Shown here piece after piece: positions 1 through 64,000 of a stretch of DNA of 64,000 nucleotides. The notes under the pieces are model-generated. The model saw only the letters and a program-made list of their open reading frames with translations, was not told where the DNA came from and searched no databases. Made by a program: the position numbers and the translations under genes. Each line of letters starts with the position of its first letter. Position 1 is the stretch's first letter. The DNA is from a virus. Location of the stretch: the IMG/VR virus record IMGVR_UViG_3300001202_000001; one strand, 5' to 3'.

Positions 1-3000
1 AGCTGCTTCTGCTGCTGCCCTAAAAGTAGAAGTTTGATTAACATTAGTTAAAGTTGTTGCTACATCTGACGTAGTTTGCACAGCACTCTGTTGAGCGATA
101 GTGGCAGAAGCATCTGCTTCAAATTGAGCAGTAATATCTTCCAACCTAAGTTCATCAATAACAGCCTGACCACTACCATCAGGGTCGTTGAAAATTGCGA
201 CCAACCTAACAAAAGCAGTGTTCGGTCTAAATTCGTTATGGCTAGTATCACCTTCACCAGTGATAATACCCTCTCTGGTTTCCCATGCTCCGTTAGCAGC
301 AGCAGAGCCACCTAAATATCTATGAGTACCTACACCAGAAGATAGTACATTACCTGCGCTATCATAAGTAGCCAGACCTAAATAGGTTCTGTATTGACCA
401 CCATTCATAGTTACTTGCTTAAAGCGCATGATAGCTTTGTATCTGCGAGACGTATCTACAGGGTAAAACTTAGTTGAGTAAACCCATGCTCTTTGGGTAC
501 TATCAATTACACCAACTCGACCTCTTGCTCCTGCAACTGTGTCAGATGCAATAGGTGAGAAAGCAGAAGGGTGGTCTCTAATAGTTTCCTCGCTTTCTGC
601 ATAAGCTCCAGAACCGCCTTTGAAAAATACTAGACTTTCATCTGGAGATTTCATGTAAGGGTCACCTGAAATATCGAGAGTAGCTAGACGTGTAGAAGCT
701 GAAAGCTGAGCACTTGTAGCAGCACTAAGTGAGAAACCTTCTGCGCCATTTCTTGCAACCACAGCCGCAGCCTGAGCCGTTTCTGCGCCACCTCGTGCTG
801 TTTGAGCCAACGCTCTTTCATTGCTAGCTGTTTGAGCTTCTTGAGCCGCAGAAGTTTGAGACGCACTAGCAGAATTAGCACTAGATAATGAGGCAGCAGC
901 TTCTGCCGCAGATTGATTTCTAAAAGTTTCAGCTTCGTCCCTACGGGTTGTAGCTGTTAATGATGCTGCTTGTGAAGCGTTAGCAAAATTCTGTGAATCC
1001 GTTACGTGTCCAGATGTGGTTGTTACGTCAGCCGCTGTTGCCGCAGCGTGTCCTTGAGCGTCAGATTCCAAGTTAACAACTTGCTGATGTAAGGTAGTGA
1101 CATTGGCTTCTGCGGCTGTAGTTGTATCACGAGCCGAAACAGTTGTGTCTCTAGCTGCTTCCGCATCTGCTCTTGCAGTTTGAGCAGCCAACCTATCCTG
1201 TTCAACAACATCAGCAGTTTGACCCACTGCTGTTTGAGTAGCTAATACCGCAGTCAAGGAATCTGCTGACGCAATAGCAGAAGCTTCTGAAGCTTGCCTA
1301 TTAGTAACATCATCAAATTTAAGAGAGTCAATATAAGCTGTACCTGTGCCTCCGTTATGATTAACGATGAACATAAGGCGCACAAATGCTGTTCCTGCTC
1401 TAAATTGAGTAACACCATCACCTACACCTTCAATGATTCCTGTAAAATCTTGGAAATCTGTACCTGACAATAAGGCATTGTTAGCAGCAAAATATCTATG
1501 TGTACCTGACCCACCAGTAATAGCATTAAGGGAATCATCAAGGGTAACTAAACCAGCGTAGATTCTATTATTGTTTACATTAGCGTCCGCGATATGTTGC
1601 TTAACTCGGAAAGCCAGTTCGTATTTGCGAGTAGGGTCTACAGGAATGACCTTGGTAGTATATAACCAATAGTTACCTTGAACGACTGCTACCTTACCTC
1701 TAGCCCCAGCTACTCCTGTTAAGGAAGTAGGGTTGATATAATTCGGATGCGCTCTCACAGTGGCTTCATCACCTGTATAGATTCCCGAACCATTACTACC
1801 TTGGAAGTAGTACAAACTATTTTCAGGGTCTGACATATAAGGGTCTAAATCAGCATCAATAATATCTAACTGGATAGCTCTCGACTCCAGCACATCTTGG
1901 ACTACCTCTGCCGCTGAATTATTTATGATAATTTCTTTTGCATCAATTCTGGCTTCAGCATCAGCAACCTGAGTCTGTGCCAGTTGTGCTGCATCTCTAG
2001 CCGCTAAAGTGGAGGAAGCATTGTTAGCAGAATTGTTTTCAGAAATTAACGCTGCTGCCGCAGAGTCTGCTGCACTTTGAGTGTCTCCATAAGTATCTTG
2101 TAATGCCTGAATGTCGGCTTCAATATCAGAAACCAGACCAGTTACGATTTCTTGAGTAGTTACGATGTTGGCTTCATAAGTTACTTCGATGATAGGAGAG
2201 GATTGATTACCAAATACATCTAAAACTTGATAGGCAACATAATTAGTCCCATCCTCAAAAGTTAAAATAGGAGTACCATCTCTGTTCCATTGTAAACTAC
2301 CAGATGTATTGGCAGATGAACTTTGAGAAACCCAAACTTTTACACCTCTATAATCGGTATCTGATACGTCATCAAAAACCATTGTGCCTCTGGTAGACCC
2401 ATTTTGGGGAACATTGAAAGCAACATTAGCCAAGGTAATCACTGGTTTTTGTACAGAACGGGTAAAGGTACTTCCTTCATTACCTTCTGCATCAGATACA
2501 CTGACTACGACAGAGAAGTTTCTAATATCTGTAAGTCCAAAACCGTTAAAGTCAGAATAAGGAATCTCTAATTTTTTATTTTTCCAATCCGCAACCTGAT
2601 AAGTATGAACGATTGACCCATTTGTTGGGTCAACTACATCTACTTCAAACCATGCGAAATCTGGATGGGGCTTATCAGAAGCCCAACCTTCCCACTTCTC
2701 TGTAGTATCAACAGACCACTCTAAAGAAACATTACGCCCAATATAGGTTGTGTCTGAATCTTTTTTATTCTGAATAGTGACTCCTGTGATTGAGGGTAGG
2801 CCGTAGAATGGGGCGACTGTAGTTACTCGTGTTCTAACAATTTGAGGAGATTCAGAACCATCTACATTAAGCGCGTTGACCGCGAATAAATGTGTACCTG
2901 CGTCTACAGCAGCCATGCTGAATTGTTGTGCTGAACCTCTAAAGATTTCACGAGATTGACCATCATTGAAAGTGTATTTAACAGAATATTTACCACCAGC

Positions 3001-5259
3001 AATAGCTGTGCTAGGGGCTTCCCAAGTCAAGTTAATGTCATTAACCTTACCATCAGAAGTGACTCTCTCTAAAACATTGGCTGTTAATTCAAGAACAGCC
3101 GTACTATCTGGACTAGAAATATCTGGTTCATCTGAAACATCAAAAACCGTTCCGTCAAAATTATCTACCAATGCGTATTTGGAACGGTTTACTTCCAGAG
3201 CGGTAATCTTAATCTTCTCATTAGCATCATCACCTTCTTCAATACCAATAACACGGTAAGGTCTTAAATCACCTTCCGTCGCAGAAGCTACGGAGAATGA
3301 GAAGTTAGGGTCAAGCCCAAGGTCTGTAGGTAGAGCATCTTCTAATCTAACAGTTGTTGGTGTGGTAGCAACGCTACCCCAAATAACATTGGTTTCCCAA
3401 ATACCGTTAGCTGTTTGGATTCTAACTTTATAGTCAGTCACCCCACTTTCTAAAACAAGAGGCTCATTATATGTTAGAGTTCTTCGGTCTGATGAAATAT
3501 CCATGCAGCGACGTGAATGACCTTCATCCATAGCTTCATCGGCAATCAGGATAATATCGTGAGGCTCAACGTAGGCACCAAGTCGTGTCGTGGTGAAAGC
3601 CACGTTGCGAGTTTCTGTAAGGGACGTTACCAGCTTATGATAGGCTCTGTTGATAGCTTCATCAGTATCCACACAGCCGACTGCCACGAATGTAAGAGGC
3701 TTACGGCCATGAAGGTCAATATCAGCTTGGTCAAAGACACGTCGTCTATCTTCTTGGTAAGCAGGTAGAAGTTTGTTGCGGTAGACAACTGTAATGTCGT
3801 TGTATCGAGTGTTAATATCAGAGAATGAATACTGGAAGCGTCCGTTTTCAATATCCATATTGTTGAAAGTGTGAGTGGCAGTAGTATTTCTTTCCACACG
3901 CAGACGGAAGTTACCTTCTACATCCTCATAGAAGACAGCGTTACCAGCACCAGCCATGTAGGTTAGTAGTTCCATAGAATTACGAGGCGTCGTGATAGAA
4001 CCATTGAAAGTTACACGAGGACGTGTTCCACCATTAGGACGTGGGACACCAACATACGCACCAGTAACTTCGTCACAGGCGTTCCAGTATAGAGACGCTT
4101 CTAGGGCTTCATAACGAGAGAAGTTGATTGTGTGGTATGCAGCGATACCGTGAACATCGTTGTGCACGAGGTCATAGATAATCCAAGCAAGGTCATCTGT
4201 GAAAACCTTCTTAAATGTTCCATCCCAAGGGCCACCTGTGAAATCATAGCTGCGAGTTACAGGGTCAAAGATAGTAGGAACGAGAACTTCTGCCGTGTCA
4301 TAAATACCATACATTTGGGGAATGTTAGACAACTGGTCAGAGGCTTTGACAATAAGCTGAGCCATTGCTGTGTTAGGGTATGACTTCTCTTCGATTGTGA
4401 TTTGTTCAAAGGTGTCCCAAGTCAATTCACGGATAGATGTGCTAGTGGATTCAGCAGAGATTTTAGTAACTCGAATGTCGTAGGTATCAGTTGTTAATCT
4501 TGCAACGGGAATCCTAATCTCCTTCATTACTGGAGACTGTGTGCGACCATAAACTCTAACATTGTCAGAGTAAGCTGTTACACCTAGTGAGGTATCAATC
4601 GGCCCATCAGCATTATCTTGGTACTCTGCCCATGCTTGCGCTTCTGCTTGGAACTGTGTGAAACCTTGTTCAATTCTTAGTTCTTCGATACGTGAGCGAA
4701 GGGTTCCAAAAATACCTGAACCAGAATCCACAGGGTCAGGATGTGTGTATGATTGTAACCAACCAGTGTTGGAAGGTAGAGTTTGCCATGTGCCAGAAGA
4801 TGTGGGTTTAACCTCGATTCTGAATAGTAAGTCCTCATTCAACTGGTCACCATCAGTCGTGTTACGCATAAGCTGGTCGATACGAATACGAACATCAATA
4901 GCATCAATATCACCAGAAGTGGTTGTACGTGTTACAGGAGCATTCTGTGCAAGGTTAACACCTACAGAATGTCCAGAGGCTGAGCCACCAAGTAAGAACT
5001 TGATAGGGTCTGGCATCTGTGTACCTTTGTGGAAGATAAGCTGCGCGTCAGGGAAATTTAAAGTTCCGTCAGAAGCCATGAGAGGTGTGTTGGCAATGTA
5101 GAAAGACTTCATTCCATCATGTAGTTTAGACCACGGCCCCTCACCTAGACCAAGTAGAACCTCTACAGTATCTTCTGAACGAAGGTTGTCTGAAACACGA
5201 GTAGGTTCAGGAGGCTGCTTTGGGCCTTTAGCAAAAGGTAGGGTAGAAACTGAATACAT
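1..5259 (-). CDS. Host-specificity / central tail fibre protein (lambda gpJ-like); C-terminus lies beyond the window
   Basis: Absent from ORF track because there is no stop in the window. Hand translation from ATG 5259-5257 gives MYSVSTLPFAKGPKQPPEPTRVSDNLRSEDTVEVLLGLGEGPW..., a gpJ-type N-terminus. The frame stayed open in every block I translated (1-720, 781-840, 1261-1920). Follows the I/K/L/M-like genes. Confidence 0.85.
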   Translation of the reverse strand, partial: MYSVSTLPFAKGPKQPPEPTRVSDNLRSEDTVEVLLGLGEGPWSKLHDGMKSFYIANTPLMASDGTLNFPDAQLIFHKGTQMPDPIKFLLGGSASGHSVGVNLAQNAPVTRTTTSGDIDAIDVRIRIDQLMRNTTDGDQLNEDLLFRIEVKPTSSGTWQTLPSNTGWLQSYTHPDPVDSGSGIFGTLRSRIEELRIEQGFTQFQAEAQAWAEYQDNADGPIDTSLGVTAYSDNVRVYGRTQSPVMKEIRIPVARLTTDTYDIRVTKISAESTSTSIRELTWDTFEQITIEEKSYPNTAMAQLIVKASDQLSNIPQMYGIYDTAEVLVPTIFDPVTRSYDFTGGPWDGTFKKVFTDDLAWIIYDLVHNDVHGIAAYHTINFSRYEALEASLYWNACDEVTGAYVGVPRPNGGTRPRVTFNGSITTPRNSMELLTYMAGAGNAVFYEDVEGNFRLRVERNTTATHTFNNMDIENGRFQYSFSDINTRYNDITVVYRNKLLPAYQEDRRRVFDQADIDLHGRKPLTFVAVGCVDTDEAINRAYHKLVTSLTETRNVAFTTTRLGAYVEPHDIILIADEAMDEGHSRRCMDISSDRRTLTYNEPLVLESGVTDYKVRIQTANGIWETNVIWGSVATTPTTVRLEDALPTDLGLDPNFSFSVASATEGDLRPYRVIGIEEGDDANEKIKITALEVNRSKYALVDNFDGTVFDVSDEPDISSPDSTAVLELTANVLERVTSDGKVNDINLTWEAPSTAIAGGKYSVKYTFNDGQSREIFRGSAQQFSMAAVDAGTHLFAVNALNVDGSESPQIVRTRVTTVAPFYGLPSITGVTIQNKKDSDTTYIGRNVSLEWSVDTTEKWEGWASDKPHPDFAWFEVDVVDPTNGSIVHTYQVADWKNKKLEIPYSDFNGFGLTDIRNFSVVVSVSDAEGNEGSTFTRSVQKPVITLANVAFNVPQNGSTRGTMVFDDVSDTDYRGVKVWVSQSSSANTSGSLQWNRDGTPILTFEDGTNYVAYQVLDVFGNQSSPIIEVTYEANIVTTQEIVTGLVSDIEADIQALQDTYGDTQSAADSAAAALISENNSANNASSTLAARDAAQLAQTQVADAEARIDAKEIIINNSAAEVVQDVLESRAIQLDIIDADLDPYMSDPENSLYYFQGSNGSGIYTGDEATVRAHPNYINPTSLTGVAGARGKVAVVQGNYWLYTTKVIPVDPTRKYELAFRVKQHIADANVNNNRIYAGLVTLDDSLNAITGGSGTHRYFAANNALLSGTDFQDFTGIIEGVGDGVTQFRAGTAFVRLMFIVNHNGGTGTAYIDSLKFDDVTNRQASEASAIASADSLTAVLATQTAVGQTADVVEQDRLAAQTARADAEAARDTTVSARDTTTAAEANVTTLHQQVVNLESDAQGHAAATAADVTTTSGHVTDSQNFANASQAASLTATTRRDEAETFRNQSAAEAAASLSSANSASASQTSAAQEAQTASNERALAQTARGGAETAQAAAVVARNGAEGFSLSAATSAQLSASTRLATLDISGDPYMKSPDESLVFFKGGSGAYAESEETIRDHPSAFSPIASDTVAGARGRVGVIDSTQRAWVYSTKFYPVDTSRRYKAIMRFKQVTMNGGQYRTYLGLATYDSAGNVLSSGVGTHRYLGGSAAANGAWETREGIITGEGDTSHNEFRPNTAFVRLVAIFNDPDGSGQAVIDELRLEDITAQFEADASATIAQQSAVQTTSDVATTLTNVNQTSTFRAAAEAA

Positions 5260-5263
5260 GTAT

Positions 5264-5929
5264 TTAGAAAGCATTGATTGAGTTCCCCGCTGAGTAACCA
5301 TAACGATAGTTAGGGCTATAAGTCGGAACGCTAGTTCCAGAGTATGGGCCAGATGCAATATCACGAGATTTGATATTGATAGAAAGGAAGTGGCCGTAGA
5401 CAGGGAAAGTACCCCACGTCAATGGAATACGTGTACCAATCTTGGTTGTGTTACCTGTGCCAGAAATATATTTAGAGGCTTCTGGATTGGTTTGTTCAGG
5501 GGTTGTGTCTAACTTAGGAACAGGCGTTAGTAGTTGAATGATACCCCCAGCAATCATACCAATACCTGCGGAGATAAGAGCCATAGAAAGCTGTGGAGGA
5601 ATACCAAGGAACATACCCCCAACAACGAGAACAGCACCAACAATAATTTGGAAGATACCCACTTTCTTACCCGCTGTGAACGCTGGCATGAAGTGTAGCT
5701 CGTCAACCTCAAGAGGCATGTCGAGAGCATCTGGATTATCAAACCCAGCGATTTGGAAGAATAAAGTTTCTTTGAATAGGTCAGAATGTGTGCGACGCAA
5801 GTGGGACATAATTGCAGTCGTAGCTTCTCTTGCTGTTGAAACTGACAATTCCACAGGTTTACCTAGAACATCAAGGATGCCATGTAGGTGAACTTTAACC
5901 ACGTTTAACAACTCCGTCTTCTGTGACAT
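5264..5929 (-). CDS. Tail assembly protein, lambda gpI-like
   Basis: 221 aa. VKVHLHGILDVLGKPVELSVSTAREA N-terminal segment plus Gly/hydrophobic C-terminal half, directly upstream of the J-like gene. Alternative GTG start at 5902. Confidence 0.7.
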   Translation of the reverse strand: MSQKTELLNVVKVHLHGILDVLGKPVELSVSTAREATTAIMSHLRRTHSDLFKETLFFQIAGFDNPDALDMPLEVDELHFMPAFTAGKKVGIFQIIVGAVLVVGGMFLGIPPQLSMALISAGIGMIAGGIIQLLTPVPKLDTTPEQTNPEASKYISGTGNTTKIGTRIPLTWGTFPVYGHFLSINIKSRDIASGPYSGTSVPTYSPNYRYGYSAGNSINAF

Positions 5930-6233
5930 AGTATTGGGCTACGCCATTATTTCCTACGATGTAGTGTTTAAGATGTGGGTGGTTAGTAAACGCCACATAA
6001 TCATCACCACTAAGGTTATTCGTTGCAGAGGGATGTGTGTGCCATGTGGCTACAGCATTGACCAAACGGTCAGGGTCGTAAGCATATGCGAATAAGTCAG
6101 CAGAACGATACATGGCTCCAAATTCAGGGTCATGATGGTTGTTGAAAGTTTCAACGACAGTTCCATCTTCGAGTACAAATCCAAGACGTTCATTACCTTC
6201 ATCGGCATAGTTATTCAATAGCTCTTTGAGCAT
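5895..6233 (-). CDS. MPN/JAB (JAMM) domain tail-tip protein (lambda gpK-related)
   Basis: 112 aa. JAMM motif WHTHPSATNNLSGDD (HxH-x7-S-xxD). Lies in the tail-tip gene block. Confidence 0.8.
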   Translation of the reverse strand: MLKELLNNYADEGNERLGFVLEDGTVVETFNNHHDPEFGAMYRSADLFAYAYDPDRLVNAVATWHTHPSATNNLSGDDYVAFTNHPHLKHYIVGNNGVAQYYVTEDGVVKRG

Positions 6234-6738
6234 TCTCTAGCAACTCCCTCTTACGAGGTGATAATATATCGAAAAAGTCTACTTTATCAACTTCTTTCTT
6301 ACGTGAGGGAATATCCTTATGGCGCAAAATATGGGTGGTAGAGTTCTTAAACCTGAATGGGATAATTTCAGACTTCCTACCATACATTCTATGAAGCATC
6401 ATACGTGGCTCTAGCCATACAGCACAATGGTTGGCTACACCCGTGGCTGGTCTGTCACCGAAGCCGTGGATTGACATTAGTAGAACGTCAGACGTTTGCA
6501 TGTGGTTACCCCAAGGGTCACCTCGTGGGAAGTCTAAGATTTCAAATCCTTCCTTACGGAAGTTCTCTGCGAATAGGTTAAGTCCATCCCTTTCCCAACC
6601 CTCGTAACGAGCATAGTCAGCTTTGACTTCAATATCTTCCATCGTATCAAAATATTTGCTAAGAGTTGTGAGACAGTCCTCACCCTTTTCATAGGAGAAG
6701 TCCTCACCAAGAAGGTGGTTGTACTTACCTTCAAACAT
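6211..6738 (-). CDS. NlpC/P60-like tail-tip protein (lambda gpK-related)
   Basis: 175 aa. Candidate catalytic Cys in GEDCLTT and His in VANHCAVWL. Sits between the L-like and MPN genes and overlaps the MPN gene by 23 nt. Confidence 0.65.
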   Translation of the reverse strand: MFEGKYNHLLGEDFSYEKGEDCLTTLSKYFDTMEDIEVKADYARYEGWERDGLNLFAENFRKEGFEILDFPRGDPWGNHMQTSDVLLMSIHGFGDRPATGVANHCAVWLEPRMMLHRMYGRKSEIIPFRFKNSTTHILRHKDIPSRKKEVDKVDFFDILSPRKRELLENAQRAIE

Positions 6739-7235
6739 TAGATTGACACCGAAGAGAACTCAGGCTTCAAGAATTGCCTAGAAGGGATAACACCCTCCTG
6801 TCTGTCAGAGCGGCTACGAAGTTGTGCCGTGATAAGTTCACCAAGTCCTGTGATTTGAGCAATGTACCACACGTTCTTCTCATAAGCGGGAGGGTCTGCT
6901 GCTAAATTATCAGGCTTAATCTTATATCTAACTACTGTTGCTCCTTCTAAGTGACCTTCTGCAACAGGAACATGGAATACATCAAGGGGGTTACCAATCG
7001 TTAGGGTAGGTCTAATTCTCTGCTCACCAGAATTACGTTTGAAACCTGACACCTTGATAAAAGCGTCATCAAATGTCCAAGGAGTATTAACATTTGTTGG
7101 ATGCCATTGATACTCTCTACCTGAATGAGCACGAATTTTACTACCATTCACCAATGTAATATCAAAGAGTTCAATAAACTCTTGGGGATTAAGCTTTAAA
7201 CTATCTTCCTTATGACTAGCTGGAATATCTGCCAT
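6738..7235 (-). CDS. Minor tail protein, lambda gpL-like
   Basis: 165 aa. NPQEFIELFDITL ... VSGFKRNSGEQRIRPTLTIGNP ... GATVVRYKI matches the gpL-family layout. Start and stop overlap the neighbouring genes. Confidence 0.7.
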   Translation of the reverse strand: MADIPASHKEDSLKLNPQEFIELFDITLVNGSKIRAHSGREYQWHPTNVNTPWTFDDAFIKVSGFKRNSGEQRIRPTLTIGNPLDVFHVPVAEGHLEGATVVRYKIKPDNLAADPPAYEKNVWYIAQITGLGELITAQLRSRSDRQEGVIPSRQFLKPEFSSVSI

Positions 7236-7627
7236 TATGATGGATGCTCCCTGAATTTAACTTCTACGTTAGATACTAGACCTCGATTACCTGTTACTTG
7301 TGGAATTGTAAAGGGTGTATCGAATCTAACAATCACGTTGCCAAACACAGGGTGAGGGTAGATAAAGCTTTTCCATGTTCCATGCGTCTTGTAAAATTCC
7401 CAAAGGGCCATGATATTATTGTTTGCGTCAATAGTGCCTAGAGCATCAGGGTCACCATTAGGTAAGCTCTTGTAAACCATAGCGGGAAACGTCAGGCTGA
7501 ATAGTCTGAGAATAGGTTCAGAAGGTTCATTAGAGAAGCGGAAGCCTCCCTTCAATTCAATACTAGAACTGTTATCCTCTGTTGTCATTGACGGGTTCCC
7601 GTGGAAGGGAAAGTTAAAAGTTTCCAT
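7235..7627 (-). CDS. Minor tail protein (gpM position)
   Basis: 130 aa ORF in the slot between tape measure and the L-like gene. Call is by position only. Confidence 0.5.
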   Translation of the reverse strand: METFNFPFHGNPSMTTEDNSSSIELKGGFRFSNEPSEPILRLFSLTFPAMVYKSLPNGDPDALGTIDANNNIMALWEFYKTHGTWKSFIYPHPVFGNVIVRFDTPFTIPQVTGNRGLVSNVEVKFREHPS

Positions 7628-10600
7628 TAGTTCATCGCGTGTTTAATTAGCTTCTTAGTTTGTCCACCAGTAGCAATATCCTGTCCGATAACATGTAGAA
7701 TATCATCAGGGCCAAGCTGTGGTTTTTCCTCTGGAGCCATAACGTAAACATTTACCTCTTGGCTCTTACCATCTGGTAAGACCATGCTCTGTACCGTATC
7801 AGGTTTAAGAGCGGCACTACCTAGCGCATTCATTGCGTATAACTTATCCTTACCAATGCTGTCTACTGCTGATTTACGCATCATAAATTCACCAGCCTCT
7901 GCCATAATAGGAACATGGTCTCTGCCAGTGACTCCAAGGTTAGGGATTCGTCCCCCACCAGAGAACCCTTTAATAGCTCCACCACCAGAGAATGTTTGAG
8001 GGCTGAAACCGAAGGCTGCGAAAAGTTGTTTGATAGCGAAAATAGCAACTTGCTCTGCAAGAATTTTCAAGATAGCTTTCAAGATAGACTCTGCCATATC
8101 TCCAAATGCCTCGCCTACAGATTTAGCTCCAGTCGCAATATCAAAGAACGCATCCCCTAGAGAGTCAGTAGCAACATCTCCTACCTCTACAACCTTATCG
8201 GCAAAGTTGTCTGATGATAGAGAGGCTTCCTCTAACTTATCAATGTAGGCTTGAAGCCCTTCGTTCAGTGCTTCTGTCCAGTTATACATATCAGGAGCAG
8301 CTTCTCCAGTAACAGCACCAATCTCTCTCTGCAAATCTCTGATGCGTTTTTGAGATTCAATAATTTCATCTGCTTTAGCAGTAATTTCACCATCAATTTC
8401 AAGACCTTGGGCTTTCAACTGATTGATTTCTCTACTAGCTTGCTTCATTTCATCAGGGCTATAGTTGCCACCAGTGTTAGCAAGGATTTCTTCTGCTCTG
8501 CGTAGCTTAGCATCAATGTCAGCTTTAGAAGCCTCAAGAGCCGCTTGGTCAGCAGTTAGTCTAGCGAGGTTATCTGTCTTCAATAAGTCCAGTTCAGTAC
8601 GCATAGCTTTTACTTGTGCATTCTGAATTTCCCTATCAAGATTATCTTTATGAACCTGACTGAACTTACCTTTATTACTGGCGGCATCTGTTGCATCACG
8701 AGCGGCTTGTAGGTCAGCCACGGGGTTCTGTAGAGCTTCAATCTTATCATCAAAAGCCTTGGTTGCCACATCGAATGAGTCCGTTAACTCTTTCAGAGCG
8801 TTACGAATCTGAGGAACTTGTTTCTCTCTAATCTCGGTGTGCATACCATCGAATGAGAGGGCAACCTCTTCTCGTTCAGCTTTGAGAGTAGCATTAAGCT
8901 TCGTCATTTCTAGGTCTAGTAATTCTGTATCACCTGCCAAACGGAAACGTAAGTCCTCACGAGCCGCCAGTTCCTTATCAGACTGTAGCTGTAGAGCACG
9001 TTGCTTAGCTGCCTCGATTTCATTAAGTGAACTTCTCTTGGTAACTCTTTTACGCTCAAGAGCAATTTCTTTCTCAAGTTGAATCTCAAGAGACTCATAG
9101 GAAATCTTACGAGTTCTGATTTCCTTCTCAAGACTCAACTTATCCAGAGCAGCAATAACCTTTTCTCTTTCTAGGCGTAGGGAAGTAGCGAAGGTTGCTT
9201 CTGCAATCTCTCTTTCTTTGCCGTGCTTTCCTTCCCTATCTAAACGAGAAGTTTCTTGGGAAAGGGCAGCTTCTTGTTTCTCTGCCAGTCTTTCTAGGAT
9301 AGCTGCTCTACCTTGAGCAATTACATTTTCTGAATCTTTAACATCAAGAGACCTGCGGATTAAATCAATCTCACGCTGGCGGTTAGCTTGCTGTAGCTTG
9401 AATCCAGCATCAAATTCCCTTAACTGTTGGTCAGTCATTTTAACCGCAGCTTCTGCGCGAGATAATAAAGCTGCACCTGTTTGGGATAGGCCAGATGCTG
9501 CAAACTCACGCTCTTGGCCAGTTGCTTTGAACTTAGCGGTATCAGCATAACCTTCTGGAAGTGGAAGGTCTTTGTTAGTGAAGTTACTTCTATCACTCTT
9601 GGCTTTAGCAAGTTGTTGGTCTAATGAAATCAAAATAGACCGAGAAGCAGAAGCTTCATCACTACTGTTAAAGGTATTTTGGGTTACCTCACGTTTTTGC
9701 CCTGCAATAGATTGTGTGGTTTGAACAACAGGTAGGAACTTACTGGTGAACTCTTGCAAGTATCTATTTTGAGCATTGATAACAGCTTGAGCATCGGCAA
9801 TATCTTCTTCACGAGTTGTGTTATCTTGGAAACGGAAGCCGAAGTTAGAGTTTCTACCTTCTTCAATTCTTTCATTTAGCAGAGCTTCATCCTTTGGAGA
9901 CAACACTCCATTTTGCATAGCAAGTGTAAGTCTGTTGTTGTCAGCTTGAATTTTAGTCACTGCTCTGTAGAGTTCTAGGATTCCAGTATCGTTGAGCTTA
10001 CCATTATCAAATTGTCTTGCTTGTCCAACAATATCGCTGTCGAAACCAAAAGGTGATAACGTAGAAGACCTGCGGAAACCTCCATAAGCATCCTTCGGAA
10101 GGACACCAGCTAGTTTCCTACGAGCCTGTTTGGCTTGTCCTTCAAGTAGTCTTGTAGATTCATCAATGCTGGTGTTAAGTTCTACGTTACGCACGTCTAA
10201 CATAACATCACGAAGACGCTCTAACTCTGGAACTAGGTCTTGAATTTTACCATTCGTGAAATCAAATGAACCCCCAAGGTCTCCAAACTTTAATTGTAAC
10301 TCAAGGGCGATGTTATTCACCTCTTGCATACTCTCCCCAGCTTCAAAGTGACGTTGGGTAAGAATTTCAATCTCTTTGTCGATTGACCTGATGTTAGCGG
10401 TGTAAGTTTCAAGCTTACCTGAGCTTTCATCAACAGATGCTTTTAGTTCATCGACGCTCTCTGAGAAGAAATCAATACCGATTTTAGCCAAGCCAATAAC
10501 CGCTGTGATAGCTGCGATACCCCCACCAACTGGCCCCATAGCTACGAGTAAGCCTTTGTAACCTAACCCTGCGGCACGAGTGGCCGCTGCCTCTCCTAGT

Positions 10601-12615
10601 AATCCAGCGATAGAGGCTTTGCCCACAAGGTTACGCGCTAACAGAGCCGCACGGTTAGCGATTACAGCCGCTGTATAAGCAACTAAGGCAGTGGTAACAA
10701 TAGGAACTACTGGCCCAAGGTTATTCAAGCCTCGTAAGAAAAGTCCTAGAATATCAGCACCAAATTTAAGAGCGTCTACAAGTGGGCCTAGAGCCTTGGC
10801 AGCGAAAGTACCGAAGATAGATTGTAGCTGTAGACCTTTGTTAGCTAGGGCTTCCATCTGCACAGCGTTAGCTTCTGTGGCGGCAGAGGATAGTAGGAAC
10901 TTCTGACGAAGCTCCTCAATAGTGGAAGCATTGTTTGTAAGGGCGGCGTAAGCAGCACCTGCTCGGACTTCGAGAACTTGTAGAGCATCAGATGTTGTGA
11001 AACCTGCATCCTGTAGATTTTTAAGAACTCCAGTTAGCCCGTATAATTTTACGTTTACATCATCAGTAGATAGACCTAATTCTGTCAGGCGAGAGTTTAA
11101 CTTTTCTGATGGTGCAGCAAGAGCAGTAAGAATCTGTCGAAGACCTGTACCAAGTGTTGACCCTGAACGAATACCAGAGTTGGCCATAGCGCCCAACGTG
11201 GCTGTTAATTCAGAGAATGTGATGTTCTGCTCATTAGCGATGTTACCAGCATACTGTAGTCCTAGTGTTAGTTTCTCTAGGTTAAGCTTAGAGTTGTTAA
11301 CCGCAGTTGTGAATACGTTAGCGATGTTGCCAGCTTCTTCTGCTCGAAGGTTGAAGACAGAGATTGTTGAAGTAACAAGGTCAACGGCAGTCTTTAGGTC
11401 TGTACCAACAGCAGTAGCCAATAGAGTAATGTTCTGAATAGACCCTGTGATTTGTTCAACAGAGAAACCTGCCTGACCCATAATAGTGGCAGCTTCTGCA
11501 ACTTCAAGCGCGGTAAACTTAACACCTTCTGAAACCTCAACGATGGTTTTCTCAAGCTTACCCATAGATTCATCTGTAGTAGCAGTAATGGCTTGTAGTT
11601 GTGCAAACTCTCTATCTAGGTCAACAACGAATTTACCTGCGAATGAAAGTGCACGGAAAGCAAGACCCATAGCCGCGTAGTTAGCAAGCAACTGCGCCTG
11701 AATTTTCAAAAGTCCAGCACCACCATCCTTTAGACGATTGTTTAATGAGGCCAGTGGGTCAACAGAGCTTGCTGCACGAGCCTTGGCACGAGCGATACTT
11801 TCATTAAGTCTAACTTGCTCTTTCAGTTGAGCATTGGTTAGTCTCTCTTGGTTAATCTGGAACTGCTTAGCCTTAGCAATACGAGCATTCTGAATTTCAC
11901 GTTTAGCCCCAACAATGTTTCCATCTTTACGGAGAATATTAGCTCGGTCTAGGGCACTGTTAATTTTTACCTGTTGTGAGGCTACACGCTTAGAAGCAGA
12001 CTCAACCTGCTTCATAGCAGCTACTTGCTTTTCAGCAGCAGCTACATCAAGCTGACTATTTGCAAGGTTTGTGGATAGACGATTAGAACTTCTACCATCA
12101 GTGTTACCAGCGAACTGCCTAGCAGCTTCACCAGCACGTAACTTAGCAGCTTCTAATTTAACTTGGGCTTGCTTTAAGGTTAGAACTTCTCTGTTAGCAA
12201 ACTCCTGACGTGTTAGAGTTGTTAGAGCAATAGCCTGTTGCTTTTCTAATTCTGTATGGTGACTTGCTAAGCGAAGACGAGCATCCTTACTTAACTTGAG
12301 AATACGTTCAGCTTCCTGAACATTTCTCTTGGCGATAATACCACGGTCAATCGCTGCTTTACGTTCAGCTTCGGCCCCGCCGCCAGCAATGAGAGAGTTA
12401 CCTGCTCGGTCTAATTTAACATTGGAAGAGAAGCCCTGCTTGTCAGCAAGGGCTTGCAGGTTCATAAGTTTGACAACTTCACCGTTTGTGTCTTTAACTT
12501 TTTCCTCAAATCTAGCAACAGCCTTTTCAGCATTAGCAAGCTGGGTCTTCAATTTCTTGAGAGACCCTCCGTCGAAGAACTTTACTAAATACTCAATCTG
12601 TGTGTCGTCAATCAT
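7627..12615 (-). CDS. Tail tape measure protein
   Basis: 1662 aa, the longest complete ORF. Ala/Gln/Leu/Glu-rich coiled-coil with central hydrophobic Gly/Ala stretches. Immediately downstream of the chaperone frameshift pair. Confidence 0.9.
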   Translation of the reverse strand: MIDDTQIEYLVKFFDGGSLKKLKTQLANAEKAVARFEEKVKDTNGEVVKLMNLQALADKQGFSSNVKLDRAGNSLIAGGGAEAERKAAIDRGIIAKRNVQEAERILKLSKDARLRLASHHTELEKQQAIALTTLTRQEFANREVLTLKQAQVKLEAAKLRAGEAARQFAGNTDGRSSNRLSTNLANSQLDVAAAEKQVAAMKQVESASKRVASQQVKINSALDRANILRKDGNIVGAKREIQNARIAKAKQFQINQERLTNAQLKEQVRLNESIARAKARAASSVDPLASLNNRLKDGGAGLLKIQAQLLANYAAMGLAFRALSFAGKFVVDLDREFAQLQAITATTDESMGKLEKTIVEVSEGVKFTALEVAEAATIMGQAGFSVEQITGSIQNITLLATAVGTDLKTAVDLVTSTISVFNLRAEEAGNIANVFTTAVNNSKLNLEKLTLGLQYAGNIANEQNITFSELTATLGAMANSGIRSGSTLGTGLRQILTALAAPSEKLNSRLTELGLSTDDVNVKLYGLTGVLKNLQDAGFTTSDALQVLEVRAGAAYAALTNNASTIEELRQKFLLSSAATEANAVQMEALANKGLQLQSIFGTFAAKALGPLVDALKFGADILGLFLRGLNNLGPVVPIVTTALVAYTAAVIANRAALLARNLVGKASIAGLLGEAAATRAAGLGYKGLLVAMGPVGGGIAAITAVIGLAKIGIDFFSESVDELKASVDESSGKLETYTANIRSIDKEIEILTQRHFEAGESMQEVNNIALELQLKFGDLGGSFDFTNGKIQDLVPELERLRDVMLDVRNVELNTSIDESTRLLEGQAKQARRKLAGVLPKDAYGGFRRSSTLSPFGFDSDIVGQARQFDNGKLNDTGILELYRAVTKIQADNNRLTLAMQNGVLSPKDEALLNERIEEGRNSNFGFRFQDNTTREEDIADAQAVINAQNRYLQEFTSKFLPVVQTTQSIAGQKREVTQNTFNSSDEASASRSILISLDQQLAKAKSDRSNFTNKDLPLPEGYADTAKFKATGQEREFAASGLSQTGAALLSRAEAAVKMTDQQLREFDAGFKLQQANRQREIDLIRRSLDVKDSENVIAQGRAAILERLAEKQEAALSQETSRLDREGKHGKEREIAEATFATSLRLEREKVIAALDKLSLEKEIRTRKISYESLEIQLEKEIALERKRVTKRSSLNEIEAAKQRALQLQSDKELAAREDLRFRLAGDTELLDLEMTKLNATLKAEREEVALSFDGMHTEIREKQVPQIRNALKELTDSFDVATKAFDDKIEALQNPVADLQAARDATDAASNKGKFSQVHKDNLDREIQNAQVKAMRTELDLLKTDNLARLTADQAALEASKADIDAKLRRAEEILANTGGNYSPDEMKQASREINQLKAQGLEIDGEITAKADEIIESQKRIRDLQREIGAVTGEAAPDMYNWTEALNEGLQAYIDKLEEASLSSDNFADKVVEVGDVATDSLGDAFFDIATGAKSVGEAFGDMAESILKAILKILAEQVAIFAIKQLFAAFGFSPQTFSGGGAIKGFSGGGRIPNLGVTGRDHVPIMAEAGEFMMRKSAVDSIGKDKLYAMNALGSAALKPDTVQSMVLPDGKSQEVNVYVMAPEEKPQLGPDDILHVIGQDIATGGQTKKLIKHAMN

Positions 12616-13028
12616 TACATACCCATTTCGTCAAAGGCTCTACGGAAGTCTGCGGCAGTATGAACAGTTTCGGTATCTCCAGAAGTGCTAGAAGCCTTCC
12701 CTTTCTTACCAAACAACGCCGATAGCGTGTTATCCACAATACCAATGAGAGACTTCTTAACCTCTCCTGTCGTAGCGCAAGCCTCTCCTAGTTTGAGGTC
12801 TGTGCTAATCTTTACATCTTCCCATGTAATCTCCCAAATAAAGCCATTTATTTGGGAGGGCCGTTTGTCAAATACCCAACAGAGTTGTTTCTGATGGTTT
12901 AAGGTGCTGTACCATTCGAGGATAACATTGAGTTCGTCAGTTCCTCCGTCTCCGTTGTTGTTTTTTGAATGATTTCGCCCGTTGCTTTTGCCGCTTTTAG
13001 TGTCGATTCCACTTTCCTCGCGAAAAAA
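12615..13028 (-). CDS. -1 frame extension of the chaperone (gpGT-like fusion, about 230 aa)
   Basis: The ORF 12615..13052 is in the -1 frame relative to 12899..13306 (codon-start coordinates mod 3 = 2 versus 1). It is open across the slippery site and ends at the tape measure start. Confidence 0.7.
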   Translation of the reverse strand, partial: FFREESGIDTKSGKSNGRNHSKNNNGDGGTDELNVILEWYSTLNHQKQLCWVFDKRPSQINGFIWEITWEDVKISTDLKLGEACATTGEVKKSLIGIVDNTLSALFGKKGKASSTSGDTETVHTAADFRRAFDEMGM

Positions 13029-13306
13029 CCAAAGGCATGTGCTAAACCCCACTCTCCAATAGCTTCACCTTCTGCCATTGAAAGCTCGAAAGATTCAACA
13101 TCAGGATAATCCTCTGGCTCAACGCCTTTGTCGGATAATAGAATTTGTGTGATAGTCGCTAGAATAGCTGGGTCTGCGTGAGACGTTGTTAGTCCAGTCA
13201 GTCCTTCTGGAAAAATAGAGATGATTCTTAGAAGCCTTGCATAGCTCATAAAGATTTCTCTTTCTCCTACTGTGAGCGTATCGCTCGGTGCTTTAAAGTC
13301 AGTCAT
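12899..13306 (-). CDS. Tail assembly chaperone (gpG-like)
   Basis: 135 aa acidic ORF between the major tail and tape measure genes. GAGGGA RBS upstream. Contains slippery heptamer T TTT TTC. Confidence 0.75.
   Translation of the reverse strand: MTDFKAPSDTLTVGEREIFMSYARLLRIISIFPEGLTGLTTSHADPAILATITQILLSDKGVEPEDYPDVESFELSMAEGEAIGEWGLAHAFGFFARKVESTLKAAKATGEIIQKTTTETEELTNSMLSSNGTAP
13022..13028 (-). promoter_or_regulatory. Programmed -1 ribosomal frameshift heptamer T_TTT_TTC
   Basis: Minus strand reads GGT TTT TTC in the G frame (AFGFFAR). After a -1 slip it reads TTT TTT CGC (..WFFREESG) in the T frame. Confidence 0.7.
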
Positions 13307-13330
13307 ATTTGTTCTTCCCTCATAAAAGAT

Positions 13331-13360
13331 TGATGCCTTGGAAATTACTCCAAGGCATCA
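13331..13360 (-). terminator. Intrinsic terminator/attenuator after the major tail gene
   Basis: 11-bp perfect stem (13331-13341 / 13350-13360) with an 8-nt loop. On the minus strand it is followed by AUCUUUUAUG. Confidence 0.7.
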
Positions 13361-13401
13361 AGTTAATCAAGCCATATTTTGAGGGAGGGCTTTGACTATT
13401 C

Positions 13402-14169
13402 TTAGACGATAAGGCGTCCTTGAGCGCATCCGAACTCCGCGAAGTCTGCGTCTGCGTCAACCAATGAGTAAGGTTGAATCTCGAAAGGCATGTTACCATA
13501 GTCTGATGTTCCGAACTGAACATTAAAACCACGAACGATTTTCACTTTAGGGAAGTAGAAGACAACGTCTCCACCATCTGCAAGCTTACCGATAACGGCG
13601 CAAGAGTAGTAAATGTCGGCAGGGTCACCAAGGTCAAGAGCAGTAGCGCGTACTACAGAAGCACCAGAAGCAAGTACAACACCAGTTGGGACTGCGTGTG
13701 TAACTGTAAGTTCAGCGGCGGCTGTAGAAGCAACACGGTTTGCCATGATACCTTTGTTAGTTGCTACGAGGATATAGTCATCAGCAGCAAAACCTGTTTC
13801 GGATGTTACTGGGATTACTACAACGGAACCATCACCTGTTACGGCTGCTGTTGTGTCTGTTTCGACATTAGCAGTTAGTGCACCAGCGGATAGTCCTAGA
13901 CCGTAGGCCAAGTTCTTAGCTGTGTACTCGTAAACTTCTGTAGCGACGTTTAGTGTAGCGGACGTGATAACTGAGAACACAGAGCGATTCTGGATTCCTT
14001 GTCCAAGGTCAGTTGTTTCCATTTCGCCTGTGATAGCGACGTTCTTAACGAGACCGATGCTGTCGTCACTTGTCAGATTGAAAAGTTCGCCAACTGCACC
14101 GATTCGCACTTCTGCTGTTGATAGCATGAAATTGGTAGTTTTTGCAGTACCTAAATCTTTTGCGGCCAT
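13402..14169 (-). CDS. Major tail (tube) protein
   Basis: 255 aa. Sits directly upstream of the chaperone pair, has a GGAGA RBS and is followed by a terminator hairpin. Call is by position and composition. Confidence 0.75.
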   Translation of the reverse strand: MAAKDLGTAKTTNFMLSTAEVRIGAVGELFNLTSDDSIGLVKNVAITGEMETTDLGQGIQNRSVFSVITSATLNVATEVYEYTAKNLAYGLGLSAGALTANVETDTTAAVTGDGSVVVIPVTSETGFAADDYILVATNKGIMANRVASTAAAELTVTHAVPTGVVLASGASVVRATALDLGDPADIYYSCAVIGKLADGGDVVFYFPKVKIVRGFNVQFGTSDYGNMPFEIQPYSLVDADADFAEFGCAQGRLIV

Positions 14170-14205
14170 AAGGGGTCTCCATAATTATGTTGATTGTAGT
14201 ATTAC

Positions 14206-14234
14206 TTGATATTGGGTATTAGATAAAGTATTAC
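14206..14234 (+). promoter_or_regulatory. Candidate sigma70-like promoter for the RHH gene (TTGATA-17-TATTAC)
   Basis: -35 at 14206-14211 and -10 at 14229-14234. Each element overlaps one copy of the direct repeat AGTATTACTT (14198-14207, 14227-14236). Confidence 0.4.
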
Positions 14235-14257
14235 TTTTACATACTTTTGAGGGAATT

Positions 14258-14446
14258 ATGAAAACACGAGTAAGTTTAACACTTGATGCTGATGTTGAAG
14301 AAACATTACGTCTCCAAGCAACAGTCCTAGATGTGCCATTCAGCCGTTATGTTAATAAACTATTGAGAGAGAAGCTTAATGTACAGAGTGACCAAATTGA
14401 GGCCGCTCTAATTAGATTAGAACGTAAGCGTCAGGTTGAAGATTAG
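14258..14446 (+). CDS. Ribbon-helix-helix (CopG/Arc-type) DNA-binding protein
   Basis: 62 aa. RVSLTLDADVEETLRLQATVLDVPFSRYVNKLLREKL fits a beta-strand, helix, helix pattern. GAGGGA RBS. Only plus-strand gene inside the late operon. Confidence 0.7.
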   Translation: MKTRVSLTLDADVEETLRLQATVLDVPFSRYVNKLLREKLNVQSDQIEAALIRLERKRQVED

Positions 14447-14857
14447 GCTGACTGTCTGAAACGGTCTAGTCTTATTAAGCCTTACAACTGGGGAAGCCAT
14501 AAAACCTCCATCCGAAGCCATGAAACCAAGAGGGTGACCAGACTGGTGATGTAGGATTGGAATGGTTACAGTTTTACCAGCGCAGTTCTCTACCACCTGA
14601 TTAACCAAATCATTAAGCCTCTGAATCTGTGGGTCACTATGTGTACAAGCAGCAACTTTAAAACCTACCTCTCCCATAGTATCTCGTGCAGACACATAAA
14701 ACTCAAGTGGGCCAAGGAAGTCTTCCTGTTCGATGTTCTCTTCGTCGGCAGTCGAGTCGAAGTCAAAGATTTCAACAGGCGCTGGAAGCTGCTGAGCAAT
14801 ATCATAAATCCAATTAGAAATTGAAGCTTTTAGGCTTAGGTATAGGTCGTCTGTCAT
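14417..14857 (-). CDS. Tail terminator / tail completion protein (by position)
   Basis: 146 aa ORF immediately upstream of the major tail gene in the late operon. No motif recognised. Confidence 0.4.
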   Translation of the reverse strand: MTDDLYLSLKASISNWIYDIAQQLPAPVEIFDFDSTADEENIEQEDFLGPLEFYVSARDTMGEVGFKVAACTHSDPQIQRLNDLVNQVVENCAGKTVTIPILHHQSGHPLGFMASDGGFMASPVVRLNKTRPFQTVSLIFNLTLTF

Positions 14858-15522
14858 TTAATAACCTCTGGTAAATGTTTGTTTAACCACCAACGCATAA
14901 ACGAATAGAACGCAGGTCTGTAAGGATTTCTTTTACCCTTGCTCTGCTGGTTTGTCAACTTGGCATAAATATCTTGGTGAGCACTATTGAAAATATCCCT
15001 CTCAAGCTTCTTAGGTTTGAAGTTAGCATCAACCTTAGAGAAGGGTTCATGTACGACCTTGACCTGAAAGTTCTTTAAACCTGTTGCTCCTGAGGCGAAC
15101 TTACCCGTCTTAATGTTTCGTGCTGCTGTGCCAACCTGTGTGAAGCCCTTCTTGGCTCCCCTAGAGCTTTGCTCAATATAGAAGCTAGATTTACCCAATA
15201 GGTTGGTTGTTTGGCTGGATAGGTTCCTTACATCATCCTGCAAAGCCCCTGTGTTCTTGAAGAATCCAGCACCGCTAGGCTTCTTGGAAGCATAGCTGGC
15301 TGAAAGAGCAGCATACTTAGGTGTGTAGATTCCTAGAGGTGGAGCCGCAGCAGTATCTAAAGCCATAGCTGCAAACAAGTCGAAGAACTGTGATACTGAA
15401 TTTTGAACTCTGTAGTGGTCTTGCTTAGCGTTCTTACGCACCTGCTTCATAGACCCTGCCATACCTCCACTGATAATCTGGTCAATGGTAGCAGATAGTT
15501 TATTCGTATTCGATTTGGCCAA
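14854..15522 (-). CDS. Head-tail joining / neck protein (by position)
   Basis: 222 aa ORF, start/stop-coupled to its neighbours in the connector block. Confidence 0.4.
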   Translation of the reverse strand: MAKSNTNKLSATIDQIISGGMAGSMKQVRKNAKQDHYRVQNSVSQFFDLFAAMALDTAAAPPLGIYTPKYAALSASYASKKPSGAGFFKNTGALQDDVRNLSSQTTNLLGKSSFYIEQSSRGAKKGFTQVGTAARNIKTGKFASGATGLKNFQVKVVHEPFSKVDANFKPKKLERDIFNSAHQDIYAKLTNQQSKGKRNPYRPAFYSFMRWWLNKHLPEVIK

Positions 15523-16063
15523 TGTAGACTCCTAGCTGCTGGTCTACTCTCTCTACCACAGCCTTTTTAGGGTTATTCATAACCTGAATTAAATCGCCCT
15601 CGACAATGGGATAGCCTGTGATGATTTGCTGTCTCTTGACGGTTTGTCCTAGATTGTCACTGCCAGACGAACGAATCTCAAATGCAATCCAGATACCTTG
15701 TGTCCACACAGGTTGACCCTCAACCAGTTGTTTAGATACAGGGTCTCTAGTCTTAACACCTTCTCTGCCGATTGCAGCTATGTCGGTCATACCAAATAGC
15801 TTGTAGTGGGTGTATAAGTGTTTCCCTTTGAGGAACTGGTCACCGTGGTCTGCAACCAAGAAGATGCGCCCATTAGGGTCTTCGAAGGTATCTCCTACCT
15901 GTAGGATGCTGTCAGGTAGAACACGAAACAATCGTCTAGGTGAATTGAAATTAGACACACGAGTAGTTACGGGAATATCAGTCAACTGCCCGTAGAAAGA
16001 CGAACCAAGGGTTGTCTTCAATTTATACATATTCTCTTTAACAATCCTATGTAGGCTACTCAT
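15500..16063 (-). CDS. Head-tail joining protein (by position)
   Basis: 187 aa ORF in the connector block, overlapping the downstream gene. Confidence 0.4.
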   Translation of the reverse strand: MSSLHRIVKENMYKLKTTLGSSFYGQLTDIPVTTRVSNFNSPRRLFRVLPDSILQVGDTFEDPNGRIFLVADHGDQFLKGKHLYTHYKLFGMTDIAAIGREGVKTRDPVSKQLVEGQPVWTQGIWIAFEIRSSGSDNLGQTVKRQQIITGYPIVEGDLIQVMNNPKKAVVERVDQQLGVYIGQIEYE

Positions 16064-16794
16064 TACGTTGCGCTCTCTCCAGTGAATACATCAGGGTCAG
16101 GGTTGACTACTAGGAATAGGGCTGTAACGCTTCTCAATTCAGCATCAAGAGCGGGGTTTAATGCCCCGACAGCTTCATAGTATTTTCCTCTGATTTTATC
16201 TTTCAAAGCATTCATATCAGCCTCGAAGTGGGTCACAGAAATATTATCCTCTGTGTGAGTTTTGATAAGGGTCAGAGACATAATCTCTAACGCAGAACAG
16301 GCAGCAGCATATCTAATAGCTTGGTTAGCTAACTGTGCAGTGTAACCACCACCAACGAGGGCAGCATCTAAATCTGTAGTACCAAGGTCTGTACTGTTCT
16401 TAACAGTCAAGTATGTCTGGTGAAGGTCAATCATTTCATCAGGTAATACTAGGTCGGTAGCACCGACAGAATTTCTAACATCATTTTCAGTGATGATGTA
16501 TTTAGGCGCAGCTACTACCATAATAGTAATTCGGTTAGTATATGTGGTAGAACTAACATCATACTGGTACTTGAGTACGAATGTTCCCTCTGTGCCTGTG
16601 GTTGGTGTTGCTAGGGTGATAACCGTTTCGGTATCAGCAGCACCTAGTGTTGGAGTTTGCGTGGCCAGTGTGACTGTACCATCCAGTTGAGTTACTCCAT
16701 AAGTGAAAGTACCAGTATCTGGCACAACAAGTTGCCCTTGTGAGCCTTTAAACTCTACTGGAATATTTGCTGTGTCAGATACTGTAATGTACAT
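16063..16794 (-). CDS. Head-tail connector with Thr-rich Ig-like N-terminal half (by position)
   Basis: 243 aa. N-terminal beta-rich T/V/G segment and helical C-terminal half. Lies downstream of the capsid genes. Confidence 0.4.
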   Translation of the reverse strand: MYITVSDTANIPVEFKGSQGQLVVPDTGTFTYGVTQLDGTVTLATQTPTLGAADTETVITLATPTTGTEGTFVLKYQYDVSSTTYTNRITIMVVAAPKYIITENDVRNSVGATDLVLPDEMIDLHQTYLTVKNSTDLGTTDLDAALVGGGYTAQLANQAIRYAAACSALEIMSLTLIKTHTEDNISVTHFEADMNALKDKIRGKYYEAVGALNPALDAELRSVTALFLVVNPDPDVFTGESAT

Positions 16795-17234
16795 TAGTCG
16801 TTACCCTCTTGGGCTTTAGCAGCTTCTGCCTGTGCCTTAGCATGGGCTTCGTCAGCTTCTTTCTGTTTTGCAGCTTCTGCTTTGATTCGTTCAGCTTCGG
16901 CTTTCTTTGTTTCAGCAGCTTTCTTCTTAGATGCTGAGGCAGACTTAGCAGCGGCTTGTGCAGCAGCAGGGTCAGCTTTTTCATTGTCAAGGACAGCGGC
17001 AGCGATTGCGGCCTTTGCATCCTTCTTATAAGCTTCTAGGAACTCTTCATCAGTCATCTTAGTTTCGCCCAAGATAATTAGTGAGTTACGGCTAGAGGCA
17101 ATCTGCACTTGGCTGTCGTTCTGAACGACATGTGGTCGTCCTGATACATAGATTTGTGGTACTTGACGATTCAGGTGGTAACCAAAACCATCGGGTGCTT
17201 TAACAAGCATTGTTTTAGGTGTTTTCTTAGTCAT
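16794..17234 (-). CDS. Virion-module protein with Ala/Lys/Glu-rich low-complexity tail
   Basis: Start moved to ATG 17234 (MTKKTPKT..., GGGAGAA RBS). C-terminus is ...KSASASKKKAAETKKAEAERIKAEAAKQKEADEAHAKAQAEAAKAQ. Confidence 0.5.
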   Translation of the reverse strand: MTKKTPKTMLVKAPDGFGYHLNRQVPQIYVSGRPHVVQNDSQVQIASSRNSLIILGETKMTDEEFLEAYKKDAKAAIAAAVLDNEKADPAAAQAAAKSASASKKKAAETKKAEAERIKAEAAKQKEADEAHAKAQAEAAKAQEGND

Positions 17235-17268
17235 AGGATTCTCCCTGTTTAGACTGTTTCTTAATAAT

Positions 17269-17300
17269 AACCCCACCCACTGTTGTCAATGGGTGGGGTT
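17269..17300 (-). terminator. Intrinsic terminator after the major capsid gene
   Basis: 11-bp stem AACCCCACCCA / TGGGTGGGGTT with a 10-nt loop. On the minus strand it is followed by AUUAUUAAG. Confidence 0.6.
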
Positions 17301-17323
17301 GAATTTTAACGATGTAGGCTAAC

Positions 17324-18499
17324 TTAGTTAGCGTAGTCGTACACGCTGCGAGTGTCAGAGAATACTAGGCGGTAACCTGTGTTCTCAGTCTTCGTCATAG
17401 TGATAGTTTGGTTAAGGATATTACGCTCCTCTTCCTCAATATTACTATTTGCGCGTTTTAGTTCTTCAAGAGTCTCTGCACGAGAGAAACCAACTAGCTT
17501 ACCTGCTGGTGCGAAACCAGAAAGTACAGGTGTGATTGGCTGGTCGAAAATCGGGTTACGATTAACTTGGATGCCAGCGCGACCTAGTTGCTCTGCTGCT
17601 GATGTAGTCTTGTCGTCGTTATTACCGAACAACATAGTCCACTGGAAGAAAGCGTCGTAGTTCATAACTACTGTGTCAACAGGAATACCTGCTGCTGCTC
17701 TATCCATCAGCCAACGGAAGAAACGATGCCATTGGATTTGACCCGCAGTGTTAGCAGGTGCTCCAGTTACTCCAGAAATTGTAGACTGTGTTACAACAGG
17801 AGCGGCGTTGTTATTTCCATCACCATTTACAAGAACGTCAACAGCTTGTTCAGCTTTTGAGATTTCTAGCTCACGGGCAATACGCGCTAGGAAAGGTGTC
17901 AGTACGTCAAGGCGAACATTACGCTCGAACTCATAAGTTGTGCGGATAGCAGAACCATGCTTGAAGATTTGAACCTTGCTTTCACCAGCTTTGATTGAGC
18001 GTACAGGGATTTTAGAACCTTCTGGCACATAGCGTGTACCACGATTCTCTGCATCACCGTCGTCCAATTCAACCCGAACTGTCATCTCGTCCGCATCAAT
18101 AGTGCGAGAGTTGGCAATCAGATTAGAAGCTGATTCGATGTTGTCAAGACGCACTTTCCATTGGATAATGTCGTCAATAACTTCCTTAAATAGGATTTTA
18201 GTCCCAGGCCGTGTTTGGAATGTTTCCGCAGCGGCTTGGAGAACCATGCCGTTTGAGAAGTCATCACGCACAGGCATGTTGAGTTCCATCAACGCAACTT
18301 CGTAACCGCTGTGGTCGCCCACTGGCTCGATAGTTAGGTCGAGGTAATCACGAACAGAAACCCCGTATTTCTGGCATTGGTGAAGGATTGCACGACCAGC
18401 ACTGGCAGAGGCATCTGGTGATTCACCGTCGCCTAGTTTACCAAGGATAGTTTTTGCATCGCTACGCTTTGCCAATAGGTCTAAAATTGAATATCTCAT
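17324..18499 (-). CDS. Major capsid protein (lambda gpE position)
   Basis: 391 aa. Follows the decoration-like gene and scaffold and is followed by a terminator. Size and order match the lambda C/Nu3-D-E layout. Confidence 0.8.
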   Translation of the reverse strand: MRYSILDLLAKRSDAKTILGKLGDGESPDASASAGRAILHQCQKYGVSVRDYLDLTIEPVGDHSGYEVALMELNMPVRDDFSNGMVLQAAAETFQTRPGTKILFKEVIDDIIQWKVRLDNIESASNLIANSRTIDADEMTVRVELDDGDAENRGTRYVPEGSKIPVRSIKAGESKVQIFKHGSAIRTTYEFERNVRLDVLTPFLARIARELEISKAEQAVDVLVNGDGNNNAAPVVTQSTISGVTGAPANTAGQIQWHRFFRWLMDRAAAGIPVDTVVMNYDAFFQWTMLFGNNDDKTTSAAEQLGRAGIQVNRNPIFDQPITPVLSGFAPAGKLVGFSRAETLEELKRANSNIEEEERNILNQTITMTKTENTGYRLVFSDTRSVYDYAN

Positions 18500-18511
18500 T
18501 CTATTATCTCC

Positions 18512-18898
18512 TTAACCTAATACAACTTCAACTGTGTCGGTTAATACCTTAAACACAATCGGTTGTCCTGCTGCGGCTGCTGCTCCAGAGGATTTAGTAA
18601 CCCCTGCTGTAGCACTACCCACAAGTCCCTCACCTAACGCAGGTGCTGTACCTGTGAATGGGAATGAGAAACCTCCTTTAAGAGTAACAGTACCGATTTT
18701 AAAATCGCCTCTGTCCTCAAACGTATCAAGACGACCCATGATAACCTCGTTATCACCTGTCAACTTCATAGTCATTGCTGCGGAAGTATCAATAGTTACT
18801 GCCTTTCCAAGGTCGGCTTCTGTTACAGAAGACTCAAGGAAAAAAGCGTAAGTAAATTCTTCAGCGTATAGAGCGTTTAAACTTAGATTCAAAGCCAT
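18512..18898 (-). CDS. Head decoration protein (gpD position)
   Basis: 128 aa Gly/Ala/Thr-rich ORF between the scaffold and the major capsid gene. Confidence 0.5.
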   Translation of the reverse strand: MALNLSLNALYAEEFTYAFFLESSVTEADLGKAVTIDTSAAMTMKLTGDNEVIMGRLDTFEDRGDFKIGTVTLKGGFSFPFTGTAPALGEGLVGSATAGVTKSSGAAAAAGQPIVFKVLTDTVEVVLG

Positions 18899-20157
18899 TA
18901 TTTGTCTCCACGATTAGCTTTCAAGAAAGCCATCTTTTTTGCTTGCTCTGATTCAGAGGCTGCTGGTGTAGTACCTGCTGCACCGCTTTCAGAAGCGTGT
19001 AACTGGTGTAGGGCTACGCCAGTCTCCTTAATGAAATCAACCTTTTGGGTTGCAGTCATGTTTGCTGTATCAACATCTTTCTTACCAGATGCTGTAACTG
19101 CGGCAGCGAGTTGAGTGTCCATGAAGTCAGTAACAATCTTTAGCTCAGCTTTGGAATCCGCAGGAGCGTCTTCAAGTTTAGCTTTAAGGTCAGTTACCTC
19201 AGTTTCAAGGGCAGTCTTATCGGCTGTCAGTGTTGCCACTGATGCAGTTAATTCGGTGTTGGAAGCAGTTAGTTCAGTAACCTTAGCATCGGATGCGTCG
19301 AGTTTCGCTGTAAGTTGTCCTACTTCTGCACCTTTGTCGGCTAGTTGTGATAGAATCAATTTAGCGTCCATATCAAAGTCTCCTTTGGGTGTAGTTTCCT
19401 TCGACGCTTTTTCCGTCGAAGAGAAAGTTACTAGGTCAGCAATGTCAAATTCAGCATTTGCTGCTAGTTTCCTGAACATACCACTATCCTCGTAAGTCTT
19501 AGATAGCTTCTGCTTGCTAGAGCTACTAATTGTAGCTCCGTTTGAAGCCCCGCGAACAACGAGGCTCAATTCTGTCCATGAACGTAAACCTTTAGCGATA
19601 CCGTGGGTCTCTCCAGCATCAATGCTGTTCCCTTCGTCATCTGTACGTTCATAAAAATTCATAATATCTGCATCTTCTCCGAACCAGTCGAACTGTGGGT
19701 TTGCAGATGAAAGTAGTTGTTTGAAAGCTGCACCAATGCTGACTTCTGAAATCAGTCCATTGTCAATATCTCTTGTGTGCTGCGCTCGGACTGTATTACC
19801 ATCAGTCTCAGGATTGGGCATGGCGAATAGAACTCTAAGCTCGTGATTAAGACCATCTTCCGTAGGATATACGGCTCCCTCAAAGGCTTTACCAGATGGT
19901 GTTACTTGGTCTCCACCAATATCGTGTTGTAGAATAAGAGGTACGAAGCCTCCTTCTGCGTTAAGTTGTGTGGCCATTTCCTGTAGAACTGATTCTAGGA
20001 TAGTGGCACGGTCAAAAATAGTTCCTCTTTTATTTAAAGGTCTAGTGGTTACAGCAACAGTTTCAAAGACATAGAAATTCTCTGCCTTGAGTTCAGGGTC
20101 ATCAAATCCACGTTGCATGGATTGTAGCATTCTGTCTGTAATGTTAATTCGTTTCAC
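18898..20157 (-). CDS. Prohead protease / scaffold fusion protein
   Basis: 419 aa. Globular N-terminal half and a C-terminal coiled coil (LTAKLDASDAKVTELTASNTELTASVATLTADKTALETEVTDLKAKLE). Lies upstream of the decoration and capsid genes. Confidence 0.5.
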   Translation of the reverse strand: MKRINITDRMLQSMQRGFDDPELKAENFYVFETVAVTTRPLNKRGTIFDRATILESVLQEMATQLNAEGGFVPLILQHDIGGDQVTPSGKAFEGAVYPTEDGLNHELRVLFAMPNPETDGNTVRAQHTRDIDNGLISEVSIGAAFKQLLSSANPQFDWFGEDADIMNFYERTDDEGNSIDAGETHGIAKGLRSWTELSLVVRGASNGATISSSSKQKLSKTYEDSGMFRKLAANAEFDIADLVTFSSTEKASKETTPKGDFDMDAKLILSQLADKGAEVGQLTAKLDASDAKVTELTASNTELTASVATLTADKTALETEVTDLKAKLEDAPADSKAELKIVTDFMDTQLAAAVTASGKKDVDTANMTATQKVDFIKETGVALHQLHASESGAAGTTPAASESEQAKKMAFLKANRGDK

Positions 20158-20222
20158 TAGAGTTACCTACTTATGTTGTTTTTAATACTTCAAGCCCTAT
20201 TTCATTGCAAGAATTATCTTCG

Positions 20223-20558
20223 TCATAGGGACGCTTTCACTGCGTCCTTAATTCCTTGAATATTGCCAGCGAGGATTAAAGTATCGAATGCGCCAGCGTT
20301 TAATTGGTGTTCAATACTGTTATGAATACTGTTAAATTCAGTCGCTACTTGTTTTCGTCCTTCCAACAAAACATACTCGCTCATAAAGGCGGCAGCTACT
20401 CCAGATGCGTGTTGTTGGAACGTAACAGGATTTGGAATCATAGGATACATGTCTCCTTCCATTTCCTGCGTAGTATCTTCAATGGTTGGTGTCCATCCTC
20501 GTGCCATAGCTAAAGCCATTGCTACACTATCCTGAATTTCGAATGCAATTTGCGCCAT
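20223..20558 (-). CDS. Hypothetical protein (possible fibre accessory)
   Basis: Start moved to the ATG in the TAATG overlap with the upstream stop (MAQIAFEIQ...). 111 aa. Confidence 0.5.
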   Translation of the reverse strand: MAQIAFEIQDSVAMALAMARGWTPTIEDTTQEMEGDMYPMIPNPVTFQQHASGVAAAFMSEYVLLEGRKQVATEFNSIHNSIEHQLNAGAFDTLILAGNIQGIKDAVKASL

Positions 20559-22093
20559 TATGCAAGCTCCCATGTTTCAACGCCAGTAGGGGCGATTTTT
20601 CTCTTATATAGTAAACCATCAGTACCAGTTGTGATTTCTGCTTTTAAATGAGCAGGTGTCCAACCTAGTGATAGGGTTTCGTCATCCTGTGTCACAATAG
20701 CCGTTGTGGTCGTGCCATTCTGTGAACGAATAGTTGGAACGTAAGTAGGTGTACCATTTTGCACAACTACTGTAATAGGAACATCGGCTGTAACAATACC
20801 TGCTAGGAGTGCTCCATTAAGTGTTATAGAACCAGTTGATGTTTCATTAGCCACCAAACCTGCTGAAGGATGTAGCTGGTCTTCGGGTGTGGTTACTGTA
20901 ACACCGTTTCTCAATAAAGGTACTGTGTAAGCTAAATCCAGATTGCCTGTCGTCGTATTATATTCCCATACCTTAGCCTCTCCTTCGTAAGGTGAAGCGA
21001 TTGCAACTCCAGAATCTCCACCATCTCCTGTGTCGGCAATAAATAGAGGTTGGGCAACAACTTGTGACATTGCAGAAACTGGCATGGCTGGAGAAGCTTC
21101 AAGACCAGCCGAGTCAGCACCTGAATACCAACATCCCAAACCTGTGATTAGAGTTCTTGTAGCACCATTAGGTTCATAATCCGTATCAGTAGCACCAGTT
21201 GCTGCGTCAATCGCTGTTGGGCTTCCTGCTGATGTTGTGAATGTTCCCTGTGCTCCATCCCTTACATAGTACCTAGTAAGCACATTCTGATAAGGAGTGG
21301 AGAAATCTCCAGAGCGGGGCCATGAAATCAGGTCATTTGATAAAGGCATGATAAGTCGGCTATCATAGAATCTACCAACTGGGTTAGAATCCATTTGGGC
21401 GCTGTGACAGGCCATCACTGGATTGGTCGAACTGATAATATATTCTTGGTTGCCACTGGTGTATAATCTTCTGTATTCCCAAGGGTCTAATTCAATATTT
21501 TCCTGACCTTGAACAGTTACACCTGCACCATTGGTGAATTTTAATGTTGAAGCGATTGGCCCATTAACGATATGCACCCAACCTTGGTTGGTAGACGTTC
21601 CAGTAGGGTTATAAGTTTGACCATTTCTGAAACAGTACATAAAAGTTTCTTTAAAAGATAGCCCATAAGACAATAGAGGCATAGGACTTTCATCTGAGGC
21701 ATCTACTTGTTCTGAAAAACCGTAGAAACCTTGTGTTGAAGTAATGATAGCTCCAACTGGAACCCCTGTGAAACAGATAGGTTCTCCATAATTCATAAAT
21801 TCTGGCCCGTAAAGGGGAGTATTAGCTGTGAAATCAGCGCCACTAGCATAAACAAATACTGTGTTACCTGCTCCCAAAGATACTCCTTGTACCTTTCCAG
21901 AAGTAGTGTACCCCACGGCCAAGACCGTGAGGGCTGGTTGACCCGCAGCCGCGAGTAAACCTTGTTGTAAACCTAGTGTGCTACCAGATGCAACGGCTCC
22001 AGCCGCCTCTGGTGTTACAGAGGTGGCTTGAAGAGTTCTAATATCAGCGCCGACAGTCTGAAAAGCTGTCTCTAGGTTATCTTTTTGTGCCAT
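20558..22093 (-). CDS. Fibre/spike-like structural protein
   Basis: Start moved to ATG 22093 (MAQKDNLETAFQTVGADIRTLQ), 5 nt after the upstream stop. 511 aa, Gly/Thr/Ser-rich. N-terminus is paralogous to the 190-aa upstream protein. Confidence 0.5.
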   Translation of the reverse strand: MAQKDNLETAFQTVGADIRTLQATSVTPEAAGAVASGSTLGLQQGLLAAAGQPALTVLAVGYTTSGKVQGVSLGAGNTVFVYASGADFTANTPLYGPEFMNYGEPICFTGVPVGAIITSTQGFYGFSEQVDASDESPMPLLSYGLSFKETFMYCFRNGQTYNPTGTSTNQGWVHIVNGPIASTLKFTNGAGVTVQGQENIELDPWEYRRLYTSGNQEYIISSTNPVMACHSAQMDSNPVGRFYDSRLIMPLSNDLISWPRSGDFSTPYQNVLTRYYVRDGAQGTFTTSAGSPTAIDAATGATDTDYEPNGATRTLITGLGCWYSGADSAGLEASPAMPVSAMSQVVAQPLFIADTGDGGDSGVAIASPYEGEAKVWEYNTTTGNLDLAYTVPLLRNGVTVTTPEDQLHPSAGLVANETSTGSITLNGALLAGIVTADVPITVVVQNGTPTYVPTIRSQNGTTTTAIVTQDDETLSLGWTPAHLKAEITTGTDGLLYKRKIAPTGVETWELA

Positions 22094-22097
22094 GATT

Positions 22098-22670
22098 TTA
22101 AGCAGCATCCCTCGCAGTTGTATATGCCGCAGCATAATCAAATGTAGGGTCACCAATGCCAAGGTTGGTACAAGCTGTTAGTTGCTGTGGGGCTGTTAGA
22201 GATTGTGCAGAATCGTAACGAAGACGATTATCCATAGCAGTCAATAGTCCTGCAATAACTGTATCATCAGCTTGTAATTCATTTTGAATTTCAATCAATG
22301 AGTCATAAGCAGCACCAGCACCATTAGTAATCTGGTTAACAGCGGCAGTTGTCGCGGCAGAAATAGCTGCTGCTTCACGAGCGGCAACATGGTCTGATAC
22401 GTCTTGCGTACTTGCCCATGCGCTGATTGAAGGAGCGGCGATAGTTCCTTTAGCAGCTTGTACACGAGCGTCAGTTTCCGTCTGCCCCCAAGCTACACCC
22501 GCTGCGTCTACAGCAGCTTTTAGTTCATTCATAGCAAGAACAATGCTAGTTTTTTCAGTCGTCGTCAGGGCAGAAAGGTCAGCGGCTTTACCATTTAGTA
22601 AAGTCCAGATGACTTTAACGTCTGCTCCGACTGCGGAAGCGAATGCTTCAATATTTGCTTTTTGTGTCAT
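22098..22670 (-). CDS. Fibre-like protein
   Basis: 190 aa. LSALTTTEKTSIVLAMNELKAAV is a motif common in phage fibre N-terminal regions. Ala-rich helical remainder. Confidence 0.5.
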   Translation of the reverse strand: MTQKANIEAFASAVGADVKVIWTLLNGKAADLSALTTTEKTSIVLAMNELKAAVDAAGVAWGQTETDARVQAAKGTIAAPSISAWASTQDVSDHVAAREAAAISAATTAAVNQITNGAGAAYDSLIEIQNELQADDTVIAGLLTAMDNRLRYDSAQSLTAPQQLTACTNLGIGDPTFDYAAAYTTARDAA

Positions 22671-22679
22671 ACTGACCTC

Positions 22680-22922
22680 TTAAAGTTTTGCAACATTATA
22701 TAATGTTGTCAAATTAGCTAACGTACCCAAAGGGTCGTTTTCCTGAATGACGTCGATAATATCTTGGTCACTTACTGAGTCTTCTCCTTGTGGGCCTACC
22801 ACAACTCCAGTAATCGAAATTTCTGGAGGCGTTGTTTCTGCTACTAGGTCTACCTGAATATTTTGTGACTGTTTTGTAATCACAATGTTCGGTGACGAAA
22901 AGGTTGTGATTTCAATATCCAT
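22680..22922 (-). CDS. Hypothetical protein
   Basis: 80 aa ORF start/stop-coupled within the portal-proximal cassette. Confidence 0.5.
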   Translation of the reverse strand: MDIEITTFSSPNIVITKQSQNIQVDLVAETTPPEISITGVVVGPQGEDSVSDQDIIDVIQENDPLGTLANLTTLYNVAKL

Positions 22923-23251
22923 TACAACCTCGTGATTCCTCGTCGTAAGAAGATTTTACCCTCCGCGACAAATGCTTGGTCATCATCATCAAGCAACTCT
23001 ACAATATCGAAGTAATATTCCCCTTGAGTGAGCGTCCTTACAATGCTGTAAGGAACACTCATTCGCAGCACCCCGTTTGCCTCTGCTAGTAAAGTACCTG
23101 CTGTGGTACTTAGAATTAGTTCAGGACTGGTATTACGCAAATCAGACATGATACCCATTGCGAAATTCTTACCTGTAATATTTAGTGGTGTTCCAGCGGC
23201 GTCTTTTAGAACCAGACCCACATCCCATCTGCCGTTAGTTGGAAATGCCAT
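22922..23251 (-). CDS. Hypothetical beta-rich (Ig-like/BppU-N-like) protein
   Basis: 109 aa. WDVGLVLKDAAGTPLNITGKNFAMGI...GEYYFDIVEL pattern. ATGA-type coupling to the portal gene. Confidence 0.45.
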   Translation of the reverse strand: MAFPTNGRWDVGLVLKDAAGTPLNITGKNFAMGIMSDLRNTSPELILSTTAGTLLAEANGVLRMSVPYSIVRTLTQGEYYFDIVELLDDDDQAFVAEGKIFLRRGITRL

Positions 23252-24702
23252 TACTTACCTGCCTGATTACTTTTTGCAGCCCCATCCCCTTTAGATACAG
23301 ACCTGCCTAGTGGGTCTGCGTTAGGGCTAATATCGCTGTCTGCCCCATCCCCTGCTTCCACAGGATTTAGGAAGTTGGTTCCTGAGAAATCTTGAATACC
23401 ATCTGGTTTAGGTCTACCGAACATCTCTCTATGAAATTGTGTATCTGAAATTAGGCCGTAGCTAAGTAAGGTTAAGAACCTTGCTTGCTTAGTTGCCAAC
23501 TGTGGTTCAAGTTCGTCTGGTGGACGCATTTCTGCTTTCTTAAACTCAACTCTAACAATACTTTCTGAACCACCAAGGCGCATAGCATAGGTGAACATTT
23601 GGCTAAGGATATTAGCAACTGGAATATTTAACTGGTCAGAAGACATGGCGAAGATACGCGCTTCTGTGGTTGATGTGTTGATACCTGAATCGCCTCTACC
23701 AATAACTGTGGCCATTGTTTTAAGGGCTGATTGGTTGGCACTATTAAGCACTTCGATAATAGCCTTAACATCCATACTCTTTGAGGGGCCACCTTCGTTT
23801 AATAGACCCGCTTTAAACGCATCTGTGTGAACAAGGGCAGAATCTGCTCTTAGACCATTAACCTGTGCTGTGATTGCGTTAATCTGGTCAGCCATCCATT
23901 TCTTTGATAGAATAGGGTCGTCCTTGATATTTTCTGGCATAGACTTGCGTAGAACTTCCTCGGCTACCTCAATATCAATACGAGGGTAACCTGTTCTCTG
24001 CATAATCCTGTATAAATCATTGATAACCTGTTGTCTGGCTGCGATTGTGTTGACTGCTGCTGTGAAAGGTGAGCGGCTATAAATTTCAGTAGGATTCTGT
24101 CTGTAATCGTCATAGAAGAAATTTGAAATGTCCAAATTGATAGGGTCACCGTTCTGCTGCTCTTGAGAAGGTTTAAAGACATTGGGCTTGGTTTCAGTCC
24201 ATCGTAATGAGGCTGTGTCCACATGTTTAATTTCAGAGGGCTGTAAGAATTTATCAAAAACCAGTTCGTTACTGATTGAACCTCTCATAAGAAGCATGAA
24301 CTTCATATCAGTCGCAATCTGCTTGAGATTCTTTTTTCGCTGGAATTTCAAGGTATAGTCGCTAACAGTGGTCAAGGCTGTTACGAGTTTCTGTACGTCT
24401 CTTAAACCCTCTGAATCTTCTTCCCCTTCTAAATCTGTAACATGAATCTGATAATCCGTATCAGCTAGTGTCAAGTAAGCGTTTGCGGCTGCTGATACAT
24501 CAGGGTCTGAATACATCAGGGTCTTTACAAGCTCTTGGGTGTTATTTGCTGTCCTAGAAGTGAAAATATCTTCCAGATGCTCACGATAGGATGGAAGCGA
24601 GAGAGCGTTCCCCGTTCCGTCAAAGGTAGGCGTTGTAGAGACTGCCGCTTTCTTAGGATTTCCCTTTGGCGGCAGAATTTTAAAGGCGTCAAGAATGCTC
24701 AT
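23251..24702 (-). CDS. Portal protein
   Basis: 483 aa ORF immediately downstream of the large terminase. Size and order are typical. Confidence 0.75.
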   Translation of the reverse strand: MSILDAFKILPPKGNPKKAAVSTTPTFDGTGNALSLPSYREHLEDIFTSRTANNTQELVKTLMYSDPDVSAAANAYLTLADTDYQIHVTDLEGEEDSEGLRDVQKLVTALTTVSDYTLKFQRKKNLKQIATDMKFMLLMRGSISNELVFDKFLQPSEIKHVDTASLRWTETKPNVFKPSQEQQNGDPINLDISNFFYDDYRQNPTEIYSRSPFTAAVNTIAARQQVINDLYRIMQRTGYPRIDIEVAEEVLRKSMPENIKDDPILSKKWMADQINAITAQVNGLRADSALVHTDAFKAGLLNEGGPSKSMDVKAIIEVLNSANQSALKTMATVIGRGDSGINTSTTEARIFAMSSDQLNIPVANILSQMFTYAMRLGGSESIVRVEFKKAEMRPPDELEPQLATKQARFLTLLSYGLISDTQFHREMFGRPKPDGIQDFSGTNFLNPVEAGDGADSDISPNADPLGRSVSKGDGAAKSNQAGK

Positions 24703-24724
24703 TTATAAATTCCGCGAAAAGTAG

Positions 24725-26491
24725 TTAGTTCAATACACGACTTGACACTATTCTGTCAACTGTTTTTCCTCCCCCAAAACCAATCAAGTGGTCGTGTGGG
24801 TCTTTATCACCAAGTTGAGCACCTGCGATAATAATGGACTCTCGTTTGTCCTCTTTCAATTTAATCTCTACAAGCTCTTTAGCTTCTGGAGCCGCAAGTA
24901 AGTAACCAAGTGAATGGAAGAAATGGTCTCGGTTAGTCAATTTCTTCCAGACAGCAGCTTTTTCATCAACATCTTCACGAACCATGTCGCGCAAATGCAC
25001 CTCAAGGGTAGATTTATAAGTGCTATAACCCTCGAATTTCACATCCATTCTTTTCATACGAGTATGAACGAAGTCTAGGGAGCCTGTTCGGTCTAGCTGA
25101 TAATATTCAAGTTCTTTAAAGTCGTTGAGCTTAGCGCTGTTTCTGTTTGAGTATTGGGCAGGAACAATCTTACCGTTTGAGATTGCCATAATTTCTTCCG
25201 ACTTTGGAGTGTAGGGTTGTCTATCAATTAAACCCCCAACCAGATTATAGTCCTTCATAATCTGTTTAACTTCTTTGACCAAATCTCTAACAGGTACTGT
25301 TCTGAACGAGAATGGCTGCATATTGTTCTTGTTTGTACCTGTACCCAAGATGATGTTACAAATCTGACCCATATCAATACCAATCCATACAGGTCTGTCG
25401 CTACCGATGCTTGGTAGCAGAGGGGATACGTCTTTAAAGGCATGAGCGATAAGCTCGTGGGAAATCTGCATAGTACCGTCAGAATAAGGCTCACCGAGGG
25501 TTGTGTTGTAGAAACCCCTAACAAATTCCTTACCCTTATACTGGATAAGCTGTTTGATGATGTACTCTGGAGGCAAGCGGTCTGTAGAGAACGGCGAGAC
25601 TTTGTAGCCTCTGTATTCAGTAATGCTAGGGTGTGTAGCTACCCACTCTGTCAAACTGTAGTCCTTCATATCTAAAGGGGAGTGACACTTCTCACATTTC
25701 ACGTAGCAATCTTTGAAGTCGATGTGAGGAATGTGAACAGCCTCAATATCTGTTAGTAAGTCAACATCGTGAGGAAGACCTCCAACATGGACGAAGTTTC
25801 TGTTGAAAGCTGGTTCGTTGTGGTGGCCACAGGCTCCACACTTTCTTAGGAATACGTGCTTGTCTGATAATTCATATGTCTGGTGGACACCATAAGCTGG
25901 GAATGTGGGTGTAGAGAACTGCTGCTTCATCTTCCAGTCAGAGTTTTGCATACGAGAGTTTAGAAGGGCAATCATCTTCTGGTCTGATAAGTCAATTTCG
26001 TCAACGAACACTGCATCAGCGTCAATAGAGGTCGCGGCAGATTCGATAGCCGCAGCAATGTAAAGTTTGGAGCGACCAATCTCCATCAAATCTTTACGCC
26101 TGATGGGTTTCATAACTGTTGGGCCGTTAAACACCTTATCTGTCTGCACGATAGGTCTAATACGAGCATCCGAGATACGTGTGTACATGGCTTCGTTAGG
26201 TAAGGTATAAATCAGGCTTGTACCTTGGTTACGCATGAGGAATGCCAGTGCTTTACGAATCTGCCCCTCGGTTAGTCCAACCTGTGAGGGTTTGATGCAG
26301 CAGAGGTTCAAGTGCATGTCATTTAGGATTTGCGTCTGGAAAGGGTATCTGTTAGTGCTAAATGGCTTTCTATCGAGAGTCGTGTTGGCGGTCATCCACT
26401 CCACACCTGTCATATCTTTACTGTCTAACGAGAACCTATCGTTGATGCCTGACATTAAATTTTGAAATAATTGATTTTTCTGTTGACTCAT
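24725..26491 (-). CDS. terL: Terminase large subunit (lambda gpA-like)
   Basis: The track start 26518 is TTG. ATG 26491 (MSQQKNQ...) is preferred. P-loop-like IKPSQVGLTEG, Walker B-like AVFVDEIDLSD, and Cys pairs CGACGHH...CEKCHS. First gene of the late arm. Confidence 0.85.
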   Translation of the reverse strand: MSQQKNQLFQNLMSGINDRFSLDSKDMTGVEWMTANTTLDRKPFSTNRYPFQTQILNDMHLNLCCIKPSQVGLTEGQIRKALAFLMRNQGTSLIYTLPNEAMYTRISDARIRPIVQTDKVFNGPTVMKPIRRKDLMEIGRSKLYIAAAIESAATSIDADAVFVDEIDLSDQKMIALLNSRMQNSDWKMKQQFSTPTFPAYGVHQTYELSDKHVFLRKCGACGHHNEPAFNRNFVHVGGLPHDVDLLTDIEAVHIPHIDFKDCYVKCEKCHSPLDMKDYSLTEWVATHPSITEYRGYKVSPFSTDRLPPEYIIKQLIQYKGKEFVRGFYNTTLGEPYSDGTMQISHELIAHAFKDVSPLLPSIGSDRPVWIGIDMGQICNIILGTGTNKNNMQPFSFRTVPVRDLVKEVKQIMKDYNLVGGLIDRQPYTPKSEEIMAISNGKIVPAQYSNRNSAKLNDFKELEYYQLDRTGSLDFVHTRMKRMDVKFEGYSTYKSTLEVHLRDMVREDVDEKAAVWKKLTNRDHFFHSLGYLLAAPEAKELVEIKLKEDKRESIIIAGAQLGDKDPHDHLIGFGGGKTVDRIVSSRVLN

Positions 26492-26511
26492 GTATATGCC
26501 GTGGGTATAAA
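26483..26511 (+). promoter_or_regulatory. Sigma70-like early promoter TTGACT-17-TATAAA
   Basis: -35 at 26483-26488 and -10 at 26506-26511 with an exact 17-nt spacer. The -10 lies within the shared motif GTGGGTATAAA. AAGGAG RBS at 26522-26527 and ATG at 26534. Confidence 0.6.
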
Positions 26512-26533
26512 ACCTCAAATCAAGGAGATGACT

Positions 26534-26992
26534 ATGTCAGAAACACACACATATCCAGCTTTAGACGAAGGAAATATTAAAATCGTCCTCAAGCATCTGT
26601 CGGATAACCCACAGTACCTAAACGACGCTAATTGTCCTTACACCGAGGACACTAAGTCCCTATTCCTAAAGCCCACTTCTACAGATACTGGGAAGATTGT
26701 CAACAACATCCAGCGTCAGATAGATGTTCTGGATAAACTCAACGCTCAGCTTGAGCGCCAGAGTGAGCGTTTTGACAATGGGGAACTGGAACCATCAGAG
26801 GCTAATGCCTATTTCCGTCAAAGAATCAATGTAGCGCGAGAAATTCTCGAACTACAGGAGAAACTGGCCCACGTCCAGAATGTCCAAGCCTTTTATGCTC
26901 AAGTCATGGAAGTCATGGAAGATAACATGGATGTTGACCAAAGAGGAGCGGCCATTGGTCAGCTTCAAGCTATTATCGAAAAGGAAGGTTAA
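26534..26992 (+). CDS. Hypothetical coiled-coil protein, first early gene
   Basis: Start moved to ATG 26534, 6 nt after AAGGAG and downstream of the promoter. 152 aa. Confidence 0.6.
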   Translation: MSETHTYPALDEGNIKIVLKHLSDNPQYLNDANCPYTEDTKSLFLKPTSTDTGKIVNNIQRQIDVLDKLNAQLERQSERFDNGELEPSEANAYFRQRINVAREILELQEKLAHVQNVQAFYAQVMEVMEDNMDVDQRGAAIGQLQAIIEKEG

Positions 26993-26994
26993 AA

Positions 26995-29469
26995 TTGGCT
27001 AACACAATCTTTAAAGACACCGCACCTGCGTATTATGCGAAGGGTGTATCGGTTATTCCGCTGCGCGTTCACGAGAAACGACCATTCACCAATGGTTGGC
27101 AGCATTACCATAATCAGGAAGTATCTCAGACCCAGCAGACAGCTTGGTTGAACTCTTACCCAACAGGTAACATCGGCCTTGTGCTTGGTGAACAATCTGG
27201 TGTGTGCGTAATTGATATTGATACTGATGATGTAGAAATTATCAAAATCATCGAAGACATTATCCCTGCTTCCCCTTGGAAGCGTGTTGGTAAGAAAGGT
27301 TACGTTGCTGCTTATAAGTTCAATGGTACACCGACATTTCGTGTCGATGATAAGAACGGTGTTCGCTTCGTTGAACACTTATCCACCAGAACACAGGTTG
27401 TTCTACCACCATCAATTCACCCTGATACAGGTAAGCCCTATGTGGCAAACTGCGAGTTACTGTCAGTTATTGACAGTTTACCTACTTTACCACAGGATAT
27501 TGAGAGTATTCTAAGGTCTGCTTTCGAACTGGAAGGTCGTAAACTTTCAACCAATGGCTGGACGAAAATGACCTCTTATGTTTCATCTGGTTCCAGAGAT
27601 ACACAAATGATTCGTGTGGCTGGCCTTGGAGCGCGTGGTGTTGTGCGTGGCGAAACCACGTTTAAACGTGCTCTCGAAGACATGGTGGGATGGTATGAGT
27701 CCCGTGTCGAGAAAGTAGCGGGTGATGATATTGATATTGAGAAAGGTCTTCGCCGCCTAGCTGAATATGTCCGCTCTGACGTTGAGAAGGGTAGACAGTT
27801 ACCTGTAGGTTGGGATGAAGATATGACCAAAGAGCAACTTGCTGAATATGGTCTTTCCTTTACAGAAGACGACCAGCAGTGGGAGTTTGAGAAGCTACGT
27901 GATTATATTCACGAGCAGTTCTCTATTCACCCTGAAAAGTCCACTGGCAGGATTCAGGCTGTTGATAAAGTTATGAAGAAAATGAGTTCCAACAAAATGG
28001 CTCCTAAACATGCACAGCTTAGTGCCTTAGAAGAGAATATCCTTCTTGATACTATCAAATCTGGTTTTGGTAAGGGTTTGAGTTATGCAGCGATGCGTAA
28101 GCAGATTGCAGAGTTCTCTGCTGGCCCTGTTGAAGGTACTGACCATTCGCAGATTGCACGAGCAGTCCTGCGGGATATTCAAAGAGACACAAACCTTAGA
28201 CACCATAATGGTAGCTTTTGGTCTTGGGAAGGTTCTCACTGGGAACCATATGAGAAGCAGAACATTCGAGTGATGATTTCACAGAACTATGGTGACTTGC
28301 CTTATGCTCGTAAATCTTCTGACCATAAAGGTATCTTGGATATTATTGAACAGCTATGTCCACAAGACTTGAAAGACATTGATATTCAAGGCGTCAACTT
28401 TGCCAATGGTGTATTTACCGAGGATGGTAAGTTGGTTGACCACAAGCCAGAGTACGGTTTTACCTATACGCTGCCTTATAGGTATCTTCCAGATGACTCA
28501 CATCGTTGTGAGCAGTTTATGAGGTTCTTGGAGACCTGCTGGGGCCGAGATAAAGACTTTGAGGATAAGAAGCTTGCCTTGCAGGAAGCTATTTGTGCCA
28601 CAGTGTTTGGATGGTCGCCTAGATACCAGAAAGTGTTCTGCCTATATGGTGTTGCTCGTTCTGGTAAGTCACAGCTTCTGGAAATCGTAGAGGGTCTGGT
28701 TCCTAGTAACTCGGTTTCCTCTGTCAGCTTTGATAAGTGGGCAGATGGGCCAAGTCTGGTTGCCTTAGATGGTAAGTTGGTCAACATCGTTGGTGAGCTT
28801 GCGATTGACGCTAATATCCGCTCTGATATTTTCAACAAGGTCGTTGTGGGTGAACCTATCTCACTACGTCAGCTATATGGTCAAACATATCTTACGAGGC
28901 TTCGTGCTGGTCACTGGATTGGGTCTAACCATCCACCTAGCTCTAAAGACCCTTCCGAGGGTTTCAACAGACGCTGGTTGTACTTCAAGTTCAACTATCA
29001 GGTTCGACCAGAGGATATTATTCCAAATATAGGACGTAAGATTATTGCCGAGGAACGTGAGGCTATTCTAGCTTGGGCTATGGAAGCTCGTGCACGTCTA
29101 ACGAAACAACATGGGTACACTCTGTCTGAAAGCCACAAGGAGTTCACAGCTACCGTAGCGGGGTATAATGATAGTATCCGTTTTTTCGTTACGGACAGCG
29201 GCAAAGTCCAGACGCTGGGGAAGGACGAGGATGGCAAGTGGATTGGGAACCCCATTTCAGACGTCCAATTTCACGACGCATATTCGAGCTATTGTATCAC
29301 GGCGGCGGGTGTAAAGCCTGTTTCTATAAGGAGCTTCAAGCTGCGTCTCCATCAACTCGCGCAAAGTATGGGATGGGAGAGAGTAGTGGGCGAGAGCCAA
29401 ATCACAGGAGAAAAAGTGGCACTGTATTATGGAGTCACACTTGCGACAAGCAAGGCGAAGAAATTGTAG
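26995..29469 (+). CDS. Bifunctional primase-polymerase / SF3 (D5-like) helicase
   Basis: 824 aa. Prim-pol N-terminus (KGVSVIPL..KRPFTNGWQ..GVCVIDIDTDD). Walker A GVARSGKS and Walker B-like NIVGEL in the C-terminal half. Confidence 0.85.
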   Translation: MANTIFKDTAPAYYAKGVSVIPLRVHEKRPFTNGWQHYHNQEVSQTQQTAWLNSYPTGNIGLVLGEQSGVCVIDIDTDDVEIIKIIEDIIPASPWKRVGKKGYVAAYKFNGTPTFRVDDKNGVRFVEHLSTRTQVVLPPSIHPDTGKPYVANCELLSVIDSLPTLPQDIESILRSAFELEGRKLSTNGWTKMTSYVSSGSRDTQMIRVAGLGARGVVRGETTFKRALEDMVGWYESRVEKVAGDDIDIEKGLRRLAEYVRSDVEKGRQLPVGWDEDMTKEQLAEYGLSFTEDDQQWEFEKLRDYIHEQFSIHPEKSTGRIQAVDKVMKKMSSNKMAPKHAQLSALEENILLDTIKSGFGKGLSYAAMRKQIAEFSAGPVEGTDHSQIARAVLRDIQRDTNLRHHNGSFWSWEGSHWEPYEKQNIRVMISQNYGDLPYARKSSDHKGILDIIEQLCPQDLKDIDIQGVNFANGVFTEDGKLVDHKPEYGFTYTLPYRYLPDDSHRCEQFMRFLETCWGRDKDFEDKKLALQEAICATVFGWSPRYQKVFCLYGVARSGKSQLLEIVEGLVPSNSVSSVSFDKWADGPSLVALDGKLVNIVGELAIDANIRSDIFNKVVVGEPISLRQLYGQTYLTRLRAGHWIGSNHPPSSKDPSEGFNRRWLYFKFNYQVRPEDIIPNIGRKIIAEEREAILAWAMEARARLTKQHGYTLSESHKEFTATVAGYNDSIRFFVTDSGKVQTLGKDEDGKWIGNPISDVQFHDAYSSYCITAAGVKPVSIRSFKLRLHQLAQSMGWERVVGESQITGEKVALYYGVTLATSKAKKL

Positions 29470-29490
29470 ACCGAGCTTGGGTAAAACCTA

Positions 29491-29510
29491 TGTTTGATAA
29501 TATTCAAACA
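29491..29510. promoter_or_regulatory. Inverted repeat TGTTTGA-N6-TCAAACA (operator-like)
   Basis: 7-bp perfect arms in the 74-nt gap after the primase-helicase gene. Confidence 0.3.
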
Positions 29511-29543
29511 TTTTCGGAACAACAGCTAGAAATGGAGTAACCA

Positions 29544-29759
29544 ATGGCTAAACGATTTACAGAAGAAGGCTTAGTAATCCCGCGAGGTGTCTGCATGGAC
29601 AAAGACCGCGGGGGTCACTATAGGGCCACGTATAAGGGGCATAGTATTCGCTGTGCCTCTTTAGACGAGGCTATTGCCAAGAGGAAAGAACTGGTGAAGG
29701 CAGGAGTGCCTCACCCAAAATATAAGGAGTGGTTTGGTGCTAAAAAGATTAAAGCGTGA
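29544..29759 (+). CDS. Small protein with AP2-like DNA-binding signature
   Basis: 71 aa. GHYRATYKGHSIRCASLDEAIAKRKEL resembles the strand-strand-helix of AP2 domains found in phage HNH-AP2 endonucleases. Confidence 0.4.
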   Translation: MAKRFTEEGLVIPRGVCMDKDRGGHYRATYKGHSIRCASLDEAIAKRKELVKAGVPHPKYKEWFGAKKIKA

Positions 29760-29915
29760 TTGGAAACTGATAGAAACTGGTTATGGAACTTGGTCTGGCG
29801 ATGCATCAGGTACGTGCTACTATAGCCTTTTCCAATGTTCATTAACAGGTAAAAGGAAAATTTCAGGTAGTGGAACTATGTGGAGGAAACATTCCTTATG
29901 GGGATTATGTAAACA

Positions 29916-30230
29916 ATGGAAAAGGAGAGCAAATTGTTAGTAAAAATCGGAATAAATAAGTTCCTCTCTCGCCGTAGTAGGTGGCGAGAGGAATGCTTCG
30001 ACCATATTGGTTGGAAGGGTGGTAGGAAACTGCTACGTTTAAAGGGTGTTTATAAGCGCTCACTTTGGGATTGGTTCACACGTTCACGTCGTGTTCCACA
30101 AAGTGTTGCAGAAGAAATGCTAAAAGATGGAGCTATTGAACAATATATCCCTGTTCAGGGACTAGATATGGTATTGGTAAAGTGTAATGCTACTATATAT
30201 GGTGTCTATATGGATTATACTCCCTCATAA
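29916..30230 (+). CDS. Hypothetical basic protein
   Basis: 104 aa ORF. Alternative TTG start at 29934, 6 nt after AAGGAG. Confidence 0.45.
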   Translation: MEKESKLLVKIGINKFLSRRSRWREECFDHIGWKGGRKLLRLKGVYKRSLWDWFTRSRRVPQSVAEEMLKDGAIEQYIPVQGLDMVLVKCNATIYGVYMDYTPS

Positions 30231-30234
30231 ATAA

Positions 30235-30270
30235 GACCTGTGGCCCCGATTTTACTCAGGGTCACAGGTC
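30235..30270 (+). terminator. Stem-loop after gene 29916..30230
   Basis: 12-bp stem with one mismatch (GACCTGTGGCCC / GGGTCACAGGTC) and a 12-nt loop. No U-tract. Confidence 0.35.
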
Positions 30271-30344
30271 ACTTCGGCTAACAAGGAAAATTGACAGGCG
30301 AACCTGTCTATTGCTCTATAGACATTTCTGTGTATTATGTCCAC

Positions 30345-30770
30345 ATGTTTATGAACCAAGGTGTGGATTACACGTTCACAGGACGACAGGTTAGGGGCCG
30401 ACGCCAGATTATACTCCTCCGAGACATTGATTTCGGGGTTTTCGTGGTTCCCAAGGGCTTTTTATGTGACGGAGCCTCAATCCCAGCATTTGCAGACAAT
30501 TTATTCGGATTAGACCCTCTAAGACGTGAATATCTTGGTGCAGCTATTGCACATGACTATGCGTATTCGTCTAAGTGGGGGTCGAGGTGGGAGTGTGACA
30601 AATTATTCTCCCTTCTTATCTGGTATGGGTCAAAACGGGTGTTGAGGTTCGCTTTTGCCCCGATTATGCTGTTTTCGGTCAGAATTGGTGGTTTTGAGGG
30701 CTATTATGCAGAAAACCGCTCATTATTGAGCTATTATTGGTCAAAAGTGCGTGAAATCGCTCACATTTGA
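30345..30770 (+). CDS. DUF1353-like protein
   Basis: FVVPKGFLCDGASIPAFA...AAIAHDYAY pattern. The track start 30291 (TTG) overlaps a TTGACA word, so the first ATG 30345 is used. Start is uncertain. Confidence 0.55.
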   Translation: MFMNQGVDYTFTGRQVRGRRQIILLRDIDFGVFVVPKGFLCDGASIPAFADNLFGLDPLRREYLGAAIAHDYAYSSKWGSRWECDKLFSLLIWYGSKRVLRFAFAPIMLFSVRIGGFEGYYAENRSLLSYYWSKVREIAHI

Positions 30771-31081
30771 GCATTTAATCGCCAAGAAGACCTCCACGCC
30801 CATTGATGCGCCCTCAATAACATACGTTCATCCTCTAACATGTTGGTTAAACCCTCCGTACCATTGGTTCTAAGGCCATAAATGTCGTAGACCTTATCTC
30901 CAATCTTAGTCCACACATGGTCAATGTTTGTCCAAGGCTCTGCGTCAGGCCAGATTGTCTTGAGGATTCTGTAAAGTTCGAAGCAACTACCTTGTGTATA
31001 AACGTGGGTTGAGTCTGCGAAGCTAGTTCTAATAGCTCCGATTACTTCTAAAGGGTCGATGTGGTGAAAGTCTTTTGTCAT
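30761..31081 (-). CDS. Hypothetical protein, lone minus-strand gene in the early arm
   Basis: 106 aa ORF with an ATG start, convergent with the DUF1353-like gene (10-nt overlap). Confidence 0.55.
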   Translation of the reverse strand: MTKDFHHIDPLEVIGAIRTSFADSTHVYTQGSCFELYRILKTIWPDAEPWTNIDHVWTKIGDKVYDIYGLRTNGTEGLTNMLEDERMLLRAHQWAWRSSWRLNAQM

Positions 31082-31442
31082 AGGTTAGCACTAAAAGTGG
31101 GAAAGAAGGATTTTAGTTTACCTCCAACTCAGTTCACGATACTTTCATATCTGTTTAACCTGAGAGCCAGACTAAAACCACTACAGTTCGAACCTCAAAC
31201 ACTTGTTCGTTGGTTCAGAGAGCTATCTCATTAGCCTACCAGCATATCCCTCGCGAAAAGGATTATTAGCTGCATTTCCATGTCTCCCCGCTAAGGGCTA
31301 CATTTATGTCTTTACTACGGGTACAAAGGGTTGTCAACACCCAAAGTGAATTATTTGCGCGAAATGTATAGTAGGATGTGCGTGAGATGTACATTAGACA
31401 GGTGTTAGTGGCTGTTTTCTGCAAAACAGGCGTAAAAGGCTG

Positions 31443-31455
31443 TTGGGTATAAATC
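31443..31455 (+). promoter_or_regulatory. GTTGGGTATAAAT promoter-like motif (no recognisable -35)
   Basis: Same extended word as at 26501, 49988 and 53929. Located in the ORF-free region, about 340 nt upstream of ATG 31795. Confidence 0.35.
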
Positions 31456-31622
31456 AGCTTTTCGAAAAATTATAAACTACCGAGTGGCAACAGGTGTGGC
31501 GCTACACTACCACATACACCAATAAAGTGTGCTACCCTTCAACGCAATCCAAGTGAGAGTGGAAGTGTTAGTGGAACATAAGCAGAACATAACATTACGC
31601 ATTTGTAATAAATATATGCTTC

Positions 31623-31635
31623 TATTTATACCCAT
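31623..31635 (-). promoter_or_regulatory. ATGGGTATAAATA motif on the minus strand
   Basis: Reverse complement of TATTTATACCCAT. The only minus-strand copy of GGGTATAAA that I saw. Confidence 0.25.
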
Positions 31636-31654
31636 AATCATGCTAAGAATAGGT

Positions 31655-31741
31655 ATAGCCAAGGGGTTAGCCCTTGCTATCAAGCCTCACATATAGGGCT
31701 TGTGCTACACACTGTAGCAAGCGGATAAGTGTGTCTTATCC
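31655..31741 (+). other. Array of four abutting stem-loops
   Basis: H1 31655-31680 (10 bp plus a bulge), H2 31681-31702 (6 bp), H3 31703-31719 (7 bp), H4 31723-31741 (7 bp). All pairs were checked by hand. H4 contains TTATCCACT (31736-31744). Confidence 0.6.
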
Positions 31742-31752
31742 ACTAATCATAA

Positions 31753-31770
31753 TAGTCCTAGCTAGGACTA
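31753..31770. repeat. Palindrome family copy 1: TAGTCCTAGCTAGGACTA
   Basis: Perfect 18-nt palindrome, 24 nt upstream of ATG 31795. Confidence 0.9.
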
Positions 31771-31794
31771 AGACAAAAGAAAAGAGTTTTCACA

Positions 31795-32526
31795 ATGTCA
31801 AAAACAATTAAAGCAATCACAAGCCAAGCCGCTACCACATACGCAACGGATAACATCATTCCAGTATTAGAAGCCCTTGCAACCTTAGACGCTAGCACAC
31901 AAACACAAAACAAATTGCTAGCATACCACGTCTTTGAAACGTCCCTGCTAGCAGGTGATGAAAAGATTAACCATGCAATGATTGAAAAGTCTATTAACCG
32001 CACGTTTGACAAGCGCGTCACTAATAAGGGCTTGAAAGTTGCAACCTATGTTAAAGACGCTAAGCCAGCGGCCAATGGTGTTATATACACCGCTGAACAA
32101 TTCCAAGGCGATAACCCTGAATTGCATGTAATGACTGTATATGGCCATATTGCCGCCTATGAGACAGAGCAACGCAAAACAAAAACAGACACTAAGTCAG
32201 TTGTTGAACAAGCCCTTGCCGCTAGTGGTTTACCTATCGAATTAGCTGATAAGCAAATCAAGTTGGCACAAGATGGGAATGACGCCGCTATGTCTTTTGT
32301 TAAAAATGCGTCTGAAAAGTTTACCCCTGCACAAAAGGTTAGTGCTAGTGGTAGTGAAACACAAGCCACGCCGCAAGATACGCTAACAGCCGCGCTTGAT
32401 GTGCTAATTGACATGGTTACTAATGGCGATGCTACACAGGCTCACCAGTGGATTGAACAAGCGGGGGAGTTAATAGGTACTTGGACTGTTACAGAGCAAG
32501 AAACACCTATTGCACAAGCCGCATAG
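31795..32526 (+). CDS. Hypothetical protein
   Basis: 243 aa ORF with an ATG start. Its stop TAG overlaps palindrome copy 2. Confidence 0.7.
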   Translation: MSKTIKAITSQAATTYATDNIIPVLEALATLDASTQTQNKLLAYHVFETSLLAGDEKINHAMIEKSINRTFDKRVTNKGLKVATYVKDAKPAANGVIYTAEQFQGDNPELHVMTVYGHIAAYETEQRKTKTDTKSVVEQALAASGLPIELADKQIKLAQDGNDAAMSFVKNASEKFTPAQKVSASGSETQATPQDTLTAALDVLIDMVTNGDATQAHQWIEQAGELIGTWTVTEQETPIAQAA

Positions 32527-32540
32527 TCCTAACTAGGACT
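32525..32540. repeat. Palindrome family copy 2: AGTCCTAACTAGGACT
   Basis: 6-bp arms around AACT. Overlaps the stop codon at 32524-32526. Confidence 0.9.
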
Positions 32541-32554
32541 TTACGAAATACTAT

Positions 32555-32570
32555 CACGGCTTAGGCCGTG
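32555..32570 (+). other. Small hairpin CACGGC-TTAG-GCCGTG
   Basis: 6-bp stem and 4-nt loop, 29 nt after the stop of 31795..32526. No U-tract. Confidence 0.3.
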
Positions 32571-32669
32571 GTAGTGGAAGTCGCACTCTTCTACAGAGTG
32601 CCTCCCCAAACTCGCCCCTTAAAGAGCGCGACTTCCATAAATCCGCGACTTTTTCAGAAAGCTAGTATT

Positions 32670-32963
32670 ATGTTACCTTTTTCGACCCAAATCACACAGC
32701 CACAAGGCACGAATTACGTTGTGGAATTTCTGAACAAAAACCGCGACATTATTTTCAAATTTGAGACTGCGGATTGGTCTCTGGCAAAAAACCTTGAAGA
32801 AAACGCAATTATGCTTTTTTACAAGTGGCAAGAAGTTCGCGCTCTACAAACGTCCAATTCTGGCTGGCCTACTTTCGCAATACTCTGTGACGCGATGTAT
32901 TTCCCAACTCGCACAGGTGCTCATGCTGTTATCTATACGGAGATTGAAAATGCTTATCTCTGA
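32670..32963 (+). CDS. Hypothetical protein
   Basis: Start moved to the first ATG (MLPFSTQ...). The track start is a GTG inside the hairpin region. Weak RBS. Confidence 0.45.
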   Translation: MLPFSTQITQPQGTNYVVEFLNKNRDIIFKFETADWSLAKNLEENAIMLFYKWQEVRALQTSNSGWPTFAILCDAMYFPTRTGAHAVIYTEIENAYL

Positions 32964-33303
32964 CGCATTAGTCCTAGCTAGGACTCCTCAAGAATATAAG
33001 GCTGTGTTAGCGCACTCTGCTATCCATAAAACACTCGACCCAAAAGCTAGACTTGCATATCTGCGAGTGTTCCACTTCCACCCCCACCAACACCCTGACC
33101 TCGCGCAAGTCATATACGACGAGCATCCACTTGACCCACAGCATCCTTTTGCTCTAACACTTAGTAGGCGTCGTCGTGTTAGTCGTAGTGGAACACCAGT
33201 CGAAATTCCCTCGCTTGGGCCAATTCAAGATGTGCCGACAAGTGGCGAATGGGAAGGATTTGGCGATATTCGTATCATTGTGAGCAGATGCGTGAGGCGT
33301 TAG
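32950..33303 (+). CDS. Hypothetical His/Pro-rich protein
   Basis: Start moved to ATG 32950, 8 nt after GGAG (MLISDALVLARTPQEY...). Palindrome copy 3 begins 20 nt after the start. Confidence 0.5.
   Translation: MLISDALVLARTPQEYKAVLAHSAIHKTLDPKARLAYLRVFHFHPHQHPDLAQVIYDEHPLDPQHPFALTLSRRRRVSRSGTPVEIPSLGPIQDVPTSGEWEGFGDIRIIVSRCVRR
32970..32985. repeat. Palindrome family copy 3: AGTCCTAGCTAGGACT
   Basis: Perfect 16-nt palindrome inside codons 7-12 of 32950..33303. Confidence 0.9.
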
Positions 33304-33370
33304 TGGCCGTGGTAGTGTGAGTGAGGGCACAGTTTTGGTTAAAAGTGCGACATTCTGCCATACCATATGT

Positions 33371-33395
33371 TGTGTCTAAATGAAAAATAGACACA
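33371..33395 (+). other. Hairpin TGTGTCTA-N9-TAGACACA
   Basis: 8-bp perfect stem, 68 nt after the stop at 33303. No U-tract. Confidence 0.4.
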
Positions 33396-33712
33396 AGAGA
33401 CCACTTTCACAACCTTTGGGTGTAAATAAAAGTGTTTGACAACCTGACCACTGAAAACCGTTGTAAACCAATGGGTTAACTTGCAAAGACTCGTGAAAAT
33501 TGTTCATTTTACCCTAAATAAGTGTTGGATATATGTTTGTATATTTTTCTCTATTTCTAAGTAATGGAAAAAATAGTAATATATAGATTACAGTATTTTA
33601 TATAATATAGAAATCACTAGGGTCGTACCAACACTTTTAAATCGGCTAAGCTATTGAAATCATTGGCCCGAACCCAAATAACAAACACTTTTTGAAATGG
33701 AGTTTTATACCC

Positions 33713-33874
33713 ATGTCCGAAGCCCAAATTAAAATACTGTTAGAAAACAATGAGTTAGACTTACTCATAGTTTTACTAAAGAACGCATACGGCAGAGCAG
33801 TCTTAAATCCCAAGAAAGCCCAACGTATTTCACGCCTACTAAGTAAACTGTATCAACTCAAGAAAACAGGATAG
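33713..33874 (+). CDS. Small hypothetical protein
   Basis: MSEAQIKILLENNELDLL... from the first ATG. The track start 33692 is TTG. Confidence 0.45.
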   Translation: MSEAQIKILLENNELDLLIVLLKNAYGRAVLNPKKAQRISRLLSKLYQLKKTG

Positions 33875-33879
33875 TTCCA

Positions 33880-34473
33880 ATGAAACTTTCATTCCTTCTT
33901 TTATATCAAACTGAAACTGAACGTCACACCCAAGCTGTTTACGATGGTCGCACCTTACCTATTCAATGCACTAAGGCTAAGAACGGTGGTTATTTACTTC
34001 ACTTCTTTGGTGAATCATTCTCTCTTGAGTTAAAGGCTCTTTACTTCAAAGTGTGGCAACATCCTTCTCACAATGGAGTTACTGCCTACTTTGATACTCT
34101 CAAAGAATTAAGACAATGGTTGTCCGCAGAGTTAAACTTAATCTATGAGCCTGATGATATGCGTCGTGAAGCTGCTCACTTAGTTGGACGCACAAAGCTT
34201 AGGAAAGATGTAATCAACGCTCTTACAAAAGGTCTTAGACCTTTTGATAAGGATTTAGTGTCACTCTGTGAAATACGAACGGCCTTCAACTCACACCCTA
34301 AACGACTACTATCTGTACGCACACTTGGTGACATACTATACTCACAAGGAGGTAGGTCACTAGGACAGATTTGGACAGGTAAAAGCCGTTCAAGCCTATG
34401 GGCAATTAAGAATGTTGACTTTTGGCAGAACCAGACAGGTAGAGACGCAGGTGTCTACTACAAAAAGTCCTAA
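33880..34473 (+). CDS. Hypothetical protein
   Basis: 197 aa ORF. Its stop TAA lies inside palindrome copy 4. Confidence 0.65.
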   Translation: MKLSFLLLYQTETERHTQAVYDGRTLPIQCTKAKNGGYLLHFFGESFSLELKALYFKVWQHPSHNGVTAYFDTLKELRQWLSAELNLIYEPDDMRREAAHLVGRTKLRKDVINALTKGLRPFDKDLVSLCEIRTAFNSHPKRLLSVRTLGDILYSQGGRSLGQIWTGKSRSSLWAIKNVDFWQNQTGRDAGVYYKKS

Positions 34474-34481
34474 CTAGGACT
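34466..34481. repeat. Palindrome family copy 4: AGTCCTAACTAGGACT
   Basis: Overlaps the stop at 34471-34473 and lies 32 nt upstream of ATG 34514. Confidence 0.9.
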
Positions 34482-34513
34482 ACCACCCCTACTCTCACTC
34501 ACAGGAGCACGAC

Positions 34514-34918
34514 ATGTTAATTCACCTAAATACTCAAGAGAAGCTTGACGAGTTTGTGAACGACAACCGTGAGGCACTAATTGAATATTATTTGTCAACA
34601 AAAGAGGAAATTGGAAACGAAGAAGATTATTGGTTCTCTTACCCTATTCCTGCTGTAGACCCTCAATCTGTACAAGACCGCTTAGACCTTAACTTCTACG
34701 TTACAGATGATACCGAAGAGATGAGTTTAACAGCCTATGCTACCAAACTAACAGAAATAGGAACTCTGGAGATTGACACCTCAATTTACACTACAGTATT
34801 CTCTGCTTTAGTACACTGTCTTGAATGTGAACACATATTTCATAACATTGATACCTGTCCCTGTTGCGGGAATAATGACCCATTAAAAACTGTATATCTA
34901 CAATGGATACTAACATGA
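34514..34918 (+). CDS. Hypothetical protein with C-terminal zinc ribbon
   Basis: 134 aa. CLECEH...CPCCGNND at the C-terminus. Confidence 0.6.
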   Translation: MLIHLNTQEKLDEFVNDNREALIEYYLSTKEEIGNEEDYWFSYPIPAVDPQSVQDRLDLNFYVTDDTEEMSLTAYATKLTEIGTLEIDTSIYTTVFSALVHCLECEHIFHNIDTCPCCGNNDPLKTVYLQWILT

Positions 34919-35151
34919 CCTTCCAAACAAACCATGCTCTAGTCGAAGCCGCTGAAAATGCTATCGCCTTACAAGCAGAGCCACAACTACCAAAACTCTA
35001 CAAGGTAGCAATGGAAGAAATCCAGACTGTCACGATTGAGATAGCTGCGGACTCACCAGAGGATGCTTTAAAGCGTGTAGGCAAGGGCCAAGGAGAAATC
35101 CTTAGCACTTCATGGAAAAGCCGCCTACCTGAAACTGCGAGGATTGTGTAA
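34903..35151 (+). CDS. Hypothetical protein
   Basis: 82 aa ORF overlapping its neighbours. Alternative ATG at 34915. Confidence 0.5.
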   Translation: MDTNMTFQTNHALVEAAENAIALQAEPQLPKLYKVAMEEIQTVTIEIAADSPEDALKRVGKGQGEILSTSWKSRLPETARIV

Positions 35152-35447
35152 TGTCCTACGACATATTCTTCAACAACCGCACATTCAACATCACGTCGAA
35201 CATAACTCCCATGACCAAAGCCGCTGGCTTATACCTACCTGACCTACACGGACTAACAGGAGCACAAGCACAGCCACGTCTAGCCTCTTGCCTGATGTAT
35301 CTGACCAACTACAACAACTCACGCTCACTGCGTAAGCTAGAGCCTATCAATGGTTGGGGAACACTCGACCACACAATCACATTCTTAACCCGTCTATACT
35401 TCACCTTAAACGAAGACTTAGACCAAGTAATAGGAGTTCACTCGTGA
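35151..35447 (+). CDS. Hypothetical protein
   Basis: 98 aa ORF with an ATG in a TAATG overlap with the upstream stop. Confidence 0.6.
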   Translation: MSYDIFFNNRTFNITSNITPMTKAAGLYLPDLHGLTGAQAQPRLASCLMYLTNYNNSRSLRKLEPINGWGTLDHTITFLTRLYFTLNEDLDQVIGVHS

Positions 35448-35608
35448 GACACTTAACAGCAATAGTCCTACTAGGACTCTCACTATCAGCTTGTAAGCCT
35501 CTACCCTCATACACAATGAACGTAGAAGGGTATTGTGCTACAGCCTCACAACCACAAATCTGCAAACAATATGTGTCAGCATATGTAAACGGGAGACGAG
35601 CACCATGA
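35444..35608 (+). CDS. Small lipoprotein
   Basis: GTG start 7 nt after AGGAG, overlapping the upstream stop (GTGA). VRHLTAIVLLGLSLSAC has a lipobox LSAC. The mature part (about 37 aa) has 3 further Cys. Confidence 0.55.
   Translation: MRHLTAIVLLGLSLSACKPLPSYTMNVEGYCATASQPQICKQYVSAYVNGRRAP
35464..35478. repeat. Palindrome family copy 5: AGTCCTACTAGGACT
   Basis: 15-nt version that begins 20 nt after the GTG start of the lipoprotein gene. Confidence 0.85.
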
Positions 35609-35889
35609 AACTCAACGACACAGAAATCGAACTAATCGGACAAGACCCTGAAACTATCAAGGAAGCCCTTAACAAAGAGTTCCCAACTCGCGAGTCACTA
35701 ATTGGCTCAAGCATCACAGCTTATGGAGACGAGTTTGTCATGTTGGAGCAGAACCTCGGTATGCAGTGGATTTACTTCTTTATGAAGTTGATGGACACAG
35801 ATACCACAGGACTTGCAGCCACACTAGGTACGGATGAAACTTCACCACGTCGCAACATTCGCTGGACTTTTGAAGAGGGAACAAACTAA
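35605..35889 (+). CDS. Hypothetical protein
   Basis: Start moved to the ATG in an ATGA overlap with the lipoprotein stop (MKLNDTEIELIG...). Confidence 0.55.
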   Translation: MKLNDTEIELIGQDPETIKEALNKEFPTRESLIGSSITAYGDEFVMLEQNLGMQWIYFFMKLMDTDTTGLAATLGTDETSPRRNIRWTFEEGTN

Positions 35890-36479
35890 TGCCAACAGGA
35901 TATACAGCATCCGTACAAGACGGAACAATAACAACTCTACAAGAATATGCCCTTAGTTGTGCCAGAGCATTTGGTGCAACTATCACAATGAGGGATGAAC
36001 CTGCTGATGCAGTAATTCCTGACGAGTTCGAACCTTCACCCTATCACAAAGATGCAATCGTAACAGCTAAGGCTAAGATTGATGCTTGGTTTGATATGAC
36101 AGATTTGCAGCGAGACGAAGCCTATGGTGAGTATTGTTTGCAAGTCACGAAAGACTATGAAGCTACGATTGAAAAAGCTCAAGGCTATCGTGATAATTAT
36201 GAGGCTATGTTAGAAAAGGTTGAAGCTTGGGAAGCACCTACGGCTGACCATACTAACTTCCGAGACTTCATGCTAAAGCAATTACGGGAGTCAATCGACT
36301 TTGACTGCTCCACAACTCACACTAAGTCTACACCAATGACTAAGGATGATTGGGTTACAGAACAAGAACGCAGCTTAGCTTGGTCATTAAACTACCACCA
36401 AGAGAATTGGGCAGACGAACAGAAGCGCTGTCGTGAACGCTCTAAGTGGGTTAATGACTTACGTGATAGCCTCACTTAG
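35889..36479 (+). CDS. Hypothetical protein
   Basis: 196 aa ORF, TAATG-coupled to the upstream gene. Confidence 0.65.
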   Translation: MPTGYTASVQDGTITTLQEYALSCARAFGATITMRDEPADAVIPDEFEPSPYHKDAIVTAKAKIDAWFDMTDLQRDEAYGEYCLQVTKDYEATIEKAQGYRDNYEAMLEKVEAWEAPTADHTNFRDFMLKQLRESIDFDCSTTHTKSTPMTKDDWVTEQERSLAWSLNYHQENWADEQKRCRERSKWVNDLRDSLT

Positions 36480-36481
36480 TT

Positions 36482-36781
36482 ATGAAAACCCTGCTATTCA
36501 GGAATAACACTTTCACTCACCATATTGGCTTTCAAGCTGAAAACAACGAAACCTACGGTGAGTTGAAAGTGAAAACTCGTGAGCAAGCTGAAATATATTT
36601 CAAAAAGTACGCAGCGATTTATTGCCTTGACCCAATTCTACCATTTGCCCATAAAGATTTACTAGGAGCAGGTGGCTTAGGTAAGAAAGACGATAGACCT
36701 GCTTATGTTTGCTGGACAGCAACATTCAGAATGATGGAGAGAATAAATGACGAAACAAGATATATTCGCCCTAGCCTGTGA
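36482..36781 (+). CDS. Hypothetical protein
   Basis: 99 aa ORF, 2 nt after the upstream stop. Confidence 0.55.
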   Translation: MKTLLFRNNTFTHHIGFQAENNETYGELKVKTREQAEIYFKKYAAIYCLDPILPFAHKDLLGAGGLGKKDDRPAYVCWTATFRMMERINDETRYIRPSL

Positions 36782-37196
36782 CCTCGCGGCAGAGTACCAC
36801 GAGGGCCAGCAATACCACGAAGATGGAAACGGCTACTACCTCGACCACTTACTGCCAGTAGCCACATCAGCTACTCGTTTCGCACAACCTTGGCTCCATC
36901 CACTCGATGTTCAAACTGTGGGAGTTCTACACGACATTCTCGAAGATACAGAGTGTACAGCAGATGTTTTACTCGATAAGGGTATTCCAGCTTATCTGGT
37001 GGAAGCCGTGATTCTACTGACAAAATCTTCGACAACAAATCGTCGGGACTACATTACCAACTTAATGCTAAACCCCTTATCCCACTGCGTGAAAATCGCA
37101 GACTCCCACTTCAACCTCACCCAGTCACTGATTGAACGCAACTATCGCCGCGTCAAGAAGTACACTGAAAACCTCACATGGATGATGATACAATGA
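36747..37196 (+). CDS. HD-domain (p)ppGpp hydrolase-like protein (RelA/SpoT hydrolase fold)
   Basis: 149 aa. H in YYLDHLLPVA and HD..ED in GVLHDILEDTECT. No synthetase domain. Confidence 0.7.
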   Translation: MTKQDIFALACDLAAEYHEGQQYHEDGNGYYLDHLLPVATSATRFAQPWLHPLDVQTVGVLHDILEDTECTADVLLDKGIPAYLVEAVILLTKSSTTNRRDYITNLMLNPLSHCVKIADSHFNLTQSLIERNYRRVKKYTENLTWMMIQ

Positions 37197-37477
37197 AACT
37201 CGCACTAACACTAGCACTCACACTCACAGCCACTCTTGCACTAGGTGGGTGTGGCGAGACAACTGAACTTAAGTTCCCTCGTGAGCACAGAGCTAGTTAC
37301 ACTTGCTCAATCGACCAGTGGGAAATGGTAAAGAAACGTATTAACGTCTGTGAGCAGTCTGGATTAAAGAGAAGTTGCCCAAATTATGCCATACGTGCAG
37401 AGTGCACCTATAAAGGAGACCTGATTGATGATAACAGTAACTCTAACCAAGAAGAAACCACGACCACACCCAATTAG
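37193..37477 (+). CDS. Lipoprotein
   Basis: Start moved to the ATG in an ATGA overlap with the HD gene stop. MKLALTLALTLTATLALGGC has a lipobox LGGC. The mature part has 4 further Cys. Confidence 0.6.
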   Translation: MKLALTLALTLTATLALGGCGETTELKFPREHRASYTCSIDQWEMVKKRINVCEQSGLKRSCPNYAIRAECTYKGDLIDDNSNSNQEETTTTPN

Positions 37478-37601
37478 CTTCGCATTATTTCAACTAGAAG
37501 ATGATGCAAGACCCGATATGGTAGCTGTAGTTGTAGAGATAGGTTACCCTATCATTCCAAATCCAGCCGCAAACAATCACAAACGCCAGTTTGCAGCTTG
37601 A
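37428..37601 (+). CDS. Possible small ORF (57 aa), not in track
   Basis: ATG 9 nt after AAGGAG. MITVTLTKKKPRPHPISFALFQLEDD... Overlaps the lipoprotein 3' end by 50 nt in another frame. Confidence 0.3.
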   Translation: MITVTLTKKKPRPHPISFALFQLEDDARPDMVAVVVEIGYPIIPNPAANNHKRQFAA

Positions 37602-37603
37602 CA

Positions 37604-37619
37604 AGTCTTAACTAGGACT
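37604..37619. repeat. Palindrome family copy 6: AGTCTTAACTAGGACT
   Basis: One arm mismatch. 29 nt upstream of ATG 37649. Confidence 0.8.
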
Positions 37620-37648
37620 TTAATACCCAAATTAACAAGGAAAACATT

Positions 37649-38230
37649 ATGACCAAAACTTACACTGTGGGTGAAATCCCAAAGAACAGACCATTCCGAG
37701 TTAAAGGCTCTGATATTGAACTTATCAAAACTCCTGATGGAGTTATGGCGAACACAACAGAGGGACTATCAATCATTGACATTGCTATACTAATGCGCGT
37801 CAACGACGAGACCGAAACTGACTCAATTCGCCCGATTTATACTATCGACCCTACCACAATCGTCGCCTCATTCCAGAATAACTTCCTGATGGACACTGGA
37901 GACGGTTATACGCTCGAAACATTCACCCCTGATGGTGAAGTTCACTTCGCACGATACTTTAGACCTCAAAACCTACATCGCGCTGTAGCGGCTTTACAGG
38001 AGCTTATGCCAGAGCAAATTCCACATTGGGCTAACACCCATATCACCCGACCCAATGGGTCACAGCAATACACAGCGTCTGATGTGTATAATGCTATTCG
38101 CGACACGTTCTTTATTGGTTATGACGGAGCCTTAAACTCTGTTGAATACATGGAACGTGTTTTAGCAGACGATGGATGGGTCTTCAATGACCTCACACAG
38201 GAGCAAACACTAACATCAAACGGAGACTAA
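37649..38230 (+). CDS. Hypothetical protein
   Basis: 193 aa ORF with AAGGAAAA upstream. Confidence 0.65.
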   Translation: MTKTYTVGEIPKNRPFRVKGSDIELIKTPDGVMANTTEGLSIIDIAILMRVNDETETDSIRPIYTIDPTTIVASFQNNFLMDTGDGYTLETFTPDGEVHFARYFRPQNLHRAVAALQELMPEQIPHWANTHITRPNGSQQYTASDVYNAIRDTFFIGYDGALNSVEYMERVLADDGWVFNDLTQEQTLTSNGD

Positions 38231-38231
38231 T

Positions 38232-38441
38232 ATGTCACAAACTACAACACAAACAAGTTCTGGAGGCATTGGCGTTCTAGGACTACTAGGAGTTCTATTC
38301 GTAGGACTTAAACTCGGCGGCGTAATCGACTGGTCTTGGTGGTATGTCACCATGCCCTTCTGGATTGGCTTCGCTATCCTCGCAGCAATTCTAGGCATCA
38401 TTGGTGTAATCTGGTTGTTCGCAACTATCTTAGGACGTTAA
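38232..38441 (+). CDS. Small membrane protein (2 predicted TM helices)
   Basis: 69 aa. GIGVLGLLGVLFVGLKLGG and MPFWIGFAILAAILGIIGVIWLFATIL. Confidence 0.6.
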   Translation: MSQTTTQTSSGGIGVLGLLGVLFVGLKLGGVIDWSWWYVTMPFWIGFAILAAILGIIGVIWLFATILGR

Positions 38442-38953
38442 CTCTTCAACCTAATATAACCAGAATAATCTGCATCCAAGTACCTAACTAAGGTTCTTCT
38501 AGGAATGCCAGATTTGAACGAACAGTCAGAGATAGACTCATAGAGTTTACCTCTGACTAACACTGGAATATATTTAGCTTTGGATAGATTGATTCTATGG
38601 ACATTTGAAAATTTAATACCTCTCCTAACCATGCTCATTTTAGCCTTTGAGTTATTACTATGGAGTCTACCTCCTAAACCTCCAGAAGAGAGATTGTAAC
38701 ACATTGGGTTTGAACTATCGACTAAGAGAGCTTCATACTCAAAAGCATCCTCCCTAGTATTAAACTCTCTCAAAACTTGTCGCTTAAAGCTGTCTCGACC
38801 ATATTTACGAATAGCTGCTTTCAAGGCGACTCCGCTACCCAAGTAGCGACAAGGATTACATTTACAGGAGTGAACTCCGATGTAATATTTACCATTGACT
38901 AGGTTAGTGGTTTTATATACTAAATGTTTCATGCTGATTGTCTCCTGTGACAT
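38438..38953 (-). CDS. GIY-YIG homing endonuclease (free-standing)
   Basis: 171 aa. VYKTTNLVNGKYYIGVH ... YLGSG ... R..E motifs. Opposite strand to all its neighbours. Confidence 0.8.
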   Translation of the reverse strand: MSQETISMKHLVYKTTNLVNGKYYIGVHSCKCNPCRYLGSGVALKAAIRKYGRDSFKRQVLREFNTREDAFEYEALLVDSSNPMCYNLSSGGLGGRLHSNNSKAKMSMVRRGIKFSNVHRINLSKAKYIPVLVRGKLYESISDCSFKSGIPRRTLVRYLDADYSGYIRLKS

Positions 38954-39021
38954 TAGTGTGGGTGGACTCTGCTAAGTCGCGACCTACAAACATTATCAAC
39001 AAAACAGAAGGAAAGTCAATT

Positions 39022-39165
39022 ATGGCCTACAACAAGCAAAGAGCCGAGTGTTTCAAGAAGCGTTCACTACATGACCTAGAACGTATTCGCGATAGTGGGT
39101 CACTTTCAGCGGCGGCTGCTCAATACGAAATTGACAGACGCAACCGTACCAACAACAAAAAGTAG
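39022..39165 (+). CDS. Small hypothetical protein
   Basis: Start moved to ATG 39022 after GAAGGAAAG. The upstream part of the track ORF overlaps the GIY-YIG gene start. Confidence 0.4.
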   Translation: MAYNKQRAECFKKRSLHDLERIRDSGSLSAAAAQYEIDRRNRTNNKK

Positions 39166-39174
39166 GAGGTAATC

Positions 39175-39468
39175 ATGTCTAAACTAAACTGCGCCAACTG
39201 TGGAGAAGTTTTTGTTTATATGCTCGATTGCCCCACAGAAATACTTCACTACGAGGATAACTCGGAGGGCTTCTGCTGTGAAGACTGTATGCACCAATAC
39301 TTCGACATGGAAGAATGTGCATATTGTGAAGAAACTCACGTCTGCGAACATTACGATGAACGTGAAACTTATGAAGGCAGAACTTGTAGTCAAGACTGTC
39401 ATGAGGAAGCCATGTACTTATGGGGCCAAAACCACGGCGACCCTAACTACGAACACAGGACGTACTAA
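39175..39468 (+). CDS. Acidic Cys/His-rich (zinc-binding-like) protein
   Basis: 97 aa with 11 Cys including CANC and CCEDC. Many Asp/Glu/His. GGAGG RBS. Its stop is 1 nt before the macro domain start. Confidence 0.6.
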   Translation: MSKLNCANCGEVFVYMLDCPTEILHYEDNSEGFCCEDCMHQYFDMEECAYCEETHVCEHYDERETYEGRTCSQDCHEEAMYLWGQNHGDPNYEHRTY

Positions 39469-39469
39469 G

Positions 39470-40015
39470 ATGAAAATTCAAATCATAAAAGGCGACATAA
39501 CACGGGTTGAAGCTGATGTAGTTGTAAACGCTGCTAACAACCTTCTGCGTAATGGTGCAGGAGTATGTGGTGCAGTTCACAAAGCTGCTGGCCCTGAACT
39601 TGAAGAATGGTGTAACCACTTCATGCGTAATCGCAATGAGATAGAGATTGGAACAGTTCCAATTTCACCTTCCTTCAACATGGAAAACTGCTCACACATA
39701 GCTCATACAGTCGGCCCCATCTATCAAAACTGGCATGACCTGAACGAGGCTTTACTAGAAGCGGCCTACCACTCAACATTTATCGCAGCTTCCAAGATGG
39801 GTGCAACATCTATAGCGTTCCCTTGTATCTCAACAGGCATCTATGGTTACCCACCTGAAAAAGCCGTGAAGGTAGTTAGACAAGCTCTACTAGATACAGG
39901 CTTTAAAGGGTCAGTAAAACTTGTATGTTTTTCTGACAGTGACTACGCCCTATATAAGAAGGTAATTAAACCTTTTTCCTTAAAGATTTCAAAGACTTAC
40001 AGAAAGTTCTTATGA
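39470..40015 (+). CDS. Macro domain protein (ADP-ribose binding/hydrolase fold)
   Basis: Start moved to ATG 39470. IIKGDITRVEADVVVNAANNLLRNGAGVCGAVHKAAG ... AFPCISTGIYGYP are canonical macrodomain motifs. Confidence 0.85.
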   Translation: MKIQIIKGDITRVEADVVVNAANNLLRNGAGVCGAVHKAAGPELEEWCNHFMRNRNEIEIGTVPISPSFNMENCSHIAHTVGPIYQNWHDLNEALLEAAYHSTFIAASKMGATSIAFPCISTGIYGYPPEKAVKVVRQALLDTGFKGSVKLVCFSDSDYALYKKVIKPFSLKISKTYRKFL

Positions 40016-40599
40016 TTATTTCAGAGCAAAAATTCATCCAATATCTAGCACTCATGGGCGCAATGTTTATGGTGATAGGTTTTGCAAGTGGACGCTGGAC
40101 AGCAGCGCCAGAAATTAAAACAGAGTATGTTACAAAAACTCGGACAGAAGTTAAAATTGTCCGACAATTCGTAACAAGCAATGTTGAACGAGAATGCCTA
40201 GCACAAGCGATATATTCCGAATCTCGGTCAGAGTCCCAGCTAGGACAATTAGCCGTTGGTTCCGTTATTATGAACAGAGTTAGCGATAACCGATACCCTG
40301 ACACAATCTGCGGTGTGGTAGAATATAAGAATAAGGGAGTTTATCACTTTTCTTACCAATACAGAAAAGACCCTAACTTTTACCATACAGCCAGAGTATT
40401 TGCAAACATGCAGGTCTCTGCTATTGAGTTAGAAGCTAGGGAGAAAGCATATGAAGTGGCTGATAAGATTTTGGATGGTGAGCGTAATTTGCCAGAAACT
40501 TCTCTCAATTACCATAGCACTGCTGTCTCACCTGATTGGGCAAAAGACCTCACTTTTTATAAACAGATAGGGTTACACAAATATTACACAGGATTTTGA
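40012..40599 (+). CDS. SleB/Hydrolase_2-type cell wall hydrolase with N-terminal signal-anchor (SAR-like endolysin)
   Basis: 195 aa. N-terminal TM YLALMGAMFMVIGFASG. CLAQAIYSESRSESQLGQLAVGSVIMNRV...YPDTICGVV motif. Confidence 0.8.
   Translation: MIISEQKFIQYLALMGAMFMVIGFASGRWTAAPEIKTEYVTKTRTEVKIVRQFVTSNVERECLAQAIYSESRSESQLGQLAVGSVIMNRVSDNRYPDTICGVVEYKNKGVYHFSYQYRKDPNFYHTARVFANMQVSAIELEAREKAYEVADKILDGERNLPETSLNYHSTAVSPDWAKDLTFYKQIGLHKYYTGF
40232..40247. repeat. Degenerate palindrome-family copy: AGTCCCAGCTAGGACA
   Basis: Two mismatches to the consensus, inside the endolysin gene. Confidence 0.4.
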
Positions 40600-40600
40600 T

Positions 40601-40852
40601 ATGAAATCAATTATACATGTAAACCGACAACACATTGCAATGAACGCGAAGGACAACGGTAATCGTCCTGTCTACACAATTAAGCGAGGCGGTAAAACTA
40701 TCTATGCTCGTGAAGTAGAAATACTCGGCCCTTCAAAGCTAATTTACAATGGTTCACAGTTAAATTGTGGCGCACGAGCTTGGATTGAAACCAACGCAGA
40801 ACTCAACCTAATAGATGAAATGACTTTTAAGGAGGCTAGAAATGCCAGCTAG
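40601..40852 (+). CDS. Hypothetical protein
   Basis: 83 aa ORF, 1 nt after the endolysin stop. Confidence 0.6.
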   Translation: MKSIIHVNRQHIAMNAKDNGNRPVYTIKRGGKTIYAREVEILGPSKLIYNGSQLNCGARAWIETNAELNLIDEMTFKEARNAS

Positions 40853-41003
40853 AATGAACACACCTTCACGAATAGAATTAACCTTCCATGCAGCACTGAC
40901 TGGTTTTTGCAGTGATGAAACAATGTCAGTTGACAGAGTTATAGAATATGCTCAACAAATAACAAAAGCAGTACATGGTGAGGAATACACAGGTAAAAAC
41001 TAA
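40842..41003 (+). CDS. Small ORF (53 aa), not in track
   Basis: ATG 6 nt after AAGGAGG. MPARMNTPSRIELTFHAALTGFCSDETMSVDRVIEYAQQITKAVHGEEYTGKN. Confidence 0.45.
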   Translation: MPARMNTPSRIELTFHAALTGFCSDETMSVDRVIEYAQQITKAVHGEEYTGKN

Positions 41004-41053
41004 ATTAGTTGTTGACAGCCACATATAATCCAGAGTAAGACGTGCAAATCAAT

Positions 41054-41130
41054 TCCCTACGGCCCCGACTGGCATGGGGGAAGCACTGTTAATGCTTTCG
41101 TTCTTGGTTCGAGTCCAAGGTAGGGAGCCA
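41054..41130 (+). tRNA. tRNA-Asn (GUU), CCA encoded
   Basis: Acceptor TCCCTAC/GTAGGGA. D stem CCCC/GGGG. Anticodon arm AAGCA-CTGTTAA-TGCTT. T arm CTTGG-TTCGAGT-CCAAG. G at position 8 is unusual. Confidence 0.8.
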
Positions 41131-41150
41131 AACAAAATGGAGAATATATT

Positions 41151-41258
41151 GTGAGCAACGCAATGACAAAACGAAATACAAAAGCTCACTTCCATAAGGG
41201 AGTGTTCTCCCGTGCCTGTATCAACCACCTATCACTAAACCCCCAACCGACTCTGTAA
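41151..41258 (+). CDS. Possible 35-aa basic peptide between tRNAs
   Basis: GTG 8 nt after GGAG. VSNAMTKRNTKAHFHKGVFSRACINHLSLNPQPTL. Could equally be non-coding spacer. Confidence 0.25.
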   Translation: MSNAMTKRNTKAHFHKGVFSRACINHLSLNPQPTL

Positions 41259-41263
41259 ATATA

Positions 41264-41338
41264 CAGGGACGAAGAGGCTGGGTCATCGCTATGCTTTGGA
41301 AGCACTGAAGTCGGGTTCGATTCCCGAGTTCCTGACCA
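41264..41338 (+). tRNA. tRNA-like element with UGG (Pro) loop; possibly a degenerate or pseudo-tRNA
   Basis: Good acceptor CAGGGAC/GTTCCTG, T arm TCGGG-TTCGATT-CCCGA and CCA. The anticodon stem pairs only 3 bp around TTTGGAA and the D stem only 2 bp. Confidence 0.35.
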
Positions 41339-41339
41339 A

Positions 41340-41414
41340 TGCGGCGTAGTTTAGTGGTAAAACGTCGGAATTTGACTCCGAAGAGCGCTGGTTCGAATCC
41401 AGCCGCCGCATCCA
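41340..41414 (+). tRNA. tRNA-Gln (UUG), CCA encoded
   Basis: Acceptor TGCGGCG/CGCCGCA. D arm GTTT-AGTGGTA-AAAC. Anticodon arm TCGGA-ATTTGAC-TCCGA. T arm GCTGG-TTCGAAT-CCAGC. Confidence 0.85.
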
Positions 41415-41435
41415 AAATGTCAAAACAGAATCTAA

Positions 41436-41511
41436 TCTAGGTAAAGTAGAATGGTTGACACGCTTGCTTGTGACGCAAGAGCATGAGGTTCGAATCCTCT
41501 ACCTAGTACCA
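41436..41511 (+). tRNA. tRNA-His (GUG)-like, atypical
   Basis: Perfect anticodon arm CTTGC-TTGTGAC-GCAAG and T loop TTCGAAT. There are U.U mismatches at 1:72 and 49:65, and the D stem pairs only about 2 bp. Confidence 0.5.
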
Positions 41512-41516
41512 AATAA

Positions 41517-41606
41517 GGACTCGTGAACCGAGTGGTCGAAGGTATCGGACTTTTAATCCGACGAGGTTTATCCTCCGCGTGGGTTCAAATCCCACCGAGT
41601 CCTCCA
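41517..41606 (+). tRNA. Class II (long variable arm) tRNA with UUU anticodon
   Basis: Acceptor GGACTCG/CGAGTCC (7 bp). Ser/Tyr-like D arm ACC-GAGTGGTCGAA-GGT. Anticodon arm TCGGA-CTTTTAA-TCCGA. 17-nt variable arm with GAGG/CCTC stem. T arm GTGGG-TTCAAAT-CCCAC. U73 then CCA. Confidence 0.7.
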
Positions 41607-41683
41607 AAAATGCAAGGCGGCTGTCCCACGCAGTAGGTAAGTCTTAGGGGTGACACTAAGATGGAATATAGGGACACACTTAT

Positions 41684-41759
41684 AGTACGGTGGCCGAGGT
41701 AGTTTAGGTGCTGGATTGCAAATCCAGTTACGTGGGTGCAACTCCCACTCGTACTTCCA
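41684..41759 (+). tRNA. tRNA-Cys (GCA), CCA encoded
   Basis: Acceptor AGTACGG/TCGTACT (one G.U). Anticodon arm CTGGA-TTGCAAA-TCCAG. T arm GTGGG-TGCAACT-CCCAC, where G at position 55 is unusual. Confidence 0.7.
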
Positions 41760-41788
41760 CTAACACTAACACAAAGAAAGGACTAACA

Positions 41789-42025
41789 ATGACAGAAATA
41801 ACAGGACGCCTTGAGCGCTGGACAGTAGGAGCTACATTCACCGCCACTAATGAATATATAATTTGGGGAGACTGCTATGAAGACTCCCGCAATCGTTTCC
41901 CTGATAGTACGCCTATTCATACATCGGGAATACTCCTATCAGATTACCCTATTGACGAACTCAAAGAAGGTATGATAGTGAAAACACGCAACTCAACTTA
42001 TCTGTTGGGTAAAACCATTCGGTAA
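41789..42025 (+). CDS. Hypothetical protein
   Basis: Start moved to ATG 41789 (MTEITGRLERW...) because the track start lies inside tRNA-Cys. Confidence 0.55.
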   Translation: MTEITGRLERWTVGATFTATNEYIIWGDCYEDSRNRFPDSTPIHTSGILLSDYPIDELKEGMIVKTRNSTYLLGKTIR

Positions 42026-42040
42026 CACAGGAGAAGAAGA

Positions 42041-42397
42041 ATGAAAACTATCACAAAAATTAAAATGCGTCGGTTCATCAACCGCCGTTCAAATGGAGTA
42101 GTTGAGCAGCTAGAAAAGCTAGTAGCTAAACTACAAACTTGGATTGCCAAGCTAGACGCAGAGCAAGACGCCGCTAACCAAGCTATGAAGCAAGAAATTG
42201 CAGCTATCAAGAATGGTGCAGAAACAGAAGTTGAACGCCTAGAATATTTGATTGCAGAAGCTAAGGCAAATGCTATCGATGCAGAAGCTGCGGTTACTGA
42301 TGAATACACAGCAATCATCAATGAAGCCAAAGGTGAAGCTGAACGTGCTCGTCAAGTTGAGCATAACATGAAAACACTCGTTGGAAGTCCTACTTAG
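42041..42397 (+). CDS. Hypothetical coiled-coil protein
   Basis: 118 aa with a GGAGAAG RBS. Its stop TAG lies inside palindrome copy 7. Confidence 0.6.
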   Translation: MKTITKIKMRRFINRRSNGVVEQLEKLVAKLQTWIAKLDAEQDAANQAMKQEIAAIKNGAETEVERLEYLIAEAKANAIDAEAAVTDEYTAIINEAKGEAERARQVEHNMKTLVGSPT

Positions 42398-42401
42398 GAC
42401 T
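42386..42401. repeat. Palindrome family copy 7: AGTCCTACTTAGGACT
   Basis: 6-bp arms. Overlaps the stop at 42395-42397 and lies 9 nt upstream of the tRNA-like element. Confidence 0.85.
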
Positions 42402-42410
42402 TCTGACTAT

Positions 42411-42493
42411 GCGGGTCTAGTCGTGGCTGCCTTCTAAGCAGCTAAGCGTAATCGGAACTGAAAATGGGGGTTCGAGTCCCTTGGCCCGTGCCA
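42411..42493 (+). tRNA. 83-nt tRNA-like element with UCU (Arg) loop and no D arm
   Basis: Solid acceptor GCGGGTC/GGCCCGT, T arm GGGGG-TTCGAGT-CCCTT and GCCA end. Perfect arm GCTGC-CTTCTAA-GCAGC sits only 8 nt after the acceptor and is followed by a 23-nt unpaired stretch. Confidence 0.35.
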
Positions 42494-42520
42494 CTTTGGA
42501 AAATCAATAAGGAAATAAAC

Positions 42521-42850
42521 ATGGAATACTCTGATACTGAAAAAGCCCAAATTCAAGCTTTGGGTGCTAGTGCATCTAACAAACAGAAAACTGCTCCCCG
42601 ACGTAAACCTCGTGCAGTGTATATTGTACAAGAAGGCGAGGGTGGCCCAATCTATCGGATTGAAACGCCAGAGTCTTATGCTGGACGAAAGCAAATTTCT
42701 TCGAGCAACGTAACGTCTCTTAAAAAACTCGCACGAATTAAGCGTGTGCGTGATAGAGGTTATGTCAAACGTCTAGCAACTAATGCAGATGTTCGTCGCT
42801 ATGGCCCTGCAATCGTAATGCCAGCAGGTGACGAGAAAGCCGCAGCATGA
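42521..42850 (+). CDS. Hypothetical basic protein
   Basis: Start moved to ATG 42521 after AAGGAAA. The track start lies inside the tRNA-like element. Confidence 0.55.
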   Translation: MEYSDTEKAQIQALGASASNKQKTAPRRKPRAVYIVQEGEGGPIYRIETPESYAGRKQISSSNVTSLKKLARIKRVRDRGYVKRLATNADVRRYGPAIVMPAGDEKAAA

Positions 42851-43035
42851 TTAAGTTAGAAACTTACTCTGAACAAGTAGGGCCGAGACGAGATAAGTCT
42901 TGGCGCTACAAAATCACACTTGGAACTCGCTCTCCAATCAGATTGACTAATGTATGGCCGAAAGGTTATGCAACAGAGCAAGCTGCCAAGAAAGCTGGGA
43001 GACGAGCCATTGATAGGTTTAAAAGAGAACTCTGA
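42847..43035 (+). CDS. Hypothetical protein
   Basis: 62 aa ORF with an ATGA overlap with the upstream stop. Confidence 0.5.
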   Translation: MIKLETYSEQVGPRRDKSWRYKITLGTRSPIRLTNVWPKGYATEQAAKKAGRRAIDRFKREL

Positions 43036-43081
43036 AAATGCCATAGCTTTAAAGGAATGTCTAACTCGCAATAAAGACACT

Positions 43082-43255
43082 ATGGTTCCCAGAAAGCCAT
43101 ACTTCGAGTTCCTACGGGACTGGAATGAGGTTGCATTTAAGGATAAAATGAACCATGATGCTTGGACAGAGTTTCATTCTCGTAGGGGTGACCCTATAAA
43201 AGTGAGGACTTTGTATTTGCGTAAACTACTGGAGGCTTATGATGGGCGTAGCTAA
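43082..43255 (+). CDS. Hypothetical protein (start uncertain)
   Basis: In frame with track ORF 42950..43255. ATG 43082 avoids the 86-nt overlap with 42847..43035. No clear RBS. Confidence 0.35.
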   Translation: MVPRKPYFEFLRDWNEVAFKDKMNHDAWTEFHSRRGDPIKVRTLYLRKLLEAYDGRS

Positions 43256-43760
43256 AGAATTAGAGAGAATGTTTAATCGTCTGCAAGTCAGCGACGAATA
43301 TACTTTTCCTGAATTTATTCTTGGTGAACTCAATCACCTTAATTGGGAATTGAAAGTCCCCGTTAGGGAAACCATGCGTAGACGTGGGGTAACCTACCAG
43401 AGAGTTAGGCATCGCCCTAGATTAAAGTACAAAGGCAAAACTGATTACTTGAACAGACAGTTATTCAGACACTTTATGTCAGATGATATTGAAGGGAAAA
43501 AACTAATCCCTAACGGTTCAAGGCAGGACTATAACCCACACCACTGGCGAGTAGGTGCGGAGGAAGTGAAGAAACCAGTGTCCGTGCAAACAACTCCGAC
43601 TGTAATTGACCCCGAAGTTTATCAACTCGTTGAAGAACTGAAAAGACGGGAAAATGCTGGAGAAGATGTTTGGCAGGGTGTAGACGAAATGTTTACAGAA
43701 TTGGAAATCGCTCAAGCCAAAGAGATTATGAATGACGAAATCAGAGAGAACGAAGCTTAA
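43239..43760 (+). CDS. Hypothetical protein
   Basis: 173 aa ORF. Confidence 0.6.
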   Translation: MMGVAKELERMFNRLQVSDEYTFPEFILGELNHLNWELKVPVRETMRRRGVTYQRVRHRPRLKYKGKTDYLNRQLFRHFMSDDIEGKKLIPNGSRQDYNPHHWRVGAEEVKKPVSVQTTPTVIDPEVYQLVEELKRRENAGEDVWQGVDEMFTELEIAQAKEIMNDEIRENEA

Positions 43761-44061
43761 AAGAGCTTGGGTAACCAAACTCAAACAAACTTTAGGCTGT
43801 GCTGTATGTGGTATTGGGGTTCCCGAAGCACTACAGTTCCACCATCTTGAAGACCACGTTAAAGAAAAATCAATCTCTAGGCTGTTATCCAATAGTGCTG
43901 GACTACCAAAAATAATGGTTGAAATTGAAAAATGTAGTTGCTTGTGTAGCAATCATCATTTAATGCTGCATAGTGAGAAATACAAGATGCCAAAATTGAA
44001 ACCAATTATTGTACCTAAGTTCATGAAGGACTTAGCTAAAAAGCAGGGAATTTTAAAATGA
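43732..44061 (+). CDS. HNH endonuclease
   Basis: 109 aa. CAVCG...LQFHHLEDH...CLCSNHHLMLH (Cys pairs plus an HNH His/Asn/His pattern). Confidence 0.7.
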   Translation: MTKSERTKLKRAWVTKLKQTLGCAVCGIGVPEALQFHHLEDHVKEKSISRLLSNSAGLPKIMVEIEKCSCLCSNHHLMLHSEKYKMPKLKPIIVPKFMKDLAKKQGILK

Positions 44062-44315
44062 GAAAACCCTTCCCATTTACCTTACTCGTTAGTGCACGAG
44101 ACGAGGATATAACTCCCGTAATCCAAACTGCCATTGGTAAATATATCCAAGAGGTAGCAACACAAATATACCCCACTGCCCCCGCTGCGGACATTGAGCG
44201 TATTTATCGACAGCAGCATCAACCACACTACGAGGCACTTGCCCTCTTAATTACAAAGGAACTAAAAGACTATGCCAAAACTTCTACCTCTAATCCTAGT
44301 AGGGGGACTACCTAA
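44058..44315 (+). CDS. Hypothetical protein
   Basis: 85 aa ORF with an ATGA overlap with the HNH stop. Confidence 0.5.
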   Translation: MRKPFPFTLLVSARDEDITPVIQTAIGKYIQEVATQIYPTAPAADIERIYRQQHQPHYEALALLITKELKDYAKTSTSNPSRGTT

Positions 44316-44781
44316 ATCAGGAAAATCCTCTTTCATCAACCGAATTGCCCCTTCAATAAAAGGAGTAAAGGTTTTCAATGATGAAAGCTATGTATCACAG
44401 GTCAACCCACGAGGCCGAGACTACGCCCTAGACTACGCAGAAAATGCTGAAAATCTTGTCAGGCAAGCAATGGTTAAGGATGTTGCACTAGCGGCTTACA
44501 ACAGAAAACCTGTTATTGCTGAAAGCAGCTTTTTTGTCGATGCAGCCATTAGAGCAGAGTATCGTCAAAAGACTTTAACTCGTGACCATATGCCTATCTA
44601 TGTGTCAGTTTTTATCCCTGAAAAAATCAGGAACAAAAACAAGGTACTTGACAAGTACACAGAAGCTGATAACCAAATGCTGATGCAACGCAACAAACGG
44701 CCTCGAAAGGGCGAAGGATTTGTTGTCATGTCAGTGAGAGAGGTGATTGAATACCTCAAAGAGTATAATGGAACTATCTAA
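44272..44781 (+). CDS. P-loop kinase (polynucleotide/nucleoside kinase-like)
   Basis: 169 aa. Walker A GGLPKSGKSSF, and PVIAESSF comparable to the T4 Pnk kinase-domain layout. No phosphatase domain. Confidence 0.55.
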   Translation: MPKLLPLILVGGLPKSGKSSFINRIAPSIKGVKVFNDESYVSQVNPRGRDYALDYAENAENLVRQAMVKDVALAAYNRKPVIAESSFFVDAAIRAEYRQKTLTRDHMPIYVSVFIPEKIRNKNKVLDKYTEADNQMLMQRNKRPRKGEGFVVMSVREVIEYLKEYNGTI

Positions 44782-44992
44782 ACTTTTGAGAGCCGTGAGG
44801 AAACAAGCTATCAACGAATGTCAGGCTCTGGTTCGTAAGAACCCTGACGACGATAGATATGTACTCGCGGCTCGAATGTCAGACTTGAAATTACTCAAGC
44901 CTTTGACGCCAGAAATTAACACATTAAAACAGGAATACGAAAATGCAACTGAAAAAAGAGAAAATCAAGCACCAGTCGGGAGGACTGTCTAA
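44768..44992 (+). CDS. Hypothetical protein
   Basis: The track start 44747 is TTG. The first ATG 44768 is used (MELSKLLRAV...). Confidence 0.4.
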   Translation: MELSKLLRAVRKQAINECQALVRKNPDDDRYVLAARMSDLKLLKPLTPEINTLKQEYENATEKRENQAPVGRTV

Positions 44993-47237
44993 CGTAACAG
45001 CTTTTGGCCTAGATGCTTCAAGCGCCTCCACTATTATCGGAATGTTAACTCGCCAATACAGTGACCCTGAAATGGCTTTCATTCGCGAAACTTCTTCTAA
45101 TGCCTACGACGCCCATATAGCCGCAGGTACAACTGACAAAGCTTTTGACATTCATATCCCAACTAACTTTGCCCCACACGTAGAAATTCGTGATTACGGC
45201 ACAGGTTTGTCAAAAGACTTCATGCTAAACAAGTACACACAGGTTGGTCACTCAACAAAACGTAAGAGTAACAACCAAATTGGCGGCTTTGGTATTGGTC
45301 GATTGAGCTTCCTAATTGTGACAGAGCAAGCAGCTATTACTTCATATCATAATGGTATGAAAGCCAGCTACACTGTTAATTATGATGCTGATGGTCAGTT
45401 GCTTATCTCTCTTACAGATGAACGCGAGACTACTGAACCTAATGGTTTACGCCTTAAATTCCCTGTACAAACAAACCGCATCAAGGCTTTCCAAGTCGCT
45501 GCTGAAAAATACTTTAGCCGCGTATCTGCAACTCTACCAAACTTCAAAGGTGAACCTTTACAAATTACACCACCTGCCTACTCTCATAAGACAGACCGCT
45601 GGGGTGTACGGACAAATGGTTCAACAGGAGTTATCTATGCTGTTATGGGTAATATCGCTTATCCAGTTAAAACAGACACTCTAAAGTATGATAGCAAATT
45701 TAACGATGTTCGGTCTTTGCTGGACTCACGCCTAGATTTATTCTTCAATATTGGTGAGGTTATCCCTGTGCCAACTCGTGAGAATTTGGATATGTGTGAC
45801 CAAACTGTGGATGGTCTACTAAAAGCTCTGACAGATGCTAAAACAGAACTCGTGACCACTCTTGAAGCACAGATTGCGAGTTCAGCTAACCGCTGGCAAG
45901 CTTACAAAGCTTGGAATCAAATGTATTCCGCAGCGTCTTACGAGTTTGGTGCTGTATTACGTGACCTTGACCTAAAATATAAAGGTGAAGAAGTTTATCG
46001 CATGAAGTTCGACTTCGGTAATATCGTGAAAATGATTGACGACCCCTCTGCTTCTACAGACCCAAAAGACCCTAGCTTTGGAAAGCAGCTTTCTTCCCGT
46101 CAGCTTACTTTCCACTCACGTCGTGAGTCAAGCTGGAACTCAAATAGTAAGTTCTCATGGTCTAAAGGTAACACGGAAGTTAGCTCTAATCACAGAGACT
46201 TCCTGACACACGTATTTATTTACAATGATGTTAAGAAGGGTATTCGCCCAACTATCGACTATAACTTACAGAATGCCTCTACTCGTATCGAACTGGTAAC
46301 TGGCCCACGCGAAGCATGGGATAAGTTTATGGCTCGTGAGATTGACCGTGGTGTCAATAAGAAAGCTTTCCGTTACGCTAGTAAGCTTCTGCCTAAGCCT
46401 AAATCTGCTAAGGTTAAACCAACTAATGTTCAGATAGATTATATCAGTAGCACCAGAAGTCTACACTCCAATCTTTGGGGAAGCTTCTGTAACTACAAAG
46501 ATATTAGTGGTTTTGATGGTAAGCAGTATTATGTTCGGGCTAGTAACTTCTGTGTCGAAGATGATGTACTTGAACTTTATCAGAAGTTAAAGAACTACAC
46601 AAAATTAGGTTTATTAGAACCTATTAACATTATCGTGGTCAACAAGAAAAATGTTCCCTATATCCAAGATGATTGGGAACCTCTTGAAAACTACGTGAAA
46701 GTTGACCCAAAGAAGGTCAAGAAAAAGAAGAGACTGGTACGTCAAGCCCTATACTTGGGTATGAAGAAAGCCTATCTCGCAGACATGCTGTCTGATAACT
46801 TCGAAGACCACAAACTGGTCTCTAGCTCCAGACGATGGAGTGAAATTGCACAGAAGAGGGTCACAACAAAACGTGATAGACCTCTTGGCGCTTTGCTTAA
46901 AGATAATCGTGATGTATTCCTAGCTGTGGAAGACATGCGCTATCTGGTTAACAAACTTAACTCTCAAATTGCAGAGTTAGGAGCCACCCAACCACTACAG
47001 GAATTTTCCCGTCAAGTGATTGGCCGCGAAGGTTGGCTTGAGGACAATGCTTATGAAGCATTGGCTGACTCATATGAGCTTGATTATCAGGCTTTAAGAG
47101 ACGCAGCAACAGCACAGAGTCGAGGTATGGATATTACTGTTGACTATGTAAATTCTCAAGTCTACTACGTCGTGGAACACATGGGAGGTCGAGGAAGATT
47201 TGACCTCAATCAACTTAAAAAGGAAATATCAAAATGA
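44943..47237 (+). CDS. rIIA: rIIA-like protein (GHKL ATPase N-terminus)
   Basis: 764 aa. IRETSSNAYDAH, RDYGTGLS and IGGFGIGRLSFL parallel T4 rIIA VRELITNMIDAH, RDFGPGMS and IGGFGLGSKSPF. Confidence 0.85.
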   Translation: MQLKKEKIKHQSGGLSNVTAFGLDASSASTIIGMLTRQYSDPEMAFIRETSSNAYDAHIAAGTTDKAFDIHIPTNFAPHVEIRDYGTGLSKDFMLNKYTQVGHSTKRKSNNQIGGFGIGRLSFLIVTEQAAITSYHNGMKASYTVNYDADGQLLISLTDERETTEPNGLRLKFPVQTNRIKAFQVAAEKYFSRVSATLPNFKGEPLQITPPAYSHKTDRWGVRTNGSTGVIYAVMGNIAYPVKTDTLKYDSKFNDVRSLLDSRLDLFFNIGEVIPVPTRENLDMCDQTVDGLLKALTDAKTELVTTLEAQIASSANRWQAYKAWNQMYSAASYEFGAVLRDLDLKYKGEEVYRMKFDFGNIVKMIDDPSASTDPKDPSFGKQLSSRQLTFHSRRESSWNSNSKFSWSKGNTEVSSNHRDFLTHVFIYNDVKKGIRPTIDYNLQNASTRIELVTGPREAWDKFMAREIDRGVNKKAFRYASKLLPKPKSAKVKPTNVQIDYISSTRSLHSNLWGSFCNYKDISGFDGKQYYVRASNFCVEDDVLELYQKLKNYTKLGLLEPINIIVVNKKNVPYIQDDWEPLENYVKVDPKKVKKKKRLVRQALYLGMKKAYLADMLSDNFEDHKLVSSSRRWSEIAQKRVTTKRDRPLGALLKDNRDVFLAVEDMRYLVNKLNSQIAELGATQPLQEFSRQVIGREGWLEDNAYEALADSYELDYQALRDAATAQSRGMDITVDYVNSQVYYVVEHMGGRGRFDLNQLKKEISK

Positions 47238-48085
47238 CAAAAACAATTACAACTATCCCACATACATGGACAGGAAATACACTAAGCTTCACCGACCTAC
47301 GGGACGGTGAACAACATGTAGTACCAAACACTCATGTCAGCTACACTCGGATTAAACAAGCAATCCAAGCAGACGACATTGATACTGCGGTTCGCCTGTT
47401 CAACTTCGAAGAAAGTGTTGCAATCCAATCCAACGGGTCTGTAACTATCGAAGACGGTGTTGTCTCTTATAAGGGATTACCCGTGACTAACTCAATCTCG
47501 GAAATGATTGTTCGCATGATGCGTGAAGGTTTAGACTTCCAGCCTCTTGCAAACTTCCTAGCCAAGATTTTGGAAAATCCTTCATACAGTTCTCGTGAGC
47601 AACTGCATGGATTTATTGAGAAGTATCTATTCTCGATTACTCCAGAAGGAAACTTCCTAGCTTATCGTGTCGTTACCCACGATTGGAAAGATAAGCACAC
47701 ACGGTCTATTGACAACTCTGTCGGTACAACTGTTACCATGCCTCGTGATGAAGTAGACGAAAATCCTAATCGGACTTGTTCTGCTGGATTGCATGTGTGT
47801 GGTAGAAGCTACGTTAAGAGTTTCAAACACGGCAATGACAGGCTAACGCTTGTTTCAGTCAATCCTCGCGATGTGGTCGCTATCCCTACTGACTACAACG
47901 ATGCTAAGATGCGTGTATGCGAATACACGGTTATTGGCGAGATTGGCGAAAACTTCCAAGAGAGTGAAGTCTCTCCTGTTGCACGAACTAAGAAAGTTCA
48001 GATGCGCGACAAAAATGGACGTTTCACGTCGCAAATGGCATTCGAGCCTATCCCGAAAGCCGAACTCGACACAAATTGGGACTAG
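47234..48085 (+). CDS. rIIB: rIIB-like protein
   Basis: 283 aa. CSAGLHVCGRSYVKSF...VNPRDVVAIPTDYNDAKMRVCEYTV closely parallels T4 rIIB CSRGLHVCSKSYIRHF...VHPRDVVSIPIDYNDAKMRTCQYEV. Confidence 0.85.
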   Translation: MTKTITTIPHTWTGNTLSFTDLRDGEQHVVPNTHVSYTRIKQAIQADDIDTAVRLFNFEESVAIQSNGSVTIEDGVVSYKGLPVTNSISEMIVRMMREGLDFQPLANFLAKILENPSYSSREQLHGFIEKYLFSITPEGNFLAYRVVTHDWKDKHTRSIDNSVGTTVTMPRDEVDENPNRTCSAGLHVCGRSYVKSFKHGNDRLTLVSVNPRDVVAIPTDYNDAKMRVCEYTVIGEIGENFQESEVSPVARTKKVQMRDKNGRFTSQMAFEPIPKAELDTNWD

Positions 48086-48107
48086 CGGGAAGGTCTTCCG
48101 CACCGAG

Positions 48108-48152
48108 TAACCTTCACGACTCTTTTATTATCGTTTTGAGTCGTGGAGGTTA
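48108..48152 (+). terminator. Long stem-loop after rIIB
   Basis: 15-bp stem TAACCTTCACGACTC / GAGTCGTGGAGGTTA (one G.U) with a U-rich 15-nt loop. Followed by CAUUUAAC. Confidence 0.5.
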
Positions 48153-48186
48153 CATTTAACATAACACAGAAACAGAAAGATATACT

Positions 48187-48924
48187 ATGTACGATATACG
48201 TGAAAAAGCCCTACGGCGCTTCGAAGCAGGTGAGCGTAAGCCCCTGTTAACTCGTGGTAACCCTAAGACTGAAAAGTCTGTCAAGAAAGGTTACTTAACT
48301 GCAATTCTACACTTATCCCCTGCCGACATGGTTGCAAAGAAAACTTTGTGTCCATTCGCCTCTGCTGGCTGTAAAGCCGCGTGTTTAAACACGGCTGGAC
48401 GTGGTGCTCTACATATGATGAAGGGTGATGCTCACCCTGTTCAAGATGCTCGTGCACTACGCACAATTTGGTGGGAAAAATCTCGTCAAAGTTTCTTAGT
48501 TCAGTTGAAGAGAGAAATTACAAACTTCATCAAGTATTCTAAGTCAAAGGGTTTAACTCCCTGTATTCGACTTAATGGTACATCTGATATTCTTTGGGAA
48601 CGTCACGATATTATTCAGAAGTTCCCTGATGTTCAATTTTATGATTATACTAAAATTCCTAATCGTAAAAACCTACCAGACAACTATCACCTGACGTTTT
48701 CAGCAGTTGAGGACAATGACAACTCTTCTGCACTAACACTTGCACAAGGTACAAACGTAGCTGCTGTATTCCACAAGCTGCCTAAGACTTGGCTTGGCTA
48801 CCCTGTGGTAGATGGAGACGATACAGACCTACGTTTCCTAGACCCTAAAGGTGTTGTCATAGGTCTTAAAGCGAAAGGACAAGCTAAAAATGACACGTCA
48901 GGCTTTGTTAAAAAAGCGGCATAA
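48187..48924 (+). CDS. Conserved phage protein with a Cys cluster (CPFASAGCKAAC)
   Basis: 245 aa ORF with a C-x6-C-x3-C motif near the N-terminus. Function not recognised with confidence. Confidence 0.6.
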   Translation: MYDIREKALRRFEAGERKPLLTRGNPKTEKSVKKGYLTAILHLSPADMVAKKTLCPFASAGCKAACLNTAGRGALHMMKGDAHPVQDARALRTIWWEKSRQSFLVQLKREITNFIKYSKSKGLTPCIRLNGTSDILWERHDIIQKFPDVQFYDYTKIPNRKNLPDNYHLTFSAVEDNDNSSALTLAQGTNVAAVFHKLPKTWLGYPVVDGDDTDLRFLDPKGVVIGLKAKGQAKNDTSGFVKKAA

Positions 48925-49022
48925 GTTTAGACCGCAACCCGTTGTACTACTACCTATAGCTTACTCTCGACCATCTAGGGAGCTTGAAATGGTATTCAAC
49001 ACAGAAACAGGAGAACTAGAAC

Positions 49023-49253
49023 GTGGCCAAAGTAATAGACCGAATCATAACGTGGTTTTTCTCTACTAAGACTTTTATTTTCGGACAAAATCCTCCACAG
49101 GAATATAAAGAAATGTGTTGCTGTGGAGATTACATAGACCATTACCCTGATGGTCATTCTCCAGTATCAGCATACTGGTACTATAGAACTCCCTCTTTGT
49201 GGGAAAGGATTAAAGATAGAAGGAATCCAAAATGGTTAAGACATGGTTCATAA
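49023..49253 (+). CDS. Hypothetical protein
   Basis: 76 aa. GTG start 9 nt after AGGAG. CCCGDY...H motif. Confidence 0.4.
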   Translation: MAKVIDRIITWFFSTKTFIFGQNPPQEYKEMCCCGDYIDHYPDGHSPVSAYWYYRTPSLWERIKDRRNPKWLRHGS

Positions 49254-49588
49254 TTAGAGAAAAGAACTCTGGTAAACACCTACCCTGTAGGACAGGTCGT
49301 ACCATGAGTTATACGGCTCTAAAACTTACAGATGAAAAACCTCCACGCTTATTCGCTAAGCGTGGACACGCGACACAAGCTATGGCTTGTTGGAAGAAAG
49401 GTATCTTAATGCCTAAATATGTGGAGCCTAGAGAAGACCAATTATCAAATTGGGGCTTACAGCTACACCAAGCAGGTATCATGGATGAAGACCTTAGAAC
49501 CAACAGCTATGTTGCACATGCTGTGCAAGGAAGAGAAAATACAGACCTAGAGGTCGTGGAAATTACAATAGGAGACTTCAATGGGTGA
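49232..49588 (+). CDS. Hypothetical protein
   Basis: 118 aa ORF with an ATG start, overlapping the upstream gene by 22 nt. Confidence 0.5.
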   Translation: MVKTWFIIREKNSGKHLPCRTGRTMSYTALKLTDEKPPRLFAKRGHATQAMACWKKGILMPKYVEPREDQLSNWGLQLHQAGIMDEDLRTNSYVAHAVQGRENTDLEVVEITIGDFNG

Positions 49589-49973
49589 GAAGACATTTAG
49601 ACCTAGAGGTAACTTAGTTAATGGCCCTATATTGACTTTTGTTCCAGAACAGAAAAAGCATTATAAAGACCTGAATAAAATGTCGAAGTCGGAAATAGAT
49701 ACTCTTTTCTCCGACTTAGCTAAAGAACAGAAGGTTAATACTTTATGGGCTTGTAGAGGCTGTGGAGAAGTTCATAAAGTTCAGAATACAAACATTATTC
49801 AAACTCACTACTATATCAGCCCACATGGTTGCACTGGTGGTGACTACTGGCTCTCTGGAGAAAGACAGTTAGAATGTTCCGACTGTGGAGCCATTAACAG
49901 ACTAATCAACGAGGAAAATCTTCCTGCAAGCAGCTACTTCAAAGAAGTAACTTTGACGCACGAACATAGTTGA
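49581..49973 (+). CDS. Hypothetical zinc-ribbon protein
   Basis: 130 aa. CRGCGEVH ... CSDCGAIN. Confidence 0.55.
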   Translation: MGEKTFRPRGNLVNGPILTFVPEQKKHYKDLNKMSKSEIDTLFSDLAKEQKVNTLWACRGCGEVHKVQNTNIIQTHYYISPHGCTGGDYWLSGERQLECSDCGAINRLINEENLPASSYFKEVTLTHEHS

Positions 49974-49998
49974 CAAGAATACCTTCGTTGGGTATAAA
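49970..49998 (+). promoter_or_regulatory. Sigma70-like promoter TTGACA-17-TATAAA
   Basis: -35 at 49970-49975 (overlapping the stop of the upstream gene). -10 at 49993-49998 within GTTGGGTATAAAT. 80 nt upstream of the KTSC gene. Confidence 0.6.
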
Positions 49999-50077
49999 TG
50001 AAAAGTTGAAAAATTTTTCAGAAAAGGGGAGCGACTTTTCAACGCTCACAAACAGAAACATAAATGGAGAAAATAAC

Positions 50078-50314
50078 ATGAAACCTGTACAAGTAGACTC
50101 AAGCATGATTAAGACAATCGCATACATCACACGTCAAAATGCCGATGGAACTATCGACTATAAATTGCGCGTTATGTTCAATAGCGGAGACGTCTATGAC
50201 TACGCAGAAGTTCCACTCGATATTTACAACCGAGTTATCTCTGCCAAATCAGTAGGCAAAACTTTCAACGTACTCGTCAAAGACGGTGGTTATGATTTCA
50301 CAAAGTTCAACTAG
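50078..50314 (+). CDS. KTSC domain protein
   Basis: Start moved to the ATG after GGAGAAAA. VDSSMIKTIAY...LRVMFNSGDVYDYAEVPLDIYNRVISAKSVGKTFN fits the KTSC domain pattern. Confidence 0.7.
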   Translation: MKPVQVDSSMIKTIAYITRQNADGTIDYKLRVMFNSGDVYDYAEVPLDIYNRVISAKSVGKTFNVLVKDGGYDFTKFN

Positions 50315-50666
50315 ACAACAAGTCATAGAACTGTGGGAAACCACTGGATTTAATGCGAAGTATATTGCATATAAATTCGGCCTGACAGAGCAATCTGTCA
50401 GGTCAATCGTTCAGGGCATTAAAGGGCCAAAGAAAGAAAAACACGCACTATCTGGCTATCATAGAGCAATCGGCATGAAGCTGATTGACAAGAGGTTAGA
50501 GAGTAAGTTAAGTAGAAAAGAATTTGCAGCCGCTTGTGGAATGTCCCACTTTAGGCTAAGTGACTTAGAGAAAGGTTATGATGAAATCACAATTTCCGAA
50601 CTCATATTCGCAGAACTCCTCACGGACGTTGCGTTATTGGACACAGCGCTACTGGAGAATGAGTAA
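50292..50666 (+). CDS. Helix-turn-helix transcriptional regulator (two HTH-like segments)
   Basis: AKYIAYKFGLTEQSVRSIVQG and an XRE-like LSRKEFAAACGMSHFRLSDLEKG. The track start 50286 is GTG and the ATG is at 50292. Confidence 0.6.
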   Translation: MISQSSTRQQVIELWETTGFNAKYIAYKFGLTEQSVRSIVQGIKGPKKEKHALSGYHRAIGMKLIDKRLESKLSRKEFAAACGMSHFRLSDLEKGYDEITISELIFAELLTDVALLDTALLENE

Positions 50667-50826
50667 ACAACTCCGAGCTAGGAAGCAGGAGATTGGTCTC
50701 ACTAGAATGACCAAGAATTATCTGAAAGAATGTCCCCTTGAGCACACCCGCTTGAGACAATTAGTAGAGGCTTATCAATGTCAACTGTCAACTGTTATGG
50801 TGTCCACTCCGATGAAGTCGGCCTAA
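50659..50826 (+). CDS. Small hypothetical protein
   Basis: ATG directly after a GGAGA (CTGGAGA) RBS-like word, which is unusually close spacing. MSKQLRARKQEIGLTRMTKNYL... Overlaps the upstream stop. Confidence 0.4.
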   Translation: MSKQLRARKQEIGLTRMTKNYLKECPLEHTRLRQLVEAYQCQLSTVMVSTPMKSA

Positions 50827-51350
50827 GATACCTCGTCCAAGACACAATAACCAACGCTTATGGTTTCTCTAAACAGGAACCATTTGAAGTAGAGACGACG
50901 TTTGGTCACGGAAAATGTCCTCACAGACATAAAATTACAAAGGACAAAAAAGGTTCGAAGCATAGAGCAGCTTGGGTTGCCAGCCCTGTTCCACTACCAC
51001 TAAGTGGTTCAGTCGCACATCGTGATGAAGATATTGGAATACTCGCAGCATTCAGCGGAGCACATATTATACCAGCGTGGATGATAAATGCACACACTTT
51101 GAAAGCTAGATTATTCGTGTCTAACATTACAACATTGATTATCCCAAACTGTACTTTCCAACAAGCTGATATGCTCAACGAAATTCAGTCGGGACTGGAC
51201 ACATACACAGGTAAGGTAATTTTCCAAGGAGACTTCTACTTTGACTCCACAATGGAGAGATTACCTAAACTACCAGAAGACCTAACGGTCAAAGAAGCAA
51301 AGCGTATAGGCTTAGCTAACATGAGCAACTACCTACGGGAGAAAGACTAA
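50778..51350 (+). CDS. Hypothetical protein
   Basis: 190 aa ORF with an ATG start. Confidence 0.5.
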   Translation: MSTVNCYGVHSDEVGLRYLVQDTITNAYGFSKQEPFEVETTFGHGKCPHRHKITKDKKGSKHRAAWVASPVPLPLSGSVAHRDEDIGILAAFSGAHIIPAWMINAHTLKARLFVSNITTLIIPNCTFQQADMLNEIQSGLDTYTGKVIFQGDFYFDSTMERLPKLPEDLTVKEAKRIGLANMSNYLREKD

Positions 51351-51766
51351 TGAGCATGAGAACACCAACATGGCGATGCAATCGCAAACTAATGGCAGCA
51401 GGAATTAAACTCGCAAGCTATGCAGTGACTGACCCTTTCCGTGAAGGATGGACAGAAGAACAATTCCATCTAACCTACAACAACACTCTAATTGCTTCTT
51501 TAAAGCGTTCCACAGTTGAGTTCTTAAAGGACTTCATGCGTAAGCACGAAAACAGCGTATTACCCTGCCAAGAGGGTGGAGCATACTCTGATAGGATTGT
51601 AATGTTCGAAGAAGAACAAGATGATGCTGATAAAGACCCTTGGACTATCATTCACGTCTATGAGGATAATGAAATCAGAGCACGTATGGGTCTAGGTGAT
51701 GCAAAATTACTGGTTGGTTTCCTAGAAGAATATAAACCACCTAAGCAAGAAACAGAAGAAGAATAA
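51350..51766 (+). CDS. Hypothetical protein
   Basis: 138 aa ORF, TAATG-coupled to the upstream gene. Confidence 0.6.
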   Translation: MSMRTPTWRCNRKLMAAGIKLASYAVTDPFREGWTEEQFHLTYNNTLIASLKRSTVEFLKDFMRKHENSVLPCQEGGAYSDRIVMFEEEQDDADKDPWTIIHVYEDNEIRARMGLGDAKLLVGFLEEYKPPKQETEEE

Positions 51767-51781
51767 TTCAAGGAATAATCA

Positions 51782-53155
51782 ATGAGCAAGTTCGAACTTT
51801 GGGACTCACAGATACAAGACCTAGCATGGTTTATGAATAACCCTCGTGGTTGCAACTTTAGTGACCCTGGGACTGGTAAGACACCTGTAACGTGTAAATG
51901 GTTCGAGTGGCTGTGGAAATACAAGGGAATTAAGGGAGTCTTTTCTGGCCCTAAATCCCTGTTACAGAAGAATTATAACGAGTTCTTTGATTTCACAGAC
52001 TTTGCTCCCCATGAAATTCAAGTTGTTGATGGAACTCCCAAGCAGAGAGCCAGACAAATGGCAAATAAGGACGCGAAAGTCCTTATCATGGGCTATAAGA
52101 GGTTCACCGACGACTGGAGAACTCTTAAAGAACATCACCCCACGTTAAAGGCTCACGCCATTGACGAGTGGCATCTTGGTTTCAAGACTAATGAGGCAGA
52201 GAGGACAATGGAATTGTATAGGGCTATGAGAGATATGCCTTATATGATGCCAATGACGGGGTCACCCATTGATGGTGGATTACATACGGTATATCCCTTA
52301 CTTCGATTGGTGGCCCCTCAATACTATCCTAGCTACACAACCTTTATAAACCAACATGGTATTGTTGACCCAACTTACGGAGGAGTTGTTGCTTGGAGAG
52401 GTCACGATAAAATCAAGACTCTTCTAGGTAGACATTCTATCCGCAGAACTTTCGAAGATGTTCATGGTGACGAGTTCCCATTCATCACAGCAGAGCCTTG
52501 TAAGCAATTTGCTTCACAGCAAAAAGCTTACGACGAAATGCACGAAACTGGAATGACAGAACTGGATGATGATTTCTTAGTCGCTACAGAAGGTGGAGTT
52601 AATGCTCTGCGATGTAGACAACTACTAGCACATCCAGAGACGTTTGGTATCACTGGCCCTAATGGTCGTGATGCCGCATTAAAAGACCATCTGCTTAATC
52701 ACAAGCGGAATGGTAAACCACTAATCATGTACTCTGCTTTCGTGGCAGAGCAGGAGAGAGTAACTAAGATGTGTCAAGACATGGGCATAACAGTACAACT
52801 ATTGAATGGAACTGTTAAGAACCCAAACATTGATGCAGAATTTAGAGCAGGTAAGTTTCAAGTAGTTGTTGCTTCACCCGCTGTTGCTAGTGTAGGCTTT
52901 AACTGGCCACACGTAGACCATGTGATATTTTTATCACTTGATTATAGTGACACCAACTTTACCCAAGCTTTCAAACGAGCTATTCGTGGGAAGCGAGGAA
53001 CTAAGTTATTGGTAACGATTCTATTCTATCCTGACACAGTTGAGCGTAAAGTTTGCTGCATCATTGATGATAAGTCTCGAACTGCCAATAAAGTTGATAG
53101 TACATATCGTGAATTATTTTTACGTCATGCTATTGACAAGGCTACTCACAGCTAG
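51782..53155 (+). CDS. SNF2/DEAD-like superfamily 2 helicase
   Basis: 457 aa. Walker A DPGTGKT, DExH box AIDEWH and a C-terminal helicase lobe (VVVASPAVASVGFNW). Confidence 0.8.
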   Translation: MSKFELWDSQIQDLAWFMNNPRGCNFSDPGTGKTPVTCKWFEWLWKYKGIKGVFSGPKSLLQKNYNEFFDFTDFAPHEIQVVDGTPKQRARQMANKDAKVLIMGYKRFTDDWRTLKEHHPTLKAHAIDEWHLGFKTNEAERTMELYRAMRDMPYMMPMTGSPIDGGLHTVYPLLRLVAPQYYPSYTTFINQHGIVDPTYGGVVAWRGHDKIKTLLGRHSIRRTFEDVHGDEFPFITAEPCKQFASQQKAYDEMHETGMTELDDDFLVATEGGVNALRCRQLLAHPETFGITGPNGRDAALKDHLLNHKRNGKPLIMYSAFVAEQERVTKMCQDMGITVQLLNGTVKNPNIDAEFRAGKFQVVVASPAVASVGFNWPHVDHVIFLSLDYSDTNFTQAFKRAIRGKRGTKLLVTILFYPDTVERKVCCIIDDKSRTANKVDSTYRELFLRHAIDKATHS

Positions 53156-53211
53156 TAAGTGAGACTCGTCTTAACAAGGACGAAACAGAAAAAGTAACAT
53201 ATACAAACAAA

Positions 53212-53886
53212 ATGGAGAAAAATATGTCAGAACAAAACGCAATGGATAAAGCAATCGCCGCCGCTAAAGAGGCCGCAGAAAACGCCCCCACAGTAATCGA
53301 AGGTAATACGGCTGTCGCAACAGCGCCAGCAAAACCTGCTACAGCACTAACACTTGATGATTTCCAACGTGAAACACCAGATGTTGACGCTTGGCTAAAG
53401 ATTGATGTGGATGGTTTTAATCTACGAGACCAAGCAGTTGACGGTTATGCTGGTGCGACTCTCCGAGTAGCATTTATCCTAGACGACTTTACAGCTTGTA
53501 AGCGTTTGAACTACGGCAACCCAGCTACTTATTGCACGACTTTCGATGGTGTTTACGCCACTGATGGTCAGCTATGGAGTGCTGTTGTTGACCAAGGACG
53601 ACGTGCAACAGGTAATGCTAATCTCAAAGATTATAGCTCTGTAAATGTTCAAGGACAACTTCTTGACGATGCAGGTGGAGCTAAAGCTGGTGATACAATC
53701 GGCTACGGTACATCTAAGACTCAAGGCAAACCTCTTAACTCTTTGATTAAAGCAATCGGAGCGGCAGGTTATGGTACAGATGAAGCTGTAGAAGTGGAAA
53801 TCGGTATCGAGGTTATCAGTAACTCTAAGGGTCATAAGTGGGCAGTACATACCTACAAGATTCTAGGAGCCTACAACGAAGAATAA
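53212..53886 (+). CDS. Hypothetical protein (replication-module; possible ssDNA-binding role unproven)
   Basis: 224 aa ORF between the helicase and the ligase. Alternative ATG at 53224. Confidence 0.55.
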   Translation: MEKNMSEQNAMDKAIAAAKEAAENAPTVIEGNTAVATAPAKPATALTLDDFQRETPDVDAWLKIDVDGFNLRDQAVDGYAGATLRVAFILDDFTACKRLNYGNPATYCTTFDGVYATDGQLWSAVVDQGRRATGNANLKDYSSVNVQGQLLDDAGGAKAGDTIGYGTSKTQGKPLNSLIKAIGAAGYGTDEAVEVEIGIEVISNSKGHKWAVHTYKILGAYNEE

Positions 53887-53911
53887 ATAGCGCCTCCAAT
53901 CGCTAAAGAAG

Positions 53912-53934
53912 CCCACGGCGTTACGCGCCGTGGG
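53912..53934 (+). terminator. GC-rich hairpin CCCACGGCG-TTACG-CGCCGTGGG
   Basis: 9-bp perfect stem, 26 nt after the stop at 53886. Its 3' arm merges into the GGGTATAAAT motif. Confidence 0.5.
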
Positions 53935-53941
53935 TATAAAT
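53929..53941 (+). promoter_or_regulatory. CGTGGGTATAAAT promoter-like motif
   Basis: Shares the word with 26501, 31443 and 49988. 42 nt upstream of the ligase ATG. No -35 hexamer. Confidence 0.35.
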
Positions 53942-53982
53942 TTGGATAGAAAAAATTTTTAAAAATATGAAAGGACGTTGCT

Positions 53983-54963
53983 ATGTCAAAAGGACACATT
54001 AAATTCCCATCTATCGGTAGCTTTGCTAACATGATTAAATTCAGAGATAGGTTCAGAAGTAAAACAGAGACAGCTACTTTTGGTACTAAGATTAAACTGC
54101 ATGGAACTAATGCAGGAGTTCGTATTAGAGACGGAGAGATTAAAGTTCAGTCAAGAGGACGGGACATTTCTGTAGGTAAGGACAACTATGGTTTTGCTAA
54201 TTGGGTTGACCTACATAAGAGCCACTTCGAAATCGCTCGTCGTTTGTCTGTCACTACCACCAACACTATCATCATCTATGGAGAGTGGGCTGGAGAGGGA
54301 GTACAAAAGAGCGTAGCAGTATCAAAAGCACCTAAAGCTTTCTATGTATTCGCAATCTGTATTATGGCTGCTGGCGGTAGCAAGAGATATATCGTAGAGC
54401 CTAGTGTGATTGAACAATATGTTCCAGCCGCAGAAGGTTTGTACATTCTACCTTGGTTTAAAGAGCCTGTTAAGGTTGACTTCGGCAACTCTTTCAATAC
54501 TCCAGAAGTTGTAGCAACTTACCTGAATGAGGAAGTTGCTAAGATTGATGAAGTTGACCCCTATATAAAAGACCTATACGGAATTGAGGCTGTGGGGGAA
54601 GGACTCGTAGGCTACTGCCTAGACGAGCTTGAAGAGTCAGGCTGGTGGTTCAAGGTTAAGGGTTCCAAGCACACTGTTAACGACGAAGCAAAGATTGCAA
54701 AGGTTCAGAGACGTGCTGGTCAAGAGTACCATGACCTAGCAGAGGCTTTCCTGACAGAGGGACGTTTCAACCAAGCTATCTTCGAGAAGAATTTAGACTT
54801 CGACAAAAAGAACACTGGCCCGTTCCTATCATGGGTGATGCAGGACATTCAGAAAGAGTCTTCTAATGAGCGCGAAGAACTCCAGATTGAATGGAGACTA
54901 TGGGCAGGTATTTTGTCTAAGGGAGCGCGGGAATGGTTCCTAGCGAAGTGTGATGCAGTCTAG
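53983..54963 (+). CDS. Rnl2-family RNA ligase
   Basis: 326 aa. KLHGTNAGV (KxHGTN motif I), IYGEWAGEGVQKSV..AFYVFAI, GEGLVGY and WFKVKGSKH parallel T4 Rnl2 KIHGTNFSL, VFGEFAGPGIQKNV..DFYVFDI, AEGYVLK and AIKCKNSKF. Confidence 0.75.
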   Translation: MSKGHIKFPSIGSFANMIKFRDRFRSKTETATFGTKIKLHGTNAGVRIRDGEIKVQSRGRDISVGKDNYGFANWVDLHKSHFEIARRLSVTTTNTIIIYGEWAGEGVQKSVAVSKAPKAFYVFAICIMAAGGSKRYIVEPSVIEQYVPAAEGLYILPWFKEPVKVDFGNSFNTPEVVATYLNEEVAKIDEVDPYIKDLYGIEAVGEGLVGYCLDELEESGWWFKVKGSKHTVNDEAKIAKVQRRAGQEYHDLAEAFLTEGRFNQAIFEKNLDFDKKNTGPFLSWVMQDIQKESSNEREELQIEWRLWAGILSKGAREWFLAKCDAV

Positions 54964-55228
54964 TAAAGTTTTAATTACAGATAGGTTGCGTAAGAAACAG
55001 GATGGTAAAGCACGAGTGTTTTACCATCCAGAAAACGTACCCTTTGGAACGCCTGTAATTTATCAGGTCATGTTGAATGGTGGAGAGATAGTTATAACAG
55101 ACTCTCGCATTTATGCTCTAGCTTATGCTGATGGTATCAACCACCTACACGTTTACGGAAAACACAAAGTCTTTCCACGTAAGATGTGTTTCGAACAGGA
55201 AAATTTAGAACATATGGAAACTTTATGA
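54950..55228 (+). CDS. Hypothetical protein
   Basis: 92 aa ORF overlapping both neighbours. Confidence 0.45.
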   Translation: MMQSSKVLITDRLRKKQDGKARVFYHPENVPFGTPVIYQVMLNGGEIVITDSRIYALAYADGINHLHVYGKHKVFPRKMCFEQENLEHMETL

Positions 55229-56004
55229 AGTATCAAATTATAGACGGTAACAATCTCATGCACAGACTCGTGCACACAGACCCCTACCCCCTCAAATCAT
55301 TCATGTACGCTGTACACGGAGCGCAGTACCCTATCATCGTTTGGGATGGTTACAATGCTCTAGCAGAGAGACGTAAAATCTATCCAGAGTACAAGGTCAA
55401 TAGAAACAGTAAACCAAAAGACCCCATCACTTATGAGTCAATGGATATTGCCAGAAGAATTTGTGAGAACCTTGAGTGTATTCAGGTAAGGGTAGACGGT
55501 TTCGAGGCTGATGATGTAATTGCCCACATGGTAGACCTGTTAGGTAAAGATAACGTGACCTACATCCACTCAAACGATATTGACTTGGCTGGATTTGGAA
55601 TCCCAACTCTCTATACTAAACCTGTTCCAGACCATCTTAAACTTTACAAGACTCTGGTTGGTAAGTCGTCTGATAATGTTAAAGGGCTTCGCCTGTTCGG
55701 GCCGAAGGCTTGGGAGAAATTAGAAGATTGGGAAAAGAATAATATAGAGTTTCTTTTATCGGGAATTAACTGTTTTAATTTCACTATATCTCCCCTTGGA
55801 ACTAATATTACACCTAGTTTGGTTTCCGATGATAAATTAAAAGATAAACTGTTAGACAACCTAGATAATTTAAAGAAGCTATGGCAAATCTCTAACTTCT
55901 TACCTGTACCCCAAGAGGCTTTGGATAAAGGCACGATAAAAGGTACAGAAAATATGCAGGAAATTGAAATGATTAGGAGTCAGTACCTGTTATGGAACGA
56001 GTAA
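55225..56004 (+). CDS. 5'-3' exonuclease / flap endonuclease
   Basis: Start moved to the ATG in an ATGA overlap. MKYQIIDGNNLMHR, VWDG, GFEADD and H3TH-like LVGKSSDNVKGL. Confidence 0.8.
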   Translation: MKYQIIDGNNLMHRLVHTDPYPLKSFMYAVHGAQYPIIVWDGYNALAERRKIYPEYKVNRNSKPKDPITYESMDIARRICENLECIQVRVDGFEADDVIAHMVDLLGKDNVTYIHSNDIDLAGFGIPTLYTKPVPDHLKLYKTLVGKSSDNVKGLRLFGPKAWEKLEDWEKNNIEFLLSGINCFNFTISPLGTNITPSLVSDDKLKDKLLDNLDNLKKLWQISNFLPVPQEALDKGTIKGTENMQEIEMIRSQYLLWNE

Positions 56005-58538
56005 TTATACCACAAGACATTCTTATCGACGCAAGAAACGTAGATGAAATGTTACCCAAGTTAATGGAAGAGTTTGAACCTTCCGACACAAATGGTTTTG
56101 ACCTTGAGACTTTCGACAAGGCTCACGATGCTTTGGCAGCATACTGTAAGTCTAAGCGAAAGCTAGTGTTTGACATTAACAGAACTAAAATCACAGGCTT
56201 CTCTATCTATGCCAAAGATAATAGTCAGAGCTATTACTTCAACATCTTCCACAAGGATGTAGAGAATAGAATCCCACTTGAGAAAGTAATCCCATTACTT
56301 GACCTGCTGACTCGTGAGGATAAACTTTTGATTGCCCACAATTCAGTGTTCGAACTGACCATGACAAAGATGGTGTGGGGTTATGACCTGTGCCGAAATG
56401 ATAACGTAATCTGTACCATGATTATGGCCGTAACAGCTTACAACCCTGATGAATACAGGATTGAAGACTTTACAGAGCAGCGTATGAAACCAATGGCTCC
56501 CCTGTTAAAGGATATTAAGGAAGCTTTCACTCCTGATGCGGAAGGTAATTACCCGACATACAATCTCAATGAGGAACAGAGAAGAATCATCGGACAGGTT
56601 GCCTCTAAGACTTCCACTTCCACTTTCAGTTACAATGGTATGGTGAATAACATTACCTTCACCTATGGCTTAAAGAGAATGGTAGAGAGATTCTTCGGAC
56701 ACAAGATGCAAACCTTTAAAGAGACACTAGAAGCTGGTAACGCTGCTCACATGGGAGAGCTAACAGGTGAGCAAACATGCTCATACGGTGCTGATGATGC
56801 GTTTTGGGCTGTGAAAATCTACGACCACTTGTTTAACTACATGCTGAACTCAAACCCGAAGGCTCTACAAACTTTCTATACTCAAGAGAACCCTATGGCC
56901 CAACACTACAGCCAAATGTGGGCTAACGGTATGCAAATTGACCAAGAGGCAGTTGCTTCAAGCATCCAGAGAGAGCGTAAGGCTATGGCTCAAATCCTAA
57001 GAGACCTCAAGGTAGCTATCAAGGGAGCACTTCCGTTTCCTGATGAATACAATGAGGCCATGTTGAAGCATAACAAAATCTATCGTAACAACTCTGACAA
57101 ATACCGTCAGGCTATTATAGACTTCTCTAACTTACCTGACAGTGACGACGACTACACTATGGTAAGACAAGTGAAGTCAGCGATTACAAAGGCATGGTCT
57201 CAAGAGAAAGGTGACAAGGAATCTAAGTCAGTCAACCTCAACTACTACGTCACAATGCAGACAGTGTTGTATGACCTTCTACAGTTGAAGCCACAGTACA
57301 ACCAAGGTAAGTTAACAGCAGATAAAGATGCCCGTCGTAACCTAGCTGACGCGAACAAAGATGTTCCAGTTATCAAGACTCTAACGAGCTTGAGTAGGGT
57401 GGAACAGGCTGTGTCTCTATACCTGACGCCTTACTCTGCTCTTATCAACCCAACCACAGGTAAGATTCACCCTGTAGTGTCGTCAGAATTGGCTACAAGA
57501 CGCCTTGCAATGAAAGACCCTAACGGTATGCAACTGGCTAAGAGAGGGGAGTCTGTGTACATCAGAGGCTTCTACCTTCCAGATGAACCAGAGCATGTAA
57601 TCATTTCACTAGATTGGTCACAAGTCGAACTGGTTTTGATTGGTGAGCTTTCAGGAGACCCTGAATTTGCTGCTTGCTACAGTAGTGTACCTTATGAAGA
57701 CCTACACTCGGTTGCAGCCGCACCTCTAGCGGCTAAAATGGATAAGGTTCCATACACTCTTGAAGAGTTCAAGGCTCTTGAGAAGAAGCTATACAAGAAA
57801 CACCGTAACGAGCTAGGTAAAGGTTCCAACTTCGAATACTGGTACTCTGGTGGCCTATGGACACTTGCTACTAAGTTAAAACTATCCTTCGAGGATGCTA
57901 AAGAGCTTGCACAAAGATACGCTGACAAGTTCCATGTCGCAGAGGCATGGAGAAAAGGTGTAATCATGGACGCAGCTTTGAACGGACACATAGAGCTACC
58001 AGATGGTACAAGACGTGTACGCTTCGAGTCCACAGCAGAGTGGAAGAGATTGATGCAATCATTCTTCGCAGGACACCCAGCAGTGAAAGCCTTTGGTGAG
58101 CAAGTCATTCGCAAGATTCAGAAGCGCTCTGGTAACCAAGCTGTTAATGCTTTAATCCAAGGTAGCTGTGCTACCCTAGCTAAGAGAAGCGCAGAACGCA
58201 TCGTTAAAGAGTGTAAGAAGCGTGGATTAAGAGTTAGGTTTATGATGCCTATTCACGACGAGCTTGTTTGGTCTGTACACAATGAAGATGTGTTAGAGTT
58301 CCTAGCAGTCGCGAGACAGTGTATGACAACTCACCCTGATATTATTTCTAATTTGGTGCTTGACTGTACAGCATCAATAGGTAATACTTTCCGTCCATAC
58401 GATAAAGAGAACGCCCCATTCGGGCAAATCGAATTGGACGAGTTGCCACTTGAGTTCTGTGTAACCACAGAGGAAGAGGGTAGAGCAACCGAGGAAGAAA
58501 CTAAGGCAGTCGTAGACTACCTGATGAAAGGAAAATAA
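55992..58538 (+). CDS. Family A DNA polymerase with 3'-5' proofreading exonuclease
   Basis: 848 aa. Exo motifs FDLETF, HNSVFEL and YGADDA. Pol motif A SLDWSQVELVLIG, motif B KGSNFEYWYSG and motif C PIHDELVW. Confidence 0.9.
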   Translation: MERVIIPQDILIDARNVDEMLPKLMEEFEPSDTNGFDLETFDKAHDALAAYCKSKRKLVFDINRTKITGFSIYAKDNSQSYYFNIFHKDVENRIPLEKVIPLLDLLTREDKLLIAHNSVFELTMTKMVWGYDLCRNDNVICTMIMAVTAYNPDEYRIEDFTEQRMKPMAPLLKDIKEAFTPDAEGNYPTYNLNEEQRRIIGQVASKTSTSTFSYNGMVNNITFTYGLKRMVERFFGHKMQTFKETLEAGNAAHMGELTGEQTCSYGADDAFWAVKIYDHLFNYMLNSNPKALQTFYTQENPMAQHYSQMWANGMQIDQEAVASSIQRERKAMAQILRDLKVAIKGALPFPDEYNEAMLKHNKIYRNNSDKYRQAIIDFSNLPDSDDDYTMVRQVKSAITKAWSQEKGDKESKSVNLNYYVTMQTVLYDLLQLKPQYNQGKLTADKDARRNLADANKDVPVIKTLTSLSRVEQAVSLYLTPYSALINPTTGKIHPVVSSELATRRLAMKDPNGMQLAKRGESVYIRGFYLPDEPEHVIISLDWSQVELVLIGELSGDPEFAACYSSVPYEDLHSVAAAPLAAKMDKVPYTLEEFKALEKKLYKKHRNELGKGSNFEYWYSGGLWTLATKLKLSFEDAKELAQRYADKFHVAEAWRKGVIMDAALNGHIELPDGTRRVRFESTAEWKRLMQSFFAGHPAVKAFGEQVIRKIQKRSGNQAVNALIQGSCATLAKRSAERIVKECKKRGLRVRFMMPIHDELVWSVHNEDVLEFLAVARQCMTTHPDIISNLVLDCTASIGNTFRPYDKENAPFGQIELDELPLEFCVTTEEEGRATEEETKAVVDYLMKGK

Positions 58539-58539
58539 A

Positions 58540-58722
58540 ATGACCTTACTAGGTTACACATGGACAGCTATCTTTAGTTTTGTTTGTTTGTTCTGGAGCT
58601 TATGTTTTGGTGCATTCTTCGACCATGAGTTCCTAGATGTGGTCGCTATAGTATCAGCATCGTACCTCGGCTTCATCGTATGTCCTTTGTACAGGGCGTA
58701 CAAATATGAAACCAAACAATAA
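58540..58722 (+). CDS. Small membrane protein
   Basis: 60 aa with two hydrophobic helices, 1 nt after the polymerase stop. Confidence 0.45.
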   Translation: MTLLGYTWTAIFSFVCLFWSLCFGAFFDHEFLDVVAIVSASYLGFIVCPLYRAYKYETKQ

Positions 58723-59179
58723 AGGTAAAGAGGTTGAAACTCTATTCCAAACAACGCTAGAGACTGCCTTTAAAAAGGCAGTCTTTATCGAAAGATTTAC
58801 AGACACGGCAGATGCAACTGCTAAAGCCAATGGGCGTGGACGTAGGACAGGACGTAAGAAAACTGTCGTTATAGTCGAGGCTCAACCCGCAGACTTTATG
58901 GTGACACTCAATGGTGTCACTGCCTACACAGAGGTAAAGGACTGCAACAACAAGACGTCGTTCCCCTTCGGCAACATCACAACCAGCCAAATGAATGCGG
59001 CTAAGAGACAAGTGGCTGCAAAGGGATTATACTTCTTCGTTATTCATCATCAAGGACAATGGCACTGTGTTCCTGCCAAGGTTATCCTTGAAACAACGAC
59101 TAGGAAGTCTCTCCCTTGGAAAGACTTACAACCCTATCAGTTGAAGAAGCTGGTAGATATTAAAAGGTACTTTAAATAA
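58706..59179 (+). CDS. RecU-like PD-(D/E)XK nuclease / Holliday junction resolvase
   Basis: 157 aa. PADFMV...TEVKD (D...E.K core), FPFGNITTSQ and GLYFFVIH resemble the RecU layout. Confidence 0.55.
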   Translation: MKPNNKGKEVETLFQTTLETAFKKAVFIERFTDTADATAKANGRGRRTGRKKTVVIVEAQPADFMVTLNGVTAYTEVKDCNNKTSFPFGNITTSQMNAAKRQVAAKGLYFFVIHHQGQWHCVPAKVILETTTRKSLPWKDLQPYQLKKLVDIKRYFK

Positions 59180-59772
59180 TGGCAAGACACGGATTAAATC
59201 CAGACACATTCAATAAACATGGTGGCATGACCGACATTATGATTGATATTGAAACAGACGGGCTTGACGCTCGTAAGAATAGCATGGTTCAACTCGCTGC
59301 TAAGAAATTCAATTTCAAGACAGGCCAGATTGGTGATGATGTATTCATCGCTAACATCAAACCACTAGAAGGAAGGGTACAAGACCCTAATACAATGGAG
59401 TGGTGGTCTAAACAAGACGCAGCCATTAGAGAAGGTGTGTTTGAGAATCCTCTTGACGCTAAGCTAGTAATGGATGCCTTTGCAGATTGGTGCTACCCAC
59501 AAAATACGCTACACTTTTGGGGTAAACCTACACACTTTGATTTCGTTTGGATTCAGTCCTACTACGAAGAACTTCAAATCCCCATGCCATTCCATTATAG
59601 AATGGCTAAAGATATGAACAGTGTTATTACAGGTATGTACCATCCAAAGGACAGACCTCCTGATTCAGAAGTTCCCTATAAGGATATTGGTGGAGCACAT
59701 AACGCATTGAGCGATGTGATTAACCAGATTTCGGAGTTACTTGCACATGAAAAACACGCACGAACTTACTAA
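59179..59772 (+). CDS. DEDDh (DnaQ-like) 3'-5' exonuclease
   Basis: 197 aa. ExoI MIDIETDGL and ExoIII GGAHNALSD. Confidence 0.75.
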   Translation: MARHGLNPDTFNKHGGMTDIMIDIETDGLDARKNSMVQLAAKKFNFKTGQIGDDVFIANIKPLEGRVQDPNTMEWWSKQDAAIREGVFENPLDAKLVMDAFADWCYPQNTLHFWGKPTHFDFVWIQSYYEELQIPMPFHYRMAKDMNSVITGMYHPKDRPPDSEVPYKDIGGAHNALSDVINQISELLAHEKHARTY

Positions 59773-60751
59773 TGGTGGTAAGCTACTAACCATTGGTGAC
59801 CCACACTTAGGGCGTACATTCACTACGAATGTGCCTCTTGAGTTCAGGGGCATCAGGGAACAACAGCTAAGAGATAGATACACAGAACTATTGAACACGC
59901 CAGACATGAACTACATCTGTATGATGGGCGACCTGTTTGACGAGTTTGATGTTCCTAATGATGTAATCCTGTTCGCATGGCAGACCTTAATGACAGCAGC
60001 ATTGGCTAACCCCAACACTATGTATATCTTCAACAGAGGTAATCACGACGAGTCTCGTAACACGTCTCTGAAATCCTCATGGGCTGTGTTCAAAGAAATG
60101 TCAGACCGAGCAGGTCTAGTTAATGTTAAGGTGATGGGAGACGATGTAGAGGTTATTGGTAAAATTGGTATCGTACCTTGGCATCCTTTCCACTCACCAG
60201 AAGAAATGGTATCAAATCTAATTGGTTATATGGAAGCAGCCAACTGGCCGTGTGTGCTAGATTACGTGTTAACTCACAATGATGTTAGCACCTATGGTTC
60301 AGACCACGACCCTCAAAACCTAATGGATTTCAAAGGTTTAGCTAAACTAACTGATGTAGTCCTCAACGGCCACGTCCACGTAGCAGGAGAACTAGAACCA
60401 ATAGAAGGTCTCAAAGTAATCAACACAGGCTCTATGATGCCTCTCAATTTTGCAGAGGATAAGACAGGAGATATGTTTGTGACCTTAACCTTGGAGCAAT
60501 TCAACAAGGTAGATACCAAAACACTTGAGGGTAAGTCCGTGAGAGTTTTATTGAAACCCGATGATGAAGCTCCAGACCCAATCAAATGTCTACAATTTAA
60601 AGTAAAACGAGTAAGCGAAAAAGGAACAGAAGAAGTAGGAGAGGTTAAGCCAGAAGATTTTGAATTAAAAACTCTGTACGACACAGCTATGACTGGAGTT
60701 GCTGACCCTTTAAACACAGAAATTTGGGAGTCCATCAAGGACAAATTATAA
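59741..60751 (+). CDS. SbcD/Mre11-like nuclease
   Basis: 336 aa. Metallophosphoesterase motifs GDPHLG, GDLFD, GNHD and NGHVH. Confidence 0.8.
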   Translation: MHMKNTHELTNGGKLLTIGDPHLGRTFTTNVPLEFRGIREQQLRDRYTELLNTPDMNYICMMGDLFDEFDVPNDVILFAWQTLMTAALANPNTMYIFNRGNHDESRNTSLKSSWAVFKEMSDRAGLVNVKVMGDDVEVIGKIGIVPWHPFHSPEEMVSNLIGYMEAANWPCVLDYVLTHNDVSTYGSDHDPQNLMDFKGLAKLTDVVLNGHVHVAGELEPIEGLKVINTGSMMPLNFAEDKTGDMFVTLTLEQFNKVDTKTLEGKSVRVLLKPDDEAPDPIKCLQFKVKRVSEKGTEEVGEVKPEDFELKTLYDTAMTGVADPLNTEIWESIKDKL

Positions 60752-60752
60752 T

Positions 60753-62501
60753 ATGTTCCAAACACTAAAGTTTGAGGTTCAATTTAAGAATCCTCGCAAA
60801 GGACACAGTGGAAACTTTAAAGATAGTCATACCTTCAAAAAGGGTATGACTTTAATCTACGGTGCAAACGAAAAAGGTAAAAGCCTTAGAGCCGAGTACC
60901 TACGGTTTGCCCTATGGGGAAGAAAAGCCCTACGAGGTAAGGTCAGCGACTATAAGAAGCTGGTTGTAGATGTAGAGTTTCAACTGAAAGGAGTGGATTA
61001 TAGAATCCATAGAACCAAAAGTGATGCAACAATTTACCAAGGTGGCACGCCTATGGCTACAGGAACAAGTCCAGTTAACGATAAGATTGAAACTCTATTC
61101 GGATATGACATGGAAGTGTTCGACCTAGCCAATGCTGTATTGCAGGGTGAGGTAGAGGCACTAGGTAAGATGCAACCAGCAAGGCGTAAAGCCTTGGTTG
61201 ATAACCTGATTGGCTTAGGTGTTATAGACAGTACAATTAAAGACCTTGTGGAGACACGTAAGGCTTCCAAGGTGGCTCTAGCTACTCTTGAGTCTAATCT
61301 TATTGAGCCAGAGAAACCCAGTGTTTCACTAACACTAACAGAAGACGAAATCGTAGACTTCCCAAAGGTTAAACAGGATTATATCCGAGGATTAGCCATT
61401 GATAATGAACTACTTGGTCTTGGTGTTAGTCAACCAGAGAAACCAGAACCTTCTTATGATTGGGGTTTAGCTGAAATGTTCTCTGAATATCATCAACTCA
61501 TGCTGGCTCACGATGTAGCGGTTAAGTACCTTAATCGTATGCCAGATGTAGACGATACAGGTATGACCTTAGACGAGATTAGGGAAGCCTACACACAGGC
61601 TCTATCCTACGAGGCTTGTGAGAACGTAGAGTGTCCAGAGTGTGAGCACACATTCAACCCCTCGGGTTTTGAACAGCCTAAGCTAAGCTCTAAACAATGC
61701 GTAGCTCTAAGAGAACAGCAGCAACAGTTTAACCAATGGGTAGAAGCTAATGAAGCAGCCGTTAAAGCAGAGGTAACCCTGAACGATTACCTTGATGGTG
61801 CTAGCGCAGAAGCTATTGTAGCAGCTAAGAAAGGTGCTGACACTTATAAACAGGCTTTGATTGTTTATGATATGGCTCTCAAGGCTAATGAAGTATCAGA
61901 GAAGCGTAGACAGAAGCTAGAACAGGAACACATAAACTTAATCAAATACTCTGGAGATTTCAGAGAATATGAGAAAAAGTACAATGAGACCTTGACAGCA
62001 GCCCAACTTATCAGGCAGTATGATACCTATAAAAAGGCGTATGACACCCAGTTGGAAAAGGTGGAAACGCTCCGAGCGGAAGTAGAGAATTACGATACTG
62101 CCATTGTCGGTTTGAGAAATCTAAAGACGAGCATTAAGTCTTACCTTGTTCCAAGTTTGAACAAAGTGGCTTCTGCCTATCTGTCTCAAATGACCGATGG
62201 TTCACGTAGCTCTGTAGTTATTAGTGAGAACTTTGACATTGTAGTCGATGGACAACCAATGGAAGCACTCTCTGGTTCAGCGAAAGCTGTTGCCAACTTA
62301 GCTATCCGTCTAGCCCTTGGGCAGACGCTAACGAACTCTGTTTTCTCTGTCCTAATGGCAGATGAAATTGATGCCGCAATGGATAAGGAAAGAGCGGATT
62401 ACACAGCTAAGTGTCTCCGCAAATTGACTGGTAAGATTAAACAAATCATTATTATCAGTCATAAGAAACTTGAAGCAGATAATTACGTGGAGTTAACGTG
62501 A
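60753..62501 (+). CDS. SbcC/Rad50-like ATPase
   Basis: 582 aa. Walker A GANEKGKS, central coiled coil with CxxC hook (CPECEH), signature LSGSAK and Walker B LMADEID. Confidence 0.8.
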   Translation: MFQTLKFEVQFKNPRKGHSGNFKDSHTFKKGMTLIYGANEKGKSLRAEYLRFALWGRKALRGKVSDYKKLVVDVEFQLKGVDYRIHRTKSDATIYQGGTPMATGTSPVNDKIETLFGYDMEVFDLANAVLQGEVEALGKMQPARRKALVDNLIGLGVIDSTIKDLVETRKASKVALATLESNLIEPEKPSVSLTLTEDEIVDFPKVKQDYIRGLAIDNELLGLGVSQPEKPEPSYDWGLAEMFSEYHQLMLAHDVAVKYLNRMPDVDDTGMTLDEIREAYTQALSYEACENVECPECEHTFNPSGFEQPKLSSKQCVALREQQQQFNQWVEANEAAVKAEVTLNDYLDGASAEAIVAAKKGADTYKQALIVYDMALKANEVSEKRRQKLEQEHINLIKYSGDFREYEKKYNETLTAAQLIRQYDTYKKAYDTQLEKVETLRAEVENYDTAIVGLRNLKTSIKSYLVPSLNKVASAYLSQMTDGSRSSVVISENFDIVVDGQPMEALSGSAKAVANLAIRLALGQTLTNSVFSVLMADEIDAAMDKERADYTAKCLRKLTGKIKQIIIISHKKLEADNYVELT

Positions 62502-62920
62502 ACGTACAACAAGCAAAAGCAAATGTAGATGCTCTCCTGCCAAAGCAGCGAGAAGAACTACAAACCCTCTTAATCAGAGGTAAGGACTACCTACACGTAG
62601 CTCGGAAGTTAAAGATTTCCACAACCACGGTTCGTAACTTCGATATTATTACCAATGGTAGGTATGTCGTTAGTGAGGATGGTTATGGTAAAGTCTCTAT
62701 GAGAAAGTATATCATCAGTAGACGTTACATTGACCAAGAGTGGCCAGCTATGGATGATGTTGTTATCGAGAACACCCGTAAGGATTACGATGCTGGTAAA
62801 GTAGAAATGGTAACAGGCCGTGATGGTTTTTATCAACTTCTTTATAGAATCCCACGCACACGAATTGATAAGAAACGGAAACCATATTTTGAGGGAGTGA
62901 ATGATGCAACAATATCTTAA
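62498..62920 (+). CDS. HTH protein (sigma region 4 / LuxR-like N-terminus)
   Basis: 140 aa. GTG start in a GTGA overlap. [35 protein letters not shown]. Confidence 0.5.
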
Positions 62921-63797
62921 TCTATTAAAAGATATTCAAGACAACGGCGTCTTCACTGGAGACCGAACAGGGACAGGCACACAGTCTGTCTTTGGTCGCC
63001 AGTTACGCTTCGACATGAAAGATGGTTTCCCTCTGCTAACCACTAAGAAGCTCTACACTAGAGCCATTATCCATGAACTCCTATGGTTCATCAGTGGTTC
63101 CACTAACACTAAGTATCTCACTGACAATGATGTGAATATTTGGAATGAGTGGGCTGACGAAAACGGAGACCTTGGGCCTGTGTATGGAGCGCAGTGGAGA
63201 GCTTGGCCTAAAGGTGAGAGTTGTACCACTTGCTATGGGTCAGGTAAACTAAACGACGCCGAGGCGGGAGACATTTTCTATGATGAATGGGATTGTCCTG
63301 ACTGCAACGGTAGGGGTGAGTTTGTTGTAGACCAACTAGCACAAGTGATTGAAGGAATTAGGACTAATCCTAATGGTCGTCGTCACATCATTAGTGCATG
63401 GAATGTACCACAGATTCAAGACATGGCTCTACCACCTTGTCACTGCCTAATGCAGTTCAAGGTGTATGGGGATAAGTTACACCTCCAACTATACCAGCGT
63501 AGTGCTGACGTATTCTTAGGAGTGCCATTTAATGTTGCATCCTATGCACTTCTACTAGGTATGGTTGCTCAAGTGACAGGATTAAAAGCAGGTGAATTTA
63601 TCCATACCTTTGGAGACGTTCATATTTATAACAATCATCAGGAACAGGTTACCGAACAGCTAACACGGAAGCCTTATATGAAGCCTACGCTTCTATTAAA
63701 TCCTGATGTAAAGGAAATTGACGACTTTACATTTGATGATATTGAGATTAAAGGCTACACAAGCTGGCCCTCAATCAAAGGCGAAGTGTCAGTCTAA
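62901..63797 (+). CDS. thyA: Thymidylate synthase ThyA with Cys-rich insertion
   Basis: 298 aa. [25 protein letters not shown] (catalytic Cys), [23 protein letters not shown]. Carries an extra 33 aa relative to E. coli ThyA after RAWP. Confidence 0.9.
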
Positions 63798-63814
63798 CAT
63801 AAGGAAAATTTAAA

Positions 63815-64000
63815 ATGGAAAGCCTAACAAGAACATCCATCATGATTTCAGATGGAACTTTTCACGATGTTTACAATTTGAGAGCAACAGCTTTCACCTT
63901 AGAGAACATTGCAATTTCACTTGGAAACGTCTGCCGATGGGGTGGACATTTAGGAGAGGTCACAAGCTCACCAGTTAGGACACGTAGAATACAGGCGCGT
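63815..64000 (+). CDS. Hypothetical protein, 5' fragment (runs off window)
   Basis: ATG 9 nt after AAGGA. MESLTRTSIMISDGTFHDVYNL...ISLGNVCRWGGH. Open to the window end. Weak resemblance to phage HD-phosphohydrolase N-termini. Confidence 0.45.
   Translation, partial: MESLTRTSIMISDGTFHDVYNLRATAFTLENIAISLGNVCRWGGHLGEVTSSPVRTRRIQAR

Follow-up and report, generated by a model that had tools for sequence, protein, structure and literature searches.

In bacteria, textbooks and identity reviews reserve the long variable arm of class II tRNAs for leucine, serine and tyrosine, with selenocysteine as an addition. Alloacceptor remoulding, in which the anticodon shifts after gene duplication, is known in mitochondria and in eukaryotic nuclear genomes, and the cases known to us stay inside one structural class. 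Lysine identity is set by the anticodon together with the discriminator base (N73), and transplantation of UUU by itself gives lysine acceptance; tyrosine requires A73, and serine requires G73 and, in addition, a long arm of appropriate size (PMC9976931). The class II lysyl-tRNA synthetase (LysRS) of E. coli prefers A73, and for class I LysRS the G2.U71 pair is an essential determinant and N73 is marginal (PMC9976931).

Several described systems come close to the tRNA gene reported here. Nematode nev-tRNAs retain leucine identity and are mischarged with leucine in vitro (PMC3333845), and irregular tRNAs sit in the tRNA clusters of alpha-proteobacterial phages (PMC5389517). Furthermore, PARIS AriB, PrrC and a bacterial Schlafen all cleave tRNA-Lys(UUU), and infection is rescued by phage tRNA-Lys variants. 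Recognition by AriB extends beyond the anticodon loop to the anticodon stem, to the D loop and to further parts of the tRNA body.

A long-armed tRNA gene with a lysine anticodon

The window, a 64,000-nucleotide stretch of viral DNA (IMG/VR record IMGVR_UViG_3300001202_000001), carries a class II tRNA gene of 90 nt with a UUU anticodon on the plus strand (41517..41606). A sequence-only reading had singled out this gene and named ARAGORN and covariance models as checks. ARAGORN called tRNA-Lys(ttt) at the same coordinates, 41517-41606 (+), and with the same length of 90 nt. Rfam RF00005 matched 41517-41603 at 56.8 bits (E 1.3e-9; gathering score 29), placed the anticodon loop CUUUUAA identically and accommodated a 14-nt insertion within the variable region. 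On our family model R1 (see below), the gene scores 92.2 bits.

The 7-bp acceptor stem pairs GGACTCG (41517..41523) with CGAGTCC (41596-41602), and the D arm (41527..41543) is of the Ser/Tyr type, with a 3-bp stem ACC/GGT and an 11-nt loop, GAGTGGTCGAA. The anticodon arm (41545..41561) has the stem TCGGA/TCCGA around the 7-nt loop CTTTTAA, in which the anticodon TTT (41552-41554) is flanked by U33 and A37 as in tRNA-Lys. The variable arm (41562..41578) spans 17 nt and consists of one unpaired C, the 4-bp stem GAGG/CCTC closed by the loop TTTAT, and three unpaired nucleotides, CGC. It is followed by the T arm GTGGG-TTCAAAT-CCCAC (41579..41595), the discriminator T (U73; 41603) and an encoded CCA (41604-41606), all on the plus strand. 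The acceptor/T branch is 7/5. The minimum-free-energy fold recovered the acceptor, anticodon, variable and T helices, with a weak and uninformative fold z-score of -1.78, as single tRNAs usually give.

The gene thus has the 7-bp acceptor stem, the D, anticodon and T arms and the above-threshold score of an RF00005 member, and its variable region exceeds the 10 nt of stem-loop that define class II. What departs from known tRNA-Lys is the 17-nt arm, which stands in place of the 4-5-nt variable loop of the class I tRNA-Lys body. Direct sequence inspection, ARAGORN, Rfam and family covariation bear out the earlier structural description in every detail, the Ser/Tyr-type D arm included, and a class II tRNA with a lysine anticodon was rightly recognized there as a breach of the usual rule.

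Four other interpretations of the gene were considered and dropped. A Sec-like tRNA would have an 8/5 branch, which is not found here; quadruplet decoding was discarded on the 7-nt anticodon loop; there is no intron; and a change of genetic code was set aside on the strong domain matches that standard translation yields (e.g., ThyA, 383 bits).

A family of long-armed tRNAs with lysine anticodons

Long-armed tRNAs with a lysine anticodon (UUU or CUU) were recovered as 46 distinct sequences from 41 lineages, nearly all of them phages. The carriers span phages of several bacterial phyla and include phiCbK, CcrColossus, RcXuper and the Microcystis phage Mwe-JY26; Thermoleophilia probably carry a native copy. 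A matching long-armed tRNA-Asn is present in phiKZ-type phages. Cultured phages gave no Megablast match to the tRNA region, and homologues among them were recovered by sensitive blastn only; a genome scan gave 41 hits, 33 of which are non-tRNAs. A literature search, which covered few subscription journals, brought up no account of any class II tRNA-Lys, an absence that is not proof.

Among 41 distinct homologues, pairing holds in 97.7% of stem cells, with double compensatory changes at 17 of 20 pairs; none of 500 shuffles matched the observed values, and slid controls paired in 35-52% of cells. Family members score 81-98 bits on R1. As MAFFT lost the register of the variable arm, its pairing was tested apart by hairpin search and shuffles: the 26 different variable-stem sequences all pair, with a mean best stem of 3.35 bp compared to 2.61 bp after shuffling. 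A GNRA tetraloop is found in 32 of the 46 members, and the stem is followed by a conserved CAYC-like tail. On this comparative evidence, the long-armed Lys tRNAs are a conserved, covarying and widespread family.

These data refute the reading of the gene as an artefact or pseudogene, whether through misreading of the T-run or through decay of a Ser, Leu or Tyr gene. The rarity of the combination speaks for it and nothing else does, whereas the 46 distinct homologues come from independent assemblies and from finished genomes of cultured phages, every stem is intact and covaries, and the Rfam score lies well above threshold; we regard its probability as negligible. The earlier suggestion of a mutated Ser or Leu tRNA is likewise rejected, because the gene is one of at least 46 sequences in a family that is conserved and covaries.

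An ordinary tRNA-Lys in the same slot of a sister phage

The long Lys gene lies in a cluster of six tRNA genes, Asn(GTT)-Pro(TGG)-Gln(TTG)-His(GTG)-long Lys(TTT)-Cys(GCA), on the plus strand (41054..41759), identified by ARAGORN and by comparison with L095. This sister of the window phage, whose rIIA is 99% identical, has the same cluster order, Asn-Pro-Gln-His-Lys(ttt)-Cys, and its Lys gene is an ordinary 75-nt tRNA-Lys(UUU). The window gene therefore occupies the place held by a normal tRNA-Lys(UUU) in L095. The flanks of the two Lys genes are ~100% identical, and the difference is confined to the gene body.

Both alleles have G1G2A3C4/G69U70C71C72, U73, CCA and the loop CUUUUAA, and their T arms are identical at 16 of 17 positions. 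Over the top half, identity with the L095 allele reaches 26/31, compared to 18/31 for the next best tRNA. A normal Ser or Leu anticodon at this locus in relatives had been named as grounds for abandoning the original call; instead, the L095 gene is a normal tRNA-Lys and shares the TTTT run. L095 manages with this ordinary gene, an observation that counts against a need for the long-armed body.

Discriminator, anticodon coverage and amino acid identity

Among the isotypes compared, Tyr tRNAs carry A73 (16/16 clean phage genes), Ser tRNAs G73 (20/20) and Leu tRNAs A73. U73 is restricted to Lys tRNAs, short or long, and absent from Tyr, Ser and Leu; long-armed Lys tRNAs have A or U at this position and never G73. 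Where the co-resident short tRNA-Lys has U73 (4 loci, 3 distinct lineages), the long one also has U73, and where it has A73 (11 loci), the long one also has A73, with one exception. The window gene combines U73 with G2-C71; it departs from the A73 rule of E. coli, which may not be the rule of its host, and matches the L095 allele. G2.U71 occurs in 10/47 long Lys tRNAs and in 0/80 Tyr, Ser and Leu tRNAs. Discriminators that match the anticodon are also found in other long-armed phage tRNAs, namely Asn, His, Trp, Glu, Gln, Met and Cys (the latter in 2/3).

Long and short forms differ in the anticodons that they carry: 36 UUU and 10 CUU among the long forms versus 3 UUU and 13 CUU among the co-resident short ones (Fisher p = 4e-5). 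Their anticodons do not overlap in 11 of the 14 lineages having both forms. In phiCbK and RcXuper, the Lys tRNAs within the tRNA-cluster regions examined are exclusively long-armed.

The window gene is a composite: its top half (acceptor top, T arm and N73) is Lys-like and its anticodon loop canonical for Lys, its D arm is of the Ser/Tyr type, and its variable arm is of the Tyr type. We propose that it very probably encodes a lysine-accepting tRNA that functions in translation. It would be charged by the host lysyl-tRNA synthetase, for which the tRNA body should matter little because Lys identity would lie almost wholly in the anticodon and the acceptor end, and during infection it would decode both AAA and AAG. 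Class II LysRS approaches its tRNA from the variable-loop side, so that the long arm might hinder this enzyme; Alphaproteobacteria have a class I LysRS. The sequence-only reading had offered a nuclease-resistant Lys tRNA as one option; its Lys-tRNA half is well supported by the L095 allele, the discriminator and the anticodon complementarity, and its resistance half is plausible but putative.

A second option of that reading was a mis-sense tRNA, in which the class II body would keep its identity and insert Tyr (or Ser/Leu) at AAA and AAG. There are precedents in the nev-tRNAs charged with Leu (PMC3333845) and in the allo-tRNAs charged with Ser or Ala, and the window gene retains the TyrRS elements U35, G1-C72 and a Tyr-type arm. 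Many family members have A73; in 27/47 it coincides with U35, G1-C72 and the Tyr-type arm, and to judge from these identity elements, such members could be partly tyrosylated. The window gene, however, has U73, which is neither the critical A73 of Tyr and Leu nor the G73 of Ser, and the geometry of its arm rules out the Ser and Leu types. Moreover, N73 follows each phage's own normal Lys tRNA, the positional allele in L095 is a normal tRNA-Lys, and it is the long form that makes the set of Lys isoacceptors complete. Since Lys makes up 6.9% of the codons of the window phage, with AAA and AAG in an even split, such a substitution would harm every phage protein, and standard translation gives strong family matches such as ThyA. 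We consider mis-sense decoding very unlikely.

Less probable still is a non-translating role, whether as a decoy (a sponge for nucleases or toxins), an attachment site or a primer, in which the RNA would be unused by ribosomes. A canonical Lys anticodon loop on a foreign body would suit a decoy, and tRNA-targeting defences are common. Yet the 7/5 branch, the encoded CCA, a discriminator that covaries with that of the normal Lys tRNA and complementary anticodon coverage would all be needless, a decoy would not displace the normal tRNA-Lys from the same slot, and the gene lies inside a tRNA cluster with no integrase or att context. The decoy that had been suggested for this gene is thus disfavoured because the Lys-type acceptor end is kept and the short Lys isoacceptor is complemented.

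Variable-arm geometry and origin of the body

Written as 5' nucleotides/stem/loop/3' nucleotides, the geometry of the variable arm is 1/4/5/3 in the window gene, 1/3-4/4/3-4 in the family and 1/3/4/3 in tRNA-Tyr. Ser arms have a stem of 5-7 bp with ~1 unpaired nucleotide 3' of it, and Leu tRNAs have A73 with 0 nt 5' and 1 nt 3'; with U73, 4 bp, 1 nt 5' and 3 nt 3', the window gene conforms to neither type. Its variable-arm geometry is Tyr-like, unlike that of Ser or Leu. It shares the Tyr-type arm and G1-C72 with tRNA-Tyr but not A73 or the GUA anticodon, of which only U35 is kept.

In a sample unbiased with respect to the anticodon, ordinary phage tRNAs for Ser (69) and Tyr (30) have the D-arm motif as well. 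As the Tyr genes of L003-L017 had been collected by means of a pattern built on the Lys family, we inverted the isotype test and scored genes against the Lys-family model, thereby escaping this circularity. Unbiased Tyr genes score 76.6, 75.4 and 71.5 bits on R1, Ser genes 73.7, 72.2 and 68.5 bits, and Leu genes at most 62.5 bits; isotype scoring with covariance models did not separate Tyr from Ser. Because Tyr and Ser score alike on R1, it is the arm geometry only that points to descent from Tyr rather than Ser.

The main rival to nuclease evasion as a reason for the long body is neutral remoulding, which would leave the product a Lys tRNA. A duplicated phage tRNA-Tyr would have passed from GUA through GUU and UUU to CUU with adjustment of the acceptor end, and a long arm of no benefit would be kept since LysRS and AsnRS ignore the body and the arm is tied to the class II core. 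The chassis also carries the anticodons one step away from GUA (Asn GUU, His GUG, Cys GCA and a CUA suppressor), the re-scaffolded set is dominated by Lys and Asn, both of which are anticodon-plus-N73 identities, and the long Asn tRNA of L021 reaches 86.2 bits on the Lys family model. The sister phage also does well on its normal allele. The enrichment of UUU over CUU may stem from descent (Tyr GUA to Asn GUU to Lys UUU) and not from selection, and retention of the arm may merely reflect co-adaptation with the 3-bp D stem. Against this, the family is old and diverse, its variable stems remain paired beyond the shuffled expectation, and the GNRA tetraloop and CAYC-like tail are conserved. The top half is Lys-like and not Tyr-like, so that more than an anticodon shift would be required, and the strong bias toward the UUU isoacceptor fits a defence target. 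We judge neutral remoulding to be unlikely, although it is a far stronger contender than mis-sense decoding.

Genome context and tRNA-targeting defence

The window phage encodes an RNA ligase related to T4 Rnl2 on the plus strand (53983..54963; Pfam PF09414; phrog_548; PDB 2hvq, E 4e-7), which hints at RNA or tRNA breakage as a pressure on this phage. A small P-loop kinase-like protein (44272..44781, plus strand) is a candidate polynucleotide kinase. As its AAA_33 match lies below the Pfam cut-off and a search of the PDB found no solved relative, we do not claim a complete RNA-repair pathway. A Macro-domain protein (39200..40015, plus strand; Pfam PF01661, 113.9 bits) is encoded ~1 kb upstream of the tRNA cluster, and a cell-wall hydrolase gene (40012-40599) lies between the two. 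Integrase and att context is absent around the long Lys gene and its cluster. A scan for promoters and terminators around the cluster gave no signal above shuffles; TTGACA and TATAAT occur upstream of tRNA-Asn, and because their spacing is only 6 nt, no promoter is claimed.

By analogy with the described nucleases, the class II body may be an adaptation against tRNA-targeting defence, a possibility that we hold tentatively and on balance doubt. tRNA-Lys(UUU) seems to be the most frequent target of bacterial defence nucleases (PrrC, PARIS AriB and Schlafen), and with its D arm and anticodon stem both foreign and its extra arm protruding, the window tRNA might be a poor nuclease substrate while Lys decoding is kept. 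Its anticodon loop, CUUUUAA, is the canonical PrrC target loop, and U39-C40 is retained, with only A41 altered, to C. With an identical loop and U39-C40 kept, resistance is not evident from the sequence.

Taken as a whole, the statement that the gene encodes a functional phage isoacceptor of tRNA-Lys(UUU) with a class II body, defence rationale included, is the one that we favour, with moderate confidence and from sequence comparison. A wider reading, which we find somewhat doubtful, is that phages, together with one or more bacterial classes (Thermoleophilia), rebuild class I-type tRNAs on a modular Tyr-type class II chassis, with identity kept; in phages, this would be a form of immune evasion. 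The rebuilt set would consist mainly of Lys(UUU/CUU) and Asn(GUU), and also of His, Cys, Trp, Thr and others. A re-bodied tRNA would escape nucleases and toxins that read the body, or the phage's own host-tRNA-degrading enzyme, and synthetases reading just the anticodon and N73 would still charge it.

Implications

Long-armed tRNAs that appear to behave as Lys tRNAs, in a family that is conserved and covaries, are an exception to the Leu/Ser/Tyr/Sec rule, and the presence of members in the model phages phiCbK and CcrColossus makes this exception testable in tractable systems. It bears on the extent to which LysRS and AsnRS ignore the tRNA body, on the isotype change of tRNA genes, and on the arms race over tRNA-Lys(UUU) as a target of PrrC, PARIS and Schlafen. 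If true, the chassis reading would overturn the Leu/Ser/Tyr/Sec-only rule for class II tRNAs in bacteria and add to that arms race a structural layer beyond point mutation. Should the extra arm block nucleases, it would offer a design rule for nuclease-proof therapeutic phages, and the long-armed body may serve as a chassis for orthogonal tRNAs. For annotation, a "tRNA-Lys" call can conceal a structurally aberrant class.

Comparison with known systems

Known escape variants include the T5 tRNA-Lys(UUU), active against PARIS AriB, and the tRNA-Lys of SP15 and other phages, active against PrrC170. Like these, the window gene is a phage-borne UUU tRNA in a cluster that would replace or supplement the host target of defence. 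Of the two T5 resistance substitutions (U39A and A41C), it carries C41 and keeps U39. However, the T5 and SP15 variants are class I tRNAs with point changes confined to the anticodon stem-loop, whereas the window gene has a different D arm, a different anticodon stem and a 17-nt extra arm, and its resistance is putative.

With tRNA-Tyr, the gene shares the D-arm motif CCGAGNGGNNNANGG, the 3-bp D stem, U35 and G1-C72, and the family shares an arm of 1 nt, 3-4 bp, a tetraloop and 3-4 nt. Unlike tRNA-Tyr, the window gene has UUU in place of GUA, U73 in place of A73, and a Lys-like top half.

Similar to the nematode nev-tRNAs and eukaryotic nov-tRNAs (Gly/Ile and other anticodons), it combines a class II body with the anticodon of an amino acid served elsewhere by class I tRNAs, here a non-Leu/Ser anticodon with a discriminator that points to Lys. 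In contrast to nev-tRNAs, the acceptor-end features of the phage family follow the amino acid of the anticodon, and the carriers are phages and not eukaryotes. The allo-tRNAs, mined from metagenomes, likewise combine a long arm with non-Ser anticodons (Mukai et al, 2017; PMC5389517). They differ in their 8/4 or 9/3 branch, long D stem and Ser or Ala identity from our family, which has a 7/5 branch and Lys-type ends, and the window gene, with its 7/5 branch and 3-bp D stem, is not one of them. Finally, as in alloacceptor remoulding, the tRNA body of one isotype would serve another amino acid after an anticodon change; unlike the known cases, it is here a class II body that would serve a class I-type amino acid, in an arrangement conserved across phages.

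A class II tRNA-Lys gene and its class I allele

ARAGORN calls a 90-nt tRNA-Lys(ttt) at window 41517-41606 (+), and Rfam RF00005 scores the gene at 56.8 bits, with a gathering score of 29. Direct reading gives an acceptor stem GGACTCG/CGAGTCC, a D arm ACC-GAGTGGTCGAA-GGT, an anticodon stem TCGGA/TCCGA enclosing the loop CTTTTAA (anticodon 41552-41554), a 17-nt variable region C-GAGG-TTTAT-CCTC-CGC, a T arm GTGGG-TTCAAAT-CCCAC and a discriminator T at 41603 followed by an encoded CCA. All structural features described in the sequence-only reading are present, and the ARAGORN call falls at the same coordinates. Pair 2:71 is G2-C71, the discriminator is U73, and the variable arm is neither Ser- nor Leu-shaped. 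The gene is the fifth of six in a tRNA cluster (41054-41759; Asn, Pro, Gln, His, long Lys, Cys). TTGACA and TATAAT motifs lie 25 nt upstream of tRNA-Asn (41012-41029) and are conserved in the sister phage L095; their spacing of only 6 nt rules out a canonical sigma-70 promoter.

The phage has a genome of ~80 kb (G+C 43%) encoding a capsid protein, a gpA-type terminase, a prim-pol/D5 helicase, an SNF2 helicase, a family-A DNA polymerase, an SbcC-like ATPase, thymidylate synthase and a cell-wall hydrolase. Achromobacter phage JWF, Pseudoalteromonas phage KB12-38, Caulobacter phage Seuss and several Acinetobacter phages have terminases that share no more than 43% identity with that of the window phage. 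An Rnl2-type RNA ligase (53983-54963), a small kinase-like P-loop protein (44272-44781), a Macro-domain protein ~1 kb upstream of the tRNA cluster (39200-40015) and rIIA/rIIB (44943-48085) may act together in RNA repair and anti-defence.

The sister phage L095 (IMG/VR contig 3300002054_000008) has a 99% identical rIIA and the same tRNA order. The sequence-only reading had considered that relatives might carry a normal Ser or Leu anticodon at this locus; between tRNA-His and tRNA-Cys, L095 instead carries a normal 75-nt class I tRNA-Lys(UUU) with the same anticodon loop. The flanks are virtually identical, the differences being confined to the Lys gene and a few spacer bases. Both alleles share G1-G2-A3-C4 with their partners, U73, CCA, the anticodon loop and 16 of 17 T-arm positions, and they agree at 26/31 acceptor and T-arm positions (next best tRNA, 18/31). 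L095 also has an insert of ~400 bp, small ORF included, that separates tRNA-Gln from tRNA-His (L095 3046-3482) and is missing from the window (41415-41436); the tRNA cluster is therefore a hotspot at which cassettes come and go.

A widespread family of long-armed tRNA-Lys genes

By sensitive blastn, Rhodobacter phage RcXuper (one CTT and one TTT copy) and Microcystis phage Mwe-JY26 proved to carry homologous 'tRNA-Lys' genes of 88-89 nt, while pattern scans of IMG/VR found long-armed Lys genes on 42 contigs. ARAGORN was run on every locus, and genuine matches from a genome scan were added, giving 46 distinct tRNAs with a long arm and a Lys anticodon (36 UUU, 10 CUU) from 41 lineages. When 41 members were aligned, 97.7% of cells in the four standard helices paired, with double compensatory changes at 17/20 pairs; none of 500 shuffles reached the observed values, and slid controls gave 35-52%. 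The variable arm forms a hairpin in every member despite 26 different stem sequences (best stem, mean 3.35 bp vs 2.61 in shuffles, shuffle maximum 2.98). The window gene is thus a member of a family and not a mutant, and the earlier suggestion of a mutated Ser/Leu tRNA is not borne out by these covarying homologues.

Cultured carriers include the phiCbK group, CcrColossus, CcrPW, CcrBL9, CcrSC, the Ruegeria/Roseobacter phages V10 and DSS3P8, RcXuper and Mwe-JY26, and in all of them the long-armed genes are annotated as plain tRNA-Lys. Brevundimonas phages are putative carriers, since the match to their annotated tRNA-Lys spans only ~73 nt. In phiCbK both Lys isoacceptors are long and adjacent (ARAGORN lengths 87 and 91 nt, the first being 88 nt in the record); in the genome paper the tRNAs are listed with no remark on them, and tRNA-Tyr is stated to be absent from these phages. 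At two loci, a tmRNA gene (tag ANNNYAPEMAKLAA) adjoins a tRNA cluster with a long-armed tRNA-Lys (L012 2104-2491; L016 4815-5202).

Scanning the genomes of 185,579 species with the Lys pattern matched only 8 real tRNAs, 5 of them on prophage-like or mis-binned contigs where tRNA genes are densely arrayed. Two Thermoleophilia contigs (0.8 and 2.8 Mb) each carry a lone tRNA-Lys(UUU) copy without encoded CCA (L079 6852-6937 (-); L087 7181-7266 (+)), neighboured by thiS-thiG, Mce/MlaD, purH and a MerR/B12 regulator. The two tRNA genes differ by 1 nt between diverged flanks; a native cellular class II gene is the probable reading. Alphaproteobacteria, which use class I LysRS, make up most known hosts of the phage family; a link between its distribution and such hosts is only a lead, because Microcystis is also among them.

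A Tyr-type core with a Lys-like top half

The D-arm motif CCGAGNGGNNNANGG is of a generic Ser/Tyr type, carried by at least 69 Ser and at least 30 Tyr genes in an anticodon-unbiased sample. Under a covariance model built on the Lys family, too, unbiased Tyr and Ser genes score alike and Leu genes lower; it is the variable arm that discriminates between tRNA types. In long Lys tRNAs this arm has one unpaired 5' nucleotide, a 3-4 bp stem, a tetraloop in 36/46 (GNRA in 32/46) and 3-4 unpaired 3' nucleotides, often CAYC. Loops are mostly 4 nt in the other types as well; Tyr arms have 1 unpaired 5' nucleotide, a 3-bp stem and 3 unpaired 3' nucleotides, Ser arms mostly 1, 5-7 bp and 1, and Leu arms 0, mostly 4 bp and 1. 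The top half is Lys-like: in 7/16 lineages (2.5 by chance), the co-resident tRNA closest to the long Lys in acceptor stem and T arm is the normal Lys. With this top half and a Tyr-type variable arm, the molecule looks chimeric, its top half and anticodon loop being of Lys type and its core of Tyr type. A 78-nt tRNA-Lys(UUU) with a Ser/Tyr-type D arm and a short variable loop (L073 1646-1723) may be transitional between the two architectures.

Amino-acid identity

Five independent lines point to lysine, the first being the allele swap with L095. Second, in these phages U73 is seen only in Lys tRNAs, short or long, while A73 occurs in 16/16 clean tRNA-Tyr and in tRNA-Leu, and G73 in 20/20 tRNA-Ser; long and co-resident short Lys tRNAs share U73 at 4 loci (3 distinct lineages) and A73 at 11, with one exception. 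Third, the two kinds are complementary: UUU prevails among the long tRNAs and CUU among the co-resident normal ones (13 CUU vs 3 UUU; Fisher p = 4e-5), and their anticodons do not overlap in 11/14 lineages with both. Fourth, G2.U71, the determinant that class I LysRS recognizes in the acceptor stem (PMC9976931), as in Borrelia, occurs in 10/47 long Lys genes vs 0/80 Tyr, Ser or Leu genes, and the short Lys genes of three G2.U71 lineages (L022, L035, L041) have a C.A mismatch there. A G.U at 2:71 is also found in many phage tRNA-Asp genes. Fifth, Lys identity consists of the anticodon and N73, a UUU transplant being sufficient for Lys acceptance (PMC9976931), while TyrRS requires A73 and U35, and SerRS requires G73 and an arm of Ser size.

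Judged by these features, the window gene is probably a functional Lys tRNA. The earlier interpretation is thus supported in part: of its readings, a Lys tRNA is favoured, a mutated Ser/Leu tRNA is rejected and a mis-sense tRNA is unlikely. Mis-sense decoding is disfavoured by U73 and by an arm that is not Ser- or Leu-shaped; moreover, Lys accounts for 6.9% of the phage's codons (AAA and AAG equal), so such a tRNA would damage every protein.

Other anticodons on the same chassis

Long-armed tRNAs with other anticodons include Asn GUU (G73; among them the 87-nt tRNA-Asn of phiKZ-type phages), His GUG (C73 and an extra 5' G), Cys GCA (U73 in 2/3), Trp CCA (G73), Glu (G73), Gln (U1-A72, G73), Met (A73), Thr UGU and a CUA suppressor. 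The Asn gene of Pseudomonas phage OMKO1 (L097 1500-1586; arm U-GGC-GAAA-GCC-CACC, U1-A72) recurs in PA1C, phiHQ and other phiKZ-type phages, and further Asn genes lie at L010 3375-3462, L021 3840-3926, L048 5732-5823 and L128 4717-4803 and 9473-9559. The His, Cys, Trp, Glu, Gln, Met and Thr genes occur in phage tRNA clusters (L048 5830-5919; L007 2866-2952; L050 8603-8688; L049 4961-5049; L003 4426-4512; L045 3323-3407; L033 2411-2498; L100 517-602, a Cys gene with A73; L138 11014-11096; L188 5801-5889). Among the non-Lys genes checked, the discriminator usually matches the amino acid of the anticodon, which fits correct anticodon-defined charging and not a retained class II identity. The expected single-step neighbours of the Tyr anticodon GUA (GUU, GUG, GCA and CUA) are all seen, suggesting that the chassis family descended by anticodon shift.

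The 91-nt CUA (amber suppressor) tRNA (L009 8018-8108), on a 435-kb jumbo phage contig, may be related to stop-codon recoding. Five tRNAs of 90-96 nt called Ile(UAU) (L003 4521-4612; L006 8439-8528; L025 11562-11656; L028 903-993; L045 3725-3820) carry a long extra hairpin, with a conserved loop CCAGAT(T/C)AG in 4/5, and their arm differs in kind from that of the Lys family.

Possible reasons for a class II body

tRNA-Lys(UUU) is cleaved by PrrC, PARIS AriB and a bacterial Schlafen, and phage tRNA-Lys variants rescue infection. AriB also cleaves Asn(GUU) and Thr(UGU) and touches the anticodon stem, D loop and other parts of the body. A replacement tRNA whose D arm and anticodon stem are foreign, and whose extra arm stands beside the AriB cut site, might escape such nucleases while LysRS would still charge it. 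We regard immune evasion as a tentative explanation, with the odds somewhat against it. The UUU bias, the Asn and Thr versions of the chassis and the RNA ligase of the window phage are consistent with it; against it count the anticodon loop, a canonical PrrC target with U39-C40 unchanged and C41 the sole difference from the E. coli target, and the normal allele in L095. Also against it, class IIb synthetases read little beyond the anticodon and N73, so that neutral remoulding suffices to account for the prevalence of Lys and Asn on the chassis.

Comparison with known systems

Literature searches of incomplete coverage turned up no account of a class II tRNA-Lys or tRNA-Asn in bacteria or phages; the window gene appears to be a new structural variant of phage tRNA-Lys, from a widespread family that is open to testing in model phages. 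As a Ser, Leu or allo-tRNA (8/4, 9/3), the gene failed the tests. Its core resembles that of tRNA-Tyr, but it fails the A73 and GUA tests. The nev- and nov-tRNAs are alike in principle, but retain Leu identity. By analogy, the gene may work in the same way as the replacement tRNA-Lys genes of T5 and SP15; these, however, are point-mutant class I tRNAs, which the window gene is not.

Follow-up and report, generated by a model that had tools for sequence, protein, structure and literature searches.

A predicted zinc-knuckle domain grafted into a loop of a phage thymidylate synthase

The 64-kb stretch of viral DNA analysed here (hereafter the window) encodes a thymidylate synthase (TS, ThyA) in which a short loop has given way to a cysteine-rich module related to a family of tiny phage proteins and predicted to bind zinc. 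The parts are already known, namely ThyA, the DnaJ-like zinc knuckle and the PHROG family; what appears to be new is the graft of a folded, zinc-type domain in ThyA. On balance, and with modest confidence, I favour the joint reading that this is a working phage enzyme which has undergone a recent swap of a loop cassette and carries a 32-residue Cys4 zinc-knuckle graft, whose added role would lie in protein contacts, catalysis being unchanged. Among the roles considered, one at the surface, in protein contacts or in surface identity, seems most likely, its main rival being a passenger that the enzyme tolerates.

The gene and its parts are as follows.

62901-63797, plus strand: thyA coding sequence, 298 amino acids plus stop, assigned by its PF00303 match and by matches to TS structures in the PDB.
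62901-63197, plus strand: N-terminal TS core, residues 1-99, with invariant columns in a 62-sequence alignment and 98.3% nucleotide identity to the sibling contig L001.
63198-63329, plus strand: swapped cassette, codons 100-143 (RAWP, KGES, the zinc module and EFVV), delimited by a blastn break and by DNA alignments.
63222-63245, plus strand: predicted zinc knuckle 1, CTTCYGSG (C108 to G115, with C108 and C111), its C, C, G and G columns being invariant in the module family.
63246-63293, plus strand: acidic beta-hairpin spacer of 16 residues with the signature [ND]DA[ED]xGD[IM]x[YF]xxW, defined by family column frequencies and strands predicted by AF2.
63294-63317, plus strand: predicted zinc knuckle 2, CPDCNGRG (C132 to G139, with C132 and C135), on family-invariant columns.
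63330-63794, plus strand: C-terminal TS core, residues 144-298, with invariant columns and a constant +34 offset to E. coli numbering.

Judged by its residues, the open reading frame (ORF) is a complete ThyA that keeps all catalytic and substrate-binding positions. The Pfam family Thymidylat_synt (PF00303) matches the product end to end (E = 6.9e-115; 383.2 bits, the curated cut-off being 24.3 bits; profile positions 1-266 of 266), and solved bacterial TS structures match it with a best E of 2e-108, in blocks comprising residues 2-105 and residues 138/143-298. A second ATG at 62904, which is the start used by the database protein P0001, gives a 297-aa product, and a Shine-Dalgarno-like run, GAGGGAG, lies at 62891-62897, 5' of both ATGs (62901 and 62904). 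The start of thyA overlaps by 20 nt an upstream ORF of 140 amino acids (62498-62920).

The hallmarks of ThyA, in E. coli numbering, are the Cys within P-C-H, the Arg residues that bind the dUMP phosphate (R21, R126', R127' and R166), and Y94, H147, D169, H207 and Y209; the catalytic Cys, the phosphate-binding Arg and the Tyr/His/Asp set are all present in the window protein. With respect to the E. coli ThyA sequence used, which is identical to PDB 1aob, residue numbers are offset by +1 before the insert and by +34 after it, and these offsets cover the catalytic and ligand-binding residues. In the N-terminal core R22, E59, W81, W84 and Y95 correspond to E. coli R21, E58, W80, W83 and Y94, and they are invariant in alignments of 26 and of 62 ThyAs; after the insert the same holds for R160, R161, C180, H181, Q199, R200, S201, D203, N211, H241 and Y243, the catalytic C180, in PPCH, being encoded by codon 63438-63440. 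Asn177 of the E. coli enzyme accounts for uracil specificity, dCMP hydroxymethylases having Asp there; the window protein has an Asn at this position (N211, in PFNVASY), as expected of the ThyA type.

Between RAWP (residues 100-103) and DQL (residues 144-146) lie 40 amino acids, where E. coli ThyA has seven, TPDGRHI. The first-pass annotation of this DNA had reported as much, and the comparison holds with the PDB-verified sequence; its central claim, a ThyA with an in-frame insert bearing two exact CxxCxGxG motifs, is likewise borne out by the PF00303 match and by a six-frame motif scan, the 40-aa peptide spanning 63210-63329 and not 63210-63326 as it had been given there. The two motifs are the only copies of CxxCxGxG in the window in all six reading frames, and the number of such pairs expected by chance within 40 amino acids is 1.6e-7 at the window's own residue frequencies (Cys 1.1%, Gly 6.2%). 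Within ThyA the zinc core amounts to 32 residues with four linker residues on each side. In the AF2 model, where the TS core has a pLDDT above 90, short paired strands at 102-103 and 142-143 flank the insert, which would thus replace the tip of a beta-hairpin. An Rfam search around thyA returned zero matches at E up to 1; an intron, an intein or an RNA element as the nature of the insert is ruled out by this blank, by the reading frame and by its match to a protein family.

That family is phrog_6060, whose profile the 40-aa insert alone matches with E = 1.2e-11 and 45.4 bits (profile positions 13-47 of 61). A HMMER search with residues 90-162 against 1.84 billion cluster representatives gave 143 matches, mostly proteins of 56-130 amino acids with the same 32-aa core, for example P0125, which has seven 5-mers in common with the insert. 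Core identity to family members reaches 66%, and 69% by tblastn. The family core reads CxxCxGxG-xx-[ND]DA[ED]xGD[IM]x[YF]NxW-x-CxxCxGxG. An alignment of 87 sequences has six invariant positions (four Cys and two Gly) and further positions conserved at 90% or more (D20, G24, D25, G38 and G40 in alignment numbering), every one of which is retained by the window insert; family column frequencies stand at 100% for D12 and G16, 99% for D17 and 86% for W23.

A tblastn search with the insert retrieves 225 phage records, most of them from T5-like phages of Salmonella and Escherichia or from Salmonella phage 7-11, in which the stand-alone copies are separate ORFs of about 60-70 amino acids among tRNA genes and small hypothetical ORFs, a neighbourhood that gives no clue to function. 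Examples are the 61-aa bobsandoy_106 of Salmonella phage bobsandoy and gp136 of Salmonella phage 7-11. Spacing and signature of the 32-residue core are identical to those of the window insert; the phrog_6060 proteins, however, are products of their own genes, about 56-130 amino acids long, located in accessory or tRNA regions of T5-like and other phages, and they possess an N-terminal helix (MSxYxxxLxxL), whereas the window has the zinc core alone, embedded in an enzyme loop. The insert is thus, as far as sequence can tell, a domain homologous to phrog_6060 and, taken as a gene, no member of that family, since it neither stands alone nor has the N-terminal helix. Some members bear the automatic label 'anti-termination protein Q-like', which goes back to a distant resemblance to lambda Q in its zinc region, as reported for Acinetobacter phage Loki gp45 (PMC5313236).

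Modelled by AF2 with the family alignment, the core reaches a pLDDT of 91-92 and has a beta-hairpin between the two knuckles (strands at fragment residues 17-19 and 30-32). In the full-length model, computed with a ThyA-only alignment, residues 106-139 have a pLDDT below 50, so that model does not show how the module is oriented on the enzyme. The best viral fold matches of the module are stand-alone proteins (E = 1.4e-4; TM 0.73-0.78). Against the PDB, the best 44 Foldseek matches are all Cys4-zinc modules, namely the UvrA zinc finger, lambda Q, the cysteine-rich domain of DnaJ (1exk, 2ctt) and BSD2, with E-values (0.14-1) that are weak because the module is so small. Zinc binding, as a prediction from homology and modelling, is well supported, and C108/C111 together with C132/C135 would bind one Zn2+.

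The cysteine-rich domain of DnaJ has four CxxCxGxG repeats and two zinc centres, and lies between the J-domain and the client-binding domain at the C-terminus. In the corresponding Pfam family, DnaJ_CXXCXGXG (PF00684), it is repeats 2-3 that the insert matches (profile positions 16-55 of 65), below threshold both for the whole protein (23.7 bits) and for the insert alone (27.2 bits; cut-off 32.7). No J-domain was found by Pfam in the window protein; CxxCxGxG repeats number two instead of four, in the protein and in the window, and one zinc centre is predicted where DnaJ has two. Anti-TRAP (PF15777) is also matched below threshold (19.1-21.5 bits against a cut-off of 32) and is absent from the Foldseek neighbours, in which DnaJ, BSD2, UvrA and lambda Q are present. 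The match to lambda Q covers 36-46 aligned columns of a 143-207-residue protein (E = 0.15-0.4), and the body by which Q binds DNA and RNA polymerase has no counterpart in the insert. What all these proteins have in common with the insert is the CxxCxGxG knuckle and zinc held by four Cys; the insert differs in that it has neither a J-domain nor a client-binding domain and lacks the setting in which those proteins oligomerise or bind DNA. The description of the module as DnaJ-type in the first-pass annotation therefore stands in part: the knuckles are related, as the sub-threshold Pfam match and the Foldseek matches to 1exk and 2ctt indicate, yet the module is a phrog_6060 domain with one predicted zinc centre and not a DnaJ domain.

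Redox-active Cys4 zinc centres exist, and the four Cys, which lie close together and are arranged much as in DnaJ, might by analogy suggest a redox or metal-sensing switch, in which oxidation or loss of zinc would unfold the module and modulate the stability or activity of ThyA. There is no sign of communication between the loop and the active site, however, and the site tolerates large unrelated inserts (see below), hence such a switch seems very unlikely.

The module is not confined to ThyA and to stand-alone genes. A case in point concerns P0192, a phage family-A-like DNA polymerase of 723 amino acids, in which the same module, with the same sub-family signature as the window insert (NDxExGD, CETCRGGGVLNDGEPGDIYVNHWKCPDCYGTG), is inserted at residues ~146-177; its nearest relatives are Ralstonia phage polymerases at 38-39% identity. 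Along the same line, family-A DNA polymerases of HMO-2011-type marine phages have as a hallmark a 'partial DnaJ domain with two CXXCXGXG motifs' (PMC9038755). In both cases a two-knuckle, DnaJ-like module lies in frame within a phage enzyme of DNA metabolism; the carrier, however, is a DNA polymerase and not a ThyA, and for HMO-2011 the likeness consists in the two CXXCXGXG motifs. Together, the ThyA insert and the polymerase modules indicate that such modules have entered phage DNA-metabolism enzymes repeatedly. Fusions to other domains also occur, to a ClpX-type zinc finger in P0123 and next to a weak, sub-threshold DUF551 match in P0185; P0218 and P0236 combine the module with unannotated N-terminal regions, and P0173 and P0208 are also among the fused cases. 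The zinc-knuckle module is promiscuous.

E. coli and human TS regulate their own translation by binding their own mRNA. The module might accordingly be imagined as a nucleic-acid-binding appendage, which would bind either the thyA mRNA, for translational autoregulation, or DNA, tethering the enzyme to the replisome; its nearest folds include the UvrA zinc finger, which contacts DNA, and the zinc region of lambda Q, and the same module is found in phage DNA polymerases. Against it, the core is strongly acidic, with a net charge of -5 in the window module (mean of the phrog_6060-type family -3.1, range -8 to 0), the conserved signature D/N-D-A-E-x-G-D comes without conserved basic residues, and neither an Rfam match nor another RNA element is seen around thyA. 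RNA or DNA binding is disfavoured by the acidity of the module, and I consider this appendage unlikely.

As for its site, the insert had been equated with the known 50-residue insert of Lactobacillus casei TS. This proved wrong: in alignment A4, the L. casei insert falls some 16 residues upstream, between WDEWA and GDLG (the L. casei and human TS sequences were checked to be identical to PDB 1lca and 1hvy). Mammalian TS have insertions of 12 and 8 residues at positions 117 and 146 (PMC5929524). The human 12-residue insertion at 117 shares the L. casei site between WDEWA and GDLG (alignment A4), and the module takes the place of the hairpin tip formed in E. coli TS by T103-H108, which is the site of the human 8-residue insertion at 146. 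All are surface insertions in variable regions that leave the catalytic core intact; those of L. casei and mammals differ in that none is a recognisable independent domain or metal site. No solved TS structure in the PDB search has the insert, and the literature searched yielded no description of a ThyA with a zinc module; within both, the earlier remark that such a module was not known to be described holds true. ThyA is among the best-studied enzymes, and none of its lineage-specific inserts is known to be tied to an independent domain or a metal site.

The loop between QWR and [IV]DQ[LI] is an insertion hot spot of ThyA. Its length is the canonical 9 residues in 203 of the 237 measurable ThyAs that were fetched, and in about 30, mostly phage-like, there are unrelated inserts of 13-89 amino acids (e.g. 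P0220, P0215, P0256, P0211 and P0081). A second large insert occurs after FQFY in P0215, P0220, P0256, P0195 and L046. The predicted 240-aa protein P0126 consists of three successive ThyA segments, GP[IL]YGKQWRSW...DQI...NPDSRRLMVNAWNVGELG, each with a different loop insert, which may stem from tandem duplication or from faulty assembly of the hypervariable region.

The history of the window loop can be read against a sibling phage. The contig L001 (89 kb) has the same gene order as the window, namely DNA polymerase A, RecU, exonuclease, SbcD, SbcC, the 140-aa ORF and thyA, and by blastn it is 98.3% identical in nucleotide sequence over 56901-63204 and 94.6% over 63329-63806, with no similarity at 63205-63328. 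Divergence begins right after W99 and ends before D144; in this interval the window has 44 codons and L001 has 30 unrelated ones (RGYLGARERNDYLQGDMRNGKESRPYLEKT). Flanks of 98.3% and 94.6% identity around an unrelated loop indicate that the module came by a recent cassette swap. In the usual loop of this clade the sequence starts R-x-Y-L-G-A-[KR]-E (P0002, P0003, P0005, P0008 and P0023), whereas the window has RAWP, like canonical ThyAs, which marks the window state as the derived one; among close relatives of the window thyA, three different loop versions are found. Codons 100-143 would therefore have been replaced as a whole, and recently, in the window lineage; most likely, the imported patch derives from another thyA allele in which the module was already present, and the exchange took place through the strongly conserved flanking motifs GPVYGxQW and DQLxxVI. 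On the 3' side of thyA, similarity to L001 is lost at about 63806, and a similarity of about 81% to the more distant L003 continues until 63948; this downstream loss, together with the lower identity to L001 after the cassette (94.6% against 98.3%), shows signs of mosaic recombination around thyA.

A loop that accepts many unrelated inserts of 13-89 amino acids is compatible with plain tolerance. The main rival to a contact role builds on this: the module would be a neutral passenger, a self-folding unit with adjacent termini that illegitimate or homologous recombination brought into a tolerant loop, without function, its fold being kept since misfolding would harm the enzyme. I regard this as a genuine, yet clearly lesser, possibility. 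It is favoured by the hot spot itself, by the three loop versions among close relatives of the window and by the plentiful supply of donor DNA, the module being a separate gene in the 225 phage records. The rarity of the module-bearing form, with one match in IMG/VR, one in JGI metagenomes and none in GTDB, points the same way.

Besides the window, two contigs carry the module-bearing form.

L046, 414-1196, minus strand: module-bearing thyA ORF.
L126, 2778-3836, minus strand: ThyA with an N-terminal extension of about 55 residues, GRNGGV for the usual DRTGTGT, and a module spacer of 12 residues, not 16.

L046, a 270-kb IMG/VR viral contig, encodes a ThyA with the module (...QWRSWPTPVKCETCGGTGKCNDADFGDVSFNEWTCPKCKGRGNEGIDQI...) and was met among the matches listed for a loose DNA pattern, QW followed by two CxxCxGxG (at least 120 matches listed), after an in-frame filter. 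It is also the sole IMG/VR match to the tight pattern QW + CxxCxGxG + NDA[ED]xGD, which retrieves one contig from JGI metagenomes, L126 (...QWRSWETNTRCPRCYGTGSRNDADLGDMWKCEACLGSGNASVDQI...), and has zero matches in 185,579 bacterial and archaeal species genomes (GTDB, one genome each). With a ThyA-anchored pattern free of the NDA requirement, L046 alone is found in IMG/VR and nothing in the species genomes; the Cys module occurs in no ThyA among the 143 representative matches or the 247 fetched ThyA-like proteins. When the three module-bearing fragments were combined into a profile, the homologue search yielded only ThyA fragments shorter than 150 amino acids, none with the module, and missed the window protein itself; a word-index search with the insert alone gave no candidate, though its relative P0125 exists. 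Looking for the same insertion in phage and bacterial ThyAs, as had been proposed for this DNA, thus adds two phage ThyAs, so that the window protein is not unique, and none from the 185,579 species genomes. Module-bearing ThyA is rare and so far restricted to phages.

In L046, a group I intron (205-450, minus strand; Rfam RF00028, 53 bits, cut-off 50) interrupts thyA right after ...SCQLYQR, where the called ORF stops. The predicted ThyA fragments P0220 and P0256 also end at QLYQR, so other phages may have an intron at this very site. The N-terminal extension of the L126 protein could be due to a wrong start. The neighbours of its gene, RecU, exonuclease and SbcD, are 30-38% identical to those of the window, which makes the L126 phage a distant relative of the window phage.

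The three module-bearing ThyAs fall in three clades of a neighbour-joining tree; their core identity is 47-54%, and each is 64-95% identical to module-free ThyAs. Their modules are about 55% identical in nucleotide sequence, with all fold-defining residues kept, a level at which a recent transfer among the three is ruled out. The retention of the fold residues at this divergence implies purifying selection on the fold of the module, which could merely reflect the cost of a misfolded insert and not an added function. All three share identical junctions (8 residues after W99, 3 before [VI]DQ), which points either to lateral spread of the cassette via conserved flanks or to a strong structural constraint. 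A neutral passenger sits uneasily with the exact same junctions in three clades at 47-54% core identity, with the conservation of all family-invariant residues, the exposed acidic hairpin signature included, at about 55% nucleotide identity, and with the recurrence of the module in phage DNA polymerases.

The exact protein of the window is on record from one contig only, and its loop differs abruptly from that of the sibling L001; an assembly chimera, or a decaying ThyA past its function, might look like this. The gene is nonetheless in frame, free of stops and intact in its catalytic residues, its insert agrees with a real protein family in all of the invariant positions, and two independent contigs from other studies share the architecture, all of which makes such an artefact exceedingly doubtful.

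A bolder possibility, speculative and rather improbable, is that the NDAExGD knuckle serves as a portable 'docking tag' and the loop as a surface of an arms race or of assembly, an in-frame cassette having moved between enzymes of DNA metabolism (ThyA in at least three lineages, and DNA polymerase). The tag would recruit these enzymes to a common partner, a host or phage factor that would also be bound by the stand-alone proteins of about 60 amino acids; alternatively, the module would hide or alter a surface recognised by host defence. Either would explain both the full replacement of the loop in a 98% identical gene and the recurrence at identical junctions.

To return to the preferred reading of a surface contact module on a working enzyme, the ends of the module would lie side by side, so that it could slot into the hairpin and leave both the TS fold and the active site undisturbed, while the 16-residue acidic hairpin would project away from the enzyme. 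Each protomer would thereby expose a rigid, zinc-stabilised and negatively charged knob, changing the protein contacts of the enzyme surface or its recognition, with dTMP synthesis unchanged.

To sum up, three or more distinct clades of phage ThyA carry the graft, which reached them either through separate insertion events or through lateral spread, and a loop has taken up a complete folded domain against a 98%-identical background, so that the window allele and the P0002 allele of the sibling form a natural pair. If the module mediates contacts, it would open an approach to the organisation or protection of dNTP synthesis by phages, and would provide a widespread family of tiny phage proteins with its first lead on function.
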